Part shown: positions 1 to 64,000 of the stretch, in pieces
How positions within the stretch are numbered: the first letter of the stretch is position 1
Layout of the letters: every line of letters begins with the position of its first letter
Source of the DNA: Escherichia phage slur02
Sequence record: NC_028927.1
Strand: one strand, 5' to 3'
Length of the DNA stretch: 64,000 nucleotides
Notes under the pieces: model-generated
Told to the model about the DNA's origin: nothing
Databases searched by the model: none
The model's input: the letters and a program-made list of their open reading frames with translations, nothing else
Position numbers and translations under genes: made by a program

Positions 1-65
1 CAATAAAATGCCTTATTAGATTTTTATCTTTATCATTGAGAGAATTAAAATAATCAGATTTTGAA

Positions 66-362
66 TTAATTTCCCTGGCCAAATTGAATCACCTTCAGTT
101 GACGTTTTAATTCTTTTATCATCTCTTCGTTCATCGCAATATAAAGATCGCGTAAAGCAGGTTTTAGCATTCCATTTGCTGGAGAACTAAATGGACATAC
201 ATAATCTTTTCCTACGAGCTTTTTGGTGAATTCCATATTACAGAACTTAAACCCCGGTTCATTGGTATAAATTCCCCAATTAGTTGACATCATTTTATTG
301 GCATATTCTAGTGCCTGGATTTGATTCATAATTCCATCAATTTGAAACTTTTTAATATTCAT
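66..362 (-). CDS. hypothetical protein (98 aa)
   Basis: Track ORF; 1-nt stop/start overlap with upstream ORF; same strand as flanking early genes. Confidence 0.45.
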   Translation of the reverse strand: MNIKKFQIDGIMNQIQALEYANKMMSTNWGIYTNEPGFKFCNMEFTKKLVGKDYVCPFSSPANGMLKPALRDLYIAMNEEMIKELKRQLKVIQFGQGN

Positions 363-823
363 TAGTAAAGGTCCTCAGAGTAAAGTTCTTTTTCACTACC
401 ACCACGTTCAATACGTACTTGTCCAGCGTAAGTTGCAATAATCATTGCTTCTTCACGTGTCCAATAATTACTATATTGGTCAATAAACCCTTGGTCATCA
501 TTACAAACTTGTTGAGTAACTAATTGAGGTTTAACTACATCTAAAACTTCTGCCATATCTTTAGAATAATGACGAGCACCTGGAATAATAAGAGTTCGTC
601 CATCTTTTAATTTAAAACGGTTGGCTGCACAAACAATTCGTCGTTGATACTTTTGGTTTTCATCCCAATACGCAGTCTGCCAACAGATTTCAGGAACTTC
701 TTTCAGAATATCTTCTTCTGTGCATTTATAACCATGCGCTTTAAATTTTTCAACAAGACTTTCTGGAGTTTCACGAGATAAAGGCACATTCAGCATTTTT
801 AAACGATTAATAAATGGGTTCAT
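362..823 (-). CDS. hypothetical protein (153 aa)
   Basis: Track ORF; ATGA overlap with ORF 820..1149. Confidence 0.5.
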
Positions 824-1149
824 TTAAACCATCCTTTAATACGTTGCCACAAAGTTTTCTGTTGAGCTTTGTTAACACCAATTGAGCGAATAACTGGTTG
901 AGATTCCTGGAATTCTTTATAATCAGCAAGGTAAATTTCGTAAGCTGCATCCGTAAATGAACTTATCGCCGCCATAAAATTATTGCGAATACCTACTGGA
1001 GCATCTTTACTTTCACGAATAATCATGTATTTACCAGTCTTAATCTTTACGATAGTTCCAAGATAAGCTCCATGGTACCAGATGTCCCACCCCTCTTGAG
1101 TGGGTTCTGCACAACGACGAAGTTCATTAACAATTTCTAACTTGTTCAT
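820..1149 (-). CDS. hypothetical protein (109 aa), immediately downstream of motA
   Basis: Track ORF; position corresponds to motA.1 of T4. Confidence 0.5.
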
Positions 1150-1159
1150 TATTTATTCC

Positions 1160-1795
1160 TCACAGTTCAGATGCTACGGTGATTACTGCTTCAATGTTTT
1201 CTGCCGAGCGTTTAATGTCAAGATACACATTACCGTTTTTAGCGATTTTACATGACATTCCGATATCAGTAAATTTCTGAATATGATGTTCCATCATTTT
1301 GTATCCAAAAATTCGCATATTTCCATTGTTGTTAATTTCAAAATTGCGAATTCCGTGAGTGCGTTTTTCTAAAATAGCAAGATAGTTACTGCGGTAAGTT
1401 TCAACCTTTTTAAGAACAAATCCATTTTCATCTAAAAGTTTTAACATGAAGTCTTTATCTTCTTCCATATCGGAAGTAATCTCACGAGCTTTACGAGTCG
1501 CCCGTTTTTTCAGTAGTTCAGGAGCATTTTCCTGCGCATATAAAGTTGCTGCATTTGAAATAATATCCTGAGCTTCACCAGTAATGATTAATCCATCACC
1601 AGATTTCTCCACCAGGCCTTTTTTAATCAATACCCCAATATTACTATTAACTACTGCGTTACCTAAATCTGGATGCACCTCACGAACTTCTGCAGCTGTA
1701 ATGAAATCTTTCTTAGCAATAGTAATTAAAATCGCAGCGGTTTTTTCATTCAGAACATCGTTAGAAGCTTTGATGATGTAAGTTACTTTAGACAT
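1160..1795 (-). CDS. motA: MotA, activator of middle-mode transcription
   Basis: 211 aa, N-terminus MSKVTYIIKASNDVLNEK matches T4 MotA as recalled; GGAG SD upstream; early promoter upstream. Confidence 0.9.
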   Translation of the reverse strand: MSKVTYIIKASNDVLNEKTAAILITIAKKDFITAAEVREVHPDLGNAVVNSNIGVLIKKGLVEKSGDGLIITGEAQDIISNAATLYAQENAPELLKKRATRKAREITSDMEEDKDFMLKLLDENGFVLKKVETYRSNYLAILEKRTHGIRNFEINNNGNMRIFGYKMMEHHIQKFTDIGMSCKIAKNGNVYLDIKRSAENIEAVITVASEL

Positions 1796-1829
1796 TTTCT
1801 AATCTCCGTAATTCTGTATCAGTAGTTGA

Positions 1830-1872
1830 TAGTTGTATAGTACCACAGTATGCTTTGGTTGTAAACCGTTTT
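1830..1872 (-). promoter_or_regulatory. T4-type early promoter upstream of motA
   Basis: Minus strand AT-rich UP region, GTTTAC -35, 17-nt spacer, TACTAT -10. Confidence 0.6.
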
Positions 1873-1896
1873 GTGAAAAAAATTTTAAAATAAAAA

Positions 1897-1916
1897 GGGA
1901 GAGCCAAGGCTCTCCC
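1897..1916 (-). terminator. intrinsic terminator hairpin
   Basis: GGGAGAGCC / GGCTCTCCC stem followed by U-tract on minus strand. Confidence 0.6.
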
Positions 1917-1921
1917 TAAAA

Positions 1922-2071
1922 TTACTGCATGACTGTGATAACTGTCATGATAACACGTTGAATTCCGAACGCAAGAAGACCTCCTGCTACGGCTGGAACA
2001 ACGCCTAAACCCGCCAGTAAAATGCTACCGGATACTAATGCAGCGCTTGTAATACCAATGAATGGACTCAT
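1922..2071 (-). CDS. small hydrophobic membrane peptide (49 aa)
   Basis: ORF below track cutoff, MSPFIGITSAALVSGSILLAGLGVVPAVAGGLLAFGIQRVIMTVITVMQ; ATGA overlap with gene 52 stop; hairpin terminator follows. Confidence 0.4.
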   Translation of the reverse strand: MSPFIGITSAALVSGSILLAGLGVVPAVAGGLLAFGIQRVIMTVITVMQ

Positions 2072-3396
2072 TTGATTTCCTCTAAATCTTTAGTGTATTC
2101 AGTAACTACATCAGTAGTTTTCCAATATTCGTTTTCTTCTTTCTTAGCTTTAGCTTCTTCAGCAAGTTTCTTCGCTTCATCGGAAGTCATATGAAAAATA
2201 TTCATTCCAACTAGTTTATCAACATAAGAAGAATACATATCGATTTTCGAAAGTTCTTCGGTCAGTTCTTTACGAGTTTTACCTTGTACAACAATTTCAC
2301 CTGAAATTACTTTCTTAATGAAATGTGCCTTGGCAAAGGCTAAACGAAAAGCTGACTCAGTTTCTTTGATTTTGTTATCAATTCGTTTTTGGACATAAGT
2401 TTTACGAACTTCAACAAAGTCTTTAATTAAATCGACTACGTTATCGTAAACTTGTAGCTTTCCTTTCTCATTAATAACGGTAATATTTTGGGAACGACGC
2501 TCAATCAACCCAAAGTCTTTCATAATTTTTGCATGGCGTTCTTCTTCATTATCGCTCAAAGAATATTCTTTACGGAATTTAACTTTAAAGCCAAAACCAT
2601 GCTCACCACAAGCATCATCCCATGTAATGAAGCCTTTATCTTCAAGTGGGTCTAAGATTTTACTCACATAAGTTTCACGATCATACTTATACGGAATCTC
2701 AGTGATGTGCATTTGAGTTCGTGAAGTAAACTTATATGTTCCACGAATTTCATATTGTCCATCAATTTCAACGACTTCACCACGAAATTCTGGGAATTCT
2801 ACCTTCGGTTTAGTTACTTTCTTTCCTTGAAGAGCTTGTAGTACAGCTTTCTTGACAGAAGAAACACTATGAGGAAGAATGTAAGTTGCATAACCAGTTG
2901 CAATACCGGAAACGCCATTAAGAAGAACAGTAGGAATAATAGGCAAATAGAAAGCAGGCGGAATGTGTTCTTTATCTTGATGTACCGGAGCATACTCAGT
3001 ATCTTTATATACGTTATAGAAATTTTTACTTACACGAGCAAAAATATAACGACTTGCTGCTGCTTTTTGGACAGTACGAGAACCAAAGTTTCCTTGACCA
3101 TCTAACAGAGGAAAGTTATTATTCCAAGTGTTAGCCATCAAAGCACCTGCGTCTTGCGCAGAGTTTTCACCATGATGATATCCAAGGTCCGCTACACCAC
3201 CTGCAATAGAAGCGAGTTTGTGAAACTTATCTTTATTTCCTCGTGCCAAATCAAGAGCTCGAGCAATAACAAATCGTTGAACTGGCTTAAATCCATCAAT
3301 CATATTTGGAATAGCACGATTTTCAACCGTGTACATAGCATAAGCCAATGCTTCATTATCAATGATACTTTTTAAATCGCGATTATTCAGTTGCAT
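2068..3396 (-). CDS. 52: DNA topoisomerase II medium subunit gp52 (GyrA-like)
   Basis: 442 aa, same length as T4 gp52; GyrA-like N-terminus (AIPNMIDGFKPVQRFV). Confidence 0.9.
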   Translation of the reverse strand: MQLNNRDLKSIIDNEALAYAMYTVENRAIPNMIDGFKPVQRFVIARALDLARGNKDKFHKLASIAGGVADLGYHHGENSAQDAGALMANTWNNNFPLLDGQGNFGSRTVQKAAASRYIFARVSKNFYNVYKDTEYAPVHQDKEHIPPAFYLPIIPTVLLNGVSGIATGYATYILPHSVSSVKKAVLQALQGKKVTKPKVEFPEFRGEVVEIDGQYEIRGTYKFTSRTQMHITEIPYKYDRETYVSKILDPLEDKGFITWDDACGEHGFGFKVKFRKEYSLSDNEEERHAKIMKDFGLIERRSQNITVINEKGKLQVYDNVVDLIKDFVEVRKTYVQKRIDNKIKETESAFRLAFAKAHFIKKVISGEIVVQGKTRKELTEELSKIDMYSSYVDKLVGMNIFHMTSDEAKKLAEEAKAKKEENEYWKTTDVVTEYTKDLEEIK

Positions 3397-3468
3397 AAAT
3401 TTACCATACTAGTGAATGTAGTGCCATAATAACATCAGAAATGAAAAGCACGACTTGAATTAATCCGA
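3397..3468 (-). CDS. very small hydrophobic ORF (23 aa), possible 52.1-like peptide
   Basis: MFGLIQVVLFISDVIMALHSLVW read on minus strand just upstream of gene 52 start; weak SD. Confidence 0.2.
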
Positions 3469-3533
3469 ACATTATTCCGTAATATAATGCTATCAATAAA
3501 ATAGCAAGGGCTAATGAATAGCCCAAGATTTTC

Positions 3534-3692
3534 TTAATCATTAGTAGATAACAACACAAATGTTAAATATGCACACATACCCTGAGCTAAAGCTTGCGAA
3601 AACACACTGCTGGCATCAATACAGATAGTTAAAACACATGCTACTATCCAACAAATAAATGAAATAACTCCTAATAATTTTGCAATATTCAT
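3534..3692 (-). CDS. ac: Ac, small membrane protein (acriflavine sensitivity)
   Basis: 52-aa hydrophobic ORF MNIAKLLGVISFICWIVACVLTICIDASSVFSQALAQGMCAYLTFVLLSTND; GAGGA SD; position between 52 and stp as in T4. Confidence 0.6.
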   Translation of the reverse strand: MNIAKLLGVISFICWIVACVLTICIDASSVFSQALAQGMCAYLTFVLLSTND

Positions 3693-3699
3693 ATTTTCC

Positions 3700-3780
3700 T
3701 CACTGGTGTCCGAAGACGCCTTTGGTTTTAAGATTGTTACGATAGAACTGCATCACGTGTTCGTTGTGGAAATTACTCAT
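3700..3780 (-). CDS. stp: Stp peptide (26 aa), modulator of host Prr anticodon nuclease/restriction complex
   Basis: Hand translation [26 protein letters not shown]; TAATG overlap with ndd stop. Confidence 0.7.
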
Positions 3781-4238
3781 TAATATGCCTGCAAAACAAA
3801 TTTAAAGTTATCAGCCAACATACGGTTCATTTCTTCAAGTGTTTGATACTCAGAATGATGATTACGAGTAAACGCTAAAGCTAACTGTCCTTTTCCAAAT
3901 CCCGTCGTCAGAGGTTTCATCTTAGAAGCAGGCAGATAAAATACTGTGTATGGAACATTGTTATTTGCAATAGTACGTGCAAGTTGAGACCGACGCTGGC
4001 GAATATGACTTAGAACCGCACTGAATCCTTGCTTAGAACGCTGATTACCTACATAAAATCGTGCAGACACACATGGATTACTAAATGGACGACCATCTAA
4101 TTTACTTACTAAAAAGTAAAATCCAGGTTTAGATAAAATATCTTTATGCGGAGTTCCTAAAAACCATTCACCACCCTTGATTGTACCAATAACAGTTGCG
4201 CCTGCATTATTCAGATCAGTAACAGTCATGTATTTCAT
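3780..4238 (-). CDS. ndd: Ndd, nucleoid disruption protein
   Basis: Track ORF trimmed to internal ATG with GAGGA SD ([18 protein letters not shown]...), about 152 aa as in T4. Confidence 0.85.
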
Positions 4239-4298
4239 ATTAATTTCCTCTAAATTATTTTCTACTCCAAGGCCGCATAAATACACACGGCCATTAAA

Positions 4299-4514
4299 TT
4301 AATCGTCGCAGTCGACGCTCAATTCCCAAAACTCTTCTACAGTATAAGTTTCAGTATCATTTTCAATACAGAAACGTTCATTACTGTTATTTGCTAAAGT
4401 AGCGTTAACTGTCATTTTCTCGCTGGTGCTCTTAAGAGGTGAAATACGAATTAACTGATCACCGTTATCTAAACAGAAAATTTCACCAACTTTTACATCT
4501 TTAAAGATTTTCAT
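4299..4514 (-). CDS. hypothetical protein (71 aa)
   Basis: Track ORF in ndd-denB small-gene cluster. Confidence 0.45.
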   Translation of the reverse strand: MKIFKDVKVGEIFCLDNGDQLIRISPLKSTSEKMTVNATLANNSNERFCIENDTETYTVEEFWELSVDCDD

Positions 4515-4517
4515 AAT

Positions 4518-4631
4518 TCACCTCAAGGAGTATAAAATCCAAATGCAGTTGTTGACCATCCCATCCAATACGGAAAAATTTGCACCAATGTAAAACATAA
4601 GAATATAAAACCAAATGTTTAGTAAATTCAT
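4518..4631 (-). CDS. small hydrophobic peptide (37 aa)
   Basis: Hand-translated MNLLNIWFYILMFYIGANFSVLDGMVNNCIWILYSLR; TAATG coupling to upstream gene. Confidence 0.3.
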   Translation of the reverse strand: MNLLNIWFYILMFYIGANFSVLDGMVNNCIWILYSLR

Positions 4632-4828
4632 TATTTTACACCATTCCAAATTGTTTCAACCACAGATTTTAAACCATTTTGATGAATATCAATTCCGACT
4701 ACTGTCATCAAATAGATTCCAACTACAACTGAACCTAAGGCAAAAATCAGCATGAAAATGAATAAAGCCGGAAAAATATTATCGAAAAACCATTCAATAA
4801 ATGTAAAAGCACTGCGTTTACGCTTCAT
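4631..4828 (-). CDS. small membrane protein (65 aa)
   Basis: Track ORF trimmed to ATG with GAGGA SD (MKRKRSAFTF...); hydrophobic helix. Confidence 0.4.
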   Translation of the reverse strand: MKRKRSAFTFIEWFFDNIFPALFIFMLIFALGSVVVGIYLMTVVGIDIHQNGLKSVVETIWNGVK

Positions 4829-4835
4829 ATTTTCC

Positions 4836-4949
4836 TCACATAAATCCAAAGTAAACGTTTAATACATCAATCATTAAAACGATTGGGAATATACTCAAAA
4901 CTATTAGTATTATAACTACATTCCATATAGCTTTAATAATCTTTTTCAT
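4836..4949 (-). CDS. small membrane peptide (37 aa)
   Basis: MKKIIKAIWNVVIILIVLSIFPIVLMIDVLNVYFGFM; the longer track ORF contains an early promoter, so start moved to ATG after GGAGGAACAG. Confidence 0.35.
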   Translation of the reverse strand: MKKIIKAIWNVVIILIVLSIFPIVLMIDVLNVYFGFM

Positions 4950-5192
4950 TTTCTGTTCCTCCGTAGTTGATAGGGTAATAATACCACGGAAGAACAGTCC
5001 TGTAAACAACTTTTTTAAAAATATTCGTAATAAATGTGAATACCAACTACTACCGCTGAAACCTGTGCAACCCACCACGCACAAGCAATAAGTACAGAAT
5101 TCATAATTTTCATAATAACCTCATCACAAAAGTAAATGTTAAACAAATTACTGGAATACTAATTAACCAAACAAAACACCACCATAGTGAAC

Positions 5193-5465
5193 TCATAGCT
5201 CAATCTCAGCGATTTTCATTTCATTACTATTAATAGCCGCTTTAAGACTATCTGAAAGAATTACATTCCAGTGGTCATTCATATGACCATTAATTAAGCG
5301 TGTAATTTCTTCTGGAGTTGAAAAATAAGGCGTATCAGACTCCCAATGCGATAATCCTAAGCGAGTATAAATCATACCTTCATCATCGCTAGAATATTCA
5401 ACTGACACAAACTCATCAGTTATTTTATGTTTAGCGTAATAAAATTTAAATTTCATTTTACTCAA
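5193..5465 (-). CDS. hypothetical protein (90 aa)
   Basis: Track ORF; ATGA overlap with upstream ORF. Confidence 0.5.
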   Translation of the reverse strand: MSKMKFKFYYAKHKITDEFVSVEYSSDDEGMIYTRLGLSHWESDTPYFSTPEEITRLINGHMNDHWNVILSDSLKAAINSNEMKIAEIEL

Positions 5466-5668
5466 TAATCCGCTAAAAGATCGACGATTGCATCACGAAG
5501 ACACTTATTCGCAATACGTTTAAGAGCAATTTCAGTTTCTGGAGCATTTTGAATAATCATCGAATTCAACTCAGCCTCAGCAAACTGAAGTTCTTTAACT
5601 AGTTCAGCTTTATATTTCCCTTGCCCTTTCTTAGCCTTTGCCCGTTTTAATTCAGCTGTAGTAAACAT
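5462..5668 (-). CDS. hypothetical protein (68 aa)
   Basis: Track ORF trimmed to ATG after conserved leader TTGGAGAATAAAATG. Confidence 0.5.
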   Translation of the reverse strand: MFTTAELKRAKAKKGQGKYKAELVKELQFAEAELNSMIIQNAPETEIALKRIANKCLRDAIVDLLADY

Positions 5669-5695
5669 TTTATTCTCCAAATCCGTATCAGTTGA

Positions 5696-5738
5696 TAGTT
5701 GTATAGTACCACAGTCCTTGTGGTATGTAAACTGTTTT
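5696..5738 (-). promoter_or_regulatory. early promoter with conserved leader
   Basis: GTTTAC, about 17 nt, TACTAT, followed by leader ending TTGGAGAATAAAATG. Confidence 0.55.
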
Positions 5739-5750
5739 ATGAAATTTTTT

Positions 5751-6308
5751 TTAAATAGAAAGATACCATCCGTTGTAGTTGCTTTTTCTTACAACCTTAC
5801 GAAGGTCTTCTCTGTCACCGATGAACTTCGGAGTGTACTGGATGACACCTGGATGAATTTCTTTAGTGTTGAATATAATTATACAGTCCGCGACTTGATG
5901 ATTTAGAATGGGCCCTAGATTTATTCCAGAACCGTATGGATACTCTCCGCTGCATCCTGTTGTTACAGAAATCCAACGTGAGTCAGTTTGGTGTGTCTTA
6001 ACTTCTACACGAAGCCCGCAGTATCTTGGATGCGCCAATACATCCCATGCGTATGTATACGGGTCATTAACATCTTCTTGACCTTTATTAACATATCCGC
6101 TTAGCCAATCTGCCACAAAAAACTCTGCGTACACAGCGATACGACATCTTTCGATAACTTCTGCTTTATCCTGGTTCGGGTTTTGTTTTAAAGAGTATCT
6201 TGCTGTATCAGCAATTTTGACCTTCATTTCACTAGTCAAGTCACTGTTCGATAGGGTAAATGTCGGAATCTGAAATAGTCTCTGTAAACCCGGATTCGTT
6301 TTCTGCAT
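5751..6308 (-). CDS. denB: DenB, endonuclease IV
   Basis: 185 aa as in T4 DenB; synteny next to rIIB. Confidence 0.8.
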   Translation of the reverse strand: MQKTNPGLQRLFQIPTFTLSNSDLTSEMKVKIADTARYSLKQNPNQDKAEVIERCRIAVYAEFFVADWLSGYVNKGQEDVNDPYTYAWDVLAHPRYCGLRVEVKTHQTDSRWISVTTGCSGEYPYGSGINLGPILNHQVADCIIIFNTKEIHPGVIQYTPKFIGDREDLRKVVRKSNYNGWYLSI

Positions 6309-6570
6309 TTAGACTTTCCTTTTTGCCGCTGAGATAGGCGTTATATACTTTAAGAGTACCATAATAAATTCGGTCATTTTCATCTAAAGACTCGCGGTCA
6401 AGTTCATCGAGCTCCTTTTTATCCATGACTATAACATCATTACAGTAAAGAAACCCAAGTTTTTCGTGACCAAACTCAAATTTATTACAGTACACAATAT
6501 TAGCGTGATGATTTCCGTGCAGTTTAATCTCTTTTATGTCGGAATCACCGATATTCATACAATAAATCAT
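6241..6570 (-). CDS. hypothetical protein (109 aa)
   Basis: Track ORF; overlaps denB 5' end so one of the two starts is probably internal. Confidence 0.45.
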   Translation of the reverse strand: MIYCMNIGDSDIKEIKLHGNHHANIVYCNKFEFGHEKLGFLYCNDVIVMDKKELDELDRESLDENDRIYYGTLKVYNAYLSGKKESLNAENESGFTETISDSDIYPIEQ

Positions 6571-6587
6571 AATTTTTCCTTAAAACA

Positions 6588-6605
6588 AAAGGGCCGAAGC
6601 CCTTT
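6588..6605 (-). terminator. UUCG-tetraloop hairpin
   Basis: AAAGGGC-UUCG-GCCCUUU then U-rich run. Confidence 0.5.
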
Positions 6606-6608
6606 ATT

Positions 6609-6803
6609 TTACTTGAATTGTGCAATTCTTTTCTCTAGACATTCAGCATAAGATTTCATTGAGATGAACTGTGAAAGTAGTAGTTCTTGCTCAACTGCAC
6701 TAACTGTTAGAAACTTTGCGCTTTCTAAAAATTTGTTCAGTGCATTAATTTTGAGCATTAATTGATCGTATTCTTCTTTTACTCGTGCTTGATAACCTAA
6801 CAT
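6609..6803 (-). CDS. hypothetical protein (64 aa)
   Basis: Track ORF between rIIB and denB; flanked by hairpins. Confidence 0.5.
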   Translation of the reverse strand: MLGYQARVKEEYDQLMLKINALNKFLESAKFLTVSAVEQELLLSQFISMKSYAECLEKRIAQFK

Positions 6804-6831
6804 AATTTTCCTTAGTTAAGGGACGAAGCCC

Positions 6832-7770
6832 TTATTTAAATTGTTCAGTAACGTCTTCAACTACTTCGTATTGGCAGGTACGCATTTTAGCGTCGTTGTA
6901 ATCAATCGGAATTGATACTACATCGCGAGGATGTACTTTAACTTTTACAACTCGGCTGGTTGAACTGCCAAAGTGACGAATATAAGATTTAGAACACACA
7001 TGCAGACCACGAGAACAAGTTTGTGTATCATCGTCATTCACACGAGTACGTGGCATTTTAACTACTTTACCAGGACTGTTATCAAAGGTGTTTGAGTGAC
7101 AGTCAAAGTAATTGCTGCGAACTACTTTCCAAGCATAGAAGTAACCATCTTCTGTAATTTCAATATCGTTTGCTACCAAGAAATCAAAGAGTCGAGATAC
7201 AGCTTTTTGGCTTGGGTTTTCCAACAGATTTTCCAAGAACGGAAAATAAAATTCAAAGTTTTCGCCTTTTTCCATCGAGTCAAGAATACGATCAACCAAA
7301 CCAGACCGCAATTCGATATTTTGATAGAACAAGCTTCCACCTTCAATTCGAACATCACCGGAAATATATTTTTCAACAGCGCGACGAACATTAATTTTTT
7401 GTGCAGCTTCTTCCAGCTTATCCGCTACAAGCAGATTAAGAATTTCCTGGAAGTTTGAATGAGTATTAGGAGTTGCGTTATAAGTTACACCGTCAACAGT
7501 AATTGAAATGAATTTTTTAGATGCATTCCAAATAATGTCAGATTTAGCAACTGGAGCAATAACTGCATCGCTATTAACTTTAACTGTAATATCACCGCTA
7601 ATAGTAACTTTAGAGCGTTTAGCTTCTTCAGCATTTTTCAAAACACGACGGATTGTGTCAACTGATACATCCTTCCAATAAGCCAATTCCTGTTGGGTGT
7701 AATTACCGCTTGAATACAGTTTAACAATTTCAGCTTGTTCGTTTTTGGTCAGGCATTTAATATTGTACAT
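6832..7770 (-). CDS. rIIB: RIIB protein
   Basis: 312 aa, same length as T4 rIIB; synteny with rIIA. Confidence 0.9.
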   Translation of the reverse strand: MYNIKCLTKNEQAEIVKLYSSGNYTQQELAYWKDVSVDTIRRVLKNAEEAKRSKVTISGDITVKVNSDAVIAPVAKSDIIWNASKKFISITVDGVTYNATPNTHSNFQEILNLLVADKLEEAAQKINVRRAVEKYISGDVRIEGGSLFYQNIELRSGLVDRILDSMEKGENFEFYFPFLENLLENPSQKAVSRLFDFLVANDIEITEDGYFYAWKVVRSNYFDCHSNTFDNSPGKVVKMPRTRVNDDDTQTCSRGLHVCSKSYIRHFGSSTSRVVKVKVHPRDVVSIPIDYNDAKMRTCQYEVVEDVTEQFK

Positions 7771-7781
7771 AATTTTCCTTA

Positions 7782-9959
7782 TTAGGCCGCAAGGGCCTTC
7801 ATAGTTTTAGCGATTTGGGAAACTTCATCATCACTTAAAGAGTTGCGATAACCGATGAAGTCGGAAACAATACGGAATTTCTTGGTAAACTCAGCAACCA
7901 TTTTATCACTGTTTTTTGAAGCATTATTTGATAATACATCAAAAAGATTAGTTACTGTCCAGATGTCATGACCAATGGTATCTTTTCCACCATTAAAATA
8001 TACACCGCGCAATGAACTAACTATATTAGCGAGTCGTGTATATTCTTCAGAAACTTCATCTGTGCTGAAGTACTTCATCATAAAATCTAGTTCAGGATAC
8101 TTGATAATTTTATCAATATATCGTTGAGCTGAACTTGAATAACCTACGTACTTATCATAATCTACATCATCAAAAGCATCTACATATAAATCGCGCAAAG
8201 CTTCAAAAATACATTGGCACTGACCGAGTTCTTTTACCTTTTTCTGCAAAAGCGGACGAATAACATAAAACTCATTAATGCCAATAATATTAGCCATACG
8301 AATCAAAATATTCATAGATGGATGACAAAGAGATGTAGTACCATCCATAGAGAAAATATCAGAACGATGCATATACGCTACATAACCAGTAATTTCATCT
8401 GCTTCTGATGTGAGCGTAAATAATTCCTCTTTTTCCCAGCGCCCGTCTTTAATTTCAAACTTAAATGCTGTAGCAGCTTTAGGACGAGGAGCTTTACTTT
8501 TAACTACCTTTGGAATATAGCTTTTAACTAAAGCTTCAATTTCTGACAAATAATGAATGTTAACTTCATCACTTTCAAACATCGCCATAATATCAGGGAG
8601 TAAATCAATCTGCGATTCTACTTCTGGATTAATAAACAGAAGACGCTCATTATGATGAATATTCAGAGTGTTATTAAATTCACTATCATCTAACGCACGT
8701 GCTAATCCACGGACAATATTAACACGATTTTTAATATTATCAATAACGATATTAATTTTTGTTGTATTAATACCAAACAGACGATAACTTGATGCAACGG
8801 CTGAAGTTTCATGACTTTGCTTAATGCGCTTCAGTCGAGGGTCAAGATTTACTTCATACACAACTCCCGCGTTGCATAACTTACTGTCAGGTTCAAACAT
8901 GCTCTGCATCTTTTTATATGACAGATTTTTAGTCGTGAATTTGACTGAATTGCTAATCATATAATCTCGAGCAGAATACCCCATCTTCATCAATTCACGG
9001 TATGTATGACGAGGAGATGTAGATTCTTTAAATCGTTTTACATCTTCATTAAATGCTTTCTCACTGAGTTCTTTAACTCGTTCAATAATATTTTTACGAG
9101 TACGATCATCCAGTGAAAGAGCCTCGCGAGATGGAGCAATATCAAGCGAACCCATTGGAAACTTAATGTAATTCACTTCATTGCGGATGCTTAACCAGTT
9201 ACGGTCTCTAATAACACCATCGATAGGATAAACAATACCGCCGTAGATAGCATATAATCCACCACGATCTGGCCAGTATCTTTCTGGATTTACACCGTAA
9301 TAATCATCAAAATCCGGAAAATAATCAATTTCGCGGTCAAGACCATTAATGATAGCCAAATCTTTGAACGGTCGCATGATATAAGAAACTTCATAAGCAA
9401 AGTTTCTAAAGTCTTTTTCTTCAACTGGAACTACGATTTCAATACCAGTTTTATCATCTGGACCCATTTCTTTTACGAATGTAGGTTTAATCTGTGGACC
9501 ATCACCATCCATATAAGCTACATAACCACGAATTTCACCTTTATGATACGAAGTAATACTAAATGTATCAGTATAACTAAACGGAGATTTAGAACCTAAA
9601 CCAAATCCGCCAATGAAATCGTTAGATTCAGCCTTAGATGAACTGAAGTATGAATTATACAGACCAGGAGAATTATCATCACCCTGAATATCAAAATCAC
9701 TCATACCGGGACCAAAATCTCGGCAAACAAATCGTGGATCTAAACGTCCAGGAACTTGTATGATAAATTTTTCAGGATTTCCATTGAGTGCATGGGCATC
9801 AATCATGTTGGTAATCAATTCACGGACTACTGCGCGAATTTTGTTTGTATACAAATCAGATGACAGAATTTTAAATACTTTAGGAGATGCTGTGATGCTA
9901 AATGCTTTTGATTTAGAACCATTACCAAGAATTGTTTCTTTTTCAGTGGTGATAATCAT
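7782..9959 (-). CDS. rIIA: RIIA protein (GHKL ATPase-like N-terminus)
   Basis: 725 aa, same length as T4 rIIA; motif [11 protein letters not shown]. Confidence 0.9.
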
Positions 9960-9969
9960 AATTTCCTCA

Positions 9970-10173
9970 TTAATTCATATTACGCTTAATAACTTCAGCA
10001 ACTTCTAGTAGTTCATCTTTAGTTGCGGTGTCGGATTGAATTTTATCTCTAATATCTTTAAAGCGGTTTTTAAACTCTTCGGCTTCTCCCATATCGAAAA
10101 AGCGTTGAATAATTCTATATTCTCGATGAACTGCTTTATCAAAAAGTTCTAAATTTACTTTATATGATTTCAT
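9970..10173 (-). CDS. hypothetical protein (67 aa), rIIA.1 position
   Basis: Track ORF; early promoter upstream at about 10195-10230. Confidence 0.55.
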
Positions 10174-10191
10174 TTCAATATCCTCATTTGC

Positions 10192-10234
10192 CCAATTAAT
10201 TATACCACATCCTTGTGGTAAAGTAAACTACTGG
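10192..10234 (-). promoter_or_regulatory. early promoter upstream of rIIA.1/rIIA
   Basis: GTTTAC, 17 nt, TATAAT with TG upstream; palindromic spacer CCACAAGGATGTGG. Confidence 0.6.
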
Positions 10235-12048
10235 CTCATCCATTCTTTACGAAGGTCAGCATTATCTCCCATGAGCATTTCAAAAAGCTCTTTCCAGTTC
10301 TCAGGAAGTTTAACAACATCATATACTGGATTTTGAATCATCTCACGATATTCAGATTTTTCCAAAGAGCCAAGTCCTTTAATATAACGGATGCTATGTT
10401 TAGGTAGAGCATCTTTGGCACTCTCATATTCAGCGACTGTATAAAACCATTCTTGTTTTTTACCGACCTGAGCGATGATTACCGGAGTTTTGACAAAGCG
10501 AATTCGTCCTTGCTCAAACAATTCTGGCCAATTACTAAAAAACCCGAGCAGAGAAGGATAAATGCTTCCTAGACCATCATGGTCAGCATCAGTCATAATA
10601 GCAATATTGCGATAATTCAAGTTTTCAGCTTTTTCACCAAGAACTAGACCAGTGATTGCGCAAATATCAAATAGTTCTTTGTTTTTAAGCATATCAGCAT
10701 ATGACATACCCCAACTGTTGAGAACTTTACCACGCAATGGATAACCACCATGAAGTTCTTTATCACGAACATCAATAAGATATCCGATAGCCGAATCACC
10801 CTCAGTCAGGAAAAGAGTAGTGTCAGCATCTTTACCACAAAGATTCGCTTTGATATGTTTATGAACTTTAGCTTTAGAAGCCTTTTTAGCTGCTTTAGTT
10901 TCAGCTGCTTTTTCTGCTGCCAATTTACGGGCCAAGGCAGCTTCAATAATTGGCATCAAAATAGCTTCATTATTTAGAATAGCGCGTGAAATCTTTTTAG
11001 CATCAAGCTGAATATGACTACGAATTTCGCCAAATGGAGAAGTCAAACGCTCTTTAGTTTGAGAATCAAATCGCATGTTTTTCATATCACGAACAAACAT
11101 AACGATAGTCAAACATTCTTTAACACGTGCTTTAGTTACATCAATTTTGAATTTACGTTTGATTTGTGGAATAAGGTCTTCACAAATATCATCCATAACG
11201 CAGTCAATGTGATGGCCACCATTCTTAGTGTGAATGTTATTCACATAAGTTAATTGACGAAATCCATCCGGTGAACGACCAACCGCAATAGAACAATTTT
11301 CTTGTTCTTGAACAATAGCATGTTCATCATACTGTCGTGCATATTTCTTAAAATTGCCCTGAACCTTTTTACCATTAAAGGTAAATTGAATATCAGGATA
11401 AACAACAGCAAGTGTCTGGAGACGATCTAGTGTAATGTCAAGATAAACTTGGGACAGCTCATTAGTTTCAAATGACATAAAATCAGGAATGAAAGTAACA
11501 CGAGTTCCTTTCCATTTTCCAGGAATAGTTTCCCAGGATTTATTTTCCATGCCATTTGAACAACGAACTACAATATTATTTTGACCATCGCCAGTTTCAC
11601 CGACAAACATCACAGAAAAAATGTTAGTTAAACTAGAACCAACACCATTCATACCACCGGTGACGCGTTCTTTATCATCACCAAAGTTACCACCTGCTTT
11701 TGGAATAGTCCAAGCAGCAACTGGGCCAGGAATTTCTTCACCGGTAGGTGTTTTAACCATCGCTTGTGGAATACCGCGACCGTTATCTTCAACTGTTACC
11801 TGATTATTTTTAATGGTAACATTAATTTTATTTGCGAATTTAAACTTAGTACGAATACCTTCATCTACTGAGTTATCGATAATTTCATCAATAAGCTTAA
11901 CAAGACCAGGTACATACTGAACACTTTCCCATTTACCAAACAGAAAGCGCTCATGCATTTCATTAGCTGAAGAGCCAATGTACATGCCGCTACGCTTTTT
12001 GATATGTTCAATATCGCTCAGAATTTTAATTTCATTCTTAATCATCAC
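10228..12048 (-). CDS. 39: DNA topoisomerase II large subunit (GyrB-like), uninterrupted
   Basis: 606 aa; GHKL ATPase motif EIIDNSVDE and Toprim LTEGDSA; one continuous ORF with no gene 60 split. Confidence 0.9.
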   Translation of the reverse strand: MMIKNEIKILSDIEHIKKRSGMYIGSSANEMHERFLFGKWESVQYVPGLVKLIDEIIDNSVDEGIRTKFKFANKINVTIKNNQVTVEDNGRGIPQAMVKTPTGEEIPGPVAAWTIPKAGGNFGDDKERVTGGMNGVGSSLTNIFSVMFVGETGDGQNNIVVRCSNGMENKSWETIPGKWKGTRVTFIPDFMSFETNELSQVYLDITLDRLQTLAVVYPDIQFTFNGKKVQGNFKKYARQYDEHAIVQEQENCSIAVGRSPDGFRQLTYVNNIHTKNGGHHIDCVMDDICEDLIPQIKRKFKIDVTKARVKECLTIVMFVRDMKNMRFDSQTKERLTSPFGEIRSHIQLDAKKISRAILNNEAILMPIIEAALARKLAAEKAAETKAAKKASKAKVHKHIKANLCGKDADTTLFLTEGDSAIGYLIDVRDKELHGGYPLRGKVLNSWGMSYADMLKNKELFDICAITGLVLGEKAENLNYRNIAIMTDADHDGLGSIYPSLLGFFSNWPELFEQGRIRFVKTPVIIAQVGKKQEWFYTVAEYESAKDALPKHSIRYIKGLGSLEKSEYREMIQNPVYDVVKLPENWKELFEMLMGDNADLRKEWMSQ

Positions 12049-12072
12049 TTATCCTCGTTTGGTTTCGGGAAT

Positions 12073-12098
12073 ATTATACTCCAGTAATCATAAAGCTA
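12073..12098 (-). promoter_or_regulatory. MotA-dependent middle promoter candidate for gene 39
   Basis: MotA-box-like AGCTTTA, 12-nt spacer, TATAAT; immediately after UUCG hairpin. Confidence 0.5.
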
Positions 12099-12115
12099 AA
12101 GGCCCGAAGGCCTTT
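12098..12115 (-). terminator. UUCG-tetraloop terminator downstream of lipoprotein gene
   Basis: AGGCC-UUCG-GGCCU then UUU. Confidence 0.55.
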
Positions 12116-12384
12116 TATTTAAAACGGATAGTCGAATCCTTGAAGAATAGACCAGAACATACTGTTCCTTCTACTTTCTGCCCAGTAGGTCCAACAGCAC
12201 GAAATCCAGTGTGTTGGAAATCATTTTCAGAGCAACCGAACCAGTTATATCCAGTGATTTCAATATTAGTAAAACCGCTTGAAGATAAAACTTTGGTTGC
12301 ATTATCAGCATCAGTACATCCTACTAAAGATACTGCTAATACTAATGCTGCAATAGAACGATTAATATATTTCATAATTTTCAC
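12115..12384 (-). CDS. small lipoprotein (89 aa)
   Basis: Signal peptide with lipobox (LVGC); terminator hairpin downstream. Confidence 0.6.
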   Translation of the reverse strand: MKIMKYINRSIAALVLAVSLVGCTDADNATKVLSSSGFTNIEITGYNWFGCSENDFQHTGFRAVGPTGQKVEGTVCSGLFFKDSTIRFK

Positions 12385-12752
12385 TTAAATTTAATGGCTT
12401 GAAGAAGACTAATAATTCTCAAGCGACTTCTTTCATCTTTAACTGTAAAAGAAAGAGGGTCACCAGATTTCATAGTAATAGTACATTCAAAATCAAAATC
12501 TTCGGGAACTTCTTCGAATAGGTCAAATTCTTCATCATAAATTAGAACATTACTCTGAAAACTGTGAAGAATTTTTCCATCATTTCCAGATGCTGTACTA
12601 ATCATTGTAACATTATTACCTTTCATATCTTCAACGATAAATTCGCTTGTAGATATTACATTACTAATAGAACCATTCCTATAAATAGCAGAAAATAGAT
12701 ATTTCTTTTCTTCACCTTCGCGAATACGATACTTCTTACCGATTTTAAACAT
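12381..12752 (-). CDS. hypothetical protein (123 aa)
   Basis: Track ORF; ATGA coupling. Confidence 0.55.
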   Translation of the reverse strand: MFKIGKKYRIREGEEKKYLFSAIYRNGSISNVISTSEFIVEDMKGNNVTMISTASGNDGKILHSFQSNVLIYDEEFDLFEEVPEDFDFECTITMKSGDPLSFTVKDERSRLRIISLLQAIKFK

Positions 12753-12754
12753 AA

Positions 12755-12931
12755 TTACCCTTTAAGTAAGTCGTAAAAACCGCCATTCACATGCTTAGGA
12801 GCAGAAGGCCGACGAGTAGACAGACGATGACATTTAGGACAAACATCATTTTCTCGTTCAGAAATCTTTTTAATTTTTTCATATTCATGCCCGCAATCTT
12901 CGGATTGGCATTTATAATCATACATTGGCAT
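12755..12931 (-). CDS. small zinc-ribbon protein (58 aa, two CxxC pairs)
   Basis: Hand-translated MPMYDYKCQSEDCGHEYEKIKKISERENDVCPKCHRLSTRRPSAPKHVNGGFYDLLKG; coupled to flanking genes. Confidence 0.45.
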   Translation of the reverse strand: MPMYDYKCQSEDCGHEYEKIKKISERENDVCPKCHRLSTRRPSAPKHVNGGFYDLLKG

Positions 12932-12933
12932 AA

Positions 12934-13353
12934 TTATTCCTTAAAGTGTGCTTTCAACATCTGATACAAGGACCATGCCTGTTCATTATTTTCAATAGTA
13001 ACTTTCATGACCGGGAATTCTGTGAAATCTTCTATTTGTTCTTGCTCTTCCTGCTTTTGCTCTTCGGACGCTTGATATGGATTTCCAACTTCGTCAAAGA
13101 ACTCTGCTTCATTCGTGGAGAGCCAGATAAAGTTTTCATCAAGGATATCACCGCCTGTTGCGTATCCAACCGTGCCAGTAGATGTCACAATTTTAGTAGG
13201 ACGACTGAGATGGTCAACATCTAAAATTTTAAAAGGTTCCATACCTAAACGTCGTGCGTAGATTCCGTTATCAGTATGGTCTTTAATAAAAGCTTCTTGA
13301 GCTTGTTTATTTTTAAATTGATACCATTTATTAACTTCAAATCTAATAGCCAT
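12934..13353 (-). CDS. hypothetical acidic protein (139 aa), goF position
   Basis: Track ORF; Glu/Gln-rich segment; synteny only. Confidence 0.5.
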
Positions 13354-13568
13354 TAATAAATTTCCTTCCAGTAAGTTGTACCGTCTTCAGTGATTTCACG
13401 GAATACACCATAAATCGGTTGTTTATCACCAACCTTTTCATACACATAAACCGAAGTCAAGTGAGTAAACTTGATGGTGTGTTCCTTTTGAACTACTACC
13501 AAATCTGGATCGAATAATACATCTTCAAATTCGTCATTAGTACAATTCTGAACAATTTTACGTTTCAT
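13353..13568 (-). CDS. cef: Cef-like small protein (71 aa)
   Basis: 71 aa, position between goF-like and motB-like genes; synteny only. Confidence 0.45.
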
Positions 13569-13581
13569 TACAATTTCCTCA

Positions 13582-13851
13582 TTAATTAAACAGTGGAGCG
13601 ATGCGTTTCAGAAGAGTAGCAGCACCTTTGGCGAATTTTACATCATGAAAAACAGTTTCTTCTTCCGTTACAACACGAGCTTTAATGTTTTCACAATCCC
13701 AATTTTTGCGAACAATCTTCAAAAGCTGCAGTAAATCTTTACATTCAGCAATATCGATAACACATCCACGAGAATCTTCCATTATCGCACGATAACCGTA
13801 AGCCATACCATAATCGTTGAAAGATTGCTCGATGATAATTAAGTTTTCCAT
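13582..13851 (-). CDS. hypothetical protein (89 aa)
   Basis: Track ORF trimmed to ATG after TTGGAGAATAAAATG leader. Confidence 0.5.
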   Translation of the reverse strand: MENLIIIEQSFNDYGMAYGYRAIMEDSRGCVIDIAECKDLLQLLKIVRKNWDCENIKARVVTEEETVFHDVKFAKGAATLLKRIAPLFN

Positions 13852-13948
13852 TTTATTCTCCAAGTTGTTTTCTGTATCAGTAGTTGATATTGATATAGTA
13901 CCATAATCAACTACTGATGTATATAGTTTTATGAAAAAATTTTAAACT

Positions 13949-14437
13949 TTATGCATAGAGAGCATTGCTATAGTGTTTAATCCAACTTTCAGGAATGACT
14001 TTGTATGTTCCTAAAAATACCACATTGTATAACTTAACGCCATCTTCTACCCATTGATCGGTAATATATCCACACATAGCACGAGTATAAGCAGCCTTTC
14101 CATCATCTTTGATAAATTTAAATTCGCAAGGAGCAATGAACTTAATAGCTTGACCGAGTTTCCACTTAAAGTCTACGCCTACATGTGAAGTATCAATCGT
14201 TTCAATTACTTTAGCAGGAACAGCTTTCAAAAACGCAGATTCAAGAAATTTCGCACGAACATAGCCAAACTGGGGTTTAGACTTTCCATCTTTAGGAATG
14301 ATACGCACTTTTACTTCAGAATCTTCATCTTTAACGCCATGTTTAAGCTGAATGCTTACAATTTCGACCAATTTTCCTGCTGCTTTAGAGCGGGATTTAT
14401 CAGATACACGAGCTAATTCACCAATATTAATAATCAT
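13949..14437 (-). CDS. motB: MotB-like protein (162 aa)
   Basis: Length and position match T4 motB; C-terminal domain shared with ORF 14511..14948. Confidence 0.55.
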   Translation of the reverse strand: MIINIGELARVSDKSRSKAAGKLVEIVSIQLKHGVKDEDSEVKVRIIPKDGKSKPQFGYVRAKFLESAFLKAVPAKVIETIDTSHVGVDFKWKLGQAIKFIAPCEFKFIKDDGKAAYTRAMCGYITDQWVEDGVKLYNVVFLGTYKVIPESWIKHYSNALYA

Positions 14438-14475
14438 AGTTATTTCTCACTTGTTAAAAAGATTTTATACTCCGC

Positions 14476-14517
14476 GGGACCATTATACTCTGGTCCCAAG
14501 AGTTTGTAAACTAGCTT
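14476..14517 (-). promoter_or_regulatory. early promoter upstream of motB-like gene
   Basis: GTTTAC, 17 nt, TATAAT; -10 lies in loop of inverted repeat GGGACC...GGTCCC. Confidence 0.55.
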
Positions 14518-14948
14518 ACACGAACATTAATCACTGCGCTGCGAGGAACTACGGAGTACTCTCCAGCATGAACTACATTAAGAAGTTCAACGCCATCTTC
14601 AATCCACTGGTCAGTTACCCAACCGCCAATCGGATTCGCGAATGGACGACGAATATAAACTGCCTTACACAACAAATCAGTCGGGTCTTCAGGTTTTTCA
14701 ATTTCTGTCAATAGACTAAAATCTTTTTCATAAATAATAAGCGGTGATACCATTCCATAATAGTTTCTAATTTCAATATACATCATACCGATAAGAATTC
14801 CGCTATTAACACTAATAACAGTAAAAGGATATCCGCCAGTTAAACCAAGAAGTTCACAAAACTTATTATGAGCTGTATTAGACAGTACCGAAAAATTCTT
14901 AATTTCATCAAATTTTTTCAATTGATAAACAGCATTATTTTTAATCAT
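14511..14948 (-). CDS. MotB paralog (145 aa)
   Basis: C-terminal motif TDQW(V/I)EDGV(K/E)L.NVV shared with 13949..14437. Confidence 0.5.
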   Translation of the reverse strand: MIKNNAVYQLKKFDEIKNFSVLSNTAHNKFCELLGLTGGYPFTVISVNSGILIGMMYIEIRNYYGMVSPLIIYEKDFSLLTEIEKPEDPTDLLCKAVYIRRPFANPIGGWVTDQWIEDGVELLNVVHAGEYSVVPRSAVINVRVS

Positions 14949-14958
14949 AATTTTCTCT

Positions 14959-15462
14959 TTAATCTAAGGTAATAAAGCCTTTTAATTCGGCATGGGATTT
15001 GCGGAACATTACTTGGTGCCCACCAATGATAACTTCATCTTCAGGAACTTCGTATACAGCAAGATAAAATCCTTTAGAAGCTAATTCTTCACGCTCTTCT
15101 CGTGTGAACCATCTCATCATATCATATTCACTAGCGAAAGCAAAATGATAAAGAGCTATAAACCATCCTGGAATATAGTGATCTACGCCTACATATTCCT
15201 CTTTCTCAAATTTAGTATTAATTGCTATATTAGCATTTTTAACTAATAATTTGTCTTCGCGCGGAAGAGGAATTCTTTTGTTATCATTACTATGATGTGT
15301 AAAATTAGGTCTATCATAACCTACGTGTAATAACCACTCTTCGCTCCATGAATCTATTATACTCCTGTATGGCGTTATTTGAACACAAAGATTTCGACGT
15401 ATTGTTATAGCATCTTCACAATTAAGAATACTAAACGATGATTCAACACGGTAAATTTTCAT
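14959..15462 (-). CDS. hypothetical protein (167 aa)
   Basis: Track ORF trimmed to ATG with GAGGA SD (MKIYRVESSF...); early promoter upstream. Confidence 0.5.
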   Translation of the reverse strand: MKIYRVESSFSILNCEDAITIRRNLCVQITPYRSIIDSWSEEWLLHVGYDRPNFTHHSNDNKRIPLPREDKLLVKNANIAINTKFEKEEYVGVDHYIPGWFIALYHFAFASEYDMMRWFTREEREELASKGFYLAVYEVPEDEVIIGGHQVMFRKSHAELKGFITLD

Positions 15463-15485
15463 TTTATTATCCTCAGTAGCTATGG

Positions 15486-15522
15486 TGTTATAATACCACA
15501 ACTAACCGAGGAAGTAAACAAC
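15486..15522 (-). promoter_or_regulatory. early promoter
   Basis: GTTTAC, 17 nt, TATTAT. Confidence 0.5.
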
Positions 15523-15525
15523 TTT

Positions 15526-16209
15526 TTATCGTTTTGTTGGAAGAGATAGAGGATCGCACTCTTCCTCTGACGGAGCATCTTCAAGACCCATAGCATATCG
15601 CAAAGCATACTTCATCATCAGGATGTCTTTCGCACAATCATGAATAGAATCATGCGCAACGAATCCATCTAAAGTTCCCTTTGGAAGAGGACATGTAGTC
15701 ATATCACGAACAAGCAGAAGTGCTTCAATTCTGGTACGAATATCACGCTGATTCCAGAATTTACAAGGTTCTAACTTAAACGTATCAAGCTCATTCTCAG
15801 AAACGCCATTAAGACGTTGAATATCGCGAATGAGATCGACTAAAATTGGAAAATCAAACGACATTCCACGGCACCAACCTTGAGATTTCCAAGGATCGAT
15901 ATTATGCGCATTGATGTAATCATTAAATTTTGCAATACCATCGATAGTGCTTACATCTTCATCTGATGGTGCAATATTTTTTCGAGCTTCAGGAGATTGA
16001 TTTTTCCACCATTCGATAGTGCTTTTAGTAAAAAGACGATGTCCCTTTTGGCTTTTTAAATCAAACTTGATTTTAATGCCGCGTGAAACTAATTCATCAA
16101 AGGATTCAACTACTTCTGGATTAGGGTCAAAGGCAATAACAGCCAAATCAATAACAGCTGCCTTTTCACCGCTTCCCATTGTTTCAAAATCTATAATAAA
16201 ATCAAACAT
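15526..16209 (-). CDS. dexA: DexA, exonuclease A (DnaQ-like 3'-5' exonuclease)
   Basis: 227 aa as in T4 DexA; Exo I motif DFETMG near N-terminus. Confidence 0.8.
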   Translation of the reverse strand: MFDFIIDFETMGSGEKAAVIDLAVIAFDPNPEVVESFDELVSRGIKIKFDLKSQKGHRLFTKSTIEWWKNQSPEARKNIAPSDEDVSTIDGIAKFNDYINAHNIDPWKSQGWCRGMSFDFPILVDLIRDIQRLNGVSENELDTFKLEPCKFWNQRDIRTRIEALLLVRDMTTCPLPKGTLDGFVAHDSIHDCAKDILMMKYALRYAMGLEDAPSEEECDPLSLPTKR

Positions 16210-16484
16210 TAAATTTTCCTCGCTAAATCGCGAATTTGACCTACAGTATAATCTTGGATATAAACTTTATTAATGGGCTCATCAATAAATTTTGCCATAG
16301 ATTCAATATCTTTTTGTATCTCTTCAAGACTGTATACTATCTTTAAAGCTTTTTCGCGAATAGTAACATTATCAGGTCCTGGATTTTCCTCAATGACAGC
16401 TTTGACATTTGTCATAAGAGATTTAAACTGATGCAAACTTAATTCAATCATTAATAATCGCCTTATAAAGATGGCTAATTTCAC
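16209..16484 (-). CDS. hypothetical protein (up to 91 aa), paralog of 16444..16704
   Basis: Shared motif LEEI..D.......I.DY..G.I..L; start uncertain. Confidence 0.45.
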   Translation of the reverse strand: MKLAIFIRRLLMIELSLHQFKSLMTNVKAVIEENPGPDNVTIREKALKIVYSLEEIQKDIESMAKFIDEPINKVYIQDYTVGQIRDLARKI

Positions 16485-16704
16485 CTAAAATGTAATCACT
16501 GATTGTAACAGTTTTTACTTCACCACAAAAGAATTCTAACGCAATCAAATCTCGTTCAATTTCTTCCAATTGAAGCATTAACTTGCCTGATTCAATTTTT
16601 ACATTTCTGCGATTTTTACTATAAGCTATTTCATATATTTCGCTCACTTTATCTTGAAGTAGATAAAACTGGTCTTTAGTTATTTCCACGAATAGCTTCC
16701 TCAA
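16444..16704 (-). CDS. hypothetical protein (86 aa), paralog of 16209..16484
   Basis: Track ORF; sequence similarity to neighbour. Confidence 0.45.
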   Translation of the reverse strand: MRKLFVEITKDQFYLLQDKVSEIYEIAYSKNRRNVKIESGKLMLQLEEIERDLIALEFFCGEVKTVTISDYILGEISHLYKAIIND

Positions 16705-16710
16705 ATTTAA

Positions 16711-18030
16711 TCATACGTAAAACACATCATAACGACCACGAGTGACACCAACATAAAGAAGCTGCTGAGCTAGTTCAGCATCTGCATAATGAATACAAGG
16801 CGTATAGATAAAAGCACGGTCTACAGACATACCCTGAGCTTTATGGAATGTTGACGCAGGAAGTGCTTTCACTTTACTAAACTGTGATTTAGCATCCCAA
16901 AAATCACTCCACGGAGCTTTTCCACCTTTATTCCAATTTTTGTAAGTTTCTGCCGTTTTACCTAAAAATAAGTTAAACTTATACAGCTCTTCATCAGATG
17001 AAATTATTTTAATCTTTTCACGATAATATTCATCATCGCCGTAAGTTTCTACTGTTAAATCCCAATGACGAATTAGATATTCTCCAGAAACACCACGAGC
17101 TTTAACAAAGGTTGATGTATACTCTGCTTCTATAATACGAACTAATTGTCCGTTATTAAAAATAATTTCTGACACAGGCTTTCCATCAATTTTATATGTT
17201 TTAATTAATGGTTCCTGCATTACAATAATTTCACCGACAATAAAATCTTTATCAGTTTCAAAAATCTTTTTACGAATAATGCTATTTAACTTATCAACAG
17301 ATTTATTCGTAAATGCCATTACGCGATTTTCAAACAAATCATCTAGTGATTTGACGATTGAAAAATAATTTACCATAAAATCGCGTAAAGCGGTATCACC
17401 GGTAAATCCACGTACTCCATGACCGTCAACAACTTTATCATAAATCCACTTACCGTTACGAACGTCAGTAGCTACATCAATAATAGGAGCATTACTGCGT
17501 TTAACTTCAGTGAGTTCACACTGATAAAAGTCTTTGTGTGTAAAGAACGGACTGATATAAGCAGTGTTTTCTCCTGGGTCAACAGGTCTAATTTGCTTAT
17601 TATCGCCTATTCCAATTATAGTACACCATGGTGGAATAGTTGAAAGCAGAATTTTAAATAGCTTTCTATCATACATTGACACTTCGTCGCAGATTAATAC
17701 CCTGCATTTAGCTAAATCTGGTACTTCCTTCTGCTCAAAAAGAACATTTTCTTCATATGTTACTGGGTTAATTTTAAGAATACTATGAATAGTACTTGCT
17801 TCTTTCCCTGATAGTTTTGAAAGAATCTTTTTAGCTGCATGAGTAGGAGCTGCTAAAATAATACCAGTTTCACCCGTAGATATTAAAGCTTCAATGATGA
17901 ACTTAGTAAGAGTAGTCTTACCGGTACCGGCAGGTCCATTAATAGTTACATGGTGTTTCTTTTCTTTAATAGCCTTCATAATAATGTTAAAGGCATTTTT
18001 CTGGCCTTCGGTCAAATCATCAAATGTCAT
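16711..18030 (-). CDS. dda: Dda DNA helicase (SF1B)
   Basis: 439 aa; Walker A GPAGTGKTT; length as T4 Dda. Confidence 0.9.
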   Translation of the reverse strand: MTFDDLTEGQKNAFNIIMKAIKEKKHHVTINGPAGTGKTTLTKFIIEALISTGETGIILAAPTHAAKKILSKLSGKEASTIHSILKINPVTYEENVLFEQKEVPDLAKCRVLICDEVSMYDRKLFKILLSTIPPWCTIIGIGDNKQIRPVDPGENTAYISPFFTHKDFYQCELTEVKRSNAPIIDVATDVRNGKWIYDKVVDGHGVRGFTGDTALRDFMVNYFSIVKSLDDLFENRVMAFTNKSVDKLNSIIRKKIFETDKDFIVGEIIVMQEPLIKTYKIDGKPVSEIIFNNGQLVRIIEAEYTSTFVKARGVSGEYLIRHWDLTVETYGDDEYYREKIKIISSDEELYKFNLFLGKTAETYKNWNKGGKAPWSDFWDAKSQFSKVKALPASTFHKAQGMSVDRAFIYTPCIHYADAELAQQLLYVGVTRGRYDVFYV

Positions 18031-18338
18031 CGTAAATTCCCTGCAATTGGTATACTAACAATACGCCCAGTATCTAAAATTCGCTGATATAATCTTTGCG
18101 TGTCTACATCAGGCTTAACATGTTTAACTTCTATTTTATTAAACCAAAATTTACGTGGGGTCTCAACTAATCTCGGAATTCCCATACCTAAAGCTAGTCG
18201 ATACTGCTCTTTAAGAGTAGTAAATACTTTATCAGCAATCTCCCTTTCAAAAAATACAGCAGGACGATGTTCATCAAGTGGAACTGGCGCTGTAAATCCG
18301 TCTTTGTCTCGGTAAACTATCGCATATACATAAACCAT
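18027..18338 (-). CDS. hypothetical protein (103 aa), dda.1 position
   Basis: Track ORF; ATGA overlap with dda. Confidence 0.55.
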   Translation of the reverse strand: MVYVYAIVYRDKDGFTAPVPLDEHRPAVFFEREIADKVFTTLKEQYRLALGMGIPRLVETPRKFWFNKIEVKHVKPDVDTQRLYQRILDTGRIVSIPIAGNLR

Positions 18339-18339
18339 A

Positions 18340-19086
18340 TTATCCTCGGATAAGTTTAAAAATTGAACAATTTAGCGGGTATCCTCTTTTCAGTTTAAGT
18401 TTATCAATAAAAGACAAATTTTGATACCGCTCTACACCTTGAATAATTTTATCACACATATCATATTGCATTTCTGCTTCTGACAGCTTTTTCACAATTT
18501 TCCAATCCGAGCCTTTAAGAAGAACGTTCAATTTAACAACTTCAGCGCCTTCTGCTATGCGAGAACCATCAATACGTGCTTTAAGTGCTATAATCCTTAG
18601 CTTAATGTCAGAGGTCTGTTTTGATTTAGAAAGCTGAGAAATGTGTTCAATTCGGTTTTCACGTTTTTTCTGTATAGCTTTAATTTGATTATAAGTCTTT
18701 TTGATTTTAGCCCATTTCTTTTCATCTAAATTTAGTTTATGAACTTTTTTCGCAGATGAACGACCAATTCGCAAAGCAAATAAATCACGCTTTTCAATCA
18801 ACTCTTCTAAAGTATAATCAGAACGAAATGTATTATACTTTTTCTTTACTGCAATAACATTCCCTTTAATGTATCCAACGTTATTATCAAAACGTTCTAA
18901 TGATAATTTCTCTCCTTCAACACGATTATCAAAAGGTTCTCCTGAGTAAGCACAAACTTTCTGATCTAAAATGTTCTTAATGTAATTGAAGTCTAAGTTA
19001 AAATCTTTAGAACGTCTTTTTGCAGATGCCTGGGTATGCTCTAGACGACGTTTAATTTTACGAATTTGGTTATTAGACAGCTTCAT
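18340..19086 (-). CDS. srd: Srd-like protein (248 aa)
   Basis: Position between dda.1 and modA as in T4; basic, coiled-coil-rich. Confidence 0.5.
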   Translation of the reverse strand: MKLSNNQIRKIKRRLEHTQASAKRRSKDFNLDFNYIKNILDQKVCAYSGEPFDNRVEGEKLSLERFDNNVGYIKGNVIAVKKKYNTFRSDYTLEELIEKRDLFALRIGRSSAKKVHKLNLDEKKWAKIKKTYNQIKAIQKKRENRIEHISQLSKSKQTSDIKLRIIALKARIDGSRIAEGAEVVKLNVLLKGSDWKIVKKLSEAEMQYDMCDKIIQGVERYQNLSFIDKLKLKRGYPLNCSIFKLIRG

Positions 19087-19117
19087 ATTTTTCTCACATC
19101 TTACGGACGGTTAACTA

Positions 19118-19156
19118 CTTATACTATAACATTTTTACTTTAACTTGTAAACAACT
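19118..19156 (-). promoter_or_regulatory. early promoter upstream of srd-like gene
   Basis: GTTTAC, about 18 nt, TATAGT. Confidence 0.5.
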
Positions 19157-19208
19157 TTATGAAAAATGCTTTAAAACTTTCATGGTATAATGAATCTAAG
19201 TCCTTCCA

Positions 19209-19811
19209 TTATAGATTAAATCCTTCAAAATCAAGAGTATAGATAGTGTATGTTGAATACTTTTTGTATTCATATCTATCTGCAATTCTAAATACACTTC
19301 CAGCTGGTATCATTACTTCTTGTTCATCTGAAACTAATTCCATATTACGATAACGATGACTATCCGGAAACTTAAAGTTTGGATTGTATTCTTTACAACG
19401 TAGAGCTTTTATAGCATACTCCTGGAAATTGAATACCATAGGAGCTTTGAATTCAAAAATAACTTGTGTGTTATATTCTAAACCAGAAGCAAAATGTAGA
19501 GCTATATTTTTATCATATGAAGCTGATACTACTTTATCAAATGTAATAATATCAATTCCTTGATTTAATATTTGTTTAGTCTCAACTGGAACACCTCTCC
19601 AAAGAGGTTTATCGTTTGGAACCAAACGAGATTTGATTATTTCATTTAACCAAGTATGGTCATCTGGCTTATTAGTAATACAATGAATTAAAAGTTCAAT
19701 TTCAGATAAATTAAACCCTTCAGAAAGTAATTCTTCACGAATAGAAGCACGCACCGATGCATCCATTGATTTTATTTTAAAATCTTTTAGTTGCATTACT
19801 GAGTATTTCAT
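19209..19811 (-). CDS. modA: ModA ADP-ribosyltransferase
   Basis: 200 aa as in T4 ModA; C-terminal EQEVMIP (Q/E-x-E) motif. Confidence 0.75.
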   Translation of the reverse strand: MKYSVMQLKDFKIKSMDASVRASIREELLSEGFNLSEIELLIHCITNKPDDHTWLNEIIKSRLVPNDKPLWRGVPVETKQILNQGIDIITFDKVVSASYDKNIALHFASGLEYNTQVIFEFKAPMVFNFQEYAIKALRCKEYNPNFKFPDSHRYRNMELVSDEQEVMIPAGSVFRIADRYEYKKYSTYTIYTLDFEGFNL

Positions 19812-20431
19812 TCAACTACCTCAATATCATAAACTTTAAATGTTCCAAATGAATCGTGTAATTTTTCTTTTGAAATAGAAGTTATTTTATACTTTCCAAT
19901 TGGAATCATCCATTCTTGTTCACGCACAATCATCATTAAGTTATCAGTACGCTCTGAATCTAATCCATCAGTATCTTCATACGTGTACTTAAACTCAGTA
20001 TTAGGAGAAGAAAGTATAATATCGCTGATATGGTCAGAATAATTAAAAGCTTTATTAGTTTTTAAGCGAAGTATTATTTTAGTAAAATATTCAGCGTAAG
20101 AAAAAGAACATGCTGTGAGCAAACTAGTAGTAAATGAATCTACCCTGTTCGTTGAAAACACTTCTCCAACTTGTAAATCTTTAATAAGTTCTTCTGTTGA
20201 TTTTGATATACCACGATATAACTGATAAGGCGATTTAGTTAAATGCTTTTTAATGATTTTATTCAACTGTCTGTGAAGAGCTTCATTCTTTTTGGCTTCC
20301 ATACATTGCCAAAGAACAGACTGCTCAAAGTCAGTAAATTTTTCACAGACCTTTTTATACATATCATATTGAAAATCAACGCTTTCAGCTTTTATAGATA
20401 ACTGTTCAACATCTGCAAGATTAATAATCAT
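19808..20431 (-). CDS. modB: ModB ADP-ribosyltransferase
   Basis: 207 aa as in T4 ModB; REQEWMIP motif; ATGA coupling to modA. Confidence 0.75.
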   Translation of the reverse strand: MIINLADVEQLSIKAESVDFQYDMYKKVCEKFTDFEQSVLWQCMEAKKNEALHRQLNKIIKKHLTKSPYQLYRGISKSTEELIKDLQVGEVFSTNRVDSFTTSLLTACSFSYAEYFTKIILRLKTNKAFNYSDHISDIILSSPNTEFKYTYEDTDGLDSERTDNLMMIVREQEWMIPIGKYKITSISKEKLHDSFGTFKVYDIEVVE

Positions 20432-20454
20432 GATAGCCTCCGTATACTTCAGAA

Positions 20455-20490
20455 GCTATCATATCATCGTTAGAAAGGAAAGTAAACAAC
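20455..20490 (-). promoter_or_regulatory. early promoter upstream of modB
   Basis: GTTTAC, about 17 nt, TATGAT. Confidence 0.5.
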
Positions 20491-20498
20491 TTTTTGAA

Positions 20499-20681
20499 TT
20501 ATTTTGCCCAGGGAGCCCAGGGCGGAGGGTCAAGATGGTATGAAGCTAGTTCTTCTAGAAGAGCATCTGGGGCTTCAATTCCATAATTCTGTAATACTAT
20601 ACGGTACTCTTTCTTATAATCACTAGAATCATTCTGGATATTCGTAGAATGATTATCTTCTAACATCTCAAATAAATCCAT
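20499..20681 (-). CDS. hypothetical protein (60 aa)
   Basis: Track ORF. Confidence 0.4.
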   Translation of the reverse strand: MDLFEMLEDNHSTNIQNDSSDYKKEYRIVLQNYGIEAPDALLEELASYHLDPPPWAPWAK

Positions 20682-20689
20682 ATTAATTC

Positions 20690-21160
20690 CTAGCGATAAA
20701 AACCAAATTGACGATTAGCTTCAATAATCTTTCTTTCTTCTTCGGACATTCTCCAGCGTAGTCCAACATCAAAATGAGCCCAGACCATCTTAACGAATGC
20801 ATTTATATCTTTAATATCTTCAATAATGAATGTTTTACTTTTAGAAGGTTGACTCGCTAATTTAACTTTATCGTCTTCAAACAGGTCAAAAAGACCATAT
20901 TCATGAGCTCTTTTATAGCCTTTAATAGTTAAAGCTTCAGAAGAAGAAAACGGTGAATCAGTATTCTGCAAAATATCTTCAGTATGCTTTATAATTAGAA
21001 TAACATTTTCTGGGTATTTTCTTTCTTTTATATCTTTAATTAAAATATCCGGATTTTCTGCTAAAGGAATAATTAATGAGCACTTTTTGTCAAGTGTATT
21101 TACTGATTTACCTTCTTTAGACATAAATTCTATTGAATAATGTTTTGCTACTTCAATCAT
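20690..21160 (-). CDS. hypothetical protein (156 aa), mrh region
   Basis: Track ORF; synteny only. Confidence 0.45.
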
Positions 21161-21313
21161 GTGATTTCCTCTTGCCTACTAATGGGCCGTCAGGAATTTT
21201 GTTTTCCTGGATATATTTCTCATTTTCTTCCATCATTTTACTGCCAATTTTAAGAAGCAAATCCAGTGCTTCATTTGCTTTAGCTTTAGCCTCTTCCAGC
21301 GTCATATCTTTGT

Positions 21314-21517
21314 TCACGATTTATCCCCATAGATGTCTCTCATCAATTTAAGCGCTGAGCGTTCTAATTTCTTTTCTTTCTCAGCACTAATCATTGATTT
21401 CATCCATTCTTCCGATTCGTTCTGCATTTCTTTATTTGCTTGTTCAACCCAACCATCATCAATGTACATTGAGTTTGGTCTATTGAACCATTCAAGCATT
21501 TTCTTCAGAACTTTCAT
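21314..21517 (-). CDS. hypothetical protein (67 aa or shorter)
   Basis: Track ORF; start uncertain because of overlap. Confidence 0.4.
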
Positions 21518-21989
21518 TTGTTTTACCTAAAACAACAGTAGGAGCATCATCAAATTCATGAATTTTTAGCAAATTTGGATGTAAACTATTCCATACAGAA
21601 GAAATAAAGTATGATAAAGCATCTTCACTCACAATTATAAATTTATTTCCTTTATCTATTTTCCAGCTATATACTGAATCATACGAATAGAAAGATAAAG
21701 GTTTATCATTATATTGTTCTGCGCTAACATTGATGTATTCGGATTTAGTAAATGCTTCAATTGCTCTAAACGGAATATTTGGTACAGTTTCAATAATTCC
21801 GATCTTTTTAAGTTTTATTTCAGCATCTTCTGGAACTGGCATTGAAACAAAATTTTCTACGAGATACATTGGGTCACAATAACCCTTATCAATCATTACT
21901 GCTACGGTAATTGGAACGTCTTTAGCAAACGACATACTATTACTGCTAATATACATTTCAAACAAAATCGCTTCCATAATTTTCCTCAA
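21492..21989 (-). CDS. hypothetical protein (165 aa)
   Basis: Track ORF; ATGA coupling. Confidence 0.5.
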
Positions 21990-22327
21990 TCACAAGATGT
22001 AGATGAACAACTAGAATCACAAGAATTTCCACATGAATCGCCCGTCAATACATGAACAGGAACATTAGTGTCATATGAATCAGAACTAGACTGTGTATTC
22101 TGCGTATTAGATGATGTAGTAGGTGTTGACCAGCGCCAAGGATTTTTATAATATTCTTGGGCTTCTTCATAAGTCATAGTAACTGCTTCTACTGTTCCAT
22201 CTCCCATATAAACATATTCAACTACAGTTAAAGGAAGATAGTCATTTGAAATAGGAACTACACCTTCTCCAGGAGTCGTAGAGAAAAAATCTTTAAAGAA
22301 ACTTTTAAACCAATTAAAGATAAACAT
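21986..22327 (-). CDS. hypothetical protein (113 aa) with Cys/Ser-rich C-terminal tail
   Basis: C-terminus [18 protein letters not shown]. Confidence 0.5.
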
Positions 22328-22533
22328 TACAAAAAGCCTCTTTTGAATTCGACTTGCTTATCGCCATAATCATATCGAATCTCTGCGTTAAATTCAACAG
22401 AACCATCTGCGTACATCATAAATGAATGCACAACAACTTCTGTAGACCATGGTTGCAATTCATATTTCTTCATTACATGCCGTGAAATGATAATATCTAA
22501 ATCTTCATTTGGTTTAATCCAACGATTTAACAT
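22327..22533 (-). CDS. hypothetical protein (68 aa)
   Basis: Track ORF; early promoter and SD upstream. Confidence 0.5.
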   Translation of the reverse strand: MLNRWIKPNEDLDIIISRHVMKKYELQPWSTEVVVHSFMMYADGSVEFNAEIRYDYGDKQVEFKRGFL

Positions 22534-22555
22534 AGTGCTCTCCTCTATAAGATAA

Positions 22556-22592
22556 TTTTATTATACCATACTCATTTTGGAAAGTAAACCGG
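22556..22592 (-). promoter_or_regulatory. early promoter just downstream of soc terminator
   Basis: GTTTAC, 17 nt, TATAAT. Confidence 0.55.
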
Positions 22593-22603
22593 TAAAATGA
22601 AAA

Positions 22604-22626
22604 AAGGACTCCCGAAGGAGTCCTTG
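22604..22626 (-). terminator. soc terminator
   Basis: AAGGACUCC-UUCG-GGAGUCCUU then UUUUUCAUUUU, immediately after soc stop. Confidence 0.75.
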
Positions 22627-22629
22627 AAA

Positions 22630-22875
22630 TTATTCACCAGTTACTTTCCACAAATCTTCATTTGCAGCAATCCATTCAGTACGTTGATTTTCTTCATATA
22701 CTGTAGAATACGCTGCTTTTTCTGAAGGGAATGTCTGGTAATGAGCGCCAGAAATTTTGTGAACATCAGAATAAAGAGGGAAAGCTACAGAAATTTCCTT
22801 TCCTTCAATTTTCTTATTTCCATCTAATTTCTGCTCAAATGTTTTGATATTAACATAACCGCGAGTACTAGCCAT
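22630..22875 (-). CDS. soc: Soc, small outer capsid protein
   Basis: 81-codon ORF MASTRGYVNIKTF...; late promoter TATAAATA and AAGGAG SD upstream; UUCG terminator downstream. Confidence 0.85.
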   Translation of the reverse strand: MASTRGYVNIKTFEQKLDGNKKIEGKEISVAFPLYSDVHKISGAHYQTFPSEKAAYSTVYEENQRTEWIAANEDLWKVTGE

Positions 22876-22891
22876 GTAATTCTCCTTTTAT

Positions 22892-23101
22892 TTAAATTAC
22901 AAGACTATTTATAATAAATTCTTGCGGAACGTTAAAATACCCAATTTTAGTTAATATAACAACATCACCGTTAATAATTACCGGAGAATAATCGGCTGGA
23001 GCATTAAACTTCCAGTGGGCTCTAATATTATATCCATCAGAACCAAATGCTCGACTAGCAGGTCTACCGGCTTTTTGCCATGCATAAAAATCAAATTTCA
23101 T
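22892..23101 (-). CDS. hypothetical protein (69 aa)
   Basis: Track ORF. Confidence 0.45.
   Translation of the reverse strand: MKFDFYAWQKAGRPASRAFGSDGYNIRAHWKFNAPADYSPVIINGDVVILTKIGYFNVPQEFIINSLVI
22903..22915 (-). promoter_or_regulatory. late promoter of soc
   Basis: TATAAATA on minus strand about 30 nt upstream of soc ATG. Confidence 0.6.
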
Positions 23102-23301
23102 TTTGAATGCTCTATAATTAATTTTAAGGCTTCTTCATGCAACCACTTACCTGGTATATGTCCAGTTTTAATTGTGTGAGCTTTGCGGAGCTGATTAGAT
23201 AAGAGCTCACATATGAGCTCTTTGTCATAATTTTTAAATAGCTGGTCAATACGTTTCTTGCGGGCTTTCTTAAGCTGACGTTTATTTAAACGAGCCATCA
23301 A
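23098..23301 (-). CDS. hypothetical basic protein (67 aa)
   Basis: Track ORF; ATGA coupling. Confidence 0.45.
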   Translation of the reverse strand: MMARLNKRQLKKARKKRIDQLFKNYDKELICELLSNQLRKAHTIKTGHIPGKWLHEEALKLIIEHSK

Positions 23302-23816
23302 TAACCTCGGTCTTGACGAGCAAAGTTTTCAGCATTTTTCAGATAATAAAGTTTAAAGATTTCTTCAGCCGTAAGACCGAGACCTTGGAACATGTTCAGA
23401 ACGAAATGAAGAATATCAATCATTTCGAATTTAATTTCCAACTGGTCTTGTGGAGACAAATCAGTAATTAGAGTTTCACGACGTTCACCATGCTGTGACT
23501 TCCAAGGTTTCCATACAGCAGATGCATCTTTTTCACCATTGCTCATACCGCCAAGAGAAGTCAGAAGTTCACGGAATTCATCATCAATGTAATCTTTCTG
23601 ATTACGCAGCCAATCAACAACTTCGCCTGCAGTAGCCAAATCATCAGGATGACGGTTATATTCAGGTTTATCTTTAGCTAAACGAATCTGCAGAGATTTC
23701 TGCATGTCAAGCATTACCTGCAGCGGGTCTTTTTCATCACCGAGAATATCCCAATATTCATTTTGAGCTTTATCAGCGCCTTCAATCAGTTGTGAACATT
23801 CATTAAAATATGCCAT
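23298..23816 (-). CDS. 56: gp56 dCTPase/dUTPase (MazG-like NTP pyrophosphatase)
   Basis: Track ORF trimmed to MAYFNEC... start with AAAGGAAAAATA SD; about 172 aa. Confidence 0.85.
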   Translation of the reverse strand: MAYFNECSQLIEGADKAQNEYWDILGDEKDPLQVMLDMQKSLQIRLAKDKPEYNRHPDDLATAGEVVDWLRNQKDYIDDEFRELLTSLGGMSNGEKDASAVWKPWKSQHGERRETLITDLSPQDQLEIKFEMIDILHFVLNMFQGLGLTAEEIFKLYYLKNAENFARQDRGY

Positions 23817-23850
23817 TATTTTTCCTTTCAATTCATGGGTTAGTAGATTA

Positions 23851-23876
23851 ATTATACAATAAATATATAAAGCAAT
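23851..23876 (-). promoter_or_regulatory. MotA-dependent middle promoter candidate for gene 56
   Basis: TTGCTTTA MotA box, about 11 nt, TATAAT. Confidence 0.5.
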
Positions 23877-23887
23877 AAGGAGGACAT

Positions 23888-24088
23888 ATGGTACAAAAAT
23901 TAATGGCACTTGTTGATGCCATAAAAGGTAATAAAAAACGTATAGCTTTTACTATTTCTGCTATGGTAGGAATTTTACTCTGGAACTTTATTTTATCACC
24001 TGTTGCAATTGCACATGGTATTAATATTCCAGTAGTTACTCTTGATACATTCGTAGATTTAGCATTTGCTTTAGTTGGGTTAATTTAA
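23888..24088 (+). CDS. candidate small hydrophobic protein (65 aa) on opposite strand
   Basis: Only plus-strand ORF lying in a minus-strand intergenic region; AAGGAGG 4 nt before ATG, though that sequence also overlaps the gene 56 middle promoter on the other strand. Confidence 0.25.
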   Translation: MVQKLMALVDAIKGNKKRIAFTISAMVGILLWNFILSPVAIAHGINIPVVTLDTFVDLAFALVGLI

Positions 24089-25113
24089 ATCTTAGCATAT
24101 TTAGATAGCCGCATTTTAGCCATCAACCCCTGGGCAATATTATTTTTCATATATTCCATAATTTGTTCAGGGGTTGCACCTTCCTTTCTAATCATATCAT
24201 TAACATCTTTTGATTTCCAGGGAGATTTATCCCAAAACATAACCCTTTCTCCTGCATCAACTAATTTAGTCATTCGCTTAATAGTGTCAGGATGACGAGG
24301 TTCATTATCTAAAACCCACACTCGTCTATCTTTAAATGGAACAACTTCTAGGTCTAATTGACCACCCGTAATAGCTATACCATTTTCAATAAAAAGTGAA
24401 TCTATAGGTCCTTCTAGAACATATACATCACCATCTTTAACTCGTTCGACTCCATAGATTTTTGTTGCTTCAGGATAAGCTTTGATAGTGATATATTTTT
24501 GGGGAGCATCTTTCTTTAATGCACGTCCTTGAAAAGACTCAGCTTTTCCATTAGCATTATAAATTGGAATAACAAGACGAGGCTCAGGTATTTCCTTTTT
24601 ATATGTTCCCGGTGCTATGCTATTAACTAATTTAGGCCATTCAGTTGTAAACCAAAGATATTTCCATTTATCCTTTGGAATACAACGAGCTTTTACATAT
24701 TTTATAATTGGATGGTCTTCCGCCAGTTTATCTAATCTAACACATGACGGAAGAGATTTAATTATTTTCTTCTCAGGTTGTTTAGGAAGTTCTTTAGGTT
24801 TTTCTACTGGACGACTTTTACCTTTTTCTTTTCTTATTTCAAAGATATACTCACGATATAAATCAGGTTCAAACTCCTTTAAATATATTCCGATTGGTGC
24901 ATGATAGTTACAGTTATAACAATGAATATTTCCTTCATTATTATCACCATAATACCATCCACGAGCTTTATTCTGGTCGGTTTTTGAATCTCCACAAACA
25001 GGACATCTAAACCGTAATTTAAAAGTTGAACTATTATTTACTTGTGTGAATTTAGGTAAATGAGCTAATGCACGGTATGCAAACTCATTATCAATCCAAG
25101 GTATTGATGACAT
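24085..25113 (-). CDS. 61: gp61 DNA primase
   Basis: 342 aa as in T4 gp61; N-terminal zinc ribbon CPVCGDSK...CYNC. Confidence 0.9.
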   Translation of the reverse strand: MSSIPWIDNEFAYRALAHLPKFTQVNNSSTFKLRFRCPVCGDSKTDQNKARGWYYGDNNEGNIHCYNCNYHAPIGIYLKEFEPDLYREYIFEIRKEKGKSRPVEKPKELPKQPEKKIIKSLPSCVRLDKLAEDHPIIKYVKARCIPKDKWKYLWFTTEWPKLVNSIAPGTYKKEIPEPRLVIPIYNANGKAESFQGRALKKDAPQKYITIKAYPEATKIYGVERVKDGDVYVLEGPIDSLFIENGIAITGGQLDLEVVPFKDRRVWVLDNEPRHPDTIKRMTKLVDAGERVMFWDKSPWKSKDVNDMIRKEGATPEQIMEYMKNNIAQGLMAKMRLSKYAKI

Positions 25114-25115
25114 TT

Positions 25116-25280
25116 TTACTCTTCTTTTTCTTTAGATTCCTCTTTTTTCTTTTTAGGAATCTGTTCAGGGCCTTTATTTACTACAGCGCCTGACGTTGTT
25201 CCAATAGAGATATTTTCAGGATTACCACCTGAATCTCCAGCGACCATATCTTCTTTAATAAATTCTTTATATGTTTTCAT
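25116..25280 (-). CDS. small protein (54 aa), 61.1 position
   Basis: Hand-translated MKTYKEFIKEDMVAGDSGG...; TAA-T-ATG coupling. Confidence 0.5.
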   Translation of the reverse strand: MKTYKEFIKEDMVAGDSGGNPENISIGTTSGAVVNKGPEQIPKKKKEESKEKEE

Positions 25281-25325
25281 ATTAACCTCTATTCATAAAA
25301 GCATTAAAAATTTGGTCATCAATAG
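25278..25325 (-). repeat. 48-bp direct repeat copy 1 (gene 3' end plus stop/start junction)
   Basis: Near-identical to 25636..25683 (1 mismatch). Confidence 0.8.
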
Positions 25326-25638
25326 ATGGAATAGCAACCTTTTCGGCATCATTTAGCAAATCATTAATTTCATCAGATAGCATAACACATGTGCCTTTAT
25401 TTCCTGTAATTGTTACTGCACAATTACGAACGTTTTCTTTATCAAATTTTAGGTTAATATTTTCGTAGTGAAAATCCTTTAATGCCGAATATATCTTTAA
25501 AATGAAATTGTCTTTTACTACAATAAACCCAACTTCACTATTAAAACGTGGTTCATGGAAACTGTAATAAACCTTTTCATCTATGAAATCGTATGAAATT
25601 TTTTCCATTTTTAAATATGAAAATTCAGAACTATACAT
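25282..25638 (-). CDS. hypothetical protein (118 aa)
   Basis: Track ORF; C-terminal 14 aa shared with 25640..26266. Confidence 0.5.
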   Translation of the reverse strand: MYSSEFSYLKMEKISYDFIDEKVYYSFHEPRFNSEVGFIVVKDNFILKIYSALKDFHYENINLKFDKENVRNCAVTITGNKGTCVMLSDEINDLLNDAEKVAIPSIDDQIFNAFMNRG

Positions 25639-25683
25639 ATTAATCTCTATTCATAAAAGCATTAAAAATTTGGTCATCAATAG
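25636..25683 (-). repeat. 48-bp direct repeat copy 2
   Basis: Near-identical to 25278..25325. Confidence 0.8.
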
Positions 25684-26266
25684 AAACATTTACTTTAGAC
25701 TGTTTTTCAGATGGCAATTCATATCCACATATTACAATTTTATGATCAATATCAAAATACACAGAAGCAATATGATTAATGATATTTTCAGTGAAGTCTA
25801 AATCGACATCAATATCTTTTTGACCAAATCCCAGAGGATAAATAATGCGAGTAATTCGATTATCTTTAACAAAGATTCCACCGACATACTCTGTACTGCG
25901 TTTAAAGTCTACACGCCGACGAAATGAAAAATATTCAGGCTCTTTATGAGCTCGGCTCATAGGACACAACGAATAACTAGAATAAGAGATGTCAAATCCT
26001 ACGCCTTCGATATGAGCCAAAGTGTCATGATTAAACCAATTATAATCGTACGCCAAATCCATTAGATTATAATATGTAAAAGGCACCGGATTAACATCAT
26101 TAGTCACAAGCATGTAATTAGCAACTGCTATAATTTCATTGTTTTTAACGAATACAAACCGTGATTGATGCGAATGACCTGGACCCGCGTTTTCACGATT
26201 AATGATATAACACTGGGCACCTTTATATTTGTATGTATCTTTGCACTTGTGCATTTGATAGAGCAT
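25640..26266 (-). CDS. hypothetical protein (208 aa)
   Basis: Track ORF; shares C-terminal SIDDQIFNAFMNR with neighbour. Confidence 0.5.
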   Translation of the reverse strand: MLYQMHKCKDTYKYKGAQCYIINRENAGPGHSHQSRFVFVKNNEIIAVANYMLVTNDVNPVPFTYYNLMDLAYDYNWFNHDTLAHIEGVGFDISYSSYSLCPMSRAHKEPEYFSFRRRVDFKRSTEYVGGIFVKDNRITRIIYPLGFGQKDIDVDLDFTENIINHIASVYFDIDHKIVICGYELPSEKQSKVNVSIDDQIFNAFMNRD

Positions 26267-26559
26267 TATTCACCTACCACTTCAGCGATGATATTTTTGT
26301 TATTAAAGTTTTTATCGCAATACAGAACATAATTATACTGCATTACACCACCAGACTTAAGTTGTTTTTGCACTTCAGCTTTCATTTCAGGGCGATCGCG
26401 CTCAACGATATTCATAATATCTGCTTCAATTTGAGTTTCAACTTCAGTCTGATCCGCAGTCATAGACCATTCGCACAAATCTTTATCATAACCTGCCATA
26501 GCAGGCTGAGCAGCACAAGAAGCTAAAGCAAAAATTGTGGCAAAGATAAATTTTTTCAT
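26266..26559 (-). CDS. sp: Spackle periplasmic protein
   Basis: 97 aa with signal peptide; position between 61 and 41. Confidence 0.75.
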   Translation of the reverse strand: MKKFIFATIFALASCAAQPAMAGYDKDLCEWSMTADQTEVETQIEADIMNIVERDRPEMKAEVQKQLKSGGVMQYNYVLYCDKNFNNKNIIAEVVGE

Positions 26560-26573
26560 GATAATCTCCTCAG

Positions 26574-26610
26574 TAATTTATGTTTATATAGTATCTCAAT
26601 TTCCAACAAA
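26574..26610 (-). promoter_or_regulatory. early promoter upstream of sp
   Basis: GTTTAC, 17 nt, TACTAT. Confidence 0.5.
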
Positions 26611-26619
26611 AGTAAACAG

Positions 26620-26877
26620 TTATTTTAAAACTTCTGCGTAATCACATGTTACAAACTGTTTCTCTAGCTTAACGATCTTACGAAAATACCTTTTACACTG
26701 ACGAATCTGTCGCTTCGTAGGACGTACAGCAAACTTAATAAATTCCACTCGACCAAATGGAGGACTTTCTTCTGCTGGAATATCTAACACCAATTCCCAC
26801 GTATCTGCAATAAGTGCTTTGAATTGCGTATTTTTCCTGACGTTATACGGAGTAGGTTTAAATAAAACAATATGCAT
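26620..26877 (-). CDS. hypothetical protein (85 aa)
   Basis: Track ORF trimmed to ATG coupled to dmd stop. Confidence 0.5.
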   Translation of the reverse strand: MHIVLFKPTPYNVRKNTQFKALIADTWELVLDIPAEESPPFGRVEFIKFAVRPTKRQIRQCKRYFRKIVKLEKQFVTCDYAEVLK

Positions 26878-26878
26878 A

Positions 26879-27061
26879 TTATCCTCGGCAATCCACTTCA
26901 CATACTTTCTTGTCATCAATGAAAGCTTTAACTAATGCTTTATTAACTTCAGCATACTGAGTAGTAACCCATTGAACGTCATCTTTCATCATTGTGGTTT
27001 CTTTAGTAAACATGCTTTCATTCTTAAACCACCCCATAAAAACTACCTTTACCAATTCCAT
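26879..27061 (-). CDS. dmd: Dmd, antitoxin against host RnlA/LsoA RNase toxins
   Basis: 60 aa MELVKVVFMGWFKNESMF...; immediately upstream of gene 41 as in T4. Confidence 0.8.
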   Translation of the reverse strand: MELVKVVFMGWFKNESMFTKETTMMKDDVQWVTTQYAEVNKALVKAFIDDKKVCEVDCRG

Positions 27062-27086
27062 AACAATCTCCTCATTTAACCAACAA

Positions 27087-27124
27087 GACTACTATACCAT
27101 AGTCTCGTCAGCTTGTAAACTAAA
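27087..27124 (-). promoter_or_regulatory. early promoter upstream of dmd
   Basis: GTTTAC, 17 nt, TATAGT; -10 within inverted repeat AGACTA...TAGTCT. Confidence 0.55.
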
Positions 27125-28547
27125 ATTTTAATTCATTCGCCAAAGCATCTAACTGAGCTCGAGTGGATTCATTTCTTTGATAGCGATTCTGCTCAGCCTG
27201 AATCTGTTGTGAACCTGCTACTTCACTCACTTCAGTTGGAGTAGAATCTTGTTCAATTTCTACCCATTTCTGATTTCCCTTTTGAACACCCATCAAAAAC
27301 TTATTCCACTTATTCTTATCGCCATATCGTGATTTGATTTGCTTAATGAGTTGTTGTTCAGCAGCTGCTAGCTCCTCAGTTTCAATGACCGCAAGCATAA
27401 AATCGGCTGTTGCTGGAAGACCAGCAGATTCTGCAATATCGCTCATGTTAACATCAGAAGAATCCCAAGCCTGTTTGCCGACCTGTGCTGCAGTCCAAAG
27501 AACAGTTTCGGTTTCAACAGCCAGAGCACGCAATTCCTCTGCAATAGCTTTAACAGTTGTGTAACTATTTTCTGAATAAACTCTAATGCGGCAAGATTTA
27601 CAAATACCTAGATAGTCGACAATAATGATTGTTGGAACAAAATTCTTTTTGAGCTTCAATTCATTCAAGAGAGACCTGAATGTATTAGCATCTGCTCCAC
27701 CAGTAGGATACTGTTTAACGATTAAACGACCAAGAGTAGATTTCTCACGCCATTTTTCCATTTTTCCTTTATACTCAGCGTAAGAAATATGCCCATCATC
27801 AATGTCATCAAGAGAAACATCAAGCATATTAGCATCAATACGTTTCGCACAGACTTCTTCAGCCATTTCCATGGAAATGTAAAGAACGTTATGACCAAGC
27901 TGCAAATAATCTGCTGCCAATGAACACAATCCTAATGACTTACCAACGTTAACGCCAGCCATTAAAACGTTCAGTGTTCCAGTCTCAGCTCCGCCTTTAG
28001 TAATTTTGTTTAGAATTCTGAGTTTAAATGGAACCTTACGAGCTTTATTCATATAAGATAGCCAACGCGCTTCATAGTCATCCATCCAATCATGACCAAC
28101 GTAGCTATCAAATGAAATTGATAATGCTTGGCGCATGATGTCAGGAATAGCACCAACATCCGGCATTTTCTTATTTCGTTTTTCCGGAGGAAGCTCAGCA
28201 TTAGTTTGAATTTCGATTATTTTAGACGTAGCATTAAACATCGCCCTTTGCTGAACATATTTTTCTGTTTCTTTTATTAACCAACTGTGGTCTTCCGGAG
28301 AATCAGCTAGTTTTGAAATAAGTGTTTTTACACCAGAATATTCTGTTTCAGTAAATGAACTATTTTCTAATGCAACATTTAACGCATTAATAGATGGAAC
28401 GCTATGATACTCATTAACATGAGATTTAATTAATTTGAATGTATTTTTAGCTGGACCACTTTCAAAATATTCTGAATCCATATATGGCCAAACTTTTGAA
28501 AAATAAGCTTGATCAAATATGAGATGAGAAAGAATAATTTCTACCAC
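27120..28547 (-). CDS. 41: gp41 replicative DNA helicase (DnaB-like)
   Basis: 475 aa; Walker A AGVNVGKS. Confidence 0.9.
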   Translation of the reverse strand: MVEIILSHLIFDQAYFSKVWPYMDSEYFESGPAKNTFKLIKSHVNEYHSVPSINALNVALENSSFTETEYSGVKTLISKLADSPEDHSWLIKETEKYVQQRAMFNATSKIIEIQTNAELPPEKRNKKMPDVGAIPDIMRQALSISFDSYVGHDWMDDYEARWLSYMNKARKVPFKLRILNKITKGGAETGTLNVLMAGVNVGKSLGLCSLAADYLQLGHNVLYISMEMAEEVCAKRIDANMLDVSLDDIDDGHISYAEYKGKMEKWREKSTLGRLIVKQYPTGGADANTFRSLLNELKLKKNFVPTIIIVDYLGICKSCRIRVYSENSYTTVKAIAEELRALAVETETVLWTAAQVGKQAWDSSDVNMSDIAESAGLPATADFMLAVIETEELAAAEQQLIKQIKSRYGDKNKWNKFLMGVQKGNQKWVEIEQDSTPTEVSEVAGSQQIQAEQNRYQRNESTRAQLDALANELKF

Positions 28548-28556
28548 ACTTACTCC

Positions 28557-28919
28557 TTAAAAGAATTTAAATTTTTTCTTTGACCTTTTATTAAATGCAT
28601 CTTGCAGTTGCATTGTAATACATTTTTCTACATGAGGAGCTAACTCAGCTTTTCTTTCTTGGTCAAGAACAGCAAAGTCCATTACAACCTTTCCATCAAC
28701 CCAATCCAGTTTTGTTACATACACTATATGTGTAGAACCGTCTTCTAGTTTAATGACAATCTCCTGGATAACATTTTCCATGGCAGATTTAATTATCTTA
28801 AGAGATTCATTAAAAAGACGTTCTTTTCTTTCTTCTTCCCCCTCCGAAGAGGGGGATTCATCGATAATTTCTAGATCTAAATCTAAATCATCTTTATTCA
28901 TTAAATTCTTCCATATCAC
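28557..28919 (-). CDS. 40: gp40-like protein (120 aa)
   Basis: Position between 41 and uvsX; acidic N-terminus; start may be an internal ATG. Confidence 0.6.
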   Translation of the reverse strand: MIWKNLMNKDDLDLDLEIIDESPSSEGEEERKERLFNESLKIIKSAMENVIQEIVIKLEDGSTHIVYVTKLDWVDGKVVMDFAVLDQERKAELAPHVEKCITMQLQDAFNKRSKKKFKFF

Positions 28920-30075
28920 TTAACTGTTCGAGGTCAGTTTCTAAATCAGCAGCTGATTTACTTTTACTTTCTGGAGATTTAAATTTTTCAACCTTTGAGT
29001 TAATCAATTCATCAACTTCAGCTTCAACAATTTCATTACTATCAATAGCACCTAACTGATAAGCACGTTTAATAGCATCTCGGAATGGTTGATGCTTAAA
29101 TAAAGGACCCCAGAATGTAGTGCAGTTGGTATCTTTTGCACGCCAAGATTTTTCTTCGCGAATCATCTCGCCGGTTTCTTCATCAAGAAATTCGCGAGCA
29201 TACCAGCCATTTTTTGGTTTTACTACAAATCCTAATTCTAGAGCCATATCTAACAATCCAGAATAAGGATCGATACCACCGTCAAATTTAACATCAATAA
29301 AGAATTTACTTTTTTCTTTAACGGTACGAGATTTTTCTACATTTAGAACAAATTGATACCCCTGAAGATCAGAACCATCTTTAATCTGGCGTTTACCGAT
29401 AATGAATACGGTATCAGCCGAATACATTACGCCTGTACCACCTGTCATCACGGTTTTACTAAACATTTCAATTGTTTCAATTGTATGGTTAACCGCAACA
29501 CATGGAATATTTTTAATGCTAAAATAAGGAGTAACAATACGGAATAATGACTTCAGTGATTTAGCACGAGTCATATCTGCCACAGATTTTTCATTCAAGG
29601 CATCTTCCGTTTCTTTCTTAGAAGCCATATTACCGATTGAGTCGATGAATACAATAACCTTTTCACCACGCTCAATAGCTTCAAGCTGATTCACCATGTC
29701 AATTTTCAGTTGTTCAACTGACTGGATTGGTGTATGAATTACTCGTTCCGGGTCAACTCCCATGGATCGCAAATAAGCTGGAGTAATACCAAATTCGCTA
29801 TCATAGAATAGACAAACCGCGTCAGGATATTTGTTCAAATATGCCGCAACCATAGTCAAAGACATATTTGATTTAAAGTGTTTAGAAGGCCCTGCGAAAA
29901 TAGTTAAACCAGACTGCATACCGCCATCAATCGCACCAGAAATAGCGATATTAAGCATTGGGATTTTTGTACGGATTACATCCTTTTCATTAAAGAATTT
30001 AGATGTAGTCAGTTCAGCAGTCATTTTAGAAGTGGAAGCTTTAATCAAACGGGATTTTAAATCTGCAATAGACAT
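28894..30075 (-). CDS. uvsX: UvsX recombinase (RecA-like)
   Basis: 393 aa; Walker A GPSKHFKS. Confidence 0.9.
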   Translation of the reverse strand: MSIADLKSRLIKASTSKMTAELTTSKFFNEKDVIRTKIPMLNIAISGAIDGGMQSGLTIFAGPSKHFKSNMSLTMVAAYLNKYPDAVCLFYDSEFGITPAYLRSMGVDPERVIHTPIQSVEQLKIDMVNQLEAIERGEKVIVFIDSIGNMASKKETEDALNEKSVADMTRAKSLKSLFRIVTPYFSIKNIPCVAVNHTIETIEMFSKTVMTGGTGVMYSADTVFIIGKRQIKDGSDLQGYQFVLNVEKSRTVKEKSKFFIDVKFDGGIDPYSGLLDMALELGFVVKPKNGWYAREFLDEETGEMIREEKSWRAKDTNCTTFWGPLFKHQPFRDAIKRAYQLGAIDSNEIVEAEVDELINSKVEKFKSPESKSKSAADLETDLEQLSDMEEFNE

Positions 30076-30128
30076 TCATTTTTTCCATAGGCATCATTAT
30101 ATTTTCCTCACTGGTTAAAGATAGAGTA

Positions 30129-30154
30129 ATTATAACACAATAAATTTAGGCATT
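30129..30154 (-). promoter_or_regulatory. middle promoter candidate for uvsX
   Basis: ATGCCTAA box-like element about 11 nt upstream of TATAAT. Confidence 0.35.
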
Positions 30155-31001
30155 AATCAACTGCTATTGGATGAATAGCATTAAACTTATGAAATGCTTC
30201 TGATTTTTCTTTACGCGAAACACACATGCGAAGAACCTTTAGTGGTTCATCTTCTTCACCCAACGATTTTCGTTTTTCAATATTCGATGTTTTCCAACGA
30301 GCTTGCTCTGGAAACTCTCTATTGATTTGCTCAAGCGCTCTATTATGTTTAGAATTACTGCGAATTGAACTACATCCGCCAGGAGCTTGTGCTTTTCCAG
30401 ATACAACCAGATATTTGAACAAGGCCAAATGCGGATAACCTTGATTAATTAAATTGAGAAATGCATACATATCTTCGCATAAATCAATTTTTCCATACCC
30501 AATTTGTTCTGTCGTAAGTTTTCCGAGGTCATACCATGTATTCGTGAATCCATATGAATTTTCACGATAATTACCCCAAGATGAAGTAATTTTAAAAATA
30601 GGTAGACGAGCATGGCCATGATAATACCCGCAATCCATAGCATCCTCAACATATTGAATCAATTCATAGAACTGTTCACGAGTCAATTGATTAATTTTAT
30701 CTACACAACGACGATCATCTCTTTTTCGCATTGAACTCATACGAATAGTAGTATCATCGTCAATCATCCAAATTCGTTGACCTGCATACATATCAGTAAT
30801 TGCTTTACGAGTTCCAGCAATTCCATTTACATCATCAGGAATAGTTATAATTTTAGCTCTAGACCCATAGGCATCATAATAAGCTTTTTCTTCGTGTTCA
30901 CGTACTACAATATGTGGTTCATAATCAGTCGGAAACATATCAAGGGCAGAAACTGCCCCTACACGTTGATAGCTTGGAATTACGAATTGAATCATTTCCA
31001 C
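30153..31001 (-). CDS. putative GT-A-fold glycosyltransferase (candidate DNA glucosyltransferase)
   Basis: 282 aa; IPSYQR strand and IDDD (DxD) motif; occupies the beta-gt position between uvsX and 42. Confidence 0.5.
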   Translation of the reverse strand: MEMIQFVIPSYQRVGAVSALDMFPTDYEPHIVVREHEEKAYYDAYGSRAKIITIPDDVNGIAGTRKAITDMYAGQRIWMIDDDTTIRMSSMRKRDDRRCVDKINQLTREQFYELIQYVEDAMDCGYYHGHARLPIFKITSSWGNYRENSYGFTNTWYDLGKLTTEQIGYGKIDLCEDMYAFLNLINQGYPHLALFKYLVVSGKAQAPGGCSSIRSNSKHNRALEQINREFPEQARWKTSNIEKRKSLGEEDEPLKVLRMCVSRKEKSEAFHKFNAIHPIAVD

Positions 31002-31732
31002 TCACCGTTATAATCTTTTTTCACAATATGAGTTTCGCCAGTATTCCACCAATGATCAACCAAGTAAAAATGACGAGAATATACATGAAGACTTCCAACA
31101 TTCCATATAATAGAACCTGCTTTATACTGACGAGTTGAATCGCCTGCATTCAAATCAGATACTAATTTATCTAATACGTATTTTTGCCATGCATAATCAT
31201 TACGGAATCCGAAGACCACGTCATTTGAGCGCATGCTTACTACTGCATTGACTTTCTTATCACGAATCAGGTATTGTACTGTATTAGTACACATGAAATC
31301 TGACATGCCATCTTTATTGTAGTCAAATTGCATGGATGGACGAGTATAAATCATGATACCACGTCGAGAATCAGGGTTTTGACCAAGTTCAGCTAAACAC
31401 ATATCATACTGGGCATAGTTATCTTCTGACCAAATAGCCCAACCATAATTTGAGTTAATTTCACCTTTAGAAGATGCTACCTGCTGCCAAATCTTTGGTG
31501 TTTCACCTGGAATATCTTTAACAAACAAGCTTTTAGATTTATACCATTCAAGTTCACGCTGAATGTATTCATCATTAAGAGCGCCAAAAATAAACGGTTC
31601 ATCTGCTACAAATGATGCGCCAATAATTTCAATAGTTTTAACACCAGTTTTATCAACTACGAAATCTTTTTCTTTTAATGCAATCCCCAAATGAAGACGG
31701 ATTTCTTCAACTGTCATAGAGTCATTAATCAT
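30992..31732 (-). CDS. 42: gp42 dCMP hydroxymethylase
   Basis: 246 aa as in T4 gp42; thymidylate-synthase-like. Confidence 0.9.
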   Translation of the reverse strand: MINDSMTVEEIRLHLGIALKEKDFVVDKTGVKTIEIIGASFVADEPFIFGALNDEYIQRELEWYKSKSLFVKDIPGETPKIWQQVASSKGEINSNYGWAIWSEDNYAQYDMCLAELGQNPDSRRGIMIYTRPSMQFDYNKDGMSDFMCTNTVQYLIRDKKVNAVVSMRSNDVVFGFRNDYAWQKYVLDKLVSDLNAGDSTRQYKAGSIIWNVGSLHVYSRHFYLVDHWWNTGETHIVKKDYNGEWK

Positions 31733-31739
31733 TTAAACC

Positions 31740-31889
31740 TCAATTGATACATTCATATTTAACTTGTAACAGTAATAAGCTCCAACCTAAAATAATAGTT
31801 GGAATCATAAGAGGAACCGTTACACTATAGTATATACTTATTATAACCATCAAGATTAAAAGCAACACTGTTATAATTTTGCTTTTCAT
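31740..31889 (-). CDS. small membrane peptide (49 aa)
   Basis: Hand-translated MKSKIITVLLLILMVIISIYYSVTVPLMIPTIILGWSLLLLQVKYECIN; ATGA coupling to imm. Confidence 0.35.
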   Translation of the reverse strand: MKSKIITVLLLILMVIISIYYSVTVPLMIPTIILGWSLLLLQVKYECIN

Positions 31890-32137
31890 TCCTTCTCTCT
31901 GATGATAATTACCTGATTTAGTTGTGCAGACTTTTTAGTTTCACCCGCAATTGACCAAATAAATGTAATAAACCAACCAATAATTGACCAGTTAAACAGT
32001 AAAGATGTGAAAAAGATTCCTACTGTCGATTTTGACCCACGCATCAAGGCGATAAACCATGGAAGCATGTATATAATAATAGCCAACACACCTGAAACTA
32101 AAACCATAAAAATTGAACCTGCTACTAAAGTTTCCAT
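31886..32137 (-). CDS. imm: Imm, superinfection immunity membrane protein
   Basis: 83 aa, two hydrophobic helices, length as T4 Imm. Confidence 0.8.
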   Translation of the reverse strand: METLVAGSIFMVLVSGVLAIIIYMLPWFIALMRGSKSTVGIFFTSLLFNWSIIGWFITFIWSIAGETKKSAQLNQVIIIREKE

Positions 32138-32144
32138 GTTTTCC

Positions 32145-32525
32145 TCACTTAGTCAAATTTTTTACACATGAATTATAAGAATTCACTACATACTCCATCG
32201 GAGCATTTTTACCAGTACGCCATTGGTAATTATTAGCCCAATTAGCCCAAAGCTCGGCGCAGTAGTTTTCAATTTTTTCTTCGCGTGTAATTACATCCGA
32301 ATTACGATATGCTTGAGCAGATTCATCTGGACGAATAGCTTCGTCAAAATTCGCCTGCATTTGTTCTACTGTTTGCTTTGGAGCTTCTTTATAACACTTG
32401 ACATTAGGATTATAAAATTTGCTTGAACAGTTTACAATTTTTCCTACATCAGACTGATTTACTACCGGTCCTTGAGCTACACAACCAGTAAGACCTAATG
32501 CAATAACCAAAATAGCGATTTTCAT
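32145..32525 (-). CDS. lipoprotein (126 aa)
   Basis: Signal peptide with LTGC lipobox. Confidence 0.55.
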   Translation of the reverse strand: MKIAILVIALGLTGCVAQGPVVNQSDVGKIVNCSSKFYNPNVKCYKEAPKQTVEQMQANFDEAIRPDESAQAYRNSDVITREEKIENYCAELWANWANNYQWRTGKNAPMEYVVNSYNSCVKNLTK

Positions 32526-32535
32526 AATAATTTCC

Positions 32536-32772
32536 TCAAATGCAAGTAGTAATTACTCCAGTAGTGCTTATGCAGGTATTACCCATTTGCACACCTAAAG
32601 ATCCATTGGTATTCACATGAAGATTATCATCAATTTTAACTGATATTTTACCATTAGTGTGAATAACGGTGCTAGATTCAATCACAGGTTGAGTATCATT
32701 TTCAACACTAACAAATGGAACTGCTGCTAATGCAACTAAACAAACTGCTAAGCATCCCATAACAATTTTCAT
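32536..32772 (-). CDS. secreted small protein (78 aa)
   Basis: Track ORF trimmed to ATG after TTGGAGAATAAAATG leader; N-terminal signal peptide. Confidence 0.5.
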   Translation of the reverse strand: MKIVMGCLAVCLVALAAVPFVSVENDTQPVIESSTVIHTNGKISVKIDDNLHVNTNGSLGVQMGNTCISTTGVITTCI

Positions 32773-32802
32773 TTTATTCTCCAAATCTGTATTAGTTGAT
32801 AG

Positions 32803-32840
32803 TTGTATAGTACCATGGAAGAACAGTCTTGTAAACAGTT
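32803..32840 (-). promoter_or_regulatory. early promoter with conserved leader
   Basis: Same module as at 1830, 5696, 57505, 58944 and 62514. Confidence 0.55.
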
Positions 32841-32922
32841 TTGTGAAATTTTTTTAGGGAATCCAAAGGGTCCAGAATCATCTGTTTTTCATAAGTATAG
32901 ATTTATATTACTTGTATGAAAA

Positions 32923-32940
32923 AGGGACCCGGAGGTCCCT
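32923..32940 (-). terminator. terminator downstream of gene 43
   Basis: GGGACC-UCCG-GGUCCC then UUUUUC. Confidence 0.65.
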
Positions 32941-32952
32941 AGATTTATTCTA

Positions 32953-35649
32953 TCAGCCAAACAGGAAGTCTAACGAAGCTTTTTCTTCATAGTCCATACC
33001 AGCCGATTCACACATGCCCGCAAGCGGTTTAACAAACGATTTTTGGAACAAAGTTGAGTAGTCAATCCAAGACAGTACGTCAGAACGAATTTCTTTTGGA
33101 AGTTCTGTTCCCGACGGCCAAGCAATGCACTTGTCACCAAATGGATTTCCTTCACGCAATGGAAGAACCATTACCTTATTTCCATCCAAAATTGGAGCTA
33201 CACCTAAACCGCTAACAGCTCGACGATAAGTTAGCACACCACGAATATGGAACGGACATTTAAATCCTGGCCAACCTTTATCATCATATTTCGCTATATC
33301 GTTCGCAGTTTTTACTTCAGCAATAACTTTATAGTCAAGCTGACGATATTCTTTCTCGAAGTTTTTGTAATATTCTTGGACAGACTCTTCACCTTCCTGA
33401 AGAATACGACGAATACTTTCTTCGAGAGCTTCTTGCACTGCTTTTGGTGTTGAACTCTGCTGAGTTTCCATACCCATGATTTTTAGATGTGGTTCAGCAA
33501 ATCGCTTATCTTCCATATCATAAACGTTCAGAGCATAACGCTTTTTCGCTTTCCAAAATCCGCCAACGCCCTTTGAACCAAGTGGAGGGCAAGAAATAGC
33601 TTCACGGTCCATATGCATCAGATGCTCGCGGTTATTCATATAATCACATAACTCACGATATGCAACATCAATCATAGGTTCCATCTTTTTCTTACCGAAC
33701 TGATTCATGAATTCAACTAAATCATTTTGTTCTTTAAAGCGGTCAAGACCAACTTTTTCAATAACTTTATCTACGCAAACATATACCGAATCAGTATCAC
33801 CTGCCGCGATGAAATCTTCACCATTAGTTCCGCATACTTTATTCAGATATTCATTAATTTTACGAGCAATCCACTGAATACCAACTTGGCCGAAAATTGT
33901 GATAGCAGTAGCATTTCGCAAATCATAGTAACGGAAATGAATATTACCAAGAGCACCATAAAGACTGTTAATGAGAATTTTACGGTTCAGCTGATTTGTG
34001 TTAGCAAGTGTAGCTGCTTTTTCACATTCTTCAATCAGACTATTGAGAACAGATTCAGTATAATTCGATAGTTCATTTAAGAAATCATCACTGAACTTAA
34101 CATATCGTTCAACTTCTGGTTTAGTTGAACAGGACCCTGCGCCTTTCATAATAATCTTTTTAATAGCTTCGGCATTCATTTCTTCAGCGAACATTTTCTT
34201 TTTCCAATCTTTACGCTGGAAAAATACTTTAGCGATTTCCTTTGGAATGATACCTTCTTGATGCTTGTCATACATCCATCCATTCGGAGAACAAGAATAT
34301 TCATCACTCGGTTTAGGAGCTGTTCCTGCGATATATTCATGAATTGGATGAACTTTAAACTGCCCACGAATAGTCTCAGGACTAATGTTAACCTGACGAA
34401 TAATGCTCGGATACAGAGACGTCAAGTCAAAACTCATAATATATCGACGAGCAATTGGTTTAGGTTCAAACACAAATGCACCCGGAAAACTCTGTTTAAC
34501 GTGCGAACCTTGTTGAGGAATAACCTTATGTTCACTTTTCAGTGAGTTAAAAATAATAGCATCCCAAGTTTTAATAGGACTCATTACACCAGAAAAAGGC
34601 ATTTTAGCATAATAAGACATACTTAAAACTAGATCGATAAACCCACGAATTTTATCAATCGCTTGAACTGATTCTACGTCAATGATGTTATAACTAATGT
34701 ATCGTTGATGATTAGTCTCACGAAGTTTATTAATAGGACCGTCGTATGGTAATTTACCTTTTTTGGTTTCATGTTGAGCAACTGATTCCAAAGAGAATGA
34801 CGGCAAATTAGTAAATGCGAATTTCTTATACAAATCTAAATAATCAAGAATAGATACGCCATCAATAGAATAAATTTCTTTGCTGCCGTACATATTTTGA
34901 ATTAGTTTAGATTTTACTCGACCGATTGGAGAGAAGCGTTTCATACTGCGTTCACCGAGAATCATTTTAACACGATTCATAATATACGGAACGTCAAATC
35001 CCTCAATATTCCAACCAGTAAAAATAGCAGGTCGTTTCTGTTCCCAGAGATTGATATATTCCATGAGCATATCACGCTCATTATCGAATGGCATATAAAT
35101 TACTCGGTCAAGAATTTCTTGAGGAACTTCATCACCACCTTCACAGTCAAGCTTAGCAGCTAACTTTGCATCCCATTTTGATACTGAACCGTACATTGAA
35201 TTCAAAAGGTCGAAAACATAAAAACGATCATCAATTGAATCATAATGAGTGATAGCATCAATTTCATATTCTGCTTTCATTGGGTCAGGAAATTTATCGC
35301 CAGTAACCTCAATGTCACAGTTAGCTACACGAACAAATTTTCGGTCATAAACAATTTCTGAACCGTATGTATCACTGATATAAGCGAGTTTAAAATCGTT
35401 CATACCGAGAGCTTCGAGACCGATGTCTTCCATTCGTTTCATCCAATCTCGAGCATCTTTCATTGATGGAAATTTTTGAGGAGCGCAGTTTTTACCATAG
35501 ATGTCTTTGTACTTTGACTCTTCCTTACAATGCCTAAACATAGTTGGAAGATATTCTACTTCACGAGTACGTTCCTTTCCGTTTTCATCAATATAACGTT
35601 CAACAATGTTATTTCCGACTGTTTCGATAGAGATATAAAATTCTTTCAT
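32953..35649 (-). CDS. 43: gp43 DNA polymerase (family B)
   Basis: 898 aa; exonuclease FDIE and polymerase DTDS motifs. Confidence 0.95.
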   Translation of the reverse strand: MKEFYISIETVGNNIVERYIDENGKERTREVEYLPTMFRHCKEESKYKDIYGKNCAPQKFPSMKDARDWMKRMEDIGLEALGMNDFKLAYISDTYGSEIVYDRKFVRVANCDIEVTGDKFPDPMKAEYEIDAITHYDSIDDRFYVFDLLNSMYGSVSKWDAKLAAKLDCEGGDEVPQEILDRVIYMPFDNERDMLMEYINLWEQKRPAIFTGWNIEGFDVPYIMNRVKMILGERSMKRFSPIGRVKSKLIQNMYGSKEIYSIDGVSILDYLDLYKKFAFTNLPSFSLESVAQHETKKGKLPYDGPINKLRETNHQRYISYNIIDVESVQAIDKIRGFIDLVLSMSYYAKMPFSGVMSPIKTWDAIIFNSLKSEHKVIPQQGSHVKQSFPGAFVFEPKPIARRYIMSFDLTSLYPSIIRQVNISPETIRGQFKVHPIHEYIAGTAPKPSDEYSCSPNGWMYDKHQEGIIPKEIAKVFFQRKDWKKKMFAEEMNAEAIKKIIMKGAGSCSTKPEVERYVKFSDDFLNELSNYTESVLNSLIEECEKAATLANTNQLNRKILINSLYGALGNIHFRYYDLRNATAITIFGQVGIQWIARKINEYLNKVCGTNGEDFIAAGDTDSVYVCVDKVIEKVGLDRFKEQNDLVEFMNQFGKKKMEPMIDVAYRELCDYMNNREHLMHMDREAISCPPLGSKGVGGFWKAKKRYALNVYDMEDKRFAEPHLKIMGMETQQSSTPKAVQEALEESIRRILQEGEESVQEYYKNFEKEYRQLDYKVIAEVKTANDIAKYDDKGWPGFKCPFHIRGVLTYRRAVSGLGVAPILDGNKVMVLPLREGNPFGDKCIAWPSGTELPKEIRSDVLSWIDYSTLFQKSFVKPLAGMCESAGMDYEEKASLDFLFG

Positions 35650-35667
35650 AGATATTCCTTAGTTTAT

Positions 35668-35685
35668 AGCCCGAGTTATTAGGCT
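35668..35685 (-). promoter_or_regulatory. gene 43 translational operator hairpin
   Basis: Minus-strand RNA AGCC-UAAUAACUCG-GGCU just 5' of gene 43 SD; loop matches the AAUAACUC operator loop recalled for T4 gp43. Confidence 0.55.
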
Positions 35686-35707
35686 CTTGATATATTATAC
35701 TCCAAAT

Positions 35708-35725
35708 AAGGGGCCGAAGCCCCTT
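35708..35725 (-). terminator. UUCG hairpin downstream of regA
   Basis: AAGGGGC-UUCG-GCCCCUU; weak U-tract, may be a stability element rather than a terminator. Confidence 0.4.
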
Positions 35726-35727
35726 GC

Positions 35728-36096
35728 TTAATTACCAATCGTATATTTAGGAACGAGTTTCCATTCATGTTTTTGTTTAAAAGAAATAACTCGGAAGTTA
35801 TTAGTTAAATCTTTCATAAAAGTTCTTTGACCAGGAACGATTTCAATCAGTCCCCAATCTTCTAATAGCCATGCAATCGAATCACGACGAACTTCATCTT
35901 CTTCTGTCATTTCAACTTGACGACCATCCATACGAAGCATTTCTTTAAAATGAACGATATAGTATAGTCCTTTTTTCTGAAGAATATGACAGGACTGATA
36001 CAGAACTTTATCTTTATTATTAGCAATTCCCATACGAGTCAAAGTTTCTTTTACTTTCAGAAAATCTTCAGGTTTTTTAAGAGTAATTTCAATCAT
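35728..36096 (-). CDS. regA: RegA translational repressor
   Basis: 122 aa as in T4 RegA; directly upstream of gene 43. Confidence 0.85.
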   Translation of the reverse strand: MIEITLKKPEDFLKVKETLTRMGIANNKDKVLYQSCHILQKKGLYYIVHFKEMLRMDGRQVEMTEEDEVRRDSIAWLLEDWGLIEIVPGQRTFMKDLTNNFRVISFKQKHEWKLVPKYTIGN

Positions 36097-36097
36097 T

Positions 36098-36661
36098 TTA
36101 CCATTCCAATGCTAGTTTTTTGAGTTGTTTCTGTTCTTTTACGTTCTTAGTCACTTCTTTCAAAAAATCATCCGTGACTAAACCTTTTAGTTCTTTTAAT
36201 ACTAAAGGAAGTTTTCCATTTTTAGTAAGAATTGATTTATAGTTAATTGCATCATTTGTATTAACTTGATACCGTTTAGCAAGTAACTTAATAATCAATA
36301 CTTCGGTGGAATCTTCAACCAGTTTTGCCCATTTACCATATCTTTTACCACGAGGAACTGCAGCCATTAGATAATTAAAATGAGCTTCATCACTTAAGCC
36401 TGATCCAATTAAATTCATAGCATATACAGCTGGCATGCACTCTGGAAATTGTGATAATGCATTTTCAACCATGAATTTTGAATAATCTTTTTGAGCAATA
36501 GAGCATTTAGTTTTATTATTAATAGCTCCAATTATTTCAAAAAACTCATTTTCAGCTTTTTCTTTAAAAGAATCAGCAGCGGATTGGACAGCTGTCCAAT
36601 CTTTTGAATACCAAGCAATTTGATGCTCGTTTAATTGAATATCATCTTCAAATAAGCTCAT
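36098..36661 (-). CDS. 62: gp62 clamp-loader small subunit
   Basis: Track ORF trimmed to [10 protein letters not shown] start (187 aa); TGA-T-ATG junction with gene 44. Confidence 0.85.
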
Positions 36662-36662
36662 A

Positions 36663-37622
36663 TCACTTCCACTGCATTTCACATGCTAATTGAATGAAAA
36701 GATAAGCTAAATGTAATTCAGTGTTAGCTGCAATACCATGATACTGATTATTTTCACCAACAATTTCGTACATACGAATAATACTTTGTGGAGTTACACG
36801 TGAATAGATTTCTTCGGCAAGTTTACCCACGAACCACGAATAATCAGCTGCATATTTTGGTGCTAAAGCTCTGAGTTGTTTAACATCTTTATTTTTGAGA
36901 GACTCAAGAACATCATCAATAGCACCACGATCGTTAGTAACCAGTGATAAAATACCAGCATCCAAAACACCTTTAGATGAATAACTATCGAGCTCGCCAA
37001 TAGTTTTACGAAAATCAGGAAAATTCTTTTTAACCAAAGCTGCTACAACTTTCATATCAGCTATAGCAATTCCTTCATGCTTGCAGATTTCAGTCAATCG
37101 ACGAATCATCTGCTTCATCATTTCAATTTTATCTTCATCGGTCGGTTGACCGAATGTAATAACTCGGCAGCGTGACTGAAGCGGTTTAATAATACCATCA
37201 ATATTGTTAGCAGTAATAATAATACTACAGTTTGAACTATAAGCTTCCATAAAGGAACGAAGATGTCGCTGAGACTCTGCTAACCCTGAGCGGTCAAATT
37301 CATCAATAACGATTACTTTTTGACGACCATCAAATGAAGCTGCACTGGCAAAATTAGTCAAAGGACCACGAACGAAATCAATTTTACAATCTGACCCATT
37401 CACAAACATCATATCAGCATTTACATCATGACACAATGCTTTCGCTACAGTTGTTTTACCTGTTCCTGGAGAAGGAGAATGAAGAATAATATGTGGAATC
37501 TTACCTTTACTTGTAATAGATTTAAAGGTTTCTTTATCAAAGGCGGGAAGAATACATTCATCGATAGTAGATGGACGATATTTCTGTTCAAGAATGTGTT
37601 CTTTTTCATTTACGGTAATCAT
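36663..37622 (-). CDS. 44: gp44 clamp-loader AAA+ subunit
   Basis: Track ORF trimmed to MITVNEKEH start (319 aa); Walker A SPGTGKTT. Confidence 0.9.
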
Positions 37623-37656
37623 AATTTCCTCATTCAAGTTTTAGTGTAAATTATAA

Positions 37657-37670
37657 AGGGCCGAAGCCCT
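37657..37670 (-). terminator. UUCG hairpin between genes 45 and 44
   Basis: AGGGC-UUCG-GCCCU then UUAUAAUUU. Confidence 0.45.
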
Positions 37671-37673
37671 CTA

Positions 37674-38360
37674 TTAAAAATCGTGGGTAGAATCAGCTTC
37701 AAGAGCTACTACATAATTCGCGTGTTCACCTTCAAATTTAGCAGCACCTTGTTTACCTTTTGCCCAGAGCAGAAGTTTATAATTTCCTGGTTGCATTTTC
37801 ATATTTGCCATATTGATAATGAAATTAAATGTATTTTCACCATCATAATCACCAAGAGTCAAAGAATATTTAACACGAGTCAAAGCAGAATCTTCTACTT
37901 TATTAAAACCGTTAATTACGATTTTACCTTCTTTTACTGTGATAGCAATTGTATCAATCTGCAGACCACGAGATACACGCAACAGCTGTTGAAGGTCTTC
38001 AGCTTTAATTTCAGTAACAACAGATGCTACCGGGAATGGAATTGGTTTATTAGGAGCAACTACTGTACTCGGATCGGCTGCTGGCCAAAAAATTGTTGAA
38101 CGGGCATCAGCAATTTTAATATTACCATCTTCTGACTGGGAAATTTCTGCATCGTCATTAACTAGAGACAGAATACCGAGAAAACCGTTCAAATCGTAAA
38201 TTGCTACATCAAAATCAATAGTGTCAGAAATATTTGCTTCTGCATAAGTTGTACCATTAACTGCGCGAGTCATAATAAATTGACCGGATTTAAGCATAAT
38301 ACCAGAGTTAATAGTAGCGAAATTTTTAAGCAGAGCAGTAGTATCTTTAGACAGTTTCAT
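37674..38360 (-). CDS. 45: gp45 sliding clamp
   Basis: 228 aa as in T4 gp45. Confidence 0.9.
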   Translation of the reverse strand: MKLSKDTTALLKNFATINSGIMLKSGQFIMTRAVNGTTYAEANISDTIDFDVAIYDLNGFLGILSLVNDDAEISQSEDGNIKIADARSTIFWPAADPSTVVAPNKPIPFPVASVVTEIKAEDLQQLLRVSRGLQIDTIAITVKEGKIVINGFNKVEDSALTRVKYSLTLGDYDGENTFNFIINMANMKMQPGNYKLLLWAKGKQGAAKFEGEHANYVVALEADSTHDF

Positions 38361-38415
38361 GTAATTTCCTTCAATTCAAATGAGATTTAATTTTATAACT
38401 AATTTAATAAAGCAA

Positions 38416-38805
38416 TTAACGATTAAAATCAGCAGCAATTGTTTCAGCAACAATTTGAGCAGCAACAATTAGACGTTCATCTGCATTACCGCAATAATCA
38501 TCTTCAAGGCGTTCACCACATGAAGTCATAATAAATTTGGCACCAGCGTTTAGAGATTCTGCCGTATGTTTGCGCATCAGTTCAATCCATTTATCACTCA
38601 CTTCACGATCGATAGCTTCATAATACGCATGACGAGCAGGTGCAGATTTAATTTTATTCTGAATAACTTCCATTGCGTTATCAGAAAGAGACAAAACCCA
38701 TGCTCGACGAATTTTATTTTGGTTTTGTGGATTTGATTCAGAACGCACGTGTTTTGGCTGAATATCTTTTACGTCAACAGTATAATTCACAGTAATTTTA
38801 GTCAT
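38416..38805 (-). CDS. rpbA: RpbA, RNA polymerase-binding protein
   Basis: 129 aa; position between 45 and 46. Confidence 0.65.
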
Positions 38806-38814
38806 AATACACCT

Positions 38815-39015
38815 TTAGTCATAATAATCAGTAACAGTCCAAGCTTCATTTCTATTGGACATTATTTTTGTATATTCTGATTTAAATGCATTCCTAAGCA
38901 TAGATTCAGTAACTATATGCTCTTCATTAGAAAAATTATTTCTCAGAATATATCGTTTTATTTCAGGAATAGTTAATAGATGCTGTCCAGTTGAATATTC
39001 CATGTTTTCCTCCAT
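38815..39015 (-). CDS. hypothetical protein (66 aa)
   Basis: Track ORF. Confidence 0.45.
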   Translation of the reverse strand: MEENMEYSTGQHLLTIPEIKRYILRNNFSNEEHIVTESMLRNAFKSEYTKIMSNRNEAWTVTDYYD

Positions 39016-39057
39016 AGAGATTATACTCTAATAAATTAAAGCATAATCTCTTATAAA

Positions 39058-40740
39058 TTAAACCATTACAGTAAATCGACCAACTTTCTTCATTTGAAGA
39101 TGCTGACCATATTCTTGTGGGTCGTGGTCTTTATGCGAAATTATAAAAACATTAGTATTTTTCATTGAATTTATAATATTAGCTACACCTTTAATACCTT
39201 CAGCATCAAATGACCCATCAAACACTTCATCAAGAATTAATGTACTAATACTAACACCAGATACGATAGAAGCAATATCACGCCAAGTAAATAAAAGAGC
39301 AATATCGATTCGTGCTTTTTCACCTTCACTGAATGAAGCATAACTAAAATCTTCACGACCACGGGATTTAATTGTCTCATTAAATTCTTCATCTAATGTA
39401 AACACATAATCCGCTTCCATTATTTTAAGATAATGGTTAATCTGCTTATTAAATAATGGAATGTACTTTTTAATAATAGCACCTTTAATACCAGAATCTT
39501 TGAGCATATCAGTCAAAATTCCTCGGTGGTATTTTTCCATTACTAAATTAGTTTTTGTCTTAACAATTTTATCAAGTTCTTCTTGAAGCAGTGCTATTTC
39601 ATCAGCATGGTCAATAAACTCAGAAGATGCTTTTTCTATAGCCGCTTTAACTTTTTTAGCTTTATCTACTGCTGCGATCAGAGATTGCTTTTTATTGCGA
39701 ATATCATTTGCCAACGACTGCTGAGTTTTAATATTATCTCGGTATTCATCAACAAGAACTTTTAAATTATCACGATGTGTTAAAAGCTGTTCAAACGAAT
39801 GCGTACATTCAGAAACTTTATCTTTAATTTTAGAAACAACTTTATCACCTGAACTTAATTGTGACAAGCAGGTTGGACATAATCCGCCTTCGTGATACAT
39901 ATTAATGACTTTATTATACGAGTCAATTTTTGATTTAATTAAAACTGCTTCTTGACCGATTTTATTAAATGCATCAGTCGGGTCTTCATCTAAAACAATA
40001 TTAACTAATCTTTCATTAGCTTCTTCTATTTCCGATTTTAGCGTTCTAGCTTCTTTTGCCAAATCATCATACATATTTTGCAGACGAGTAAGGTTGTCAC
40101 CAGTTAATTTTTTCTGGCGTTCAACGTTATCATTATATATTTTAATTTGTTGGATAATACTATCTTTTTTAACATCAAGCACTTGGTTCTGCGAATTTAA
40201 TTCGCGTATTAGTGCTTTATTAAGCTTATCCATTTCAGCTAATGTTCCTACCTCAAGCAGGTCTTCCACAAGCTTTCTTCGCGCAGGGGTCGACAAACCC
40301 ATGAAAGGGGTATACCCTGCTGTACCAAGGACAACAATCTGCTTGAAACTGGCATATGACATTCCGATAAGCTGTTCAAATTCTGCTTGGAAATCTTTAC
40401 TGCTGGCAGATTCATTAAGACGTGTACCGTTAACGGTGATTTCGAAAACGTTCGGTTTTTGTCCTCTTTTGATATAGTACTTTTTCTCATCATATTCCAT
40501 CCACAGTTCAACTAAAAGTTCTTTCTTATTTGTGCTGTTTATTAATTGACCTTTCTTTACATCGCGAAATGGCTTACCAAAAAGCCCAAATGTGATGGCT
40601 TCTAACATAGTAGACTTACCACCGCCATTTCGTCCAGTAATAAGAGTTTTTTGAACCTTATCTAGTTGAATGTCAATAGGATTTCCACCTACTGACATTA
40701 TATTTTGATACCTAACTCGGTTTAGTTTAAAATTCTTCAC
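39058..40740 (-). CDS. 46: gp46 recombination nuclease ATPase subunit (Rad50/SbcC-like)
   Basis: 560 aa; Walker A GRNGGGKST; central coiled coil. Confidence 0.9.
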   Translation of the reverse strand: MKNFKLNRVRYQNIMSVGGNPIDIQLDKVQKTLITGRNGGGKSTMLEAITFGLFGKPFRDVKKGQLINSTNKKELLVELWMEYDEKKYYIKRGQKPNVFEITVNGTRLNESASSKDFQAEFEQLIGMSYASFKQIVVLGTAGYTPFMGLSTPARRKLVEDLLEVGTLAEMDKLNKALIRELNSQNQVLDVKKDSIIQQIKIYNDNVERQKKLTGDNLTRLQNMYDDLAKEARTLKSEIEEANERLVNIVLDEDPTDAFNKIGQEAVLIKSKIDSYNKVINMYHEGGLCPTCLSQLSSGDKVVSKIKDKVSECTHSFEQLLTHRDNLKVLVDEYRDNIKTQQSLANDIRNKKQSLIAAVDKAKKVKAAIEKASSEFIDHADEIALLQEELDKIVKTKTNLVMEKYHRGILTDMLKDSGIKGAIIKKYIPLFNKQINHYLKIMEADYVFTLDEEFNETIKSRGREDFSYASFSEGEKARIDIALLFTWRDIASIVSGVSISTLILDEVFDGSFDAEGIKGVANIINSMKNTNVFIISHKDHDPQEYGQHLQMKKVGRFTVMV

Positions 40741-41000
40741 AAAAGATTCCTTTTAATGTATCTTTTAGACCATTCTATCATATCATCATAATCTAAAAAG
40801 TATTCATCAAATTCAGCCATGCAAACAACGCCTTGTGCTGCTTTTGATGTGATATAAATTATTCCAACATATCTAGAATCTTCTTCGGTGTAATCAATAT
40901 TTGCTATGAATTCATCATTAATGTCAAATGTCGAAAACTTCACAGTATGCATCCTTAATACAAGATACAGCCATATCTTGTAATGATTTAGGTGTGTCAT
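40737..41000 (-). CDS. hypothetical protein (start uncertain)
   Basis: Track ORF; overlaps neighbour, true start probably internal. Confidence 0.35.
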   Translation of the reverse strand: MTHLNHYKIWLYLVLRMHTVKFSTFDINDEFIANIDYTEEDSRYVGIIYITSKAAQGVVCMAEFDEYFLDYDDMIEWSKRYIKRNLL

Positions 41001-41187
41001 TATCTAAAATGTTGAAGTTAAAAGATACAGCCCAGTCAGTGCAGACTGTAACCTTTTTAATACAATTATCTTCAACCTCTAACGGTTCAAACCAATATTC
41101 AATAATTTCTTTATGCCCAATATCATCTTTTACTTCGCATTCAAAATGCTGACTCATCATAACATTTTTAAATTCATCAAAAGTCAT
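40924..41187 (-). CDS. hypothetical protein (87 aa)
   Basis: Track ORF; ATGA coupling to gene 47. Confidence 0.45.
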   Translation of the reverse strand: MTFDEFKNVMMSQHFECEVKDDIGHKEIIEYWFEPLEVEDNCIKKVTVCTDWAVSFNFNILDNDTPKSLQDMAVSCIKDAYCEVFDI

Positions 41188-42203
41188 TGTGTTGCCTCTA
41201 CATATAACTGATTTGCATATTGAATAAGTGCTTCACGGTCAGAATCAGTGATGTCTGGAATTGCATTAATGTATTCTTCCATCAACGTCTGAAGAGATTG
41301 AACTTCAACTTCTTCACTGTCATCTGACTCGACAGAGTTATCAATTTTTGACACAACTCGTAATGAATGCACAACTTTTTCTAGTTCAGATTCGAACTTC
41401 GTTAGATTTTTGTCTACTTCAGTTACTATAACACGTACTGATAGATTTGTAAAATCTTTATAGTCAATTTTTCCTTTAAATGGATAATGAATTCTACGAT
41501 GCCAGGTAGTGTTGTTTGGAATAAATTCCATTCGTTCTGTTTCTGTATCAAACATCCAGAACCCACGAGGGTCATTCTCGTCACCTGCGGTTAGTGTCCA
41601 TGGTGTCCCAATATATCTGACGTTAGCAGCCTCAGAGATAGTATGGAAGTGACCAGACCACACTTCTTTATAAGTCTTAAGGAAATCAGGTTCAAGACCA
41701 TGAGATTTCATTCCTTTATAAAAATAAAATCCGTTCAGTTCCCAGTGACCAACGCAAAAAGAAGCAGATGAAGTTTTGATGTGTTCAAGAATTTCACCAG
41801 TATTTTCTTCACACATCCAAGGAATTAAATCAATTAAACATCCGTCAAAATCTACTGTAGTAGGCTTATCATACACTTTAACATTAGGATATTTAGCCAA
41901 AAGCTCAGTAGAAGCATTTGGAGTTAAAGTATTTTTAAAGTGCATATCATGGTTTCCTACAACAGTATGCAGTGTAATACCAGCATCATCAAGCATTTGA
42001 ACTATTTCACGAGCGAACTCCATAGTTTTATGCGTGATTGCTTTTCGCACATCAAAAATATCGCCGTATTGAATCCATGTAGTAATTCCATTTTTCTTAG
42101 AATATTCTATTGCTTGTTTAATTCCATCCAACTGAATGGATTGAATCCACTCATCATCGGCTTTAACACCTAAATGCCAATCACCTAAATTTAAAATTTT
42201 CAT
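41184..42203 (-). CDS. 47: gp47 recombination nuclease subunit (Mre11/SbcD-like)
   Basis: 339 aa; phosphoesterase motifs GDWHLG and GNHD. Confidence 0.9.
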   Translation of the reverse strand: MKILNLGDWHLGVKADDEWIQSIQLDGIKQAIEYSKKNGITTWIQYGDIFDVRKAITHKTMEFAREIVQMLDDAGITLHTVVGNHDMHFKNTLTPNASTELLAKYPNVKVYDKPTTVDFDGCLIDLIPWMCEENTGEILEHIKTSSASFCVGHWELNGFYFYKGMKSHGLEPDFLKTYKEVWSGHFHTISEAANVRYIGTPWTLTAGDENDPRGFWMFDTETERMEFIPNNTTWHRRIHYPFKGKIDYKDFTNLSVRVIVTEVDKNLTKFESELEKVVHSLRVVSKIDNSVESDDSEEVEVQSLQTLMEEYINAIPDITDSDREALIQYANQLYVEATQ

Positions 42204-42338
42204 ATATCAAGAACCGTCATTGAAATGCAAAATAAAATTATTGAAATAAATCCATCTGGAGTGCTAAAGAACCCAATCCAACATGCTCTAGTGAATAGAT
42301 AAAATGCAAGAAAAAGTATCACATATCCAAGAAATATC

Positions 42339-42365
42339 ATTATATCAAACTCCGTATAAAGCTAA
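42339..42365 (-). promoter_or_regulatory. MotA-dependent middle promoter candidate upstream of gene 47
   Basis: AGCTTTA, 12 nt, TATAAT directly after a-gt terminator hairpin; near-identical in layout to 12073..12115. Confidence 0.45.
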
Positions 42366-42381
42366 AGGGCCGAAGCCCTTT
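42364..42381 (-). terminator. terminator downstream of a-gt
   Basis: AAAGGGC-UUCG-GCCCUUU overlapping the a-gt stop codon. Confidence 0.55.
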
Positions 42382-43582
42382 ATTTTGTAATAATGTCAAA
42401 CTGTTCTTTAAAGCAGAAGCTTGAATCTTGATGCTGATACAAAAATTCATACGCTTTTTCTCGCTCACGGTCATAAAGAGCTCGGTCAGATGACAGTTCT
42501 TTAATACGTTCAAACGTTGATTCCATATCATTTTCATCAAACCAAACGATACCGCTATCATGCGAGGTCAAAGGAGTATTATCAACACGGAATTTTAAAT
42601 TTTCGCCAGTAGATTTCCAAAATACCGGAATTGTTCCACATGCACCAAGCTCGAGGTGAGTATATTCTAAAGAGCGCTGTAAATATTTTTTGTCCAACTT
42701 ACTCAACTGATAACCAAATCCGGATTTACTCATACGTTCAAGCATTTCGCTATTTACATAACGGTCAAGAATTTGCGTTGGCAAATTAGGAGCAATTTTA
42801 ATTTGGTCTACTTGATGAAGACGATAATACTCGTATGGAATTCCTTTTTCTTTAATAGGAATGAACGCTGGAGAACGTTCCAGACCTTCCATAATAGTAC
42901 TTAGTCCTGCAGGTTTAAGATGTTTTTCGTGAAAATCAAACATCTGATAAAAACCTTTCCATGTAGTCGTACGACCAATCCAGCGGTTGATATTCATATT
43001 AATTTCAGAAACATCTTTCCAGTAGGTTGACCGAACCTTCGCAATATCCATAGGAGGCTGAAAGTTATATACTGTCGGCGCTTCTTCAATATCATCAAAC
43101 AAAGAAACTGTTTCAGGATACCATTCTTTCATCAGAACTTTATTAAAATCACCATTATCAGAATGGCTAAAAATAACATCAGCTCGACGAACAGTTTCTT
43201 CTAATCCCAAATTTCGACGCAAAGAAAGAGAAGAATGGTCATGCTGATAAACTACAACACGAACAGAAGGTTTAATGTTATCAATAATTTTTTTATAGTT
43301 ATTAATAGTGTCTTCTTCAACCGAAGTAGCAGGAACTGAATTGATAATTAGAATATCACAATCATTTACCAGCTTAAGTGTTTTATCGTATTCTTTTGAC
43401 AATAAAACCGGAATTGAAAATGATTTATAATCATGTGCACAGTTACGAGTAAATGATTTATCTTTAGCATAAACCAAAGTTACTTCATGACCATTTTTAA
43501 TAAACCAATCACGTTGCTCAAGAGAAAATTTAGTTACACCACAACCTTCAAGACCTCGAGCCATAAAAATACATACTTTCAT
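42380..43582 (-). CDS. agt: alpha-glucosyltransferase
   Basis: 400 aa as in T4 a-gt; N-terminus CIFMARGLEGCGVTKFSLEQRDWF. Confidence 0.9.
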   Translation of the reverse strand: MKVCIFMARGLEGCGVTKFSLEQRDWFIKNGHEVTLVYAKDKSFTRNCAHDYKSFSIPVLLSKEYDKTLKLVNDCDILIINSVPATSVEEDTINNYKKIIDNIKPSVRVVVYQHDHSSLSLRRNLGLEETVRRADVIFSHSDNGDFNKVLMKEWYPETVSLFDDIEEAPTVYNFQPPMDIAKVRSTYWKDVSEINMNINRWIGRTTTWKGFYQMFDFHEKHLKPAGLSTIMEGLERSPAFIPIKEKGIPYEYYRLHQVDQIKIAPNLPTQILDRYVNSEMLERMSKSGFGYQLSKLDKKYLQRSLEYTHLELGACGTIPVFWKSTGENLKFRVDNTPLTSHDSGIVWFDENDMESTFERIKELSSDRALYDREREKAYEFLYQHQDSSFCFKEQFDIITK

Positions 43583-43825
43583 TTAATATCCTCTTTGTTT
43601 TGGTTTATTTTACCAAAATTTTATAAAGCAATATAGGAGCCGAAGCTCCTATCCACATAATACGCCATACAGAGGCTCATTAGAACTTTTAAATTTTATG
43701 CGCTTATATTTTATAGTTCCTTCTGCTTTAGCTTTATCATGAGACTCTTTAAAGAGTCTCATCATTTCCTCTTTAGAGGAACGAATTTTATTATAATCTA
43801 TTTCAGAAGTCTGGGTGTTCATCTT

Positions 43826-44032
43826 TCATAACTGCCACCATTTTTTGACTTGATAAGAATCAACCCACACTTTCATATTAGGGTCTGCTCTTACAATAGG
43901 AGGATTAACTTCTTTAATTGAACTATCATGGTATTCTTTTTCAGAAATTTTCACACAAAGATGACCATTCAAAGATTCAGTAAATCCTGCATTAATTTTA
44001 AGACGCTTGAATTTTACGTGTGTAAGCATCAA
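43826..44032 (-). CDS. hypothetical protein (68 aa)
   Basis: Track ORF. Confidence 0.4.
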   Translation of the reverse strand: MMLTHVKFKRLKINAGFTESLNGHLCVKISEKEYHDSSIKEVNPPIVRADPNMKVWVDSYQVKKWWQL

Positions 44033-44315
44033 TCATATCCTCAATTTGCGATCTAGTAGTCTTCCAAAGAATACTGATGAGTTCATCGTTATATGGCTGT
44101 TTTAGAATATCCCGACTTTTCTTGATAGCATATTCGTATTGAGCAAAATTATTGTTTTCAGCTGCAATCTGAGCGTGCTTATAAAGACGATTCAGTTCGC
44201 GTTTGTTTTTAGACAATAACTTATTTGCTTTTCTTTCTGCTTCAAGACGGTTCTTTTCTTCAATAGAAGAAATAAGCTTTTCCACTTCATCATTAATTTC
44301 GGGTTTATCAGTCAT
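43998..44315 (-). CDS. hypothetical coiled-coil protein (105 aa)
   Basis: Track ORF. Confidence 0.45.
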   Translation of the reverse strand: MTDKPEINDEVEKLISSIEEKNRLEAERKANKLLSKNKRELNRLYKHAQIAAENNNFAQYEYAIKKSRDILKQPYNDELISILWKTTRSQIEDMIDAYTRKIQAS

Positions 44316-44316
44316 A

Positions 44317-44535
44317 TTATTTCTCTAATATAAAATAAAAATCATCATCTGTTAAATGATACCTGTAATTTAATTCTACACCATTAGATTTAAAAGCGGT
44401 ATCATACGGATTTTCTGGATCAATATCAATGTCAAGAGCTAAAACTTCCCTGAGATACATTTTAAGTAAATAGGGAATAGCTTCAACTTCAGGTATTTCT
44501 TCCAAGAATCCGGAGAGGTTAATCGTTAGCCTCAT
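44317..44535 (-). CDS. hypothetical protein (72 aa)
   Basis: Track ORF. Confidence 0.45.
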
Positions 44536-45076
44536 ATAAAAAATCCAAACTAGGAGAATCGTCTACAACACTTTTCTTTTCAGCCCCCGGTGTTCTATAG
44601 GTTGATTCTTCGTAATGCGTCATTTTATCGTAGATGTCTTGAATAAAAGTTTCATCTACTAACGCAACCATATCGTCGTCACGGCTGTCATAGACATTGT
44701 GAACGAAGTAACTATATTTCTTTGCAACTTCCTTACGTTCTTTTTTAATACGTTGGACGAATGCATTAAAACAAGCTTGAGTTATATATGCATGTGGGTT
44801 TTTATATTTCGTTTCATCAAAATTATGAAGCCCCTTAATAGAAGCTTCTATACCATCTGCAATCATTTCTTGTTTCCAAGACTGGGTGTATCCTGAAAAG
44901 TTGAAACGTTTAGATAAGCCTTCTGCAATAAGCATAATGGCTAATCCGATAGTATCATTCTGACGAACTACTTTATTTGGGTCTTTATTATTTGCTAATT
45001 CTGTTTTCCAATCAATAATAGCTTGTAAAAGCTCTTTATTGTTTACGTAATTATATTTAGGCTTAGTTTCTGACAT
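44519..45076 (-). CDS. 55: gp55 late-transcription sigma factor
   Basis: Track ORF trimmed to [10 protein letters not shown] start (185 aa); GAGGTG SD. Confidence 0.85.
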
Positions 45077-45154
45077 TTTCACCTCTTAGCTCAATTCATA
45101 GATCTATTATATCATAATATTTGAAGATCTATCTTAAAGCATAGAGGATATCAG

Positions 45155-45424
45155 TTATCTAAGTAAACAGTATGCTTGGAATACTTTTTCCATCATCTTT
45201 TTAAATTCATGAATATCTATATAATGACTAGTTAGATCAGCATGATATAAAAAGTCTAAAAACTTTTCATGTGTGCTAACATATTCGCTTTCATTTAATT
45301 CAGAAACATGGCTTTCCCAATATCCAACACCAGTCTTATTTGGGAAAAATGAAATTTTCATGCATTGATCAACATAGAAAATGCCATAATTTTCAATAGT
45401 AATAGAAATATTAATAAATTTCAT
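45155..45424 (-). CDS. hypothetical protein (89 aa)
   Basis: Track ORF. Confidence 0.45.
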   Translation of the reverse strand: MKFINISITIENYGIFYVDQCMKISFFPNKTGVGYWESHVSELNESEYVSTHEKFLDFLYHADLTSHYIDIHEFKKMMEKVFQAYCLLR

Positions 45425-45636
45425 ACATTCATCAGCTTAGCCGCTCCAAGAGCTGCATCTAGTGAATCAAATTGGTCAACATATTCAATCAATTCGCCGT
45501 AATTGGCATATAACCACCATTGGCTAAATTCATACTCAAGGATGAATCCATTTCCTTCAATTTGAGTTAAACCAATGTCATTTGTATTTACTTCATACCC
45601 AGCGAGACGTAAATCGTTAATAAGAGCTTCGTTCAT
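45421..45636 (-). CDS. hypothetical protein (71 aa)
   Basis: Track ORF; ATGA coupling. Confidence 0.45.
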   Translation of the reverse strand: MNEALINDLRLAGYEVNTNDIGLTQIEGNGFILEYEFSQWWLYANYGELIEYVDQFDSLDAALGAAKLMNV

Positions 45637-45638
45637 AA

Positions 45639-45965
45639 TTATACCTTAGTAATTTTCAGGTCTGCAAATTTTTTCTTGCGTTGATTTTTCATGCGACGAA
45701 TAGTTTTATCGGAAATTTCATGCTTTTGATAAGCTTTAGATTCTACACCAAAAGCTTTAACATCAAATTCTGACAAGATATATTGAACCAACAATTCACG
45801 GATAGTATTACGTCCAATCTTCTGATCATTCTGTTTCATCGTCTGATGAAGCTCTTTTTCCCATTTATCCAAAATTTGAGGAGTTACAATATCGCCTTTT
45901 TCTAGCAAAGAAACTACTTTATCATATGCGTAAGAATTGATGGCGTTTTTAATTTGAATAGTCAT
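45639..45965 (-). CDS. hypothetical protein (108 aa)
   Basis: Track ORF. Confidence 0.45.
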   Translation of the reverse strand: MTIQIKNAINSYAYDKVVSLLEKGDIVTPQILDKWEKELHQTMKQNDQKIGRNTIRELLVQYILSEFDVKAFGVESKAYQKHEISDKTIRRMKNQRKKKFADLKITKV

Positions 45966-46003
45966 ACATTATCCTCAATTACGTTAAAATTTTATTATCC
46001 AAA

Positions 46004-46020
46004 AAGGGCCGAAGCCCTTA
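46004..46020 (-). terminator. UUCG-tetraloop terminator
   Basis: AGGGC-UUCG-GCCCUUUUUGG. Confidence 0.6.
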
Positions 46021-46218
46021 GCTAAACTTTTTGGCACCCTTCCAGCCTTCATACATCATTGCGGCTGATATTAATATTGCTCCTGAGCAACTTGAATATT
46101 TGTGATTCCAAAACCAGTTTAGAAAAACTTCGTCATCAATACCTTGGGCTATCATATTTTCAAAGAACTGACGACGAGCTTCGGCAATTCGCTGCGATAA
46201 TTTAGATTCAGGATTCAT
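46018..46218 (-). CDS. hypothetical protein (66 aa)
   Basis: Track ORF; UUCG terminator hairpin overlaps stop. Confidence 0.45.
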   Translation of the reverse strand: MNPESKLSQRIAEARRQFFENMIAQGIDDEVFLNWFWNHKYSSCSGAILISAAMMYEGWKGAKKFS

Positions 46219-46350
46219 TTAAATTTTCCAATTACCATTTTCATCAATAAATTTAATCCAGTCATTTACTGACCACTTAGTTGTATCACCTTTTGGAGTA
46301 ACATTTAAAGTGTATAACCCCTGCTTAAAAAGCATTCGTTTGATATTCAT
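46219..46350 (-). CDS. small protein (43 aa)
   Basis: Track ORF trimmed to ATG with GAGGA SD (MNIKRMLFKQ...). Confidence 0.35.
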   Translation of the reverse strand: MNIKRMLFKQGLYTLNVTPKGDTTKWSVNDWIKFIDENGNWKI

Positions 46351-46357
46351 ATTTTCC

Positions 46358-46651
46358 TCAGCTGTAACGATAACACTCGTTTGATTTACGTTTAGCAACT
46401 CGTTGAGAAGTATTATAATCAAAATCATCGTCAATGTAAACTGATTTTTTCAACTTTCTTACTTCACCGCGTAATTGACGATTTAGCTCATCTTTAACTT
46501 CTGAATCAATACCTTTCATTCTACGCCATTTATCTGAGCGAAAAATGTTTTCAACCATATCTTTATGACTTACACCATCAGGAGCTTTACGCTTTCCGAA
46601 ATAGTCATAATCACGTACTTTTAAATCTTTACGACGATACGTTTTACCCAT
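46358..46651 (-). CDS. hypothetical basic protein (97 aa)
   Basis: Track ORF trimmed to ATG with AAGGAA SD (MGKTYRRKDLK...). Confidence 0.45.
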   Translation of the reverse strand: MGKTYRRKDLKVRDYDYFGKRKAPDGVSHKDMVENIFRSDKWRRMKGIDSEVKDELNRQLRGEVRKLKKSVYIDDDFDYNTSQRVAKRKSNECYRYS

Positions 46652-46820
46652 GGAGTTTAATTTCCTTAGCAACTGAACTAAATACAGCACGATCACAAAC
46701 CATGCGTTTGTTCCATTTAATCACAGTATAATGAACATCTAGATCATCGACTGCTGTAACAATAACGATATGTCCGTTAACACGATAGTACTGGTCAATT
46801 TTAATCTCTTTATCAACCAT
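46644..46820 (-). CDS. small protein (58 aa)
   Basis: Hand-translated MVDKEIKIDQYYRVNGHIVIVTAVDD...; GAGGAA SD; early promoter upstream. Confidence 0.35.
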   Translation of the reverse strand: MVDKEIKIDQYYRVNGHIVIVTAVDDLDVHYTVIKWNKRMVCDRAVFSSVAKEIKLHG

Positions 46821-46846
46821 ATCAATTCCTCAAAGGTAATTCATAT

Positions 46847-46884
46847 GTTAATAATACCACGGTTTGAACCTGTTGTAAACAACT
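46847..46884 (-). promoter_or_regulatory. early promoter
   Basis: GTTTAC, 17 nt, TATTAT. Confidence 0.5.
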
Positions 46885-46978
46885 TTGTGAAAAATATTTT
46901 AGGGAATGATAAGAAAGGAACGATAGCTTAGAATGGTAATATACAGAATGTGAGAAAGAAAGGCCCAGAGGGCCCGTC

Positions 46979-47302
46979 TTAATCTTCTATGATATCTCTA
47001 TCATATCCAAGTGAAATGAGAGTTTCTTTGAAGTGTTTAATGTTCTTTTGTCTAGAATCATTAATGAAAATGACTGGATAACGAATGTTAAGAGATGTGA
47101 ATCCAGCGCGTTTAGCAAGAGATACAATCAGTGGACGATCATACTCAATCTTACCGTTATTTGTAAGAACTTTATAGAAAGTAAAAGGAGCATTGAGCTC
47201 CTTTAGAAGTTTTGTAACTGATTGACATCCAGGACAACGACCTACTTCATCTGGAATTCCATAGACTTCAATCTTATTCTTTAAGTTCGAGTTTTGTTCC
47301 AC
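46979..47302 (-). CDS. nrdH: NrdH-like glutaredoxin
   Basis: KIEVYGIPDEVGRCPGCQSV redox motif; no in-frame ATG near conserved N-terminus, start tentatively a GTG. Confidence 0.55.
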   Translation of the reverse strand: MEQNSNLKNKIEVYGIPDEVGRCPGCQSVTKLLKELNAPFTFYKVLTNNGKIEYDRPLIVSLAKRAGFTSLNIRYPVIFINDSRQKNIKHFKETLISLGYDRDIIED

Positions 47303-47585
47303 GAGAAATAATTCCTTGGTAAGCCCAATAAGGAGGATTAACAGAATCCTCACCAGAGTTTTCTTCAGGAAAATAAACCTGGATAACAAATCCAGACGCA
47401 TCAAAGGTAAAATAAACCGTAGGTAGTTCACCTAACAATTCGGCACGAGTATTAATTTCTTCGAGATCTCGTTCACGTCCAGCCCAAAAACTAGGATTTA
47501 GACTACATTCGTAAAAATAATAGTCATTACCGAACATATCAAAACCCTTCCAACTCTCTACCACATACCGCTCAAAACTAATCAT
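47274..47585 (-). CDS. hypothetical protein (103 aa)
   Basis: Track ORF. Confidence 0.45.
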   Translation of the reverse strand: MISFERYVVESWKGFDMFGNDYYFYECSLNPSFWAGRERDLEEINTRAELLGELPTVYFTFDASGFVIQVYFPEENSGEDSVNPPYWAYQGIISRGTKLELKE

Positions 47586-47587
47586 AA

Positions 47588-47803
47588 TTAAGCCTTTTTA
47601 TCAAGAACAGAATTCAGCTTGTTAGTAATTTTATCCAGACGCTCATTAAACTCACTAGAAGATAAGCCCTTTTCTGGAGAAATTAAACTAATAACGAAAA
47701 ATATAGCAATAAAAGGAATAAGGAAAATAGCTCCAACTGCCATAAACAGAAAGAATGTTACAGTTGTAAGAAAATCAGCTAAACCTTTACGAAATTTATA
47801 CAT
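47588..47803 (-). CDS. small membrane protein (71 aa)
   Basis: Track ORF; hydrophobic helix. Confidence 0.45.
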   Translation of the reverse strand: MYKFRKGLADFLTTVTFFLFMAVGAIFLIPFIAIFFVISLISPEKGLSSSEFNERLDKITNKLNSVLDKKA

Positions 47804-47918
47804 ATTTTACCCTTAATTAATTAACAAAGCATTGATAAGTACTAAACTATATTGGGAATAAAATTCTGGACCAAAATGAAAAATCATATCATTTATAGTA
47901 TCCATAATGCAATTCAAT

Positions 47919-48389
47919 TTAATCATGTTTCCACACCCCATCGGTATTTGACCAAAGTCGCTGATTATCTGATCCTCGCCACAGCTTTTTAGTCGGAAGA
48001 TTTTTCTCATACTTCCCATCAATAATAACATCAACATATTTAAGCATTTCTAGTTGTTTAATATCTTCAAACTTATATCCTGTCCACAACCAAATGCTTT
48101 TATTGGGATAAAGATTTTTTACTGTTTGAACCACAGAGTGAATCACATCTCTGTTATCAGGATAAAGAGGGTCACCCCCAGTTATAGTTAATCCTTCTAT
48201 ATAATCATTATTCAAACATTCAATTAATTGTTCTAGTGTTTCACCAGTGAATGGAACACCATTTCTAGCATTCCATGTTGATTTATTATAACACCCTTCG
48301 CATTTATGCAAACAACCCGTAACGAAAAGAACGACCCTGCAACCAGGGCCATTCACAAAATCGCAAGGATAAAATCTATCATAATTCAT
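47919..48389 (-). CDS. nrdG: NrdG, anaerobic ribonucleotide reductase activating enzyme (radical SAM)
   Basis: 156 aa; cysteine cluster CLHKCEGC. Confidence 0.9.
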   Translation of the reverse strand: MNYDRFYPCDFVNGPGCRVVLFVTGCLHKCEGCYNKSTWNARNGVPFTGETLEQLIECLNNDYIEGLTITGGDPLYPDNRDVIHSVVQTVKNLYPNKSIWLWTGYKFEDIKQLEMLKYVDVIIDGKYEKNLPTKKLWRGSDNQRLWSNTDGVWKHD

Positions 48390-50203
48390 TGGTGTTTAAC
48401 CCTATGCATGATTTCTTTATTTTTACCGAGATTAAATCCGCGTTCGTTCGGATTTCCCAAATAACCACATGTTCTTCTTATTGTGTTCATCTTTTTAGGA
48501 TCAGTTTCTCCACAGATAGAACAAACAAATCCGTTTTCAGTAGGAGTCATTTCATGGGTACTTCCGCATGTAAAACATTTATCTACTGGCATATTAACAC
48601 CAAAATAATCTAAATGTTGTGCAGCATAATCCCAGACGGCCTCAAGCCCCTTTAAATTGTTTTTCATATCAGGAAGTTCAACATAAGAAATGTGACCACC
48701 TGTCGCAATGAAATGATATGGCGCTTCACGAGAAATCTTTTCAAACGGAGTAATATTTTCTTCTACTGAAACATGGAAACTGTTAGTGTACCAGCCTTTA
48801 TCGGTAACATCCTTTACATTTCCGTATTTTTCTGTATCGAGTTTACAGAAGCGATAACAAAGGTTTTCAGCAGGAGTAGAATATAAACTAAAAGCAAATC
48901 CGGTTCTTTCAGTCCACTGTTTAAGATGAGCATTCATTTTAGTTAAAATTTCTCGTCCAATATCACGACCGACAAGAATATTCAATTCGTGAATACCAAT
49001 GTATCCTAAAGACACTGAACTTCTACCGTTTTTAAATAACTCAATTATGTCGTCATCAGGTTTAAGACGAACCCCGAATGCACCTTCTTGGTAAAGAATA
49101 GGAGCAACAGTTGCTTTAACTCCTTTTAAGGAACTAATTCTACACATCAAAGCTTCAAAACATAAATCCATTCGTTCATTGAACAATTCGATAAATTTCT
49201 GTTCATTGAACTGTGTTCCAATATAAGAATCTAATGCGATACGAGGAAGATTCAGTGTTACAACACCGAGATTATTACGTCCATCAAGAATTTCATTGCC
49301 AGTCGAATCTTTCCATACGCCCAAGAAACTACGGCAACCCATTGGAGAAACAGGAACAGATGAACCAGTGATAGCTTTATTATTCTTAGCTGAAATAATA
49401 TCAGGATACATCCTTTTGCTTGCGCACTCTAGAGCAAGTTGCTTAATGTCGTAATTCGGATCGTCTTTATAAAGATTAACGCCTTCTTCAACGAACATAA
49501 CAAGCTTAGGGAAAATAGGAGTTATTCCATCACGACCAAGACCTTTAATACGATTTTTCAGAATTGCTTTCTGAATCATTCGTTCAGTCCAGTCAGTTCC
49601 CGTACCAAATGTAATTGTTACAAAAGGAGTTTGTCCGTTTGAACTAAAGAGAGTATTTACTTCATATTCATAAGCTTGGAATGCATCGTATACGTCTTTT
49701 TCTGTTTTAGATTGAGCATAATTCAGTGCATCGGCGATTTGCCATTTTTCTGCATCCTCAATATGTTTTGCATAGGTGCGTTTAACATAAGGAGAAAGTA
49801 CTTTATCTACATTCGCAAAAGTCGTTCCGCCGTATTGGTGAGAAGCAACCTGTGCAGTAATTTGTGCCATAATTGCAGTAGCAACTCCAATTGATTTAGG
49901 AGTTTCAATCTGTGCATTACCAAGCTTAAATCCGTTCTCAAGCATTCCTTTTAAATCTACTAAACAGCAATTAGTAAATGGAAGAGCAGGGGAATAATCA
50001 ATATCATGGAAATGAATAATTCCGCTTTCATGCGCTTTCATAATAAAAGACGGGACCATATTTTTGGCAATGTGTTTAGACACAATACCAGCCATAAGGT
50101 CCCGTTGAGTTGGAAAAACACGAGAATCTTTATTAGCATTCTCGTTTAAAAGGTCTTTATTAGTTTTATGAATCAATCCTTCAATTTCTTTTTCAATTGT
50201 CAT
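48386..50203 (-). CDS. nrdD: NrdD, anaerobic ribonucleotide reductase, intron-less
   Basis: 605 aa continuous ORF; C-terminal glycyl-radical motif RTCGYLG and zinc cysteines. Confidence 0.95.
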   Translation of the reverse strand: MTIEKEIEGLIHKTNKDLLNENANKDSRVFPTQRDLMAGIVSKHIAKNMVPSFIMKAHESGIIHFHDIDYSPALPFTNCCLVDLKGMLENGFKLGNAQIETPKSIGVATAIMAQITAQVASHQYGGTTFANVDKVLSPYVKRTYAKHIEDAEKWQIADALNYAQSKTEKDVYDAFQAYEYEVNTLFSSNGQTPFVTITFGTGTDWTERMIQKAILKNRIKGLGRDGITPIFPKLVMFVEEGVNLYKDDPNYDIKQLALECASKRMYPDIISAKNNKAITGSSVPVSPMGCRSFLGVWKDSTGNEILDGRNNLGVVTLNLPRIALDSYIGTQFNEQKFIELFNERMDLCFEALMCRISSLKGVKATVAPILYQEGAFGVRLKPDDDIIELFKNGRSSVSLGYIGIHELNILVGRDIGREILTKMNAHLKQWTERTGFAFSLYSTPAENLCYRFCKLDTEKYGNVKDVTDKGWYTNSFHVSVEENITPFEKISREAPYHFIATGGHISYVELPDMKNNLKGLEAVWDYAAQHLDYFGVNMPVDKCFTCGSTHEMTPTENGFVCSICGETDPKKMNTIRRTCGYLGNPNERGFNLGKNKEIMHRVKHQ

Positions 50204-50673
50204 TTTAAACTCTTTCTAAGCTGCTTCTTAAATGAAGCTATTAACTGTGTTTTAGTGTCAGATTCATTATATTCAAATCCTCTTTGAAGCATCTCGGCCA
50301 TCATTTCCTCTTTTCCTAAACGAGAAAATTCCTTTGATTTATCTCCAACAAAGTTAGGGTGAATATTATTTTGGGTGTAATCGGATTTTAAATAAGTAAG
50401 TAAATTTTCTAACCATTCAAGATAATCAACACCCTGTCCCTTTAAGCCAGAACGATTAAATTTATGCTTCATTTGACCTTCTGCGGCATTGCAGAGATTA
50501 CAAAGCAATCCACGTACTTTTCCTGCTTTTGGTCCATTTAATTCATGGTCATGGTCAAGGTGATTAGCTTGAACATCAGGATTTAGTTCTCGTTGGCAAA
50601 TTAAGCATTTACCATTTTGTGCATCATAAAATTTCTGTTTTTCTTCTTTATATAATTTGCCAGTCAATAACAT
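50200..50673 (-). CDS. 49: gp49 endonuclease VII (Holliday junction resolvase)
   Basis: 157 aa; zinc/His-Me motifs CLICQ and HLDHDH. Confidence 0.9.
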   Translation of the reverse strand: MLLTGKLYKEEKQKFYDAQNGKCLICQRELNPDVQANHLDHDHELNGPKAGKVRGLLCNLCNAAEGQMKHKFNRSGLKGQGVDYLEWLENLLTYLKSDYTQNNIHPNFVGDKSKEFSRLGKEEMMAEMLQRGFEYNESDTKTQLIASFKKQLRKSLK

Positions 50674-50714
50674 AATAAACCCTTACCTTAAATAGATAAG
50701 GGTATTTATTATTT

Positions 50715-51218
50715 TCAAGTATTGTAAAACATTTGATTCAATCGCTTATATTGCCGAATCTTTTGGTCAGAAAAAGAAATTTGGGTTTCAAGCCATTCAA
50801 TATATTCTGCCGCAGCTTGCATTAAATTTCCTTCATAGCCATCGTTATTTTCTTGTGCAGCTAATTTAGCTAATGCGTATGAAATACGTTCACCTTGAAA
50901 ATCGGCTTTAGACTTCTGAACAGCTTGATTAGTTCGCTCTACAACTTCTTCAATTTCGCCATTTTCGACTGATTCAGTATTCCACAAGCACCAATACGTA
51001 ATTGGCTTATCATAGATGTTAATAATCTTTCCATCAGAAAGTTCAATTTCAATAATTCCAGTATCAGGTTCTATATCATCTTCACATTCTTTTGCAAGTT
51101 CACGAACTTTAAAGACAGTACCTGCACTAAGTTCCGGCCAGTAATTACATAGCCCTGTATCAGCACGATTAATTCTAAACCACTTATCTACTGTAATCAT
51201 GTCCCATCTCCATATCAA
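50715..51218 (-). CDS. pin: Pin-like protein (167 aa)
   Basis: Position downstream of gene 49; synteny only. Confidence 0.45.
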   Translation of the reverse strand: MIWRWDMITVDKWFRINRADTGLCNYWPELSAGTVFKVRELAKECEDDIEPDTGIIEIELSDGKIINIYDKPITYWCLWNTESVENGEIEEVVERTNQAVQKSKADFQGERISYALAKLAAQENNDGYEGNLMQAAAEYIEWLETQISFSDQKIRQYKRLNQMFYNT

Positions 51219-51322
51219 TTAAGTCATTTATCGTTGGTTCATTATACACCGTTTCTTCATCAGTGTAAACCGGTTCTTCCGGCTCTGGCTCTACAGTTTC
51301 CCATCTAGCCGCCCACCAAGGT

Positions 51323-51493
51323 TTAACCCCGAAGCTTATTAAGTTCTTCATAATCAATCCAGGATTCTAATCCTGATGGCAAATCAGATTCAATTTCCCA
51401 AAGAAGTTCTTCAATTTTCTGAAGACGATCTAGTTCTTCGGCTGGAATAGTAACCATTGACGGAGCTCGTGATACACTAATATCGTAAATCAT
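51323..51493 (-). CDS. small protein (56 aa)
   Basis: Track ORF trimmed to ATG coupled to upstream stop. Confidence 0.35.
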   Translation of the reverse strand: MIYDISVSRAPSMVTIPAEELDRLQKIEELLWEIESDLPSGLESWIDYEELNKLRG

Positions 51494-51495
51494 AT

Positions 51496-51711
51496 TTACC
51501 CCAGTTTGACCATGCAATCGCCGTATTTCCACTTAGAAATAGACTTTTCACCGTTAGAATAATAAACTTCGAGTTTAGCACGATTATTTTTAATTTGAAT
51601 AACCTTGGCTGTCATCAAAGTTCCATACCCATAGTAAACTGCAACTTCATCACCTACATATACCGCGCTTCCGCGGTAATCGTGAATATAGTCAGTTCCT
51701 TCGAGCATCAT
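51496..51711 (-). CDS. hypothetical protein (71 aa)
   Basis: Track ORF; ATGA coupling to nrdC. Confidence 0.45.
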   Translation of the reverse strand: MMLEGTDYIHDYRGSAVYVGDEVAVYYGYGTLMTAKVIQIKNNRAKLEVYYSNGEKSISKWKYGDCMVKLG

Positions 51712-51971
51712 TTAAAATATTCTCGCAGTTGGTCAAATCCACCAATATGACTTCCATCAGGAGCAAATACCTGAGGCATTGTCAAGCCGATTTGAGTATC
51801 ACGACCTAGTTTCGTTAGAAGCTCAGCGATTTTCTCATCATCAAAAACACCTTTTTCCGGCATAATGTTGATAAATTCAAACGGCTGTTTCTTCACGGTC
51901 AAAAGACGTTTTGCATTATCGCAATACACACATTTGTGGATGTTGCTATCATAACCATATACTTTAAACAT
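51708..51971 (-). CDS. nrdC: NrdC thioredoxin/glutaredoxin
   Basis: 87 aa; CVYC active site. Confidence 0.8.
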   Translation of the reverse strand: MFKVYGYDSNIHKCVYCDNAKRLLTVKKQPFEFINIMPEKGVFDDEKIAELLTKLGRDTQIGLTMPQVFAPDGSHIGGFDQLREYFK

Positions 51972-51972
51972 A

Positions 51973-52215
51973 TTATTCCTTAATTCCTAGTACTTGTTTA
52001 AAAGTCTCGTCGTAATCAAGACTTTGGCCCGTTTGTTCTTTATGTTTGTATATAATATCACTTACTTCTGATAGCATATTTTTATATGAACGAGTTAAAG
52101 CAGATTTAAGCACACTGTATCTATCAGGAAATTTACCATGTTCATTATAATAAGCTATTGCTAATTCACGGACTGCCTTTTCAGCAGCCTCCATATATTC
52201 TTTACGCTTGGTCAT
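51973..52215 (-). CDS. hypothetical protein (about 80 aa)
   Basis: Track ORF trimmed to [13 protein letters not shown] start. Confidence 0.4.
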
Positions 52216-52519
52216 TTTCTTCTCGGTCAAATCGGTGTTTACAATGGCGGCATTTATAACGAAGATTACTAGTCTGCCAATGGACCAATTGCACCTGTTC
52301 AGTTCCACATTCAGGGCAATTAGGAACGTTTTTAGAAGCCCTTTCGCGACGTTTAACCATAGCCATAATGGCATCCCATGCTGGAGGTTTAAAATCTAAA
52401 TCGTCACAACCATGAATCTTTCCACGCATTTCCATATCATCTTCCTCACCAGCCATAATAATTTTAATTAAACTGGAATTACTTGAAGCTGCAATGTCTT
52501 CTAATAGACGCTTTTTCAT
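52202..52519 (-). CDS. zinc-finger protein (105 aa)
   Basis: CPECG...CRHCKH zinc ribbon. Confidence 0.5.
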
Positions 52520-53445
52520 TTCAATACCTCAATAGCATTACGTAAACCATTTGCTTTTGCATTAAGAGCTTTTAACAATTTGGTGTGTTCTGCAATTTGG
52601 GCTTCAACTTCAATCAAACGAGCATTGAGATATTCGCGTTCTTCACTCAGATTATCAACCTTTTCTACTTTAGGCTCTTTTACAACTGTCTTATATGTAT
52701 TAGGGTTCTTCAGTTTAATTAGAATGCGTGAACTGTATAACATTGAACCATTATCTTCGGTTTCGTCATACATTTCTACTACATCCATAATTTTTAACAT
52801 CATGCGGAGTTTATAAGACAACGAACGAATAGTTTTGTTGTGCTTATTAATTTCTTTAGCTGTCATGGTGCCGAGATTACGTGAGTAATAATAAGGAACC
52901 TGGATATTAATTAATACTGATGAACCACCTGGCTTGTGTGTTACTTCATCAGCAATAACCCAATCCTTAACATGAACTGTATTTGTACGGTCATCGCCCG
53001 CGGTAAATAGTTTGCGAGCATGCTTAAAAAGCATATTCACTTGGTCATTGAATTGACAAGCAAATTTATCAGCAAATTTAGTTTCAGGAATGGTAGATAA
53101 CCAATCAGCCAAATGGGTCTTTTTAACATCGTTAACAATAGTAAATTCAACCAAATCAGTTATAGATGTCTCAGATTTAATAAAGCTCGGCTTCATAAAG
53201 TTTTTAATGTTATCGCGAGCTACAGTAGAAGATAACATACGAGAACGTTTAAACCATTGAAGCAAATTGCCCAACGAATGAGAATAAGCGTTTTGAGTAT
53301 CTTTACAGATATGATTTTCCTGGCCAACATATTGAAGGAAATCACGAAGAATATTATTGATTACTGCTCTGTGTCCGATCTGATAATTACGGTGTTTAGT
53401 AATAAGACTGTCAAAATAATCAATATAATGTTTACGAGTTTTCAT
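52516..53445 (-). CDS. paralog family member A (309 aa) with C-terminal coiled coil
   Basis: Shares motif LFKHARKLFTAGD with next three ORFs; heptad C-terminus. Confidence 0.6.
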   Translation of the reverse strand: MKTRKHYIDYFDSLITKHRNYQIGHRAVINNILRDFLQYVGQENHICKDTQNAYSHSLGNLLQWFKRSRMLSSTVARDNIKNFMKPSFIKSETSITDLVEFTIVNDVKKTHLADWLSTIPETKFADKFACQFNDQVNMLFKHARKLFTAGDDRTNTVHVKDWVIADEVTHKPGGSSVLINIQVPYYYSRNLGTMTAKEINKHNKTIRSLSYKLRMMLKIMDVVEMYDETEDNGSMLYSSRILIKLKNPNTYKTVVKEPKVEKVDNLSEEREYLNARLIEVEAQIAEHTKLLKALNAKANGLRNAIEVLK

Positions 53446-53497
53446 ATTCTTCTCACTTGGTTAATGATTTATACTCCGAGCCATCCTTGGCTTTAAA

Positions 53498-54499
53498 TTA
53501 CTTAATTAACTGTAAAGCTTGTTCAAGACGATCAAGACGATTAACGGATTCTTCCCAAATCTTTTTAGCCTGCTCATATTCTTTCTGCGCTTTATTAGAA
53601 ATTTCTAGAACTTCTTTATAAGCTTTTTCTAGTGCAATAACTTCTGGACGAATTTCTACCGGTTCAGGAGAATCATCAAGATTATCCATTAGTTCCTCAA
53701 GGGTAGTTTCTTCTTTAGGAGTATTCACAATTTCATCACATTTTTGTTGGTAAATTTCTTTATCAGTCGGTGAGTACGCACACTTTACTTCACGAAGACT
53801 AACTACAATTTTATATCCTTCCCAACCGCATATATTCTTAAAAGGATATGTATGAATATTTTCTACTGTTTCCATACAAAGTAATGCGGTCTCTAATTGA
53901 CGAGTTATAGTGCTAGCAATTGAGAAAAATTTATTAATGTTCTTTTGGTTAGTTTCTGGTGTAAAAAATCCATAATTCACAAAAATAGCTACTTTATTTT
54001 TATCAAGTTCATATTCTTTTATGATAATCATATCAGAAGCCAAAGGATGAATTTGACGATAATCACCATAACATAATTTAGAAGCTGATTTTAGAATTTG
54101 CTTCTTAAAAAGTCTGAAATTACTAATCCAACGACGAGTAAAAATATTCTCAGGGTCTTCTTTATTATTAAGATGATAAGAATTAACATCACCGAACCAA
54201 TTATATCCTACTACATCTTTGGTTCGTTTAATTTCTTTCCCAAAATTACCAAGAATATCCCGATTAACCAAATATGAAAGAAGACGAGACTCTTTAAAGG
54301 TTTTCTTGATAACATCTTTATCTACACGGCTAGAAATTTTACGAATTTCATGAATAAATTTAGTAGAAGAAACAATACTTGCATCAACACTATTGAGCCA
54401 TTGATTGATAATAGAAAGAACGATATTTTGACCAAACATCGGTATAGCTTTATCATCAATAACGCTATTGAATGATTTGATATATTCGTTACGAGTCAT
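53498..54499 (-). CDS. paralog family member B (about 333 aa)
   Basis: Start moved to ATG after GAGGAG SD; motif QILKSASKLCYGD; C-terminal coiled coil. Confidence 0.6.
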   Translation of the reverse strand: MTRNEYIKSFNSVIDDKAIPMFGQNIVLSIINQWLNSVDASIVSSTKFIHEIRKISSRVDKDVIKKTFKESRLLSYLVNRDILGNFGKEIKRTKDVVGYNWFGDVNSYHLNNKEDPENIFTRRWISNFRLFKKQILKSASKLCYGDYRQIHPLASDMIIIKEYELDKNKVAIFVNYGFFTPETNQKNINKFFSIASTITRQLETALLCMETVENIHTYPFKNICGWEGYKIVVSLREVKCAYSPTDKEIYQQKCDEIVNTPKEETTLEELMDNLDDSPEPVEIRPEVIALEKAYKEVLEISNKAQKEYEQAKKIWEESVNRLDRLEQALQLIK

Positions 54500-54527
54500 A
54501 TTAATCTCCTCATTAGAAAGTAAGAAC

Positions 54528-54560
54528 ATTATACCACATCTTTGTGGCGAAGTAAACTAG
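54528..54560 (-). promoter_or_regulatory. early promoter upstream of paralog B
   Basis: GTTTAC, 17 nt, TATAAT; palindromic spacer CCACAAAGATGTGG. Confidence 0.55.
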
Positions 54561-55582
54561 TTTAGTGCATTTAGTGCATTGTTCAGTTTAGAACGTTGCT
54601 TTGTCAGATTTTGAACCCTTGACTGAGCTTGTTCTAACACCTTTTCAGCTTCTAGCACTTCATTGGTCGCTTTAACGAGTTCATCATCTACTGCCTTAAG
54701 AGACTTCTCAATCGCGTCAGCGTGCCATTTTTCTACAGGTTTAAGACTCGGATTTTCAACAGGAAGAAAATTCACTTTATTGAATTTCCATGCATCATTA
54801 TTACCTGAACTATACATCCAAAATTTAGAATCGTTTGATGAGTAATTGGATAAATTTAAATTTAAGTTATCTTGCACTTCTTGCTTTTTCTCTTGCGGGA
54901 CTTCGTCCTTTCTCAAAAAATCGTATTTAAATGAAACGATCATATCAAGTTCATATGTTGTCGTATCTAACTTAAATCGTTCAAAACGAGGTAAAATCTT
55001 AGATTGAACAGCAGCAACAACATCCATATACTTAAATGCTTCTGTCAACTGTGATTTAAGGCATTCACAAATTGAAAGAGAATTTTTTGTATTAGGTTTA
55101 AAGCTAATTCGTGCAGTTCTATTATTTTCTTTTAACGGTCTTACTTCCATCTGAAGAGTATAACCATCAAATTTCAGATTCTTTAAGTTAATATCAGAAC
55201 CTTTTAATCGACTAGCCGTAGACAAAATTTGCTTTAATTGTTTACGGAATAGAGCAATAAATCTCCATTCAAGACGATAATGATTTGGATTAAAAAATCC
55301 TGTTGATAAATCAACCTTACTCTGACCAACGCCTTGAACAAATAGAGGATTTTTATAATCAATAGTTTTACAGAAATCGGTGAGCTGCTCACGAGCAGTC
55401 ATTTGTGTAATATATCCCGCTTTACTAAAATGACGTAACCATTCACTGCTATTCATATATTTAAAGTGAATGGAACTATTAACTCTATCAGGGTCTAAAT
55501 TATTTTGGCACAAAAATGTCATAACATTACGGGTATAGCTAGCATTACGAACCATATCTTCAATTTGAGAACGAGTTTTCAT
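54557..55582 (-). CDS. paralog family member C (341 aa)
   Basis: Motif QILSTASRLKGSD; C-terminal coiled coil. Confidence 0.6.
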   Translation of the reverse strand: MKTRSQIEDMVRNASYTRNVMTFLCQNNLDPDRVNSSIHFKYMNSSEWLRHFSKAGYITQMTAREQLTDFCKTIDYKNPLFVQGVGQSKVDLSTGFFNPNHYRLEWRFIALFRKQLKQILSTASRLKGSDINLKNLKFDGYTLQMEVRPLKENNRTARISFKPNTKNSLSICECLKSQLTEAFKYMDVVAAVQSKILPRFERFKLDTTTYELDMIVSFKYDFLRKDEVPQEKKQEVQDNLNLNLSNYSSNDSKFWMYSSGNNDAWKFNKVNFLPVENPSLKPVEKWHADAIEKSLKAVDDELVKATNEVLEAEKVLEQAQSRVQNLTKQRSKLNNALNALN

Positions 55583-55590
55583 GGTGTTCC

Positions 55591-56478
55591 TTAAGATTTA
55601 AGTAAATCAACAATTTTAATTAATTTTTCACGCTCAGATTTAGCTTTACTACTCAGTCCAGATAGTCTGAAAATTTCATCGTCATATTGTTGAATAGAAA
55701 TATTCAGCTCTTCAATCTGCTTATTAAAATAATCAATTTGTTCAGAATGTTTTTCGTTACTACGAACTGGTACAGGTTTTGTAGGCAATTTAGTTGAACT
55801 GGATTCATCCGGGCGATAAATTAAAATACAACTTGAACCAATAGGGCATTTAGCACCAGATGAATATTCTAATGTTCCGGCTTCTTTTAAAACTTCAAAA
55901 GCTAAACAGAGATGATGCCCCATATTAACATAATCTGTAGAGTGAGCTCTGATATAATAATCATCGCCGCGAATACTAAATTTAAAGCATTTAAGGTCTT
56001 CTGTATTATTGGTCTTAAAAATCATTTGTTTATCTAGACCTTTAGCTAATCGAGCGCCTAATGCTAATAATCGTCGTTGATTTTCCCACAAATCCGTAAT
56101 CATTTGATCGAATGATAATTTAGGCATTAGTCGACCATAAAGGTCATATCCTTTATTATAATTGCGAAGGATTTCACTCGCATTAATACGAGACAACGCT
56201 CCAATTTTATTAAGGGCTTTCATGATGCGATCAGATAAACTCATTCCAGACCCGTTTGTTCGCTGTAAATGTTTATCTAATCCAAACCCAATATCAACTT
56301 TAAACTTATCTAAAATTTCTGCATGAACATCTCTGTCAATAACATTCAAATCCAAAGTTGGGTTAAATCTATGAAAAAATTTATCTGGCTCTCCACGACG
56401 AAGTACAGTCCATTCATTCAATTTTTTATTAACTAAAGATTTAATTACTGCATTGACATTATTAATTACTACTGACAT
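55591..56478 (-). CDS. paralog family member D (about 295 aa)
   Basis: Start moved to ATG after GAGGA SD; motif LLALGARLAKGLD; C-terminal coiled coil. Confidence 0.6.
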   Translation of the reverse strand: MSVVINNVNAVIKSLVNKKLNEWTVLRRGEPDKFFHRFNPTLDLNVIDRDVHAEILDKFKVDIGFGLDKHLQRTNGSGMSLSDRIMKALNKIGALSRINASEILRNYNKGYDLYGRLMPKLSFDQMITDLWENQRRLLALGARLAKGLDKQMIFKTNNTEDLKCFKFSIRGDDYYIRAHSTDYVNMGHHLCLAFEVLKEAGTLEYSSGAKCPIGSSCILIYRPDESSSTKLPTKPVPVRSNEKHSEQIDYFNKQIEELNISIQQYDDEIFRLSGLSSKAKSEREKLIKIVDLLKS

Positions 56479-56485
56479 ATTTTCC

Positions 56486-56893
56486 TCACTCAATTTCAAT
56501 TTTACTAAATACGCAGAATATGATGGAAAAGACTATATAAGCACCGCATACAGATTGAACTAATACCATTCCAAAGAACCAAACAATATTATCAAACAAT
56601 GTCTGTTTTACGTCGAAAGGACGTAAACTTACAGTAATATTATCGCCTTTTTCTATTGATGAATACATCTCTGGGGAAATATATTCACTAAATCTATAAC
56701 CGTCTTTGAGTTCATATACGGCAATAAACGATAAACTAGACCCCTTTCCTTGAGTTCCTGTAAGGGTATTAACTACAGTAACATCATAATCTTTATAATG
56801 CATATAATCATTAATTGCGTAATAACCATATGCAATTACTATACATAAACAACATATCAATAAATTCAATCTTTTAATTATCAACTGTTTCAT
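56486..56893 (-). CDS. membrane protein (135 aa)
   Basis: N- and C-terminal hydrophobic helices. Confidence 0.5.
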   Translation of the reverse strand: MKQLIIKRLNLLICCLCIVIAYGYYAINDYMHYKDYDVTVVNTLTGTQGKGSSLSFIAVYELKDGYRFSEYISPEMYSSIEKGDNITVSLRPFDVKQTLFDNIVWFFGMVLVQSVCGAYIVFSIIFCVFSKIEIE

Positions 56894-56948
56894 AATAATC
56901 TCAATTAAAAGGGCTTAGAACCATTATACCATCCTTGGTATAAAGCGG

Positions 56949-57476
56949 TTATGCGAGTACCGTCTTTAACCGTTCTTCAAACTTCCGAAGAGTATTCTGG
57001 CGTTCAGCTCTTTGCTTTTTGTAAGTTTCAATACGCTCTGAAATGAGAGTGTATCGTTCATTTACTGATTCTTTCATAAAATCAGGAATTTCACGAGAAG
57101 CTTTAATCTCGTCAAATTTATCAATAACAGCTTGCTCTTCAGCAATTAAGTTATCATACATCAAAATATCTTTCTTGATGAACTCAATATCTTCTTGAGT
57201 TACACGAGATAATTTAGATGCTTTATCCTTTTTGTACTGTTCGTTAGTATCACGAGACCAGTGTAATGTACGATTTTTATTCGTATTTTTGTAAATTTCT
57301 ACAATACCAATCTCATCAATAATAACGATCCAATTCCAACGAGATTTGTAAATTTGCCCTCCATCAACTGTGATTTCACCTCCGATTGAGATGTCATTAA
57401 AGAACTTGCTTTGTGCTTCTGATTTAAATTTACCATCATTGTAATTTACCAGGTTGAAAATATCTTTAGCGTTCAT
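56949..57476 (-). CDS. hypothetical protein (175 aa)
   Basis: Track ORF; early promoter module upstream. Confidence 0.5.
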   Translation of the reverse strand: MNAKDIFNLVNYNDGKFKSEAQSKFFNDISIGGEITVDGGQIYKSRWNWIVIIDEIGIVEIYKNTNKNRTLHWSRDTNEQYKKDKASKLSRVTQEDIEFIKKDILMYDNLIAEEQAVIDKFDEIKASREIPDFMKESVNERYTLISERIETYKKQRAERQNTLRKFEERLKTVLA

Positions 57477-57504
57477 TTTCTGTTCCTCCGTAGTTGATAG
57501 TTGT

Positions 57505-57538
57505 ATAGTACCACAGAGGAACAGTCTTGTAAACCACT
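57505..57538 (-). promoter_or_regulatory. early promoter with conserved leader
   Basis: Conserved module GTTTAC...TACTATACAACTATCAACTAC. Confidence 0.55.
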
Positions 57539-57851
57539 AAAAGAAACTTCTTTCACAATTTTTTCCACTGAACCACGCGCTCACTGCTTTCTTAGTCTCA
57601 GGAGCAGTGTTATCCATAAACCATTCAAAGGCAGCCTTTTTATGATTCTGGAGGGCTTCTCGGGCTTTAATCTGCTCACGGTCTATTAACACTAACATAT
57701 GAGCCTTTCTTGTCACCAAGGGCTTCTTATGATTTTTTGAATACTCCCAGTCATTTGTCCATCGCATTGTCGTTGCGAATTGAAATACAGCTTCTTTAAT
57801 TTTAGTTTCGTAAATTTCACGAGCCTTTGAGTATAACATCATTACCTCCAT
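57537..57851 (-). CDS. hypothetical protein (104 aa)
   Basis: Track ORF. Confidence 0.45.
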   Translation of the reverse strand: MEVMMLYSKAREIYETKIKEAVFQFATTMRWTNDWEYSKNHKKPLVTRKAHMLVLIDREQIKAREALQNHKKAAFEWFMDNTAPETKKAVSAWFSGKNCERSFF

Positions 57852-57940
57852 TTACCAGTTTAATTCTAGTCATCTTTTTGATGGCAGTCCATATAATCTA
57901 TTTCTGAACTGCCTTTTTATCTTAGAAGTCCTCTTATGAA

Positions 57941-58909
57941 TTATTTCAGAAGAGTAACCTCAGCAATTTCTTCCCAACCGTTTTTGTCGGTCATAATAAA
58001 GTCAGCAAGATAAAGAGCAGTACGCAGTGAAACATTGCGTAAACGATTAACATTGACTTTCATCCATGATAATGCTTTATAAGTTTCTTCATCAGAAAGA
58101 CCGCGCTTTTGCATCATGTCGGTTGAAAGAATAACATCTTCAACCCTGACCATAATTTCTTCATTAGTGTGAACACCCAAATCCAAATAAACTGAGCGGG
58201 ACACTAATGCTTGTAAATGTGGAGCAAGTTTAGTACCACGGTCTAATTCGCGGTCAATGTCAACGTTTGTGATAAAAACAATCGTTCCTTTAAATTCAAA
58301 CTCACGCTCAATGCCTTTTTCTTCTAAGTAAGAAGATGCAGTGCTCCAGCAGACTTTACGGGTCTCTCCAGTGTCCAGAGCAGCTTTCAGAAGATTAAGA
58401 ATGTCCATATCAGAGAAAACATCCACATCATCAATCAAAAGGACAGAATTCTCTTCACGATTATTCCAAAGCTGTTCATAAAGACCGATACCGGAGATTT
58501 TACCGTTAATGCTTTTATATTCAATGTATCCAATATCATTTGCTTTATTTAAAGCTTTATCTAAAGAATACGTTTTACCAATACCTGCCGCACCAGAGAT
58601 AATTAATGAACGAATGTTTCCGTTAATAATACCATTCGTCATCATTCCCATAACATTAAATCTTTTATTAATGCGGGTTTTCATATCTTCATACGATTCT
58701 TTAACTTCTTCAACTTTTACACCATCATATGAAATGTCTGATTTGTAAACCCAAACACCGCGACGTTTACCGTCAATTTCAACAAAAACTTTACCATCTC
58801 CTTGCGCATCTACCGGAGCATTATCTGGGAACCATTCGCCTAAGAGCTCAAAAGTTCCAGAGATTTCTTTACCGAAGTAGATACCCTTATTGATAGTTAC
58901 AGTTTTCAT
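57941..58909 (-). CDS. predicted AAA+-like P-loop ATPase (about 322 aa)
   Basis: Walker A GAAGIGKT, Walker B LLIDDVD, sensor-1-like FITN; start set to ATG after TGGAGAATAAA; own early promoter. Confidence 0.6.
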   Translation of the reverse strand: MKTVTINKGIYFGKEISGTFELLGEWFPDNAPVDAQGDGKVFVEIDGKRRGVWVYKSDISYDGVKVEEVKESYEDMKTRINKRFNVMGMMTNGIINGNIRSLIISGAAGIGKTYSLDKALNKANDIGYIEYKSINGKISGIGLYEQLWNNREENSVLLIDDVDVFSDMDILNLLKAALDTGETRKVCWSTASSYLEEKGIEREFEFKGTIVFITNVDIDRELDRGTKLAPHLQALVSRSVYLDLGVHTNEEIMVRVEDVILSTDMMQKRGLSDEETYKALSWMKVNVNRLRNVSLRTALYLADFIMTDKNGWEEIAEVTLLK

Positions 58910-58943
58910 TTTATTCTCCAAATCCGTATCAGTTGATAGTTGT

Positions 58944-58976
58944 ATAGTACCATAAAGCTTTATGCTTGTAAACAAC
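58944..58976 (-). promoter_or_regulatory. early promoter upstream of AAA+-like gene
   Basis: Conserved module followed by TTGGAGAATAAAATG. Confidence 0.55.
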
Positions 58977-59003
58977 TTTGTGAAAAATTTTTGAAATAAA
59001 AAA

Positions 59004-59021
59004 AGGGAGCCCGAAGGCTCC
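59004..59021 (-). terminator. terminator downstream of nucleotidyltransferase gene
   Basis: GGGAGCC-UUCG-GGCUCCC then UUUUUUUAUUU. Confidence 0.75.
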
Positions 59022-59024
59022 CTA

Positions 59025-60038
59025 TCATTTATAATAACTTCGGTGGTTTTCAAGATAAACCTGTTCGAGGAAATTATTCCAAAAGCTCATATCTACTGTT
59101 TTAGGCATACCATTCTTAGAAGCTTCAGTAGATGCTGCTTCTACTTGATCGACCACATCTTCCAAAAACTCTTGAACCGTTTTAAATGGATGTTTACCCA
59201 ACTTCACGTCGAGAATAAATGGAGCGTCTTGAAGTGGATAAACCAAGTCACCAGTTTTGTAAATTTCCAATAGTTGAAGTCCACCACGACAAGCATGGCT
59301 CAGAGCTTTCCAGTCAATGCCTTCATTGGCTTCGGCCTTTCGAGCGCGTTCACCATATTCAGCATCTAATTTGTTCAGTGACTGCTTAAGCTCAATAAGA
59401 GAAAGCGTTGTCTGATATTTACGACCCAACACTGTGTAAAACGTCTGTGGGCCTGTTTTCTCATGATTATGGAACACCCATTCACAGAATTCGTTTTCTG
59501 GAAGACGATGCTTAATATCTTCAACTTTAGTACGACGCTGCTTAATGGAACCGTCTTCTTGGTAATCAACCCATTGCTCAGGGATTTGATTAACTACTTT
59601 CAATACATCACGTAATGCAGCCAAACGAGAACCCTTGACACCGTATTTAGAAGCTTGCTTGCGGACATATCCTAAATAGGATTTCATGTTAGTCGTATAA
59701 AAACGAGAACGGTTGTCTTGAATAAACTTCCACACATCAGGCAAATCTGATTTAACTACTAGCTCAGGTGGAGTGTGAAGCATATCCAATGCTACGGTTT
59801 CACCATCTGCTGCTAATTTAAAGAAATATTTAAGACTGTATAGTTCATGGTCAATATCATCTTTAGTGTTTTTAGATGATGTATTGTTAGTATTTTTACT
59901 CATATGCTCTTTAACATTTCCGATAAGAATATCGCGAGCAGGAGGAACAAAGATTTCTTTAAAATCTACATCAGATTCTGGGGTAGAAGTTCCATAAAGA
60001 TGACTACCAAAATAGCTTTTCATTACTGTTTTCATCAT
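59025..60038 (-). CDS. predicted Pol-beta-superfamily nucleotidyltransferase (337 aa)
   Basis: N-terminal FGSHLYGTSTPESDVDF ([GS]-x10-DxD) with third acidic residue about 60 aa later (VALDMLH); ATGA-coupled to upstream membrane protein gene; strong terminator downstream. Confidence 0.55.
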   Translation of the reverse strand: MMKTVMKSYFGSHLYGTSTPESDVDFKEIFVPPARDILIGNVKEHMSKNTNNTSSKNTKDDIDHELYSLKYFFKLAADGETVALDMLHTPPELVVKSDLPDVWKFIQDNRSRFYTTNMKSYLGYVRKQASKYGVKGSRLAALRDVLKVVNQIPEQWVDYQEDGSIKQRRTKVEDIKHRLPENEFCEWVFHNHEKTGPQTFYTVLGRKYQTTLSLIELKQSLNKLDAEYGERARKAEANEGIDWKALSHACRGGLQLLEIYKTGDLVYPLQDAPFILDVKLGKHPFKTVQEFLEDVVDQVEAASTEASKNGMPKTVDMSFWNNFLEQVYLENHRSYYK

Positions 60039-60496
60039 TCAGCCTTATATTCAATAACAGGACATACTTTAGCTTTACGAGCTTTTAAAAATTCGACGAT
60101 AATCGATTTCTTGGGTTGAATAGGAGGTAAACCTTTATACGCTCTATCAATATTTTCTACGTGTAAAGCATAATCCTTTTTCCATTTATAATCTTTATAT
60201 TTTTCACGCAAATGTGCAGGAATAACAAATGAACCGATAATAAGTAAAACAACCAAAAGCGCAAGTATAAATGCTGATGGAAGCAAAGTCCATAAACTAC
60301 CGAAAATAAGCCAACGTTGTAGGCTTTCTGCACAAATAATTGTTAACCCTACGAGTATAGCACACCCAAAAATAGAAACGAAAAATGTAGGAATGGCAAT
60401 AGACCAAAAATATGCGCATAATGTCTTAGGTCGTTGCCATTCATCGTTAAACAATTTGAATAATTTATAGTGCCAAGAGTTTTCATTAATAATCAT
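60035..60496 (-). CDS. integral membrane protein (153 aa)
   Basis: Three predicted transmembrane helices. Confidence 0.5.
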   Translation of the reverse strand: MIINENSWHYKLFKLFNDEWQRPKTLCAYFWSIAIPTFFVSIFGCAILVGLTIICAESLQRWLIFGSLWTLLPSAFILALLVVLLIIGSFVIPAHLREKYKDYKWKKDYALHVENIDRAYKGLPPIQPKKSIIVEFLKARKAKVCPVIEYKAE

Positions 60497-60498
60497 AA

Positions 60499-61020
60499 TT
60501 ATCCTTTCATTGAAGGCGTAATGGTTGTTAAATACTTAATCATAGCTTCAGCTTCTGATTTTGATAATGAAATTTCTCCATTGTTTTGACGAATAGAAAT
60601 AAAATCCGGATGACGGTCACCACCAGCTTTTAAAACACACATATAAGTATCAACTTCACCTTCAATATTTGAAATGATTGAAGCAGTTCCACATGAATGT
60701 GGTTTTTGATAAATCAATGCAGCTTTTCTTCCACCATTTGACTGTTCATAGGCTTTTAATACATCAAACAAATCAGTTCTTTTATCAATAGCTAAAATGT
60801 TATTTTCATCTTCAATGTTAAATCCTTCGGATACTTCATAAAGCGTTACCCATAAATCACCGATGTCAATAACAGCATTTACTTTTCCACGGCTTTCAAG
60901 AGTATGACAAATTTTCTTGATTTCGTCATAACTCATTTTAATAATATCATCTCCTTGACTAAGGAAGATGTCATTTTTAAATTCAACACGAATTAAACCA
61001 CTTTCACTTGAAATAAACAT
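60499..61020 (-). CDS. hypothetical protein (173 aa), paralog of 61027..61572
   Basis: Shared C-terminal and central motifs with neighbour. Confidence 0.5.
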   Translation of the reverse strand: MFISSESGLIRVEFKNDIFLSQGDDIIKMSYDEIKKICHTLESRGKVNAVIDIGDLWVTLYEVSEGFNIEDENNILAIDKRTDLFDVLKAYEQSNGGRKAALIYQKPHSCGTASIISNIEGEVDTYMCVLKAGGDRHPDFISIRQNNGEISLSKSEAEAMIKYLTTITPSMKG

Positions 61021-61026
61021 ATTTCC

Positions 61027-61572
61027 TCACTTTGAAATCATAGTTGGAATAACAGAATCAAGATAAGTCTTTAGTGCAATAGCTTCGTCTTTGGTAAATG
61101 TGACAATATGTGCTCGAAAATCATCAATTTGACGAATAGTTAAGACATCTCCATCTTCATAACATTTTGATACGTTTAAAACAGTTTCATCATTCTGATT
61201 GCAAGCGTTAGTAATAATAGCATTGCAATTTTTAAACCATTTTAAACTATGTTTTCTTTCATTAGAATAATAAAAATATTTAATCTTATCTATAAAACTA
61301 TCCCAATGGATAACTGATAAGCATATTGACTCGCTTTCAATATTAAATCCTGGGCATGAAGAATAAAAATGAATTTTATGCTTATCATTAATGCTTACAA
61401 TTTTATCAGTATAAGGATTTTCAATTTTGGTTAAATGAATGATTTCACTAGGCGTAAAATACAGCATATCGTCTTCTTGTGTCAAACGATACATATTATT
61501 TACTTTTTCTATAGCCAATTCACCAAAAAGTGAACTAACTTCTAATACTAATCGTTTCGCCGCTACCGTCAT
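61027..61572 (-). CDS. hypothetical protein (181 aa), paralog of 60499..61020
   Basis: Track ORF; sequence similarity to neighbour. Confidence 0.5.
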   Translation of the reverse strand: MTVAAKRLVLEVSSLFGELAIEKVNNMYRLTQEDDMLYFTPSEIIHLTKIENPYTDKIVSINDKHKIHFYSSCPGFNIESESICLSVIHWDSFIDKIKYFYYSNERKHSLKWFKNCNAIITNACNQNDETVLNVSKCYEDGDVLTIRQIDDFRAHIVTFTKDEAIALKTYLDSVIPTMISK

Positions 61573-61701
61573 TACATACTCCTCTGAATCATATCAATAA
61601 TGTTGTTTACCAGATTATAAGTAAACATTGGGTAATTATATTGAATCATCACATACACAACAAACAAAACTTTCATTCTCTTCTCCTTGGCAGTTGACAA
61701 G

Positions 61702-61738
61702 ATTACTATACCATAACCTTGCCAACTTGTAAACCATT
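61702..61738 (-). promoter_or_regulatory. early promoter upstream of paralog pair, membrane protein and NTase genes
   Basis: GTTTAC, 17 nt, TATAGT. Confidence 0.5.
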
Positions 61739-61910
61739 AAATGACGTTTTCAATAAAATTCTGAAGCTTTGTATGAGCATCAACCATGATTTTCATTTCT
61801 TCTTTGGCGAAAGCTATACCTCTTTCCCGAGAAGAACACTCATAGTCAGAAACTGCATTAGCATATTCTTCAATTAACTTCATTAAAAACATCTGCTTTT
61901 CAGTTTTCAT
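61737..61910 (-). CDS. small protein (57 aa)
   Basis: Hand-translated MKTEKQMFLMKLIEEYANAVSDYECSS...; AGGTGG SD. Confidence 0.3.
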   Translation of the reverse strand: MKTEKQMFLMKLIEEYANAVSDYECSSRERGIAFAKEEMKIMVDAHTKLQNFIENVI

Positions 61911-62094
61911 TATTCCACCTAATCATTTCAAGATATTGAACTAACTTAGCTTTAGATTTATCCAAATCCTTTTTAGCTGCTTCTATACCGTCGTATGAAT
62001 ATCCTTCACAATGCTCAACTGCTAATTGATATGAATCTATTTCAATATCACGTGCTAATTTAATGATTTTTTCAAACTGTTCGCGTGTTAGCAT
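61900..62094 (-). CDS. hypothetical protein (64 aa)
   Basis: Track ORF. Confidence 0.45.
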   Translation of the reverse strand: MLTREQFEKIIKLARDIEIDSYQLAVEHCEGYSYDGIEAAKKDLDKSKAKLVQYLEMIRWNNEN

Positions 62095-62096
62095 AC

Positions 62097-62300
62097 TTAA
62101 ACTCTCGTATTATGATCGATAATTTCATCAAGAAACATATCTAACGCTTCTACAGCATTATTAACTTTATCTTCAAGTTCTTCAATACTTTTATTTGCAA
62201 TGCCTGACGAAAACCAAGCAAAGTCACTAAGTTCCTCATCTGCTTTACGAATTAAAGCTACCAATTCCTTAATTTTATCCGCTTGTTCGATACTAATCAT
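62097..62300 (-). CDS. hypothetical protein (about 67 aa)
   Basis: Track ORF trimmed to ATG coupled by TAATG. Confidence 0.4.
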   Translation of the reverse strand: MISIEQADKIKELVALIRKADEELSDFAWFSSGIANKSIEELEDKVNNAVEALDMFLDEIIDHNTRV

Positions 62301-62488
62301 TATTCCACCACATATGAAAGAGAGAATATTGCACACGCCATGTGAGTTGCAACTTCATCACACATATTATAACGTTTCTTAAGAAATTCTACAAGTTCTT
62401 CACTAGTAACTTCATCCATGTCGACGAAAAAATCACCATTAATGATGACGTAGATATTTCCTTCTTGATTAAGTGCTTCAATTTTCAT
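62300..62488 (-). CDS. hypothetical protein (62 aa)
   Basis: Track ORF trimmed to ATG after AAAGAGGAG SD. Confidence 0.45.
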
Positions 62489-62513
62489 GATGTTCTCCTC
62501 TTTATCCGATAGT

Positions 62514-62548
62514 TGTATAGTACCACAGCTCAAACGGAAAGTAAACCG
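62514..62548 (-). promoter_or_regulatory. early promoter with conserved leader
   Basis: GTTTAC, 17 nt, TACTAT; directly after UUCG terminator. Confidence 0.55.
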
Positions 62549-62562
62549 GTAAAATGAAAAAA

Positions 62563-62578
62563 GTCTCCCGAAGGAGAC
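62563..62578 (-). terminator. terminator downstream of rI.-1-position gene
   Basis: GUCUCC-UUCG-GGAGAC then UUUUUUCAUUUU. Confidence 0.7.
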
Positions 62579-62583
62579 TAATG

Positions 62584-62970
62584 TTATTCGAGGGAAAGAA
62601 GATACTTACTCTGGTAAAACATTCCAGTAATATCATCTATCGTGCTTTGGATGGCTGGAGGCATTTCTTTATAAATGCTGTTAGATTGGTCTAGTATGTG
62701 ATCAATCATTTTAATTGTGTCGGTAGGAAGTTTACTGGCATCTGGAATTGAAGGTGTGTATTTTCTACCAGAATACCCCAAATATTGCTCACCAAATTTA
62801 TCAATCAAATCTGGCAACTCGGAGAAAATAAAATCGTATGCTTTGTGTCTAGCATAACTTTTAGTTTCAAAATGTGCAGAATGAAAATAAGCTTGTGCAG
62901 CCATTAATAAACCTAAGTATTCATCTGCCTTTGAAGGTTTTCCACTTTGTGAAAAGTCGCTGAATTTCAT
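62584..62970 (-). CDS. hypothetical protein (128 aa), rI.-1 position
   Basis: Track ORF adjacent to rI. Confidence 0.5.
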
Positions 62971-63260
62971 TCAGTCTCCAATTTAATGTTCATAATTCTA
63001 GCGTATGATTGTGCCATCTCCGCGCCTCGCTCTATACATTCAAAATCAGAAGAGCACGGGTCATTTTTATAGGTCGTTCTCATAAAACTATAGAATTGTT
63101 CAGACGATTCTACGCTTTTATTTTCAAAAAGCATATAAACGTGCCTAATACCAGATTCCATAAATTTATCAAAATGAGGATCGACATTCGCTTCAATCGG
63201 TGGAGATAAAACAAATGACAATCCTAGCATGGCAAATAGTGCCGTTGCTTTTAAGGCCAT
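62967..63260 (-). CDS. rI: RI lysis-inhibition regulator
   Basis: 97 aa with N-terminal signal anchor, length as T4 rI; immediately downstream of tk. Confidence 0.8.
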   Translation of the reverse strand: MALKATALFAMLGLSFVLSPPIEANVDPHFDKFMESGIRHVYMLFENKSVESSEQFYSFMRTTYKNDPCSSDFECIERGAEMAQSYARIMNIKLETE

Positions 63261-63272
63261 AAAGGCCTCCTA

Positions 63273-63485
63273 TCATTTTTGTCCTGTATTTACTTTATGC
63301 CGATGCACGGCCTTAACTTTATCAAGGTATTTTTCAAAATTTCGCAATCTAGTATAGTCTGCCGGAGATTGGTTGAGTGATACTTCTCGACGCAAAGCTG
63401 AAATGATATTTCCAACTTCCCTACGAATTTCATCTAATTGAAGCACAGTAAGATTGCGAAGTTGCTTTTCAGTTAATTGTAGCAT
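63273..63485 (-). CDS. hypothetical protein (70 aa), rI.1 position
   Basis: Track ORF. Confidence 0.5.
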
Positions 63486-63527
63486 ATATACCCCTTTAGT
63501 TAGATAAACCTATTTATAACTTTTGCA

Positions 63528-64000
63528 CTAACCGAGCTTTTTAGTTAATTCATTCCAATGTTTTCTACACAAAGAAACATAAATTTCATCACCAATACAG
63601 ATTTGATTACCTTCTTTAACTGGTGTTCCATCTTCCATTAATCGAGCTGTCATAATCGCTTTTTTACCACAATGACAAACTGCTTTTAATTCAATAAGTT
63701 TATCTGCAATCGCTAAAAGTTCTTTAGAACCTTCAAATAATTTTCCAGCGAAATCAGTCCTTAATCCATAAGCCATAACAGGAACATTATATGTATCAAC
63801 AATTCGGCTCAATTGATGCACTTGTTCAGTTTTTAAAAACTGAGCTTCATCTACAAATACGCAATGAATATCTTTTTGTGCTTCAGCCCATTTATAGAAC
63901 TCGAAAATATCCATATCATCTGTAATAATATTCGCTTCCTGTTTAATTCCAATGCGAGAAACAACTTCACAGACAGAATCGCGAGTATCAATAGCAGGCT
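63528..64000 (-). CDS. tk: thymidine kinase, 3' part (5' end lies beyond window)
   Basis: Walker B VDEAQF and zinc cysteines; reading frame stays open to the window edge. Confidence 0.8.
   Translation of the reverse strand, partial: PAIDTRDSVCEVVSRIGIKQEANIITDDMDIFEFYKWAEAQKDIHCVFVDEAQFLKTEQVHQLSRIVDTYNVPVMAYGLRTDFAGKLFEGSKELLAIADKLIELKAVCHCGKKAIMTARLMEDGTPVKEGNQICIGDEIYVSLCRKHWNELTKKLG

Follow-up and report, generated by a model that had tools for sequence, protein, structure and literature searches.

A conserved RNA hairpin inside gene 40 of Escherichia phage slur02, selected as RNA and probably serving the 3' end of uvsX

Introduction

Why should a very stable RNA hairpin be kept inside the coding sequence of one phage gene, a short distance after the stop codon of the gene that precedes it? 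The question is raised by the uvsX-40 junction of Escherichia phage slur02 (NC_028927.1), from which a stretch of 64,000 nucleotides, here called the window, was analysed. The junction lies upstream of the helicase gene 41. The phage requires much more UvsX than gp41 helicase, though the two can be co-transcribed. A first-pass annotation, made from the sequence alone, had placed a stable UUCG hairpin at 28838-28855 and held it more likely to act in the stability or processing of RNA at the uvsX 3' end, or as a translational pause site, than as a terminator. Here we describe the fold, its conservation and the selection that maintains it, and we weigh the roles that it may have.

Results

Gene Context and Fold

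The region is 100% identical to that of Escherichia phage slur04 and 98.6% identical to that of T4, and the window belongs to a Tequatrovirus. The order uvsX-40-41 is that of the annotated T4 record. All three genes are on the minus strand: uvsX, coding for the RecA-like recombinase (28894..30075, stop TAA at 28896..28894; from the open reading frame [ORF] list and the T4 and slur04 annotations), gene 40, coding for the head vertex assembly chaperone (28557..28901; from the ORF list, the T4 annotation, and the gp40 alignment), and gene 41, coding for the replicative helicase (27120..28547, with a GTG start at 28547; from the ORF list and the T4 annotation). The gene 40 ATG (28901..28899) overlaps the uvsX stop codon (ATGAATAA) and matches the start annotated in T4; the listed ORF 28557..28919 has the same frame and begins at a GTG farther upstream. 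In Tevenvirinae gene 40 overlaps the uvsX stop, which is why the hairpin is translated as part of gene 40. It starts 38 nt downstream of the uvsX stop, close to the 40 nt estimated initially, and occupies codons 16-22 of gene 40, which encode the peptide SPSSEGE.

The minus strand from 28856 to 28837 reads U-CCCCCUC-UUCG-GAGGGGG-A, with the 5' arm at 28856..28849, the UUCG loop at 28848..28845, and the 3' arm at 28844..28837. It is flanked by gaa(T) on the 5' side and (A)agaag on the 3' side, and GAUGAA lies upstream in the RNA. The core (28838..28855) has 7 bp, as announced in the first-pass annotation; its "G-C-rich pairs" are more precisely six G-C pairs and one U-A pair, and an additional flanking U-A pair extends the stem to 8 bp. 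A C-G pair closes the loop, and the stem pairs are all Watson-Crick. When the 18-mer is folded as RNA its energy is -14.0 kcal/mol and 95% of the ensemble adopts this structure; in a 36-nt context the energy is -16.7 kcal/mol, and the hairpin also forms in a 101-nt context. Sequence and fold energy thus bear out the claim of a stable UUCG hairpin at this place. The reported absence of a U-tract is equally correct, as there is no U in the 9 nt that follow the stem (tail AGAAGAAAG). The hairpin was not flagged in a terminator-like scan of the window, and an Rfam E-value scan of 28500..29100 returned only sub-threshold matches, the best overlapping ones scoring 16.7-18.8 bits against gathering values of 60-94.

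Among eight Tequatrovirus sequences (the window, T4, and six others) the hairpin is invariant, and in-frame indels of 3 or 6 nt occur on both sides of the stem and none within it, variation within the genus being too low to be informative alone. The gene 40 N-terminus 5' of the hairpin (28857..28901, minus strand) is a GAU-UUA (Asp-Leu) repeat whose 6-nt units are gained and lost among Tequatrovirus. Directly 3' of the hairpin there is a run of GAA, from which one codon is lost in phage Kha5h.

UUCG Hairpins across the Window

The minus strand, which holds almost all the long ORFs of the window, contains 11 UUCG-loop hairpins with stems of at least 6 bp, ten of them with at least 7 bp; the plus strand contains none. 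First-order Markov simulations give an expectation of 0.31 hairpins of at least 7 bp per strand, with a maximum of 3 in 300 runs, and the contrast between 10 observed and 0.31 expected argues against a chance palindrome. Most of the other strong UUCG hairpins lie directly after stop codons or between ORFs, and the one at the uvsX-40 junction is the only strong one that is wholly within an ORF. In T4, C(UUCG)G hairpins are described as abundant and predominantly intergenic in PMC4371310 and in PMC8948821, the latter citing Tuerk et al. 1988 (PNAS 85:1364). The slur02 hairpin resembles this class in its C-G-closed UUCG loop, its G+C-rich stem, and its location on the transcribed strand, where it is one of 10-11 in the window. 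It differs in position: the class is predominantly, though not exclusively, intergenic, whereas this hairpin is inside gene 40.

Some of the window's hairpins share sequence. Three separate intercistronic UUCG hairpins, at 46004, 42365, and 6589 on the minus strand, are built around one exact 16-mer, AAGGGCTTCGGCCCTT (core AAGGGCUUCGGCCCUU), and there is a near copy at 37653. This recurrence could reflect either convergence or a repeated module.

Other hairpins in the window deserve mention in their own right. A gene 42-like ORF (30992..31732) is followed, 24 nt past its stop, by the hairpin AACGUGUAGGGGCAGUUUCUGCCCUUGAUAUGUU at 30934..30967 (minus strand; -17.4 kcal/mol), which falls within the first ~20 codons of the overlapping ORF 30153..30995. 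This layout is identical to that of uvsX/40; the terminator-like scan flagged the hairpin. A 605-aa ORF (48386..50203), probably gene 39, has its stop 31 nt before the hairpin GAAUGGCCCUGGUUGCAGGGUCGUUC at 48329..48354 (minus strand; -18.7 kcal/mol, with the tail UUUUCG), which is inside ORF 47919..48389. The sense-strand hairpin at 1079..1109 is a weaker example of this layout. Finally, four long minus-strand hairpins of -17 to -19 kcal/mol (27079..27112, 61692..61727, 14469..14503, and 39016..39051) carry a -10-like hexamer in the loop (GGUAUAGUA, GAGUAUAAU). The one at 27079..27112 follows the gene 41 stop by 7 nt, at a place where there is also a promoter-like match, TTTACA-17-TATAGT. Promoters and hairpins may thus overlap at gene boundaries.

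Conservation and Turnover of the Stem

The junction was compared in twelve annotated phages, covering Tequatrovirus, Mosigvirus, Karamvirus, Gelderlandvirus, Gaprivervirus, Dhakavirus, Marfavirus, Krischvirus, Pseudotevenvirus, the unclassified Klebsiella phage Roth66, and T4-like phages of Acinetobacter and Aeromonas, and in 80 IMG/VR loci gathered with an alignment of the UvsX C-terminus, 53 of which are distinct. Each locus was represented by its most stable 36-nt fold from -30 to +170 relative to the uvsX stop, and other 200-nt segments of the same loci served as controls. The median fold energy after uvsX is -15.6 kcal/mol in the 53 distinct loci and -9.6 kcal/mol in 617 control segments. 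Folds of -14 kcal/mol or stronger are found in 75% of the distinct loci versus 6.8% of the controls (Mann-Whitney p = 7.5e-25). Lack of conservation in relatives, which the first-pass annotation had named together with absent transcript 3' ends as a refuting outcome, is hence the opposite of what is found. The element is nevertheless not universal among T4-like phages, since the strongest fold within 170 nt after uvsX reaches only -5 to -9 kcal/mol in Acinetobacter phage AbTZA1 (L009) and in three other loci (L077, L082, and L083).

The position is conserved and the sequence is not. About 50 distinct T4-like lineages have a strong hairpin behind uvsX, and at least 12 unrelated stem sequences occur among them. 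T4, Karamvirus, and Gelderlandvirus have CCCCCUC and GAGGGGG around a UUCG or UCAG loop, and Mosigvirus has CCCCUUC and GAAGGGG around UUCG or UUUG. Roth66-type phages have UCUCCCUC and GAGGGAGA around GGAA, Marfa has GCUCCCCUU and AAGGGGAGU around GAAG, and Erwinia phage Cronus has UUCCUCCCC and GGGGAGGAG around UUCG. The arms are GGAAUCCUC and GAGGAUUCC in Serratia phage CHI14 (loop UGAU), CUGGCUGGG and CUCAGCCAG in Serratia phage Muldoon (loop GAAA), GAGGCUCC and GGAGCUUC in Yersinia phage fHe-Yen9-01 (loop GAAA), and GCGGAGGGAGC and GCUCCUUCUGU in Gaprivervirus (loop UAAG). In Dhakavirus the arms are swapped, as GAGGGUC-CUAGU-GACCCUC and also as GAGGGCC with GGCCCUC. The encoded peptides vary with the stems (PS..EG, EG..PS, LAG..QPV, EAP..GAS, and EES..EDS), as one would expect if two complementary arms dictate the codons. 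The gene-40-internal hairpins, in 27 distinct sequences, lie at about codons 13-28 and 31-61 nt after the uvsX stop (median 43), and each of these sequences has a gene 40 ATG that overlaps the uvsX stop or directly adjoins it.

Selection on the RNA

Since the hairpin is translated, it might be thought a by-product of the peptide. This can be assessed from codon usage. In the 46 long ORFs of the window, CCC makes up 1.8% of Pro codons, TCC 4.6% and TCG 4.8% of Ser codons, GGG 6.5% of Gly codons, and GAG 15% of Glu codons; the hairpin is built from the rarest codons of each synonymous set. Given the peptide ESPSSEGE, the joint probability of its eight codons is ~1e-7. When codons 2-34 were recoded synonymously with weights following codon usage, none of 1,000 recodings reached -16.7 kcal/mol, the null distribution being -8.0 +/- 2.2 kcal/mol. 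The same holds in 17 other lineages with a gene-40-internal hairpin, in which at most 11 of 200 recodings fold as well (0-2 of 200 in 13 lineages); the native sequence beats at least 94% of its own synonymous recodings in 17 of the 17 lineages tested.

Comparative evidence points in the same direction. Ten PS..EG-type sequences were aligned without gaps in codon register; compensatory double changes affect 4 of the 7 core pairs, and every core cell remains paired. These changes were made largely by synonymous substitutions, and the pattern was matched by none of 500 shuffles and by no slid register. Several lineages have G-U pairs on the sense strand, and because several stems contain such pairs the sense fold is far stronger than the antisense fold (-19.2 versus -8.8 and -13.0 versus -8.2 kcal/mol). 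The hairpin is therefore a selected sense-strand RNA structure. The first-pass annotation had named synonymous-site conservation in relatives as a check, and both the recoding nulls and the compensatory synonymous changes answer it in favor of selection at the RNA level.

The alternative, that the hairpin is a by-product of a PSxEGE peptide motif, arose by chance as a palindrome, or acts at the DNA level (for instance as a cruciform or a protein-binding site), is strongly disfavoured, and we regard it as very improbable. It could draw on the recurrence of an xPSxEGE motif in several genera and on the near-perfect palindrome in the DNA. Yet the same peptides, once recoded synonymously, almost never fold as well, either for slur02 itself or for the 17 lineages, and the peptide by-product was rejected on this ground; the hairpin is moreover kept in lineages with unrelated peptides, some of them arm-swapped, and its compensatory changes run through synonymous substitutions. 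Against a DNA-level or antisense element stand the UUCG loops and G-U pairs, which are specific to the sense strand, and the asymmetry between strands.

The Hairpin Follows the uvsX Stop

In the gp40 alignment, phages of the RB43, RB49, and Aeromonas types have a short protein without the first ~30 residues, the part whose codons contain the hairpin. In these phages (RB43-like, RB49-like, Aeromonas ZPAH1, and several IMG/VR lineages) a G+C-rich hairpin is found instead in the spacer between uvsX and gene 40. In 12 of 13 such loci, 2-11 nt separate it from the uvsX stop that precedes it, and 25-70 nt from the gene 40 ATG that follows. These spacer hairpins often have a CUUCGG loop and in a few lineages a U-rich tail. 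The thirteenth locus, L021, is a misclassified gene-40-internal hairpin, through a probable sequencing frameshift.

Compared with its near-twin L018, the L021 sequence (1851..1879, IMG/VR UViG 2974573174) has one C fewer in the C-run of the 5' arm, which leaves a stem of 6 bp and a broken gene 40 frame. The missing C is most likely a homopolymer sequencing error.

A gene 40 start downstream of the hairpin was also considered and rejected: no start codon lies in frame between the hairpin and the conserved core, and in every lineage but L021 the reading continues open through the internal hairpin.

The position of the hairpin is thus fixed relative to the uvsX stop but not relative to the gene 40 start, which argues for a role at the uvsX 3' end and against a pause for gp40 as the primary one. 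Comparison of the two layouts suggests that the N-terminal extension of gene 40 may have grown over a pre-existing hairpin.

The Corresponding Site in T4

The slur02 element is already known from T4, where the hairpin is base-for-base identical, lies 38 nt after the uvsX stop inside gene 40, and has the same gene order around it; only the host phage differs, here a slur04-like Tequatrovirus. The Fig. 5B legend of Kim et al. 2025 (Hinton laboratory) places an in vivo RNA 3' end directly downstream of a stem-loop, within the 358 nt that precede T4 gene 41, and the reporter used in that work includes these 358 nt (PMC12152347). Within this T4 stretch the hairpin is by far the strongest fold, at -16.7 kcal/mol versus -8.2 and -7.8 kcal/mol for the next best. 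As it is the only strong local fold in those 358 nt, we infer that it is the published stem-loop. Transferred to slur02 from that figure legend, the RNA 3' ends would be expected directly 3' of the stem, at 28825..28836 on the minus strand.

The same paper, citing Hinton 1989 (J Biol Chem 264:14432 and 14440), attributes the low gp41 of Escherichia coli rho mutants to low gene 41 mRNA, and it reports that the gene 41 RNA level depends on read-through past the 3'-end site (PMC12152347). GoF(D25Y) restores RNA extending into gene 41, and it does so post-transcriptionally, with a longer RNA half-life (PMC12152347). According to a 2010 review by Hinton, the early view was one of more Rho termination, and the later view is one of nuclease-sensitive RNAs that need protection (PMC2988021). 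A literature search found no T4 Term-seq or long-read 3'-end maps; uvsX, gp40, and gp41 are not mentioned in a T4 omics paper, and the site is not discussed in the review by Uzan and Miller.

Discussion

A Probable uvsX 3'-End Element

That the structure is present, is selected, and tracks the uvsX stop follows from the data above. We consider it probable, at about 60%, that the hairpin is a 3'-end element of uvsX, acting as a barrier to 3' exonucleases and perhaps also as a weak factor-dependent terminator, which keeps uvsX RNA above 40-41 RNA. The exonuclease-barrier mechanism and the setting of the RNA ratio are what we infer. Once RNA polymerase has passed, the C(UUCG)G-capped stem would fold at a distance of 38 nt from the uvsX stop, where a ribosome terminating on uvsX does not cover it. 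RNA reaching into 40-41 would be unstable and would be cut or terminated further downstream; 3'-to-5' trimming would then proceed until the exonucleases stall at the stem, and the product would be a stable uvsX transcript ending just past the hairpin. A fraction of the polymerases may also stop at the hairpin with the help of host factors. Genes 40 and 41 would be carried only by RNA that was read through and left untrimmed, hence a high ratio of uvsX to 40/41 RNA. The SPSSEGE peptide would be a by-product of the complementary arms.

The in vivo 3' end agrees with this reading, as do the absence of a U-tract and the post-transcriptional way in which GoF(D25Y) and Rop act. As in stabiliser hairpins, a stable stem-loop is found past the stop codon and, at 38 nt, beyond the footprint of the terminating ribosome. 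The T4 literature and the position after the uvsX stop across phages hence support the role first suggested, in stability or processing at the uvsX 3' end. The REP elements of E. coli malEFG are 3' stem-loops that block 3'-5' exonucleases and bring differential stability within a polycistronic mRNA. The hairpin resembles such exonuclease-blocking stem-loops in being stable, in following an abundantly needed cistron, in having a 3' end reported just after it, and in having less RNA downstream. It differs in lying in a translated region, while theirs are in untranslated spacers, and the barrier is here a proposed one. Repeated melting by gene 40 ribosomes would weaken a pure barrier role.

Termination, Pausing, and Recoding

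The hairpin might be a partial, factor-dependent terminator or attenuator, at which polymerase pauses or is released with Rho, NusA, or NusG despite the missing U-tract, and at which a ribosome re-initiating at the gene 40 AUG, close behind polymerase, would prevent folding, so that read-through into 40-41 would need translational coupling. Termination and antitermination were the first published interpretation of the T4 site, and more RNA ends there in a rho mutant (PMC12152347, PMC2988021); some orthologous intergenic hairpins have U-rich tails (L039, L044, L062, and L069), and the gene 40 AUG that coupling would use overlaps or abuts the uvsX stop in the lineages with an internal hairpin. 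Like an intrinsic terminator, the structure is a G+C-rich hairpin shortly after a gene end (six G-C among 7-8 pairs, -14 to -16.7 kcal/mol), and it shares with that class the U-rich tails of a few orthologs in other T4-like lineages; unlike one, it has itself no U-tract and escapes the terminator scan. Nor is a rut-like site evident, since the flanks are poor in C and have more G than C (16 G against 7 C over the 84 nt upstream, and 15 G against 9 C over the 80 nt downstream). Furthermore, later work found that termination is no more efficient with the mutant Rho proteins, that growth is rescued by Rop, an unrelated protein that binds RNA, and that GoF(D25Y) stabilizes the RNA (PMC12152347, PMC2988021). 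Termination as the main role therefore seems rather unlikely to us. The first-pass preference against a terminator agrees with the missing U-tract and the negative scan, though partial or factor-dependent termination may still contribute.

A translational pause or throttle for gene 40, the other role first suggested, is improbable as the primary one. The stem and its rare codons would slow ribosomes, lowering gp40 output or aiding the folding or membrane targeting of the nascent chain, and it is true that the hairpin is translated, that it is made of the rarest codons, and that the frame through it stays open, L021 being the one exception. But a pause serving gp40 would be tied to the gene 40 start, and this position is not conserved: the hairpin occupies codons ~13-28 in Tevenvirinae and lies 25-70 nt upstream of the ATG in RB43-like, RB49-like, and other phages, where the N-terminal ~30 residues are absent altogether. 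A programmed frameshift or bypass signal was likewise rejected, as there is no X XXY YYZ slippery heptamer upstream and both other frames close within ~25 codons, which makes recoding unlikely. The bypass stem-loop of T4 gene 60 is similar in that a tetraloop caps it, that it lies inside a T4 reading frame, and that it interacts with ribosomes; the uvsX/40 hairpin, however, has no take-off and landing codons, in-frame stop, or slippery site, and its frame runs straight through and is conserved.

Evolution of the Element

A wider account of the uvsX 3'-end element can be put forward tentatively, though the odds are somewhat against it. The RNA hairpin, and not the peptide, would be the conserved unit: an ancestral intergenic structure at the uvsX 3' end that was overprinted by the extension of gene 40, and whose stem has been replaced often (at least 12 unrelated stems, some arm-swapped), each replacement imposing a new palindromic peptide on gp40. 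Because gene 40 ribosomes must melt the stem, a translation-sensitive switch is conceivable, in which ribosome traffic from uvsX into gene 40 would set uvsX 3'-end formation against RNA continuing into the helicase gene 41. The cross-genus pattern, with a hairpin kept after uvsX across Straboviridae through stem turnover and dictating the gp40 peptide, may be new; no paper describing it was found in a search that covered little of the older T4 literature.

In conclusion, a hairpin that fixes and protects the uvsX 3' end would explain how one transcription unit gives unequal outputs, and its site is at the center of the long-unresolved rho(nusD)/goF phenotype of T4. For annotation, a strong hairpin within the opening codons of an overlapping T4-type gene can be a signal for the 3' end of the gene before it. 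The comparative result is a clean natural case of an RNA structure constraining a coding sequence, and it provides natural stem variants with which the rho(nusD)/goF phenotype can be tested.

Follow-up and report, generated by a model that had tools for sequence, protein, structure and literature searches.

A ba-gt orthologue of the T2/T6 type in the uvsX-gene 42 interval of a Tequatrovirus genome

The interval between uvsX and gene 42

The stretch of phage DNA analyzed here (the window, 64,000 nucleotides in all) is 100% identical by megablast to Escherichia phages slur04, slur11 and slur13 of the genus Tequatrovirus, and a position in the RefSeq record of slur04 (NC_042130) becomes a window position by the addition of 21487. 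The genes described below all lie on the minus strand. The recombinase gene uvsX (28894..30075) forms the downstream flank of the glucosyltransferase slot, and gene 42 (30992..31732) lies on the other side. Between them, in the place where T4 carries b-gt, the original prediction had put a 282-aa protein; the ORF is indeed there, and spans 30153..31001 if begun at the GTG at 31001. The gap that separates it from uvsX (30076..30152) is just 77 bp long and is without the segA homing endonuclease gene, which in T4 lies between uvsX and b-gt; the T4 interval between uvsX and gene 42 thus contains both segA and b-gt.

The in-frame GTG at 31001 adds two residues to the protein that begins at the ATG at 30995. 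Two reasons led us to set the GTG aside in favour of the ATG: an ATGA overlap couples the latter to gene 42 (the last two bases of the ATG, together with the next A, are the TGA stop of gene 42), and the annotated orthologues all begin with MIQF. The ATG at 30995 is also the start chosen in RefSeq and in the T2 and T6 annotations, and is likely the true start, a six-base correction that trims the protein to 280 aa. The gene, ba-gt (for beta-glucosyl-HMC-alpha-glucosyltransferase; also called g-gt or TAGT), then occupies 30153..30995 and corresponds to RefSeq CDS YP_009625265.1; the RefSeq record of slur04 already gives this CDS the name beta-glucosyl-HMC-alpha-glucosyltransferase. The overlap of the start and stop codons suggests that ba-gt and gene 42 are co-transcribed and translationally coupled. 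The gene order uvsX - ba-gt - gene 42 is the same in the window, T2 and T6. A scan for promoters and terminators across 29900..32200 returned counts at the level of chance (14 versus 11.2±4.0 and 2 versus 1.2±1.3).

Gene 42 is intact, and its product matches the T4 dCMP hydroxymethylase structures 1B49 and 1B5E with E=9.3e-165. The RefSeq name of the gene, 'thymidylate synthase' (thyA1), is a misnomer, and the NCBIfam thymidylate synthase models all score far under their cutoffs on this protein. Between gene 42 and imm, and overlapping the stop of imm, lies a 49-aa, strongly hydrophobic ORF (31740..31889, minus strand; MKSKIITVLLLILMVIISIYYSVTVPLMIPTIILGWSLLLLQVKYECIN), which is without annotation in the RefSeq records of slur04 and T4 and is annotated as 'Phage protein' in phages EH2, TB37 and Solly. 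Counted from the translations, 45 of its 49 residues are identical in T4, and it is likely to encode a real small membrane protein beside the superinfection-immunity gene.

Two further genes of the window bear on cytosine modification. The a-gt gene, for DNA alpha-glucosyltransferase, is a 400-aa ORF at 42380..43582 that matches T4 AGT (1XV5) over its full length with E=2.3e-257, so that the intact a-gt originally proposed for these coordinates is indeed present; RefSeq calls the product 'alpha-glucosyltransferase'. A probable gp56 dCTPase/dUTPase is encoded at 23298..23816 (NC_042130 1811..2329), by annotation alone, under the RefSeq name 'nucleoside triphosphate pyrophosphohydrolase', and would probably keep dCTP out of the nucleotide pool. 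Farther away, beyond nrdC, the minus strand carries a run of CDSs of ~0.3-1 kb (52516..60035; NC_042130 31029..38548) that are mostly labelled 'hypothetical protein', the last being labelled 'nucleotidyltransferase'.

Family membership and predicted fold

The ORF in the slot is not a chance one, as judged from its match to PHROG 842 (E=2.4e-89) and from the 473 phage records in which the gene is found with a nucleotide identity of at least 90%; a protein-level comparison gives 687 records. Among known systems the nearest is the enzyme of T2 and T6 (glucosyl-DNA beta-glucosyltransferase, which we take to be EC 2.4.1.28), the genes for which were reportedly cloned by Winkler and Rueger in 1993. 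The window protein is 98-99% identical to these enzymes over its full length (277/280 residues for T2 and 275/280 for T6), differs from them by point changes only, and shares with them its length, its position between uvsX and gene 42 and its partner a-gt. It is closer still to the enzymes of the Durham-collection phages EH2, TB37 and Solly (279/280), the sole change being I101V, with isoleucine in the window and valine in the other enzymes compared. Judged by sequence, gene order, partner genes, Pfam assignment and fold (see below), the gene belongs with the ba-gt orthologues of T2 and T6.

At a greater distance the protein belongs to Pfam family PF20691 (TET-associated glycosyltransferase, TAGT), with a score of 38.2 bits against a gathering threshold of 27.5 and a match that covers model positions 2-205 of 205. 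A word-indexed search for homologues gave 11 matches, while an exhaustive profile search at E<=1e-3 showed how large the family is, with 2,167 cluster representatives. Across an alignment of 116 diverse relatives, R11, D80, D175, G186 and G207 are invariant, and I6, P7, R63, D79, D81, L180, G206 and R212 are conserved in at least 90% of the sequences; the window ORF is intact and keeps every family-invariant residue. The two motifs that had first marked the protein as a glycosyltransferase lie in this conserved framework, IPSYQR being residues 6-11 and IDDD residues 78-81 of the 280-aa protein. The window differs from the general TAGT picture in two respects: the protein continues for ~70 C-terminal residues beyond the Pfam model, and it has no TET/JBP dioxygenase partner, hmC here coming from gp42 at the nucleotide level. 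A term search of the TET-phage paper PMC8256090 found no TAGT terms. Among the NCBIfam models none matches either ba-gt or a-gt, and a Pfam RNA_binding match at ba-gt residues 218-273 (E=0.28) was rejected because it falls far short of the cutoff.

The T2 and T6 sequences themselves show some peculiarities. The T2 enzyme has histidine at position 11, where arginine is invariant in the 116 TAGT members, and also carries P251S; the window has R11 and P251. The R11H change occurs in all eight T2/SV76 records and is present neither in the close relative AdolfPortmann nor in the window. The gentiobiosyl share of hmC is 5% in T2 and 72% in T6 (PMC11078745, PMC6024577, PMC13160076), and it is plausible from the sequence comparison that R11H could explain this difference. 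In one T6 record (AP018814/NC_054907) the gene is 840 bp long and one Asp of the DDD motif is missing, whereas the window has the full DDD. Since an independent T6 record, MH550421, gives an alignment of 843 bp, this loss belongs to a single stock or assembly and is no hallmark of T6.

A search of PDB sequences with ba-gt gave noise only (E>1), there being no TAGT structure in that set, and the fold was therefore assessed by structure prediction. An AlphaFold2 model built with the 116-sequence alignment has a mean pLDDT of 95.2 and a pTM of 0.92, and consists of a single Rossmann-like alpha/beta/alpha GT-A domain. Foldseek comparison of the model with the PDB returned 188 matches at E<=1e-3, and the best of these are all GT2-type GT-A enzymes, namely WrtF, AvpGT, the chondroitin polymerase K4CP, TarS and TarP, each with a probability of 1.00 and a TM-score of ~0.5. 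These results bear out the earlier proposal of a GT-A-type glycosyltransferase, and ba-gt is confidently predicted from the model to have a GT2-like GT-A fold. The same had been published for the T6 TAGT in 2026, where the enzyme is placed in GT-A as a sister to GT2 (PMC13216743).

The likeness to GT2-type enzymes (S. aureus TarS and TarP, E. coli K4CP, AvpGT and WrtF) extends to motifs, since the PxYxR strand at the N terminus, the DDD that follows beta-4 and the ED motif all align; in the AlphaFold2 model, D79-D80-D81 comes right after the strand formed by residues 74-78. A profile search of the PDB with the 116 sequences found AvpGT alone, at a marginal E=0.08. This alignment was used for motif correspondence alone, since it agrees with the Foldseek result, in which AvpGT ranks second. 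On AvpGT, the family IPsYxR corresponds to VIIPTYNR and DDD to DDDD, while the ED motif corresponds more weakly to EED. From this conservation and the fold matches, we infer that DDD 79-81 would hold the metal and the nucleotide-sugar (UDP-glucose), and that D175, the invariant residue in the ED motif, would act as the catalytic base. The mechanism is presumably inverting, given D175 and a product known to be beta-linked: a step from UDP-alpha-glucose to a beta linkage would fit the chemistry of the GT2 enzymes. What sets ba-gt apart from these enzymes is a sequence identity of only 10-15%, together with the acceptor: theirs is a polysaccharide, a teichoic acid or a lipid-linked glycan, whereas that of ba-gt is a sugar attached to duplex DNA.

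The occupant of the same slot in T4 is a very different protein. BLASTP comparison of ba-gt with T4 b-gt gave nothing beyond fragments at E>3, the best being E=3.4 over 8 residues, in agreement with the claim that the two are unrelated; moreover, on the evidence of the ORFs at this locus and of the same comparison, there is no b-gt in the uvsX-gene 42 slot. T4 b-gt shares with ba-gt its genomic slot, its UDP-glucose donor and the beta configuration of the bond made on modified phage DNA, but it is a GT-B enzyme (PMC13216743) rather than a GT-A one, and its acceptor is bare 5hmC rather than alpha-glucosyl-hmC. In GT-encoding phages the usual state is a-gt or b-gt together with a TAGT, and the T4 pair of a-gt and b-gt occurs in only 6 of 753 (PMC13216743). 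By this count a b-gt slot filled by ba-gt is normal, and T4 is the exceptional case.

The DNA modification expected in slur04

Taken together, these results make it very probable that the gene encodes a glucosyl-DNA beta-glucosyltransferase of the T2/T6 type, working after a-gt to give alpha-gentiobiosyl-hmC. In the proposed pathway, gp42 would make hm-dCMP, such that hmC replaces C in the DNA, and a-gt would then move glucose from UDP-glucose onto most of the hmC in an alpha linkage. The ba-gt enzyme, presumably an inverting, metal-dependent transferase of the GT-A fold and GT2-like, would add a second glucose from UDP-glucose to the alpha-glucose in a beta-1,6 linkage, and the end product would be alpha-gentiobiosyl-hmC.

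The composition of slur04 virion DNA can be predicted by analogy. The DNA of phages EH2, TB37, Solly and CP, analyzed by HPLC/MS, consists with respect to these bases of ~1/3 5-hmdC and ~2/3 alpha-5-gentiobiosyl-mdC; alpha-glucosyl-mdC is present as a trace, and the beta-glucosyl form is absent (PMC13390438). Since the window ba-gt differs by one conservative residue from the EH2, TB37 and Solly enzymes, slur04 DNA is predicted to be T6-like, with ~1/3 bare 5hmC, the rest mostly gentiobiosyl-hmC, and no beta-glucosyl-hmC. This near-identity to enzymes of phages in which gentiobiosyl-hmC has been seen by LC-MS (PMC13390438) also supports the original suggestion that a-gt and a second transferase together make a disaccharide of the T2/T6 type. 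The presence of the genes does not by itself fix the ratio of mono- to disaccharide, however, because T2 reaches 5% with a 99% identical enzyme and because phages EL, BGP and Geo, with the same gene pair, have hmC, glucosyl and gentiobiosyl forms at ~1:2:2 (PMC13390438), as opposed to the ~1/3 and ~2/3 of the EH2 group. That the modification pattern of slur04 should differ from those of T2 and T6 alike, for instance in its mono/di ratio or through an additional acceptor specificity, is very unlikely.

Perhaps the gene is a true ba-gt orthologue whose product is weak, as in T2, and slur04 DNA carries mostly mono-alpha-glucosyl-hmC with a few percent of the disaccharide. The T2 enzyme does share 277/280 residues with that of the window and yet leaves T2 DNA with ~5% gentiobiosyl-hmC, and some Tequatroviruses with both a-gt and ba-gt show intermediate ratios. 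We nevertheless consider a T2-like outcome unlikely, considering that T2 has R11H at a position invariant in 116 members while the window keeps R11 and P251, and that only I101V separates the window enzyme from those of phages with ~2/3 gentiobiosyl-hmC. A broader question is whether membership in TAGT implies this particular reaction at all. The family is diverse and, with 2,167 representatives (see above), large, and a TAGT is present in many phages that lack both a-gt and b-gt, implying other specificities (PMC13216743), so that a transferase acting directly on 5hmC, or transferring a sugar other than glucose, might be imagined here. With 98-99.6% identity to the genetically and chemically defined enzymes of T6 and the Durham phages, and with an intact a-gt in the same genome, it is difficult to see how either specificity could apply, and we regard both as highly improbable.

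The remaining alternative is that the protein is not a functional glycosyltransferase, having either a non-GT fold or a decaying gene. One could point to the lack of any direct sequence match to a solved structure, but the confident GT-A model and its fold matches, the intact ORF with all invariant residues kept, and the occurrence of the gene in 473 phage genomes together leave it with next to no credibility, and we treat it as effectively refuted. The preferred reading is therefore still that of a T2/T6-type enzyme that would convert alpha-glucosyl-hmC to gentiobiosyl-hmC.

Implications for T-even phages

Addition of a second glucose to phage DNA has been textbook T-even biology from 1962 onwards. 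The ba-gt of the window is likewise already known, being annotated in RefSeq slur04, with the enzyme class, product, genetics and predicted fold all published, and the combination of a-gt with a TAGT is a common, indeed the majority, arrangement in Tequatrovirus.

Studies in related phages indicate what the second glucose does for the DNA that carries it. When T6 is deprived of ba-gt, only alpha-glucosyl-hmC is left and sensitivity to the Brig1 glycosylase goes up (PMC11078745), and the BapA glucosidase cannot process gentiobiosyl-hmC (PMC13160076). The GmrSD and BrxU enzymes still target gentiobiosyl-hmC DNA (PMC13390438, PMC13216743). Phage slur04 is accordingly predicted to be relatively resistant to Brig1 (in vitro) and BapA, both of them specific for alpha-glucosyl-hmC, and sensitive to enzymes of the GmrSD/BrxU type. 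The finding adds no new biology; its use lies in correct annotation and in the prediction of phenotype, and in this way it bears on predictions of phage host range and on those made for phage therapy.

Follow-up and report, generated by a model that had tools for sequence, protein, structure and literature searches.

The nrdC.3–nrdC.6 array of a Tequatrovirus: diverged paralogs, with NrdC.6 a probable member, around the anti-Dsr1 gene nrdC.5

Four adjacent minus-strand open reading frames at 52516-56499, nrdC.3, nrdC.4, nrdC.5 and nrdC.6, reveal a family, previously unrecognized, to which a known anti-defence gene belongs. They lie in a stretch of 64,000 nucleotides from Escherichia phage slur02 (NC_028927.1; the whole stretch is hereafter the window), which is of Tequatrovirus type and matches Escherichia phage slur04 at 100% identity. 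The common ancestry of NrdC.3, NrdC.4 and NrdC.5 is solid on sequence comparison, and NrdC.6 is a probable distant member. The first-pass annotation had described four minus-strand genes here, all of which we found where it had placed them, and had proposed an anti-defence function. For NrdC.5 that function is established by experiment with the T4 allele: T4 nrdC.5 counteracts Dsr1, and its expression in trans restores the plating of the deletion mutant on Dsr1+ E. coli (Srikant, Guegler & Laub, eLife 2022; PMC9391042). For NrdC.3, NrdC.4 and NrdC.6 the proposal follows from homology; since a paralog disarms Dsr1, these three are good candidates for similar roles. Beyond PMC9391042, our literature search found no functional work on nrdC.3, nrdC.4, nrdC.6, their DUFs or anti-DSR1.

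The gene nrdC.5 (54557..55582, minus strand; 341 aa) is the ortholog of the T4 anti-Dsr1 gene, with 93.6% (~94%) amino-acid identity over 342 aa and the same position. Its product matches DUF7235 (PF23882) with 400.5 bits (E=7e-120; Pfam gathering score 30 bits). The same model does not match NrdC.3, NrdC.4 or NrdC.6, and therefore NrdC.5 is the sole DUF7235 member in the Pfam sense. The products of nrdC.3 (52516..53445, minus; 309 aa) and nrdC.4 (53498..54499, minus; 333 aa from Met11) match phrog_1435 with E=1e-116 and E=6e-169, the latter match beginning at residue 11, and nrdC.6 (55591..56478, minus; 295 aa) belongs to phrog_2257. PF26897 is present in NrdC.4 homologs and PF26899 in NrdC.6 homologs. 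The likeliest start of NrdC.4 is Met11 (54499) and not the first ATG of its reading frame (54529), because a GAGGAG Shine-Dalgarno sequence stands before Met11 and a T4-early-type promoter overlaps the first ATG. The most likely start of NrdC.6 is the ATG at 56478 (Shine-Dalgarno GAGGAA), not the TTG at 56499 to which the reading frame reaches. Within the window, no further paralogs were detected.

Many such genes are labeled thioredoxin in GenBank. Pfam and NCBIfam give no thioredoxin or glutaredoxin match to any of the four proteins, and we rejected this identity; the label has spread from the name of the neighboring nrdC gene. Also rejected was a tyrosine-recombinase N-terminal SAM-like domain at residues 30-86 of NrdC.3 (Pfam, 13.8 bits vs a cutoff of 22.3), together with a XerD-like N-terminal match to the same protein (NCBIfam, 18 bits vs 279), which was not reproduced elsewhere and had no recombinase counterpart in the PDB profile search. 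The NCBIfam search of the four proteins otherwise gave noise, with no enzyme family in either Pfam or NCBIfam, and the PADLOC defence-component models likewise gave noise (E at least 0.003).

The homology of NrdC.3, NrdC.4 and NrdC.5 was evident at several levels. NrdC.3 and NrdC.4 matched by BLASTP (E=2e-7, 25% identity over 226 aa). Full-length HHalign comparisons scored 98.3% for NrdC.3-NrdC.4, 93.9% for NrdC.4-NrdC.5 and 88.9% for NrdC.3-NrdC.5; with the tails removed, NrdC.3-NrdC.4 stayed at 98.3% and NrdC.4-NrdC.5 at 90.3%. A bridging profile (KM) scored 97.4% against NrdC.4 and 97.8% against NrdC.5 at full length, and 97.1% against the N-domain of NrdC.4 alone. Unrelated reading frames of the window, which served as the control, scored mostly below 5%. 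Nucleotide-level repeats between the paralogous genes were limited to chance 14-27-mers, and therefore recent gene conversion is not indicated; this pattern is consistent with an old duplication. The low-identity paralogy, by old duplication and divergence, that had been proposed for the array is thus backed by HHalign, by the bridging profile and by the lack of DNA repeats.

All four proteins have in common three internal blocks, a proline-rich linker and, at the C-terminus, a heptad helix of some 50 residues. The internal motifs that the first-pass annotation had listed were mutually aligned by MAFFT and HHalign, as was its second block (IMDVVEMY / CMETVENI / YMDVVAAV / FEVLKEAG), and a third block common to all four was newly found ([KR]x[SG]xΦ[ST]xxxAxxxΦxN[FY]). 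In minus-strand coordinates, block A of NrdC.5 (KAGYITQMTAREQLTDFCK) occupies 55367..55423 and aligns with 53191-53247 in NrdC.3, 54236-54292 in NrdC.4 and 56152-56208 in NrdC.6. Block B, the motif helix (FIALFRKQLKQILSTASRLKGSD, 55193..55261 in NrdC.5), has its equivalents at 52990-53064, 54062-54130 and 56032-56103 of NrdC.3, NrdC.4 and NrdC.6, respectively, and shows the strongest conservation within each gene (pN about 0). Block C, the second core helix (LKSQLTEAFKYMDVVAAV, 55007..55060; helix 168-185 of the AF2 model), aligns with 52768-52821 in NrdC.3, 53855-53908 in NrdC.4 and 55870-55923 in NrdC.6 (AF2 helix 186-199). The linker and heptad helix, supported by heptad analysis and, in NrdC.5, also by AF2, span 54560..54754 in NrdC.5, 52519-52680 in NrdC.3, 53501-53668 in NrdC.4 and 55594-55779 in NrdC.6. 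The linkers have the motif PxxKPVE in common, and the tail ends [QE]RxKLxxxΦxxLK.

The C-terminal coiled coils that had been noticed by eye of sequence proved to be real heptads: the a/d positions are 80-93% hydrophobic, vs 17-29% at the other positions. In the AF2 model of NrdC.5, which is of moderate confidence overall (mean pLDDT 66), the tail is a helix of 57 residues (284-340; block-mean pLDDT 78-91 over 290-340); in that of NrdC.6 it is a helical hairpin of 30+18 residues. The two models agree in the order of their elements: helices, motif helix, beta-hairpin, helix, beta-hairpin, disordered linker and long C-terminal helix. NrdC.3 and NrdC.4 align with NrdC.5 across the same elements, the models themselves covering NrdC.5 and NrdC.6. 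We found no solved structure or known domain that matches the family, and profile searches of PDB sequences with the NrdC.3/4/5, NrdC.6 and core-only alignments returned designed helical repeats only. As the fold has no solved relative, any structure would be new.

The membership of NrdC.6 had to be weighed separately. The observation of shared motifs in the four proteins is itself confirmed; the direct profile similarity of NrdC.6 is not significant, its link passing through intermediates. Direct HHalign comparison of NrdC.6 with NrdC.3 and NrdC.4 was non-significant, NrdC.5-NrdC.6 reached just 36%, the NrdC.6 HMM matched no other reading frame of the window, and both Pfam and PHROGs place the protein in a separate family. 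These results would fit an unrelated protein whose coiled-coil tail arose by convergence and which otherwise shares only a short amphipathic helix, leaving a family of three and a neighbor. The similarity through intermediates is high at full length, 95.3% against the KM profile and 94-95% overall, and lower for the N-domain alone (KM-NrdC.6 68%, E=5e-5, 47 columns; K2-NrdC.6 52%), where scores were at most 68% across 34-47 columns; part of the link thus comes from the coiled-coil tail, and coiled coils readily give rise to spurious similarity. Against convergence, the predicted secondary-structure elements follow the same order as in NrdC.5 along the whole chain, and the two models have six Foldseek matches in other Straboviridae in common, which cover >300 columns. 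The NrdC.6 HMM matches Kanagawavirus proteins (E=8e-10) over 170 positions that include the motif helix and a specific tail pattern (DDYDRQIDELTGK vs QQYDDEIFRLSGL), block A is present in NrdC.6 too, and synteny is kept in four genera. The bridge consists of homologs that occur as single copies in Kanagawa-, Marfa- and Jiaodaviruses (95%); a scan of IMG/VR for bridging sequences added seven near-duplicates and no more. We consider an unrelated NrdC.6 unlikely, and, by the bridging homologs, the predicted element order, the Foldseek matches and the synteny, NrdC.6 is a probable member of the family.

The array had been assigned to an early region, and the promoters bear this out. On the coding strand we observed 16 T4-early-type promoters, vs 1.0 expected, and nrdC.5 is termed an early gene by Srikant et al. 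(PMC9391042). One such promoter (GTTTACTTCGCCACAAAGATGTGGTATAAT, 54528..54557, minus; GTTTAC-N17-TATAAT) lies directly upstream of nrdC.4, its -10 element overlapping the first ATG of that gene. Another (57505..57534, minus) precedes nrdC.8 and likely also drives nrdC.7, nrdC.6 and nrdC.5; between it and nrdC.5, the minus strand has no terminator-like site but a weak 5-bp stem at 55392-55380.

The family was found only in T4-like phages, with 18 matches among 1.84 billion representative proteins. Comparison of copy number across related phages, which the first-pass annotation had suggested, gave 1 to 4 copies per genome, differing by genus, and the gene order NrdC.6-NrdC.5-NrdC.4/NrdC.3-nrdC.2 is conserved. 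The founder was probably a single gene adjoining nrdC.2 in T4-like phages, with expansion to 3-4 copies in the group of Tequatro-, Mosig-, Dhaka- and Gapriverviruses. Among natural variants, one (P0056) carries an NrdC.5::NrdC.3 chimera and lacks NrdC.4. In another (P0235), an unrelated N-terminus is fused to the NrdC.5 tail; as this N-terminus occurs in 0 of 50,697 isolate phage records, P0235 may be an assembly chimera, and we gave it little weight as an instance of module shuffling.

The conserved gene order, the early transcription units in common and the related C-terminal helices, which carry one terminal motif in all four proteins, could also be read as signs of a single hetero-oligomer, joined through these helices and serving one function, anti-Dsr1 or another early role. 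The tails are moreover counted as the most conserved parts (dN/dS 0-0.1 in Tequatrovirus). Such an assembly is nevertheless improbable. With copy number ranging from 1 to 4 between genera, a lone copy must function by itself; members are lost or fused in natural variants, as in P0056; and nrdC.5 alone rescues the T4 deletion mutant in trans, a mutant that may still carry the other paralogs. The tails also diverge strongly between paralogs: tail-only HHalign gave 1% for NrdC.3-NrdC.4 and 0.3% for NrdC.4-NrdC.6, vs 96.6% for NrdC.3-NrdC.5, 96.7% for NrdC.5-Marfa and 69% for NrdC.6-Kanagawa.

The reading we favor, with somewhat better than even confidence, is that the array consists of anciently duplicated early genes for non-enzymatic, oligomeric binding inhibitors, each paralog with its own host target. 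They would share one phage-specific architecture, which begins with a helical N-terminal region and continues with an alpha-beta-beta-alpha-beta-beta core bearing the motif helix, a disordered proline-rich linker and the coiled-coil helix. The coiled coil would supply self-assembly and avidity, an oligomeric state suggested by the heptads. Early in infection, the globular part would attach to a defence protein of the host or to the sensor domain of such a protein, as NrdC.5 may do in neutralizing Dsr1, a host Sir2-type NADase defence (the neutralization being experimental for T4 NrdC.5). Different paralogs would have different targets, and host range may be tuned by variable surface patches and cassette exchange, above all of nrdC.3. 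The alignment of NrdC.3, NrdC.4 and NrdC.5 holds few invariant polar residues (only T3, R4 and F70 are invariant), which, together with the lack of an enzyme-family match, agrees better with a binder than with an enzyme. NrdC.5 could instead act indirectly, for example by trigger masking or through NAD+ metabolism.

It is also conceivable, by analogy with the related DSR2 system, whose trigger is a tail tube protein, that the core imitates a structural protein of the phage, one with a tail-completion/terminator-like fold, and acts as a decoy occupying sensors of virion proteins. The NrdC.5 model, and that model only, has many weak Foldseek matches (E 0.011-0.04, prob up to 0.98) among tail completion/terminator proteins. 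Independently of Foldseek, the core of one homolog only, from a Jiaodavirus, matches Pfam Tail_completion_gp17 (PF11367) with E=0.012, at 16.2 bits vs a 24.5-bit cutoff. We regard the decoy as very unlikely. More tentatively than the binding inhibitors that we favor, we suggest a modular inhibitor scaffold, in which a conserved oligomerizing tail and core would carry exchangeable recognition surfaces and each paralog or nrdC.3 allele class would neutralize a different immune sensor, possibly via virion-protein mimicry. If so, copy number and cassette identity would directly determine the host range of T-even phages.

T4 is the best-studied lytic phage, and function is lacking for about half of its genes. 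The orphan genes nrdC.3, nrdC.4 and nrdC.6 (~300 aa) are now tied to a validated anti-Dsr1 gene, which yields testable hypotheses; study of the paralogs could reveal new counter-defence specificities and thereby new defence systems or triggers. Relative to T4 NrdC.5, the NrdC.5 of the window is an ortholog, and remote homology is demonstrable for NrdC.3 and NrdC.4 and probable for NrdC.6, the three lacking a DUF7235 match and having just 14-25% identity. A functional analog is DSAD1, a small protein of about 120 aa by which SPbeta-group phages inhibit DSR2; it too is a phage protein that neutralizes an NADase defence with a Sir2 domain. Structural papers report that DSAD1 acts by binding the defence protein, whereas for NrdC.5 binding is our conjecture; DSAD1 also differs in its Bacillus phage origin and in its target, DSR2 rather than Dsr1. 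A sequence or fold relationship between DSAD1 and the NrdC family was neither found nor expected. The array further resembles T-even anti-defence islands such as the dmd-tifA-adfA anti-TA island, which are clusters of non-essential early genes, variable among close relatives, that are lost or swapped via recombination and determine host range (PMC9391042). Those islands encode unrelated small inhibitors, whereas nrdC.3-nrdC.6 encode paralogs of ~300-340 aa with a common coiled-coil tail.

Diversification against variable targets, as had been suggested for the array, is borne out in part: faster evolution than in the flanks, the nrdC.3 allele swap and the range of copy number are in keeping with it, but dN/dS >1 was not found. 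By the Nei-Gojobori method, on 10 Tequatrovirus genomes (whole genes and 30-codon windows), dN/dS was 0.13-0.30 in the array genes vs 0.03-0.07 in the flanks, 3-10 times higher; no gene and no 30-codon window exceeded 1, and therefore positive selection is not demonstrated. The allele classes of nrdC.3, together with the 1-4 copies, offer natural experiments on host range, of relevance to the selection or engineering of therapeutic T4-like phages. Compared with T4, nrdC.3 has 53-69% nucleotide identity vs 95-99% in its flanks, values that mark it as a swapped, hypervariable allelic cassette with strongly divergent alleles.

The four minus-strand genes at 52516-56499 form a 3,984-bp segment that is shared at 100% identity with Escherichia phage slur04 and at 97-99% with many other Tequatrovirus genomes, and some near-identical Tequatrovirus records name them nrdC.3, nrdC.4, nrdC.5 and nrdC.6. 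The array described in the first-pass annotation was thereby confirmed as an observation. Their neighbours are those of T4, both downstream (nrdD, gene 49, pin, nrdC, nrdC.1 and nrdC.2) and upstream (nrdC.7 to nrdC.10). PHROGs assigns NrdC.3 and NrdC.4 to phrog_1435, NrdC.5 to phrog_2351 and NrdC.6 to phrog_2257, all lacking an annotated function. Pfam recognises NrdC.5 alone among the four (DUF7235); the newer accessions PF26897 and PF26899 fall on database homologs of NrdC.4 and NrdC.6, respectively. Public resources therefore treat the four genes as three or four distinct orphan families. The genes themselves and the function of NrdC.5 were already known; new are their relationship as one family with a common architecture, its expansion from a single-copy ancestor, and the behaviour of nrdC.3 as a cassette.

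Pairwise BLASTP among the four proteins connected only NrdC.3 and NrdC.4 (E=2e-7; 25% identity over 226 aa). Database homologs and loci of other genera were combined into family alignments, whose full-length profiles we compared by HHalign. The probabilities were 98.3% for NrdC.3-NrdC.4 (E=2e-14), 93.9% for NrdC.4-NrdC.5 (E=1.6e-7, 249 columns), 88.9% for NrdC.3-NrdC.5 and only 35.7% for NrdC.5-NrdC.6; direct full-length comparison of NrdC.6 with NrdC.3 or NrdC.4 gave no match. Because coiled coils can inflate such scores, the comparisons were repeated without the Pro-rich linker and the C-terminal heptad helix (the tail). NrdC.3-NrdC.4 was unchanged at 98.3%, and NrdC.4-NrdC.5 still reached 90.3% (149 columns). 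To obtain an empirical null, we ran the same profiles against the window's 78 minus-strand ORFs of at least 100 aa, taken as single sequences, and nearly all unrelated ORFs scored below 5%. From the tail-free scores and this null, we infer that NrdC.3, NrdC.4 and NrdC.5 are homologous in their globular parts, which upholds for these three the tandem paralogy proposed in the first-pass annotation.

NrdC.6 is probably a member of the same family, on a composite case of bridging profiles, AF2 models, BFVD matches, gene order and shared blocks. The NrdC.6 HMM matched Kanagawavirus proteins (E=8e-10 and 1.6e-7) over ~170 positions, including a specific tail pattern and the shared internal motif helix (NQRRLLALGARLAKGLDKQMIFKT vs NWRMILTLGSRLCVGSSRELEFKT). 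When the single-copy members from Kanagawa-, Marfa- and Jiaodavirus were merged into one profile, it reached NrdC.4, NrdC.5 and NrdC.6 at 97.4%, 97.8% and 95.3% in full length, and at 97%, 67% and 68% with tails removed. In the AF2 models of NrdC.5 (mean pLDDT 66) and NrdC.6 (78), the elements are arranged in the same order: helices at the N-terminus, then the long motif helix, two beta-hairpins separated by a helix, a linker modelled with low confidence, and a long helix at the C-terminus. Both models matched the same six uncharacterised BFVD proteins of about 310-370 aa, from Pectobacterium PM2, Erwinia Cronus, Klebsiella Mineola, Citrobacter Merlin, Yersinia fHe-Yen9-01 and Serratia PS2. 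The order NrdC.6-NrdC.5-NrdC.4/NrdC.3-nrdC.2 is kept in four genera, and an alignment of 14 sequences has four blocks common to all subfamilies, NrdC.6 included. Against membership, the N-domain similarity of NrdC.6 is confined to ~47 columns.

An exhaustive HMMER search with the NrdC.3/4/5 profile against 1.84 billion representative proteins (E <=1e-3) returned 18 proteins, all phage-like, and on this basis the family is restricted to T4-like phages. The examined loci carry four copies in Tequatrovirus, three in Mosigvirus (NrdC.6, NrdC.5-like, NrdC.3-like), three in Dhakavirus and Gaprivervirus (NrdC.6, NrdC.5-like, NrdC.4) and one, adjoining the nrdC.2 homolog, in the more distant Marfa-, Kanagawa- and Jiaodavirus. 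The paralogs retain no nucleotide similarity to one another and the duplications are therefore old; together with the remote protein homology, this bears out the earlier proposal of old duplication with diversification. The array is still reshaped by recombination. The database protein P0056 is a natural NrdC.5::NrdC.3 fusion in which NrdC.5 runs to residue 273 and NrdC.3 takes over at residue 127; the junction is a VN microhomology, and nrdC.4 is deleted. In Shigella phage Sf25, residues 183-265 are duplicated in tandem within NrdC.6. A match in phage ACG-C40 (hit H65) covers the last 72 aa of NrdC.3 only. In Dhakavirus and Gaprivervirus, a predicted transmembrane protein of ~71 aa lies between the NrdC.6 and NrdC.5 homologs (L003:5647-5939, L004:5763-5978, L005:5736-5951 and L006:6949-7164 of the compared loci); it is absent from the corresponding position in Tequatrovirus.

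Evolutionary rates were estimated by the Nei-Gojobori method across ten Tequatrovirus genomes. The paralogs evolve faster than their flanks, with dN/dS of 0.30 (nrdC.3), 0.23 (nrdC.4), 0.22 (nrdC.5) and 0.13 (nrdC.6), compared to 0.03-0.07 at 96-100% protein identity for nrdD, 49, nrdC, nrdC.1, nrdC.8, nrdC.9 and nrdC.10; however, no 30-codon window of the paralogs exceeded 1 in these genomes, so the expectation of diversification against variable targets is borne out only in part. The ratio is also raised in nrdC.2 and nrdC.7 (0.19 each). Constraint is strongest in the motif helix and at the tail ends (the final 12-30 residues in each protein), and variability is greatest at residues 31-60 of NrdC.4 and residues 31-60 and 181-210 of NrdC.5. 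For nrdC.3, dS is 0.59 and two allele classes share just 60% protein identity. Compared with T4, nucleotide identity falls to 53-69% over precisely the span of this gene (52560-53400), with both flanks at 95-99%, and the window protein is 79% identical to the Mosigvirus copy and 60% to those of T4, T2, PST and RB33. Judged from these alignments, the divergence of nrdC.3 is cassette exchange rather than divergence in situ, and its allele pattern implies exchange between genera. The downstream neighbour nrdC.2 (52202-52519), conserved in all genera examined, encodes a small Zn-ribbon protein with two CxxC pairs and is itself hypervariable among Tequatrovirus genomes, at 63-96% aa identity and with pairwise dS reaching 2.1. 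The nrdC.3 stop codon and the nrdC.2 ATG overlap in ATGA, an arrangement suggestive of translational coupling.

The window was searched for GTTTAC-N15-19-TAHWMT, a pattern that we regard as the T4 early-promoter type. All 16 matches lie on the coding (minus) strand, where shuffles predict 1.0 matches by chance. The match at 57505-57534 lies ahead of nrdC.8, with nrdC.7, nrdC.6 and nrdC.5 probably under its control as well; another lies at 58944-58973 (minus strand). In a third (54528-54557, minus strand), the terminal TATAAT runs into the initial ATG of the nrdC.4 ORF, and Met11 at 54499 has GAGGAG as Shine-Dalgarno sequence and is the start in the majority of homologs; nrdC.4 was therefore set to 53498-54499 (333 aa). 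This predicted promoter, at 54557, would drive nrdC.4, nrdC.3 and nrdC.2. For nrdC.6, the start is most likely ATG 56478 (minus strand; GAGGAA Shine-Dalgarno, 295 aa) and not TTG 56499. The assignment of the array to an early region thus finds support in the promoters, and Srikant et al. (PMC9391042) term nrdC.5 an early gene. The 5' ends of nrdC.3 and nrdC.5 (53445 and 55582) share the same 12 nt, ATGAAAACTCGT, encoding MKTR; M(K)TR is invariant (T3, R4) throughout the NrdC.3/4/5 alignment and is missing from NrdC.6.

Functional evidence for the array comes from the literature only, on T4 nrdC.5. Neither ECOR17 nor MG1655 with ECOR17 dsr1 supports plating of a T4 mutant that has lost accessory genes, and T4 nrdC.5 expressed alone restores it (PMC9391042). 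In the literature searched, nrdC.3 and nrdC.6 are nowhere mentioned, and nrdC.4 turns up once, in a genome announcement that records a difference in one residue and no function. The anti-defence reading of the family is thus supported in part, by experiment for NrdC.5, and is plausible by homology for NrdC.3, NrdC.4 and NrdC.6. The mechanism we favour is inhibition by binding; oligomerisation and avidity would come from the coiled coil. Foldseek matched the NrdC.5 model to tail-completion/terminator proteins at sub-threshold E 0.011-0.04, and the core of the Jiaodavirus homolog (L009:6911-7885) matched Pfam PF11367 at a likewise sub-threshold E=0.012. These signals, independent of each other, could be due to chance or could mean that the beta-hairpin/helix core is truly related in fold; weak but convergent, they may hint at mimicry.

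Many deposited T4-like GenBank records label nrdC.1 to nrdC.11, these four included, as 'thioredoxin'; one record uses 'replication protein', and mobD is listed as 'molybdopterin-guanine dinucleotide biosynthesis protein'. These labels are name-propagation errors, and Pfam and NCBIfam found no thioredoxin domain in any of the four proteins. The window nrdD (48386-50203) is intact at 605 aa. By comparison with locus L001, nrdD of T4 and PST is interrupted by an insertion with a homing endonuclease annotated I-TevII, and an HNH/mobC endonuclease gene lies immediately downstream of the split gene; the difference is an ordinary mobile-element polymorphism.

Follow-up and report, generated by a model that had tools for sequence, protein, structure and literature searches.

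The closest known systems to the locus analysed here include the mobD.2–mobD.1–mobD–nrdC.11 region of phage T4, the RlaP nucleotidyltransferases, the Pur-α, Whirly and MRP1/MRP2 proteins, and SsgB–SepG of Streptomyces. In T4 (NC_000866, 55.4–57.9 kb), the transcripts of mobD.2, mobD.1, mobD and nrdC.11 all fall into the early class, and at the protein level MobD.1 is detected early in infection and NrdC.11 is assigned to the middle class (PMC9697503 supplement). T4 NrdC.11 has been placed in cluster 5 of the RlaP similarity network, whereas the characterised enzymes PfRlaP and PaRlaP, which add one or two NMP to the 3′-OH of RNA, belong to cluster 1a (PMC12776372). In Pur-α, repeats I and II pair intramolecularly, and repeat III pairs by dimerisation (PMC7549692). 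A functional study was not found in the literature on mobD.1, y05I and nrdC.11.

The window, i.e., the whole 64,000-nt stretch of Escherichia phage slur02 (NC_028927.1) that was analysed, shares 100% identity with Escherichia phage slur04, which is a Tequatrovirus. The region under study is a Tequatrovirus early transcription unit, mobD.2→nrdC.11, in the form carried by most T4 relatives; its features are listed in the table below. The operon itself represents ordinary T4-like early gene organization, and all five genes already belong to curated families. They are accessory genes, dispensable in the laboratory and swapped or eroded among relatives; in T4, nrdC.11–mobD.3 can be deleted (PMC9825161). 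The original prediction had drawn an early operon at 60035-61737 comprising a small open reading frame, a paralog pair, a membrane protein and a nucleotidyltransferase. This anatomy is essentially right, but the transferase gene (59025-60038) falls outside that span. As an explanation of the whole locus, we lean slightly towards cargo carried in separate modules, namely MobD.2, the y05I pair with the membrane protein, and NrdC.11, rather than one machine, since the paralogs and the membrane gene vary and decay jointly and the nucleotidyltransferase does not follow. Searches with PADLOC defence models returned no matches at E≤0.01 (the sole match, E=0.022, is at chance level), the NCBIfam search gave nothing informative, and no Rfam hit passed the gathering thresholds in positions 56000-64000.

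Table. Features of the mobD.2→nrdC.11 unit, in window coordinates
Feature	Position	Strand	Basis
T4-type early (sigma-70) promoter	61705..61733	-	TTTACA, 17-nt spacer, TG, TATAGT; top match of promoter scan
mobD.2, 34 aa, hydrophobic	61572..61676 (coding 61575-61676, stop 61572-61574)	-	phrog_3515, E=2.8e-22
y05I paralog A (MobD.1 orthologue), 181 aa	61027..61572	-	PF24449 128.8 bits, PF24448 74.7 bits
y05I paralog B, 173 aa	60499..61020	-	PF24449 114.9 bits, PF24448 79.0 bits
2-TM inner-membrane protein, 153 aa, PHROG 944	60035..60496	-	AF2 model, hydropathy, charge
nrdC.11, Polβ-type nucleotidyltransferase, RlaP family	59025..60038	-	PF10127 43.9 bits; phrog_388 E=2.7e-138
Intrinsic terminator	58996..59023 (hairpin 59023–59004)	-	8-bp GC-rich stem, UUCG loop, U7 tract; terminator scan

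The early promoter ranks first among the sigma-70-type sites across the 7.1 kb scanned, agreeing with the consensus at 10 of 12 positions; it lies within the interval 61702-61738 originally proposed for it, and transcription probably starts near 61698, although no published start map for it was found. The GTTTAC … TATAGT motif is kept in T4, T2, two metagenomic relatives and the diverged phage F2, and all nine GTTTAC-N17-19-TAnAnT motifs in the 64-kb window lie on the minus strand. The operon had been assigned a single early promoter; however, a second early-type promoter is located upstream at about 62546-62516 with no terminator in between, and thus the 61733 promoter is probably not the sole feeder of the five genes. 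At the other end, directly after nrdC.11, the terminator folds with a ΔG of −17.5 kcal/mol (z=−4.1; none of 200 shuffles was as stable), and a terminator is annotated at the equivalent place in GiZh, wV7, G2133 and JB75. The scan detected no terminator-like site on the minus strand within the unit, and strict patterns revealed neither late (TATAAATA) nor MotA-box middle promoters inside the operon. A separate ribosome-binding site precedes each gene, and the genes are tightly packed: mobD.2 and paralog A overlap in TAATG, paralogs A and B are 6 nt apart, and the membrane and nucleotidyltransferase genes overlap in ATGA. This last overlap had been anticipated together with one between paralog B and the membrane gene, which are instead separated by 2 nt. 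Co-expression, also proposed from the letters, is upheld by the conserved early promoter, the tight packing, the strong end terminator with none detected internally, and the early class of the T4 RNAs. These data support a scheme in which host sigma-70 RNA polymerase would start at 61733-61705, transcribe the five genes and stop at the 59023-59004 hairpin, with transcription probably also reading in from the second promoter near 62546.

The nucleotidyltransferase recognized in the original prediction is confirmed by both the PF10127 and the phrog_388 matches. The PF10127 score of 43.9 bits exceeds the cut-off of 23, but the alignment covers residues 7-135 only, corresponding to profile positions 23-142 of 249, so that it is the N-terminal 130 residues alone that relate NrdC.11 to the RlaP model. 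Residues G11, S12, D23 and D25 of the Polβ G-S…D-x-D motif, together with D85 as its third Asp, are features shared with RlaP and are invariant in seven orthologues of 65-95% identity. A PDB search with NrdC.11, both as a single sequence and as a profile, gave no meaningful match to a solved structure. The gene is flanked by the membrane gene and by nrdC.10, which encodes an AAA-type ATPase, and no RNA ligase is named in the annotation from nrdC.5/nrdC.6 to tk.4. By analogy with its family, NrdC.11 would extend damaged RNA 3′ ends by one or two nucleotides and so complement RNA repair of the T4 type, and would work independently of the y05I/membrane module. If it does repair RNA ends, the T4 RNA-repair repertoire would be extended.

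The two proteins of 181 and 173 aa are indeed paralogs, as proposed: BLASTP aligns A and B at 29% identity over 176 columns (E=1e-10), both exceed the curated gathering cut-offs of PF24449 (T4_y05I_N, 24.9) and PF24448 (T4_y05I_C, 27), and the motifs originally quoted, GFNIE and the C-terminal YL…P[TS]M, are the most conserved columns of the y05I family. Paralog A is 82% identical to T4 MobD.1. The AF2 model of y05I (pLDDT 84) contains three ββββα units, of which I and III are related with a probability of 77% in profile–profile comparison, and two of the ββββα repeats pack as one domain, the arrangement that defines PC4-like, PUR and Whirly folds. On this modelling, the y05I proteins are acidic and composed of three ββββα repeats of the PUR/Whirly (PC4-like) fold, with repeats I and II forming a closed domain; by the Pur-α analogy, the lone repeat III would then have to pair with another repeat III, in a homodimer or an A–B heterodimer. 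The nearest folds are Pur-α, MRP1/MRP2 and Whirly (PMC7549692), from which y05I differs in a structure-based sequence identity of only 6-16%, in its acidic rather than basic net charge, and in the existence of repeat III alone as stand-alone proteins of 68-83 aa. Neither the PUR and Whirly sequence-family models nor the Pfam nucleic-acid-binding families matched y05I; a Foldseek search of the model against viral structures retrieved only family members and unnamed proteins, and a PDB sequence search gave nothing meaningful. The family is confined to Tevenvirinae. GiZh-type phages appeared to lack paralog A (87% coverage), but a diverged, F2-like copy of A containing an ambiguous base is present among their open reading frames, and hence there is no loss.

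The membrane protein was predicted to have three helices. Its presence is confirmed, but hydropathy shows two hydrophobic peaks, and the AF2 model (pLDDT 82) places two transmembrane helices at residues 26-62 and 68-90, in addition to cytoplasmic helices. Both termini probably face the cytoplasm, and the conserved motifs SWH…LCxYFW (N-terminal) and KAxKxKxCP (C-terminal) are predicted to come together on the cytoplasmic side; H9, C27 and C145 make up its His/Cys motif. Phage records with this protein number 917, and its family comprises at least 5456 clusters at 50% identity and has no Pfam model. The family is far wider than y05I and, outside Tevenvirinae, follows other upstream genes at gaps of −4 to +2 nt; y05I is therefore not an obligate partner. 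In some relatives, a soluble domain of about 90 aa is fused to the N-terminus, as would suit an anchoring function. The unmatched 84-position N-terminal extension of PHROG 944 raised the possibility of a Rosetta-stone fusion between the y05I C-repeat and the membrane protein, which was rejected, as the C-repeat mini-proteins do not match PHROG 944. The N-terminal segments of the longer homologues P0245, P0277, P0241 and Morganella MP1 gp076 likewise have no PF24448 match, and no such fusion was found among the homologues and mini-proteins compared.

Comparison with T4 reveals the same promoter motif, MobD.2 peptide, terminator position and early expression, and an NrdC.11 that is about 97% identical (tblastn to T4T); however, the HNH homing endonuclease gene mobD occupies exactly the site of slur04 paralog B and the membrane gene. 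Homology to T4 ends at window position 61002 and resumes at 60039, leaving in T4 only the first 19 nt of paralog B, and the loss of both genes is a single event. G2133 likewise carries an HNH homing endonuclease in place of the two genes and keeps the transferase, and the block of paralog B and membrane gene is contiguous in 421 phage records, so that the slur04 arrangement is the common one. In T2, A, B and the membrane gene together contain five frameshifts, which recur unchanged in a second, independent record; nrdC.11 and mobD.2 have none. Both model phages, T4 and T2, are thus defective for the module, which has effectively never been studied in classical systems.

These comparisons bear directly on the proposal that the five genes form one functional unit, a membrane-associated effector made of the paralogs and the membrane protein acting with the nucleotidyltransferase. 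Co-transcription, tight packing and the ATGA overlap would suit it, as would the abutment of the membrane gene and nrdC.11 in Tequatrovirus, Gaprivervirus (VR25) and several related metagenomic loci. Against it, nrdC.11 persists in T4 and G2133, where both the membrane gene and paralog B are missing, and it is intact in T2 beside the three decayed genes. In nine loci, 0.4-1.7 kb of unrelated genes lie between the membrane gene and nrdC.11; the transferase occurs in 1563 phage records versus 917 for the membrane protein, and in several T4-like genera it stands without a membrane or y05I gene within 5 kb, as seen in Lw1, L9-6 and VmeM-32; Aeromonas and jumbo phages carry the membrane gene without nrdC.11 within 6 kb. 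Evolutionary rates are discordant as well, the transferase being slow (65–95% identity among orthologues) and the other genes fast (24–58%). The original prediction had itself named independent variation among related phages as evidence against a functional unit, and because this is what the co-occurrence comparison found, the proposal is largely refuted; we regard it as very improbable. A narrower link, in which the y05I proteins do bind single-stranded nucleic acids, or serve as transcription factors, and aid the RlaP transferase on damaged RNA, e.g., by holding tRNA fragments, with the membrane protein incidental, is also improbable, if a little less so. The Pfam name of y05I suggests such a role, its closest folds are ssDNA/RNA binders (PMC7549692), it is co-transcribed with an RNA 3′-end transferase, and the transferase gene of Lw1 is preceded by one encoding a ProQ C-terminal-like domain. 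However, the same fold serves protein binding in SsgA-like proteins and T7SS chaperones, and y05I lacks any match to a Pfam nucleic-acid-binding family. The strong acidity of the family (pI 4.1-5.7; N-domain net charge −5 in A and −9 in B, net charge alone being considered) would argue against the nucleic-acid binding typical of PUR/Whirly folds. The transferase is also distributed far more broadly than the Tevenvirinae-restricted y05I, and T2 lost y05I and kept the transferase.

What remains associated within the favoured modular arrangement is y05I and the membrane protein. Among the mapped Tevenvirinae loci, the y05I C-terminal repeat always lies directly upstream of the membrane gene, a new observation made in all 29 loci that carry this gene (measured stop-to-start distances −4 to +30 nt), although the loci are phylogenetically related, so that the count overstates the number of independent observations, and inherited synteny accounts for most gene adjacency in T4-like phages. 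The five genes could also be unrelated accessory genes without functional links, their order being inherited in a hyperplastic early region. Gene density is uniformly high in the early regions of T4-like phages, with many overlapping neighbours, and the membrane family has other close upstream neighbours outside Tevenvirinae; paralog A is kept without the membrane gene in T4, where it is expressed, and in G2133. We nevertheless consider this unlikely as a full account, as the junction between the y05I C-repeat and the membrane gene is never interrupted despite N-domain loss (the upstream proteins include C-repeats alone, of 68-83 aa) and insertions on the other side, and A, B and the membrane gene decayed jointly in T2, with both flanking genes intact. 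The charges are complementary, with −5 and −8 on y05I and +7 on the C-terminal tail of the membrane protein. In the proposed model, a repeat-III dimer would dock on the basic cytoplasmic platform of the membrane protein and so hold the acidic N-terminal PUR-like domains at the inner membrane for binding to a host or phage partner. We speculate, with low confidence, that y05I and the 2-TM protein could constitute an undescribed membrane-tethered PUR/Whirly-fold device of Tevenvirinae, in which the repeat-III dimer sits on a His/Cys platform and the acidic domains capture or mimic a host factor, e.g., in anti-defence or host takeover. An accessory role in an arms race would fit the fast evolution, duplication, homing-endonuclease replacement and decay in laboratory phages.

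The genes are known, and the follow-up is a useful refinement. It supplies a fold and domain logic (PUR/Whirly-type, three repeats) for the uncharacterised MobD.1/y05I family, and draws attention to a very large family of phage membrane proteins whose His/Cys motifs are invariant. By the comparative evidence, y05I goes together with the downstream membrane protein as a unit and the RlaP-type transferase is independent, which can guide joint deletions. The remaining member of the operon, originally described as a small hydrophobic open reading frame, corresponds to T4 MobD.2, as its phrog_3515 match indicates; the gene has its own GGAG ribosome-binding site, and the peptide core QYN[YH]P[ML]FTYN is kept in T4-like phages of Klebsiella and Salmonella.

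The locus lies between rI.-1 and nrdC.10, and comparison with the T4 annotation places every gene on the minus strand, in what is the ordinary T-even early gene organisation. Region 59000-62100 matches Escherichia phage slur04 (LN881729, Tequatrovirus) at 100% identity and hundreds of T-even phages at 93-97%. The sequence is a deposited genome. Curated Pfam or PHROG families cover four of the five proteins well, and the membrane protein is matched in PHROG only. The small ORF mobD.2 encodes an invariant core, QYN[YH]P[ML]FTYN, in Escherichia, Klebsiella and Salmonella T4-like phages (loci L004, L006, L007, L018), which marks it as a real, conserved gene. Between mobD.2 and mobD.1, some Tequatroviruses have one or two additional small genes (61 and 88 aa), as seen in wV7 (locus L043, 2863-3316), G2133 (L042, 2709-3162) and GiZh (L041, 2873-3058), and the paralog A copy of GiZh is an F2-like mosaic; even members of a single genus thus show the unit to be modular. 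Wrongly transferred names are common in deposited genomes: mobD.x genes appear as 'molybdopterin-guanine dinucleotide biosynthesis protein MobD', nrdC.11 as 'thioredoxin', and y05I as 'thymidine kinase' or 'helicase loader'.

Features of the locus and candidate regulatory sites (window positions)
Feature	Position	Strand	Remarks
Strong terminator 3' of rI.-1	62579-62562	−	second early-type promoter comes directly after
Second early-type promoter	about 62546-62516	−	GTTTAC-N18-TACTAT, TG before −10
Early promoter of the unit	61733-61705	−	TTTACA-17-TATAGT, preceded by TG
mobD.2 (T4 name), small ORF, 34 aa	61575-61676	−	T4 annotation comparison
Paralog A, 181 aa		−	orthologue of T4 MobD.1 (UniProt Y05I_BPT4), 82% identity
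Paralog B, 173 aa	60499-61020	−	without T4 counterpart
Membrane protein, 153 aa	60035-60496	−	without T4 counterpart
nrdC.11, nucleotidyltransferase	59025-60038	−	T4 annotation comparison
nrdC.10, AAA-type ATPase, with its promoter candidate	57941-58972	−	phrog_1250
Early-type promoter candidate of nrdC.10	58972-58944	−	TTTACA-17-TACTAT
GTTTAC-N17-19-TAnAnT motifs, candidate early promoters	61734, 54557, 51270, 46441, 27120, 22589, 19152, 14511, 10228	−	span 10199-61734
T2 frameshifts	60393, 60635, 60870, 61227, 61456		membrane gene 1, B 2, A 2

An early promoter had been predicted at about 61702-61738, and the top sigma-70-type site of the 7.1 kb scanned indeed lies there; T4, T2 and two relatives from metagenomes keep its GTTTAC…TATAGT, and so does F2, although it has diverged elsewhere. 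All nine matches to GTTTAC-N17-19-TAnAnT in the 64-kb window are on the minus strand, that of early transcription, and none on the plus strand. A scan of the minus strand from the second promoter down to 59004 found no terminator-like site, so that read-through into the mobD.2 unit is likely, and mobD.5-to-mobD.2a transcripts probably continue into this operon. Every gene of the unit has its own Shine-Dalgarno sequence, and strict patterns detected neither the late motif (TATAAATA) nor a MotA box inside it. Two bases past the nrdC.11 stop lies a terminator with an 8-bp GC hairpin, a UUCG loop and a U7 tract (ΔG −17.5 kcal/mol, z=−4.1), annotated by others at the corresponding site in GiZh, wV7, G2133 and JB75. 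T4 mobD.2, mobD.1, mobD and nrdC.11 RNAs belong to the early class (Wolfram-Schauerte et al. supplement, PMC9697503); among the proteins, MobD.1 is classed as early and NrdC.11 as middle (PMC9697503). Given this layout and the T4 RNA classes, the proposed co-expression is well supported, and a transcription unit is very probable. Stop/start overlaps had been noted among the last three genes; the membrane gene and nrdC.11 do overlap (ATGA), but a 2-nt gap lies between B and the membrane gene. The only other true overlap joins mobD.2 and A (TAATG), and 6 nt separate A from B. Gene nrdC.10, with weak AAA/STAND matches, lies behind the terminator with its own promoter candidate and hence forms a unit separate from nrdC.11.

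To map co-variation, home-made HMMs for each domain were run on 47 loci from annotated phages and IMG/VR. The analysis revealed that the transferase and the membrane gene are parted by 0.4-1.7 kb of other genes in nine loci. Lw1, Aeromonas L9-6 and Vibrio VmeM-32 carry the transferase with neither partner inside 5 kb, and Aeromonas and jumbo phages carry the membrane gene with neither transferase nor y05I inside 6 kb; the transferase occurs in 1563 records versus 917 for the membrane protein. The second half of the original prediction, a functional unit of membrane effector plus enzyme, therefore fails, because these genes vary independently among related phages. By comparison, the y05I C-repeat ends directly upstream of the membrane gene in 29 of the 29 mapped Tevenvirinae loci that have one, with measured stop-to-start gaps of −4 to +30 nt, and this adjacency persists even without the y05I N-domain. 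B and the membrane gene form an unbroken block in 421 records (432 with B and 425 with the membrane protein at ≥80% identity). Cross-genus identity is 65-95% for the transferase, 26-52% for the membrane protein and 24-58% for the y05I C-repeat.

T4 and G2133 have the HNH endonuclease gene mobD where slur04 has B and the membrane gene. The homology of slur04 to T4 stops at 61002 and restarts at 60039, and T4 keeps the first 19 nt of B (ATGTTTATTTCAAGTGGAA; window 61002-61020) between mobD.1 and mobD (T4 locus L002, 5300-5373); hence mobD replaced the two genes rather than being inserted between genes, and the T4 state is derived. T2 (LC348380, PV648364) carries five frameshifting deletions relative to slur04, identical in two independent records, with none in nrdC.11 or mobD.2, which makes it a natural triple pseudogene mutant of A, B and the membrane gene. 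The comparison adds that neither of these two classical model phages has a functional version of the module. These comparisons favour a two-module picture, in which the RlaP-type transferase is the conserved enzyme at the transcript end, and y05I with the membrane protein would be a fast-evolving accessory unit, gained, duplicated, replaced and eroded together.

NrdC.11 matches Pfam RlaP (PF10127) at 43.9 bits (cut-off 23), the alignment covering residues 7-135 only, and G11-S12, D23-x-D25 and D85 are invariant in orthologues of 65-95% identity; a sequence search for solved structures gave no match. The transferase has already received the name RlaP in the literature: T4 NrdC.11 was explicitly assigned to cluster 5 of the family network, and RlaP enzymes from Pseudomonas were shown to attach one or two NMPs at the 3'-OH of damaged RNA (2025 preprint, PMC12776372). 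For phage RlaP, an earlier comparative study had predicted a role in restoring nucleotides prior to ligation (PMC7824862); the nrdC.11 neighbourhood contains no ligase gene. Judged by homology, RNA 3'-end nucleotidyl addition is the likely activity. In the Pseudotevenvirus Lw1, the gene directly 5' of the nrdC.11 orthologue (L047:4606-5001) encodes a phage ProQ C-terminal-like domain (PF24203, E=3.6e-18); a neighbour related to RNA chaperones fits a transferase that acts on RNA.

The suggested paralogy of A and B is real (BLASTP, 29% identity, E=1e-10); each exceeds the curated cut-offs of PF24449 (T4_y05I_N) and PF24448 (T4_y05I_C), and the motifs originally quoted are the most conserved columns of the family. 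The AF2 model of B (33-sequence alignment, pLDDT 84) contains three consecutive ββββα units, an architecture that matches that of Pur-α and has, we believe, not been described for MobD.1/y05I. Repeats I-II form the intramolecular domain, the Pfam 'N' domain, and the single repeat III is the 'C' domain; in Pur-α, repeat III dimerises to complete its fold (PMC7549692). Repeats I and III are alike in profile-profile comparison (probability 77%), and repeat-III-only proteins of 68-83 aa occur in Klebsiella-, Salmonella- and Kosakonia-type phages. Strong acidity (pI 4.1-5.7; B N-domain −9) sets the family apart from the nucleic-acid binders that share its fold, so that the Pfam label 'putative transcription factor' is not secure, and protein binding or mimicry is no less likely. 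The literature search returned no paper naming y05I.

For the membrane protein, first described as three-helix, hydropathy shows two peaks and the prediction gives two TM helices. Its AF2 model (41 sequences, pLDDT 82) opens at the N-terminus with a short strand and a helix, followed by TM helices at 26-62 and 68-90; two basic helices on the cytoplasmic side and a C-terminal strand complete it. Since the C-terminal tail carries a charge of +7 and the TM helix number is even, both termini are predicted to face the cytoplasm. Invariant residues (W8, H9, L26, C27, Y29 … A139, C145, P146) fall in the two terminal segments, within the family motifs W-H…LCxYFW…KAxKxKxCP. With 917 phage records and 5456 clusters at 50% identity (E≤1e-3), the family is very large; it extends to Aeromonas phages and Erwinia/Yersinia jumbo phages and consists almost entirely of stand-alone proteins of 130-180 aa. 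Neither a significant Pfam match nor an informative structural relative turned up for it (proteins P0073-P0313). Some homologues (P0277; Morganella phage MP1 gp076, L046:2430-3167) bear a fused N-terminal soluble domain of ~90 aa, neither y05I-like nor significantly matched in Pfam, which probably accounts for the 84 N-terminal positions left unmatched in PHROG 944.

The apparent linkage of y05I to this uncharacterised family is likewise new, and we hypothesize that repeat-III dimers could dock onto the membrane protein at its basic cytoplasmic platform, and so tether acidic PUR-like domains at the inner membrane. Synteny, co-decay and complementary charges of the two proteins speak for such a mechanism, and the fused soluble domain is as expected of a membrane anchor. 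However, synteny counts for little when the phages are related, the membrane family extends far beyond y05I, the homologues checked include no y05I fusion, and T4 still expresses MobD.1 though it is without the membrane protein (PMC9697503). A functional y05I-membrane pair is put forward as tentative, a little on the doubtful side. These refinements are modestly interesting, with clear experiments following from them; nrdC.11-mobD.3 is deletable in T4 (PMC9825161).
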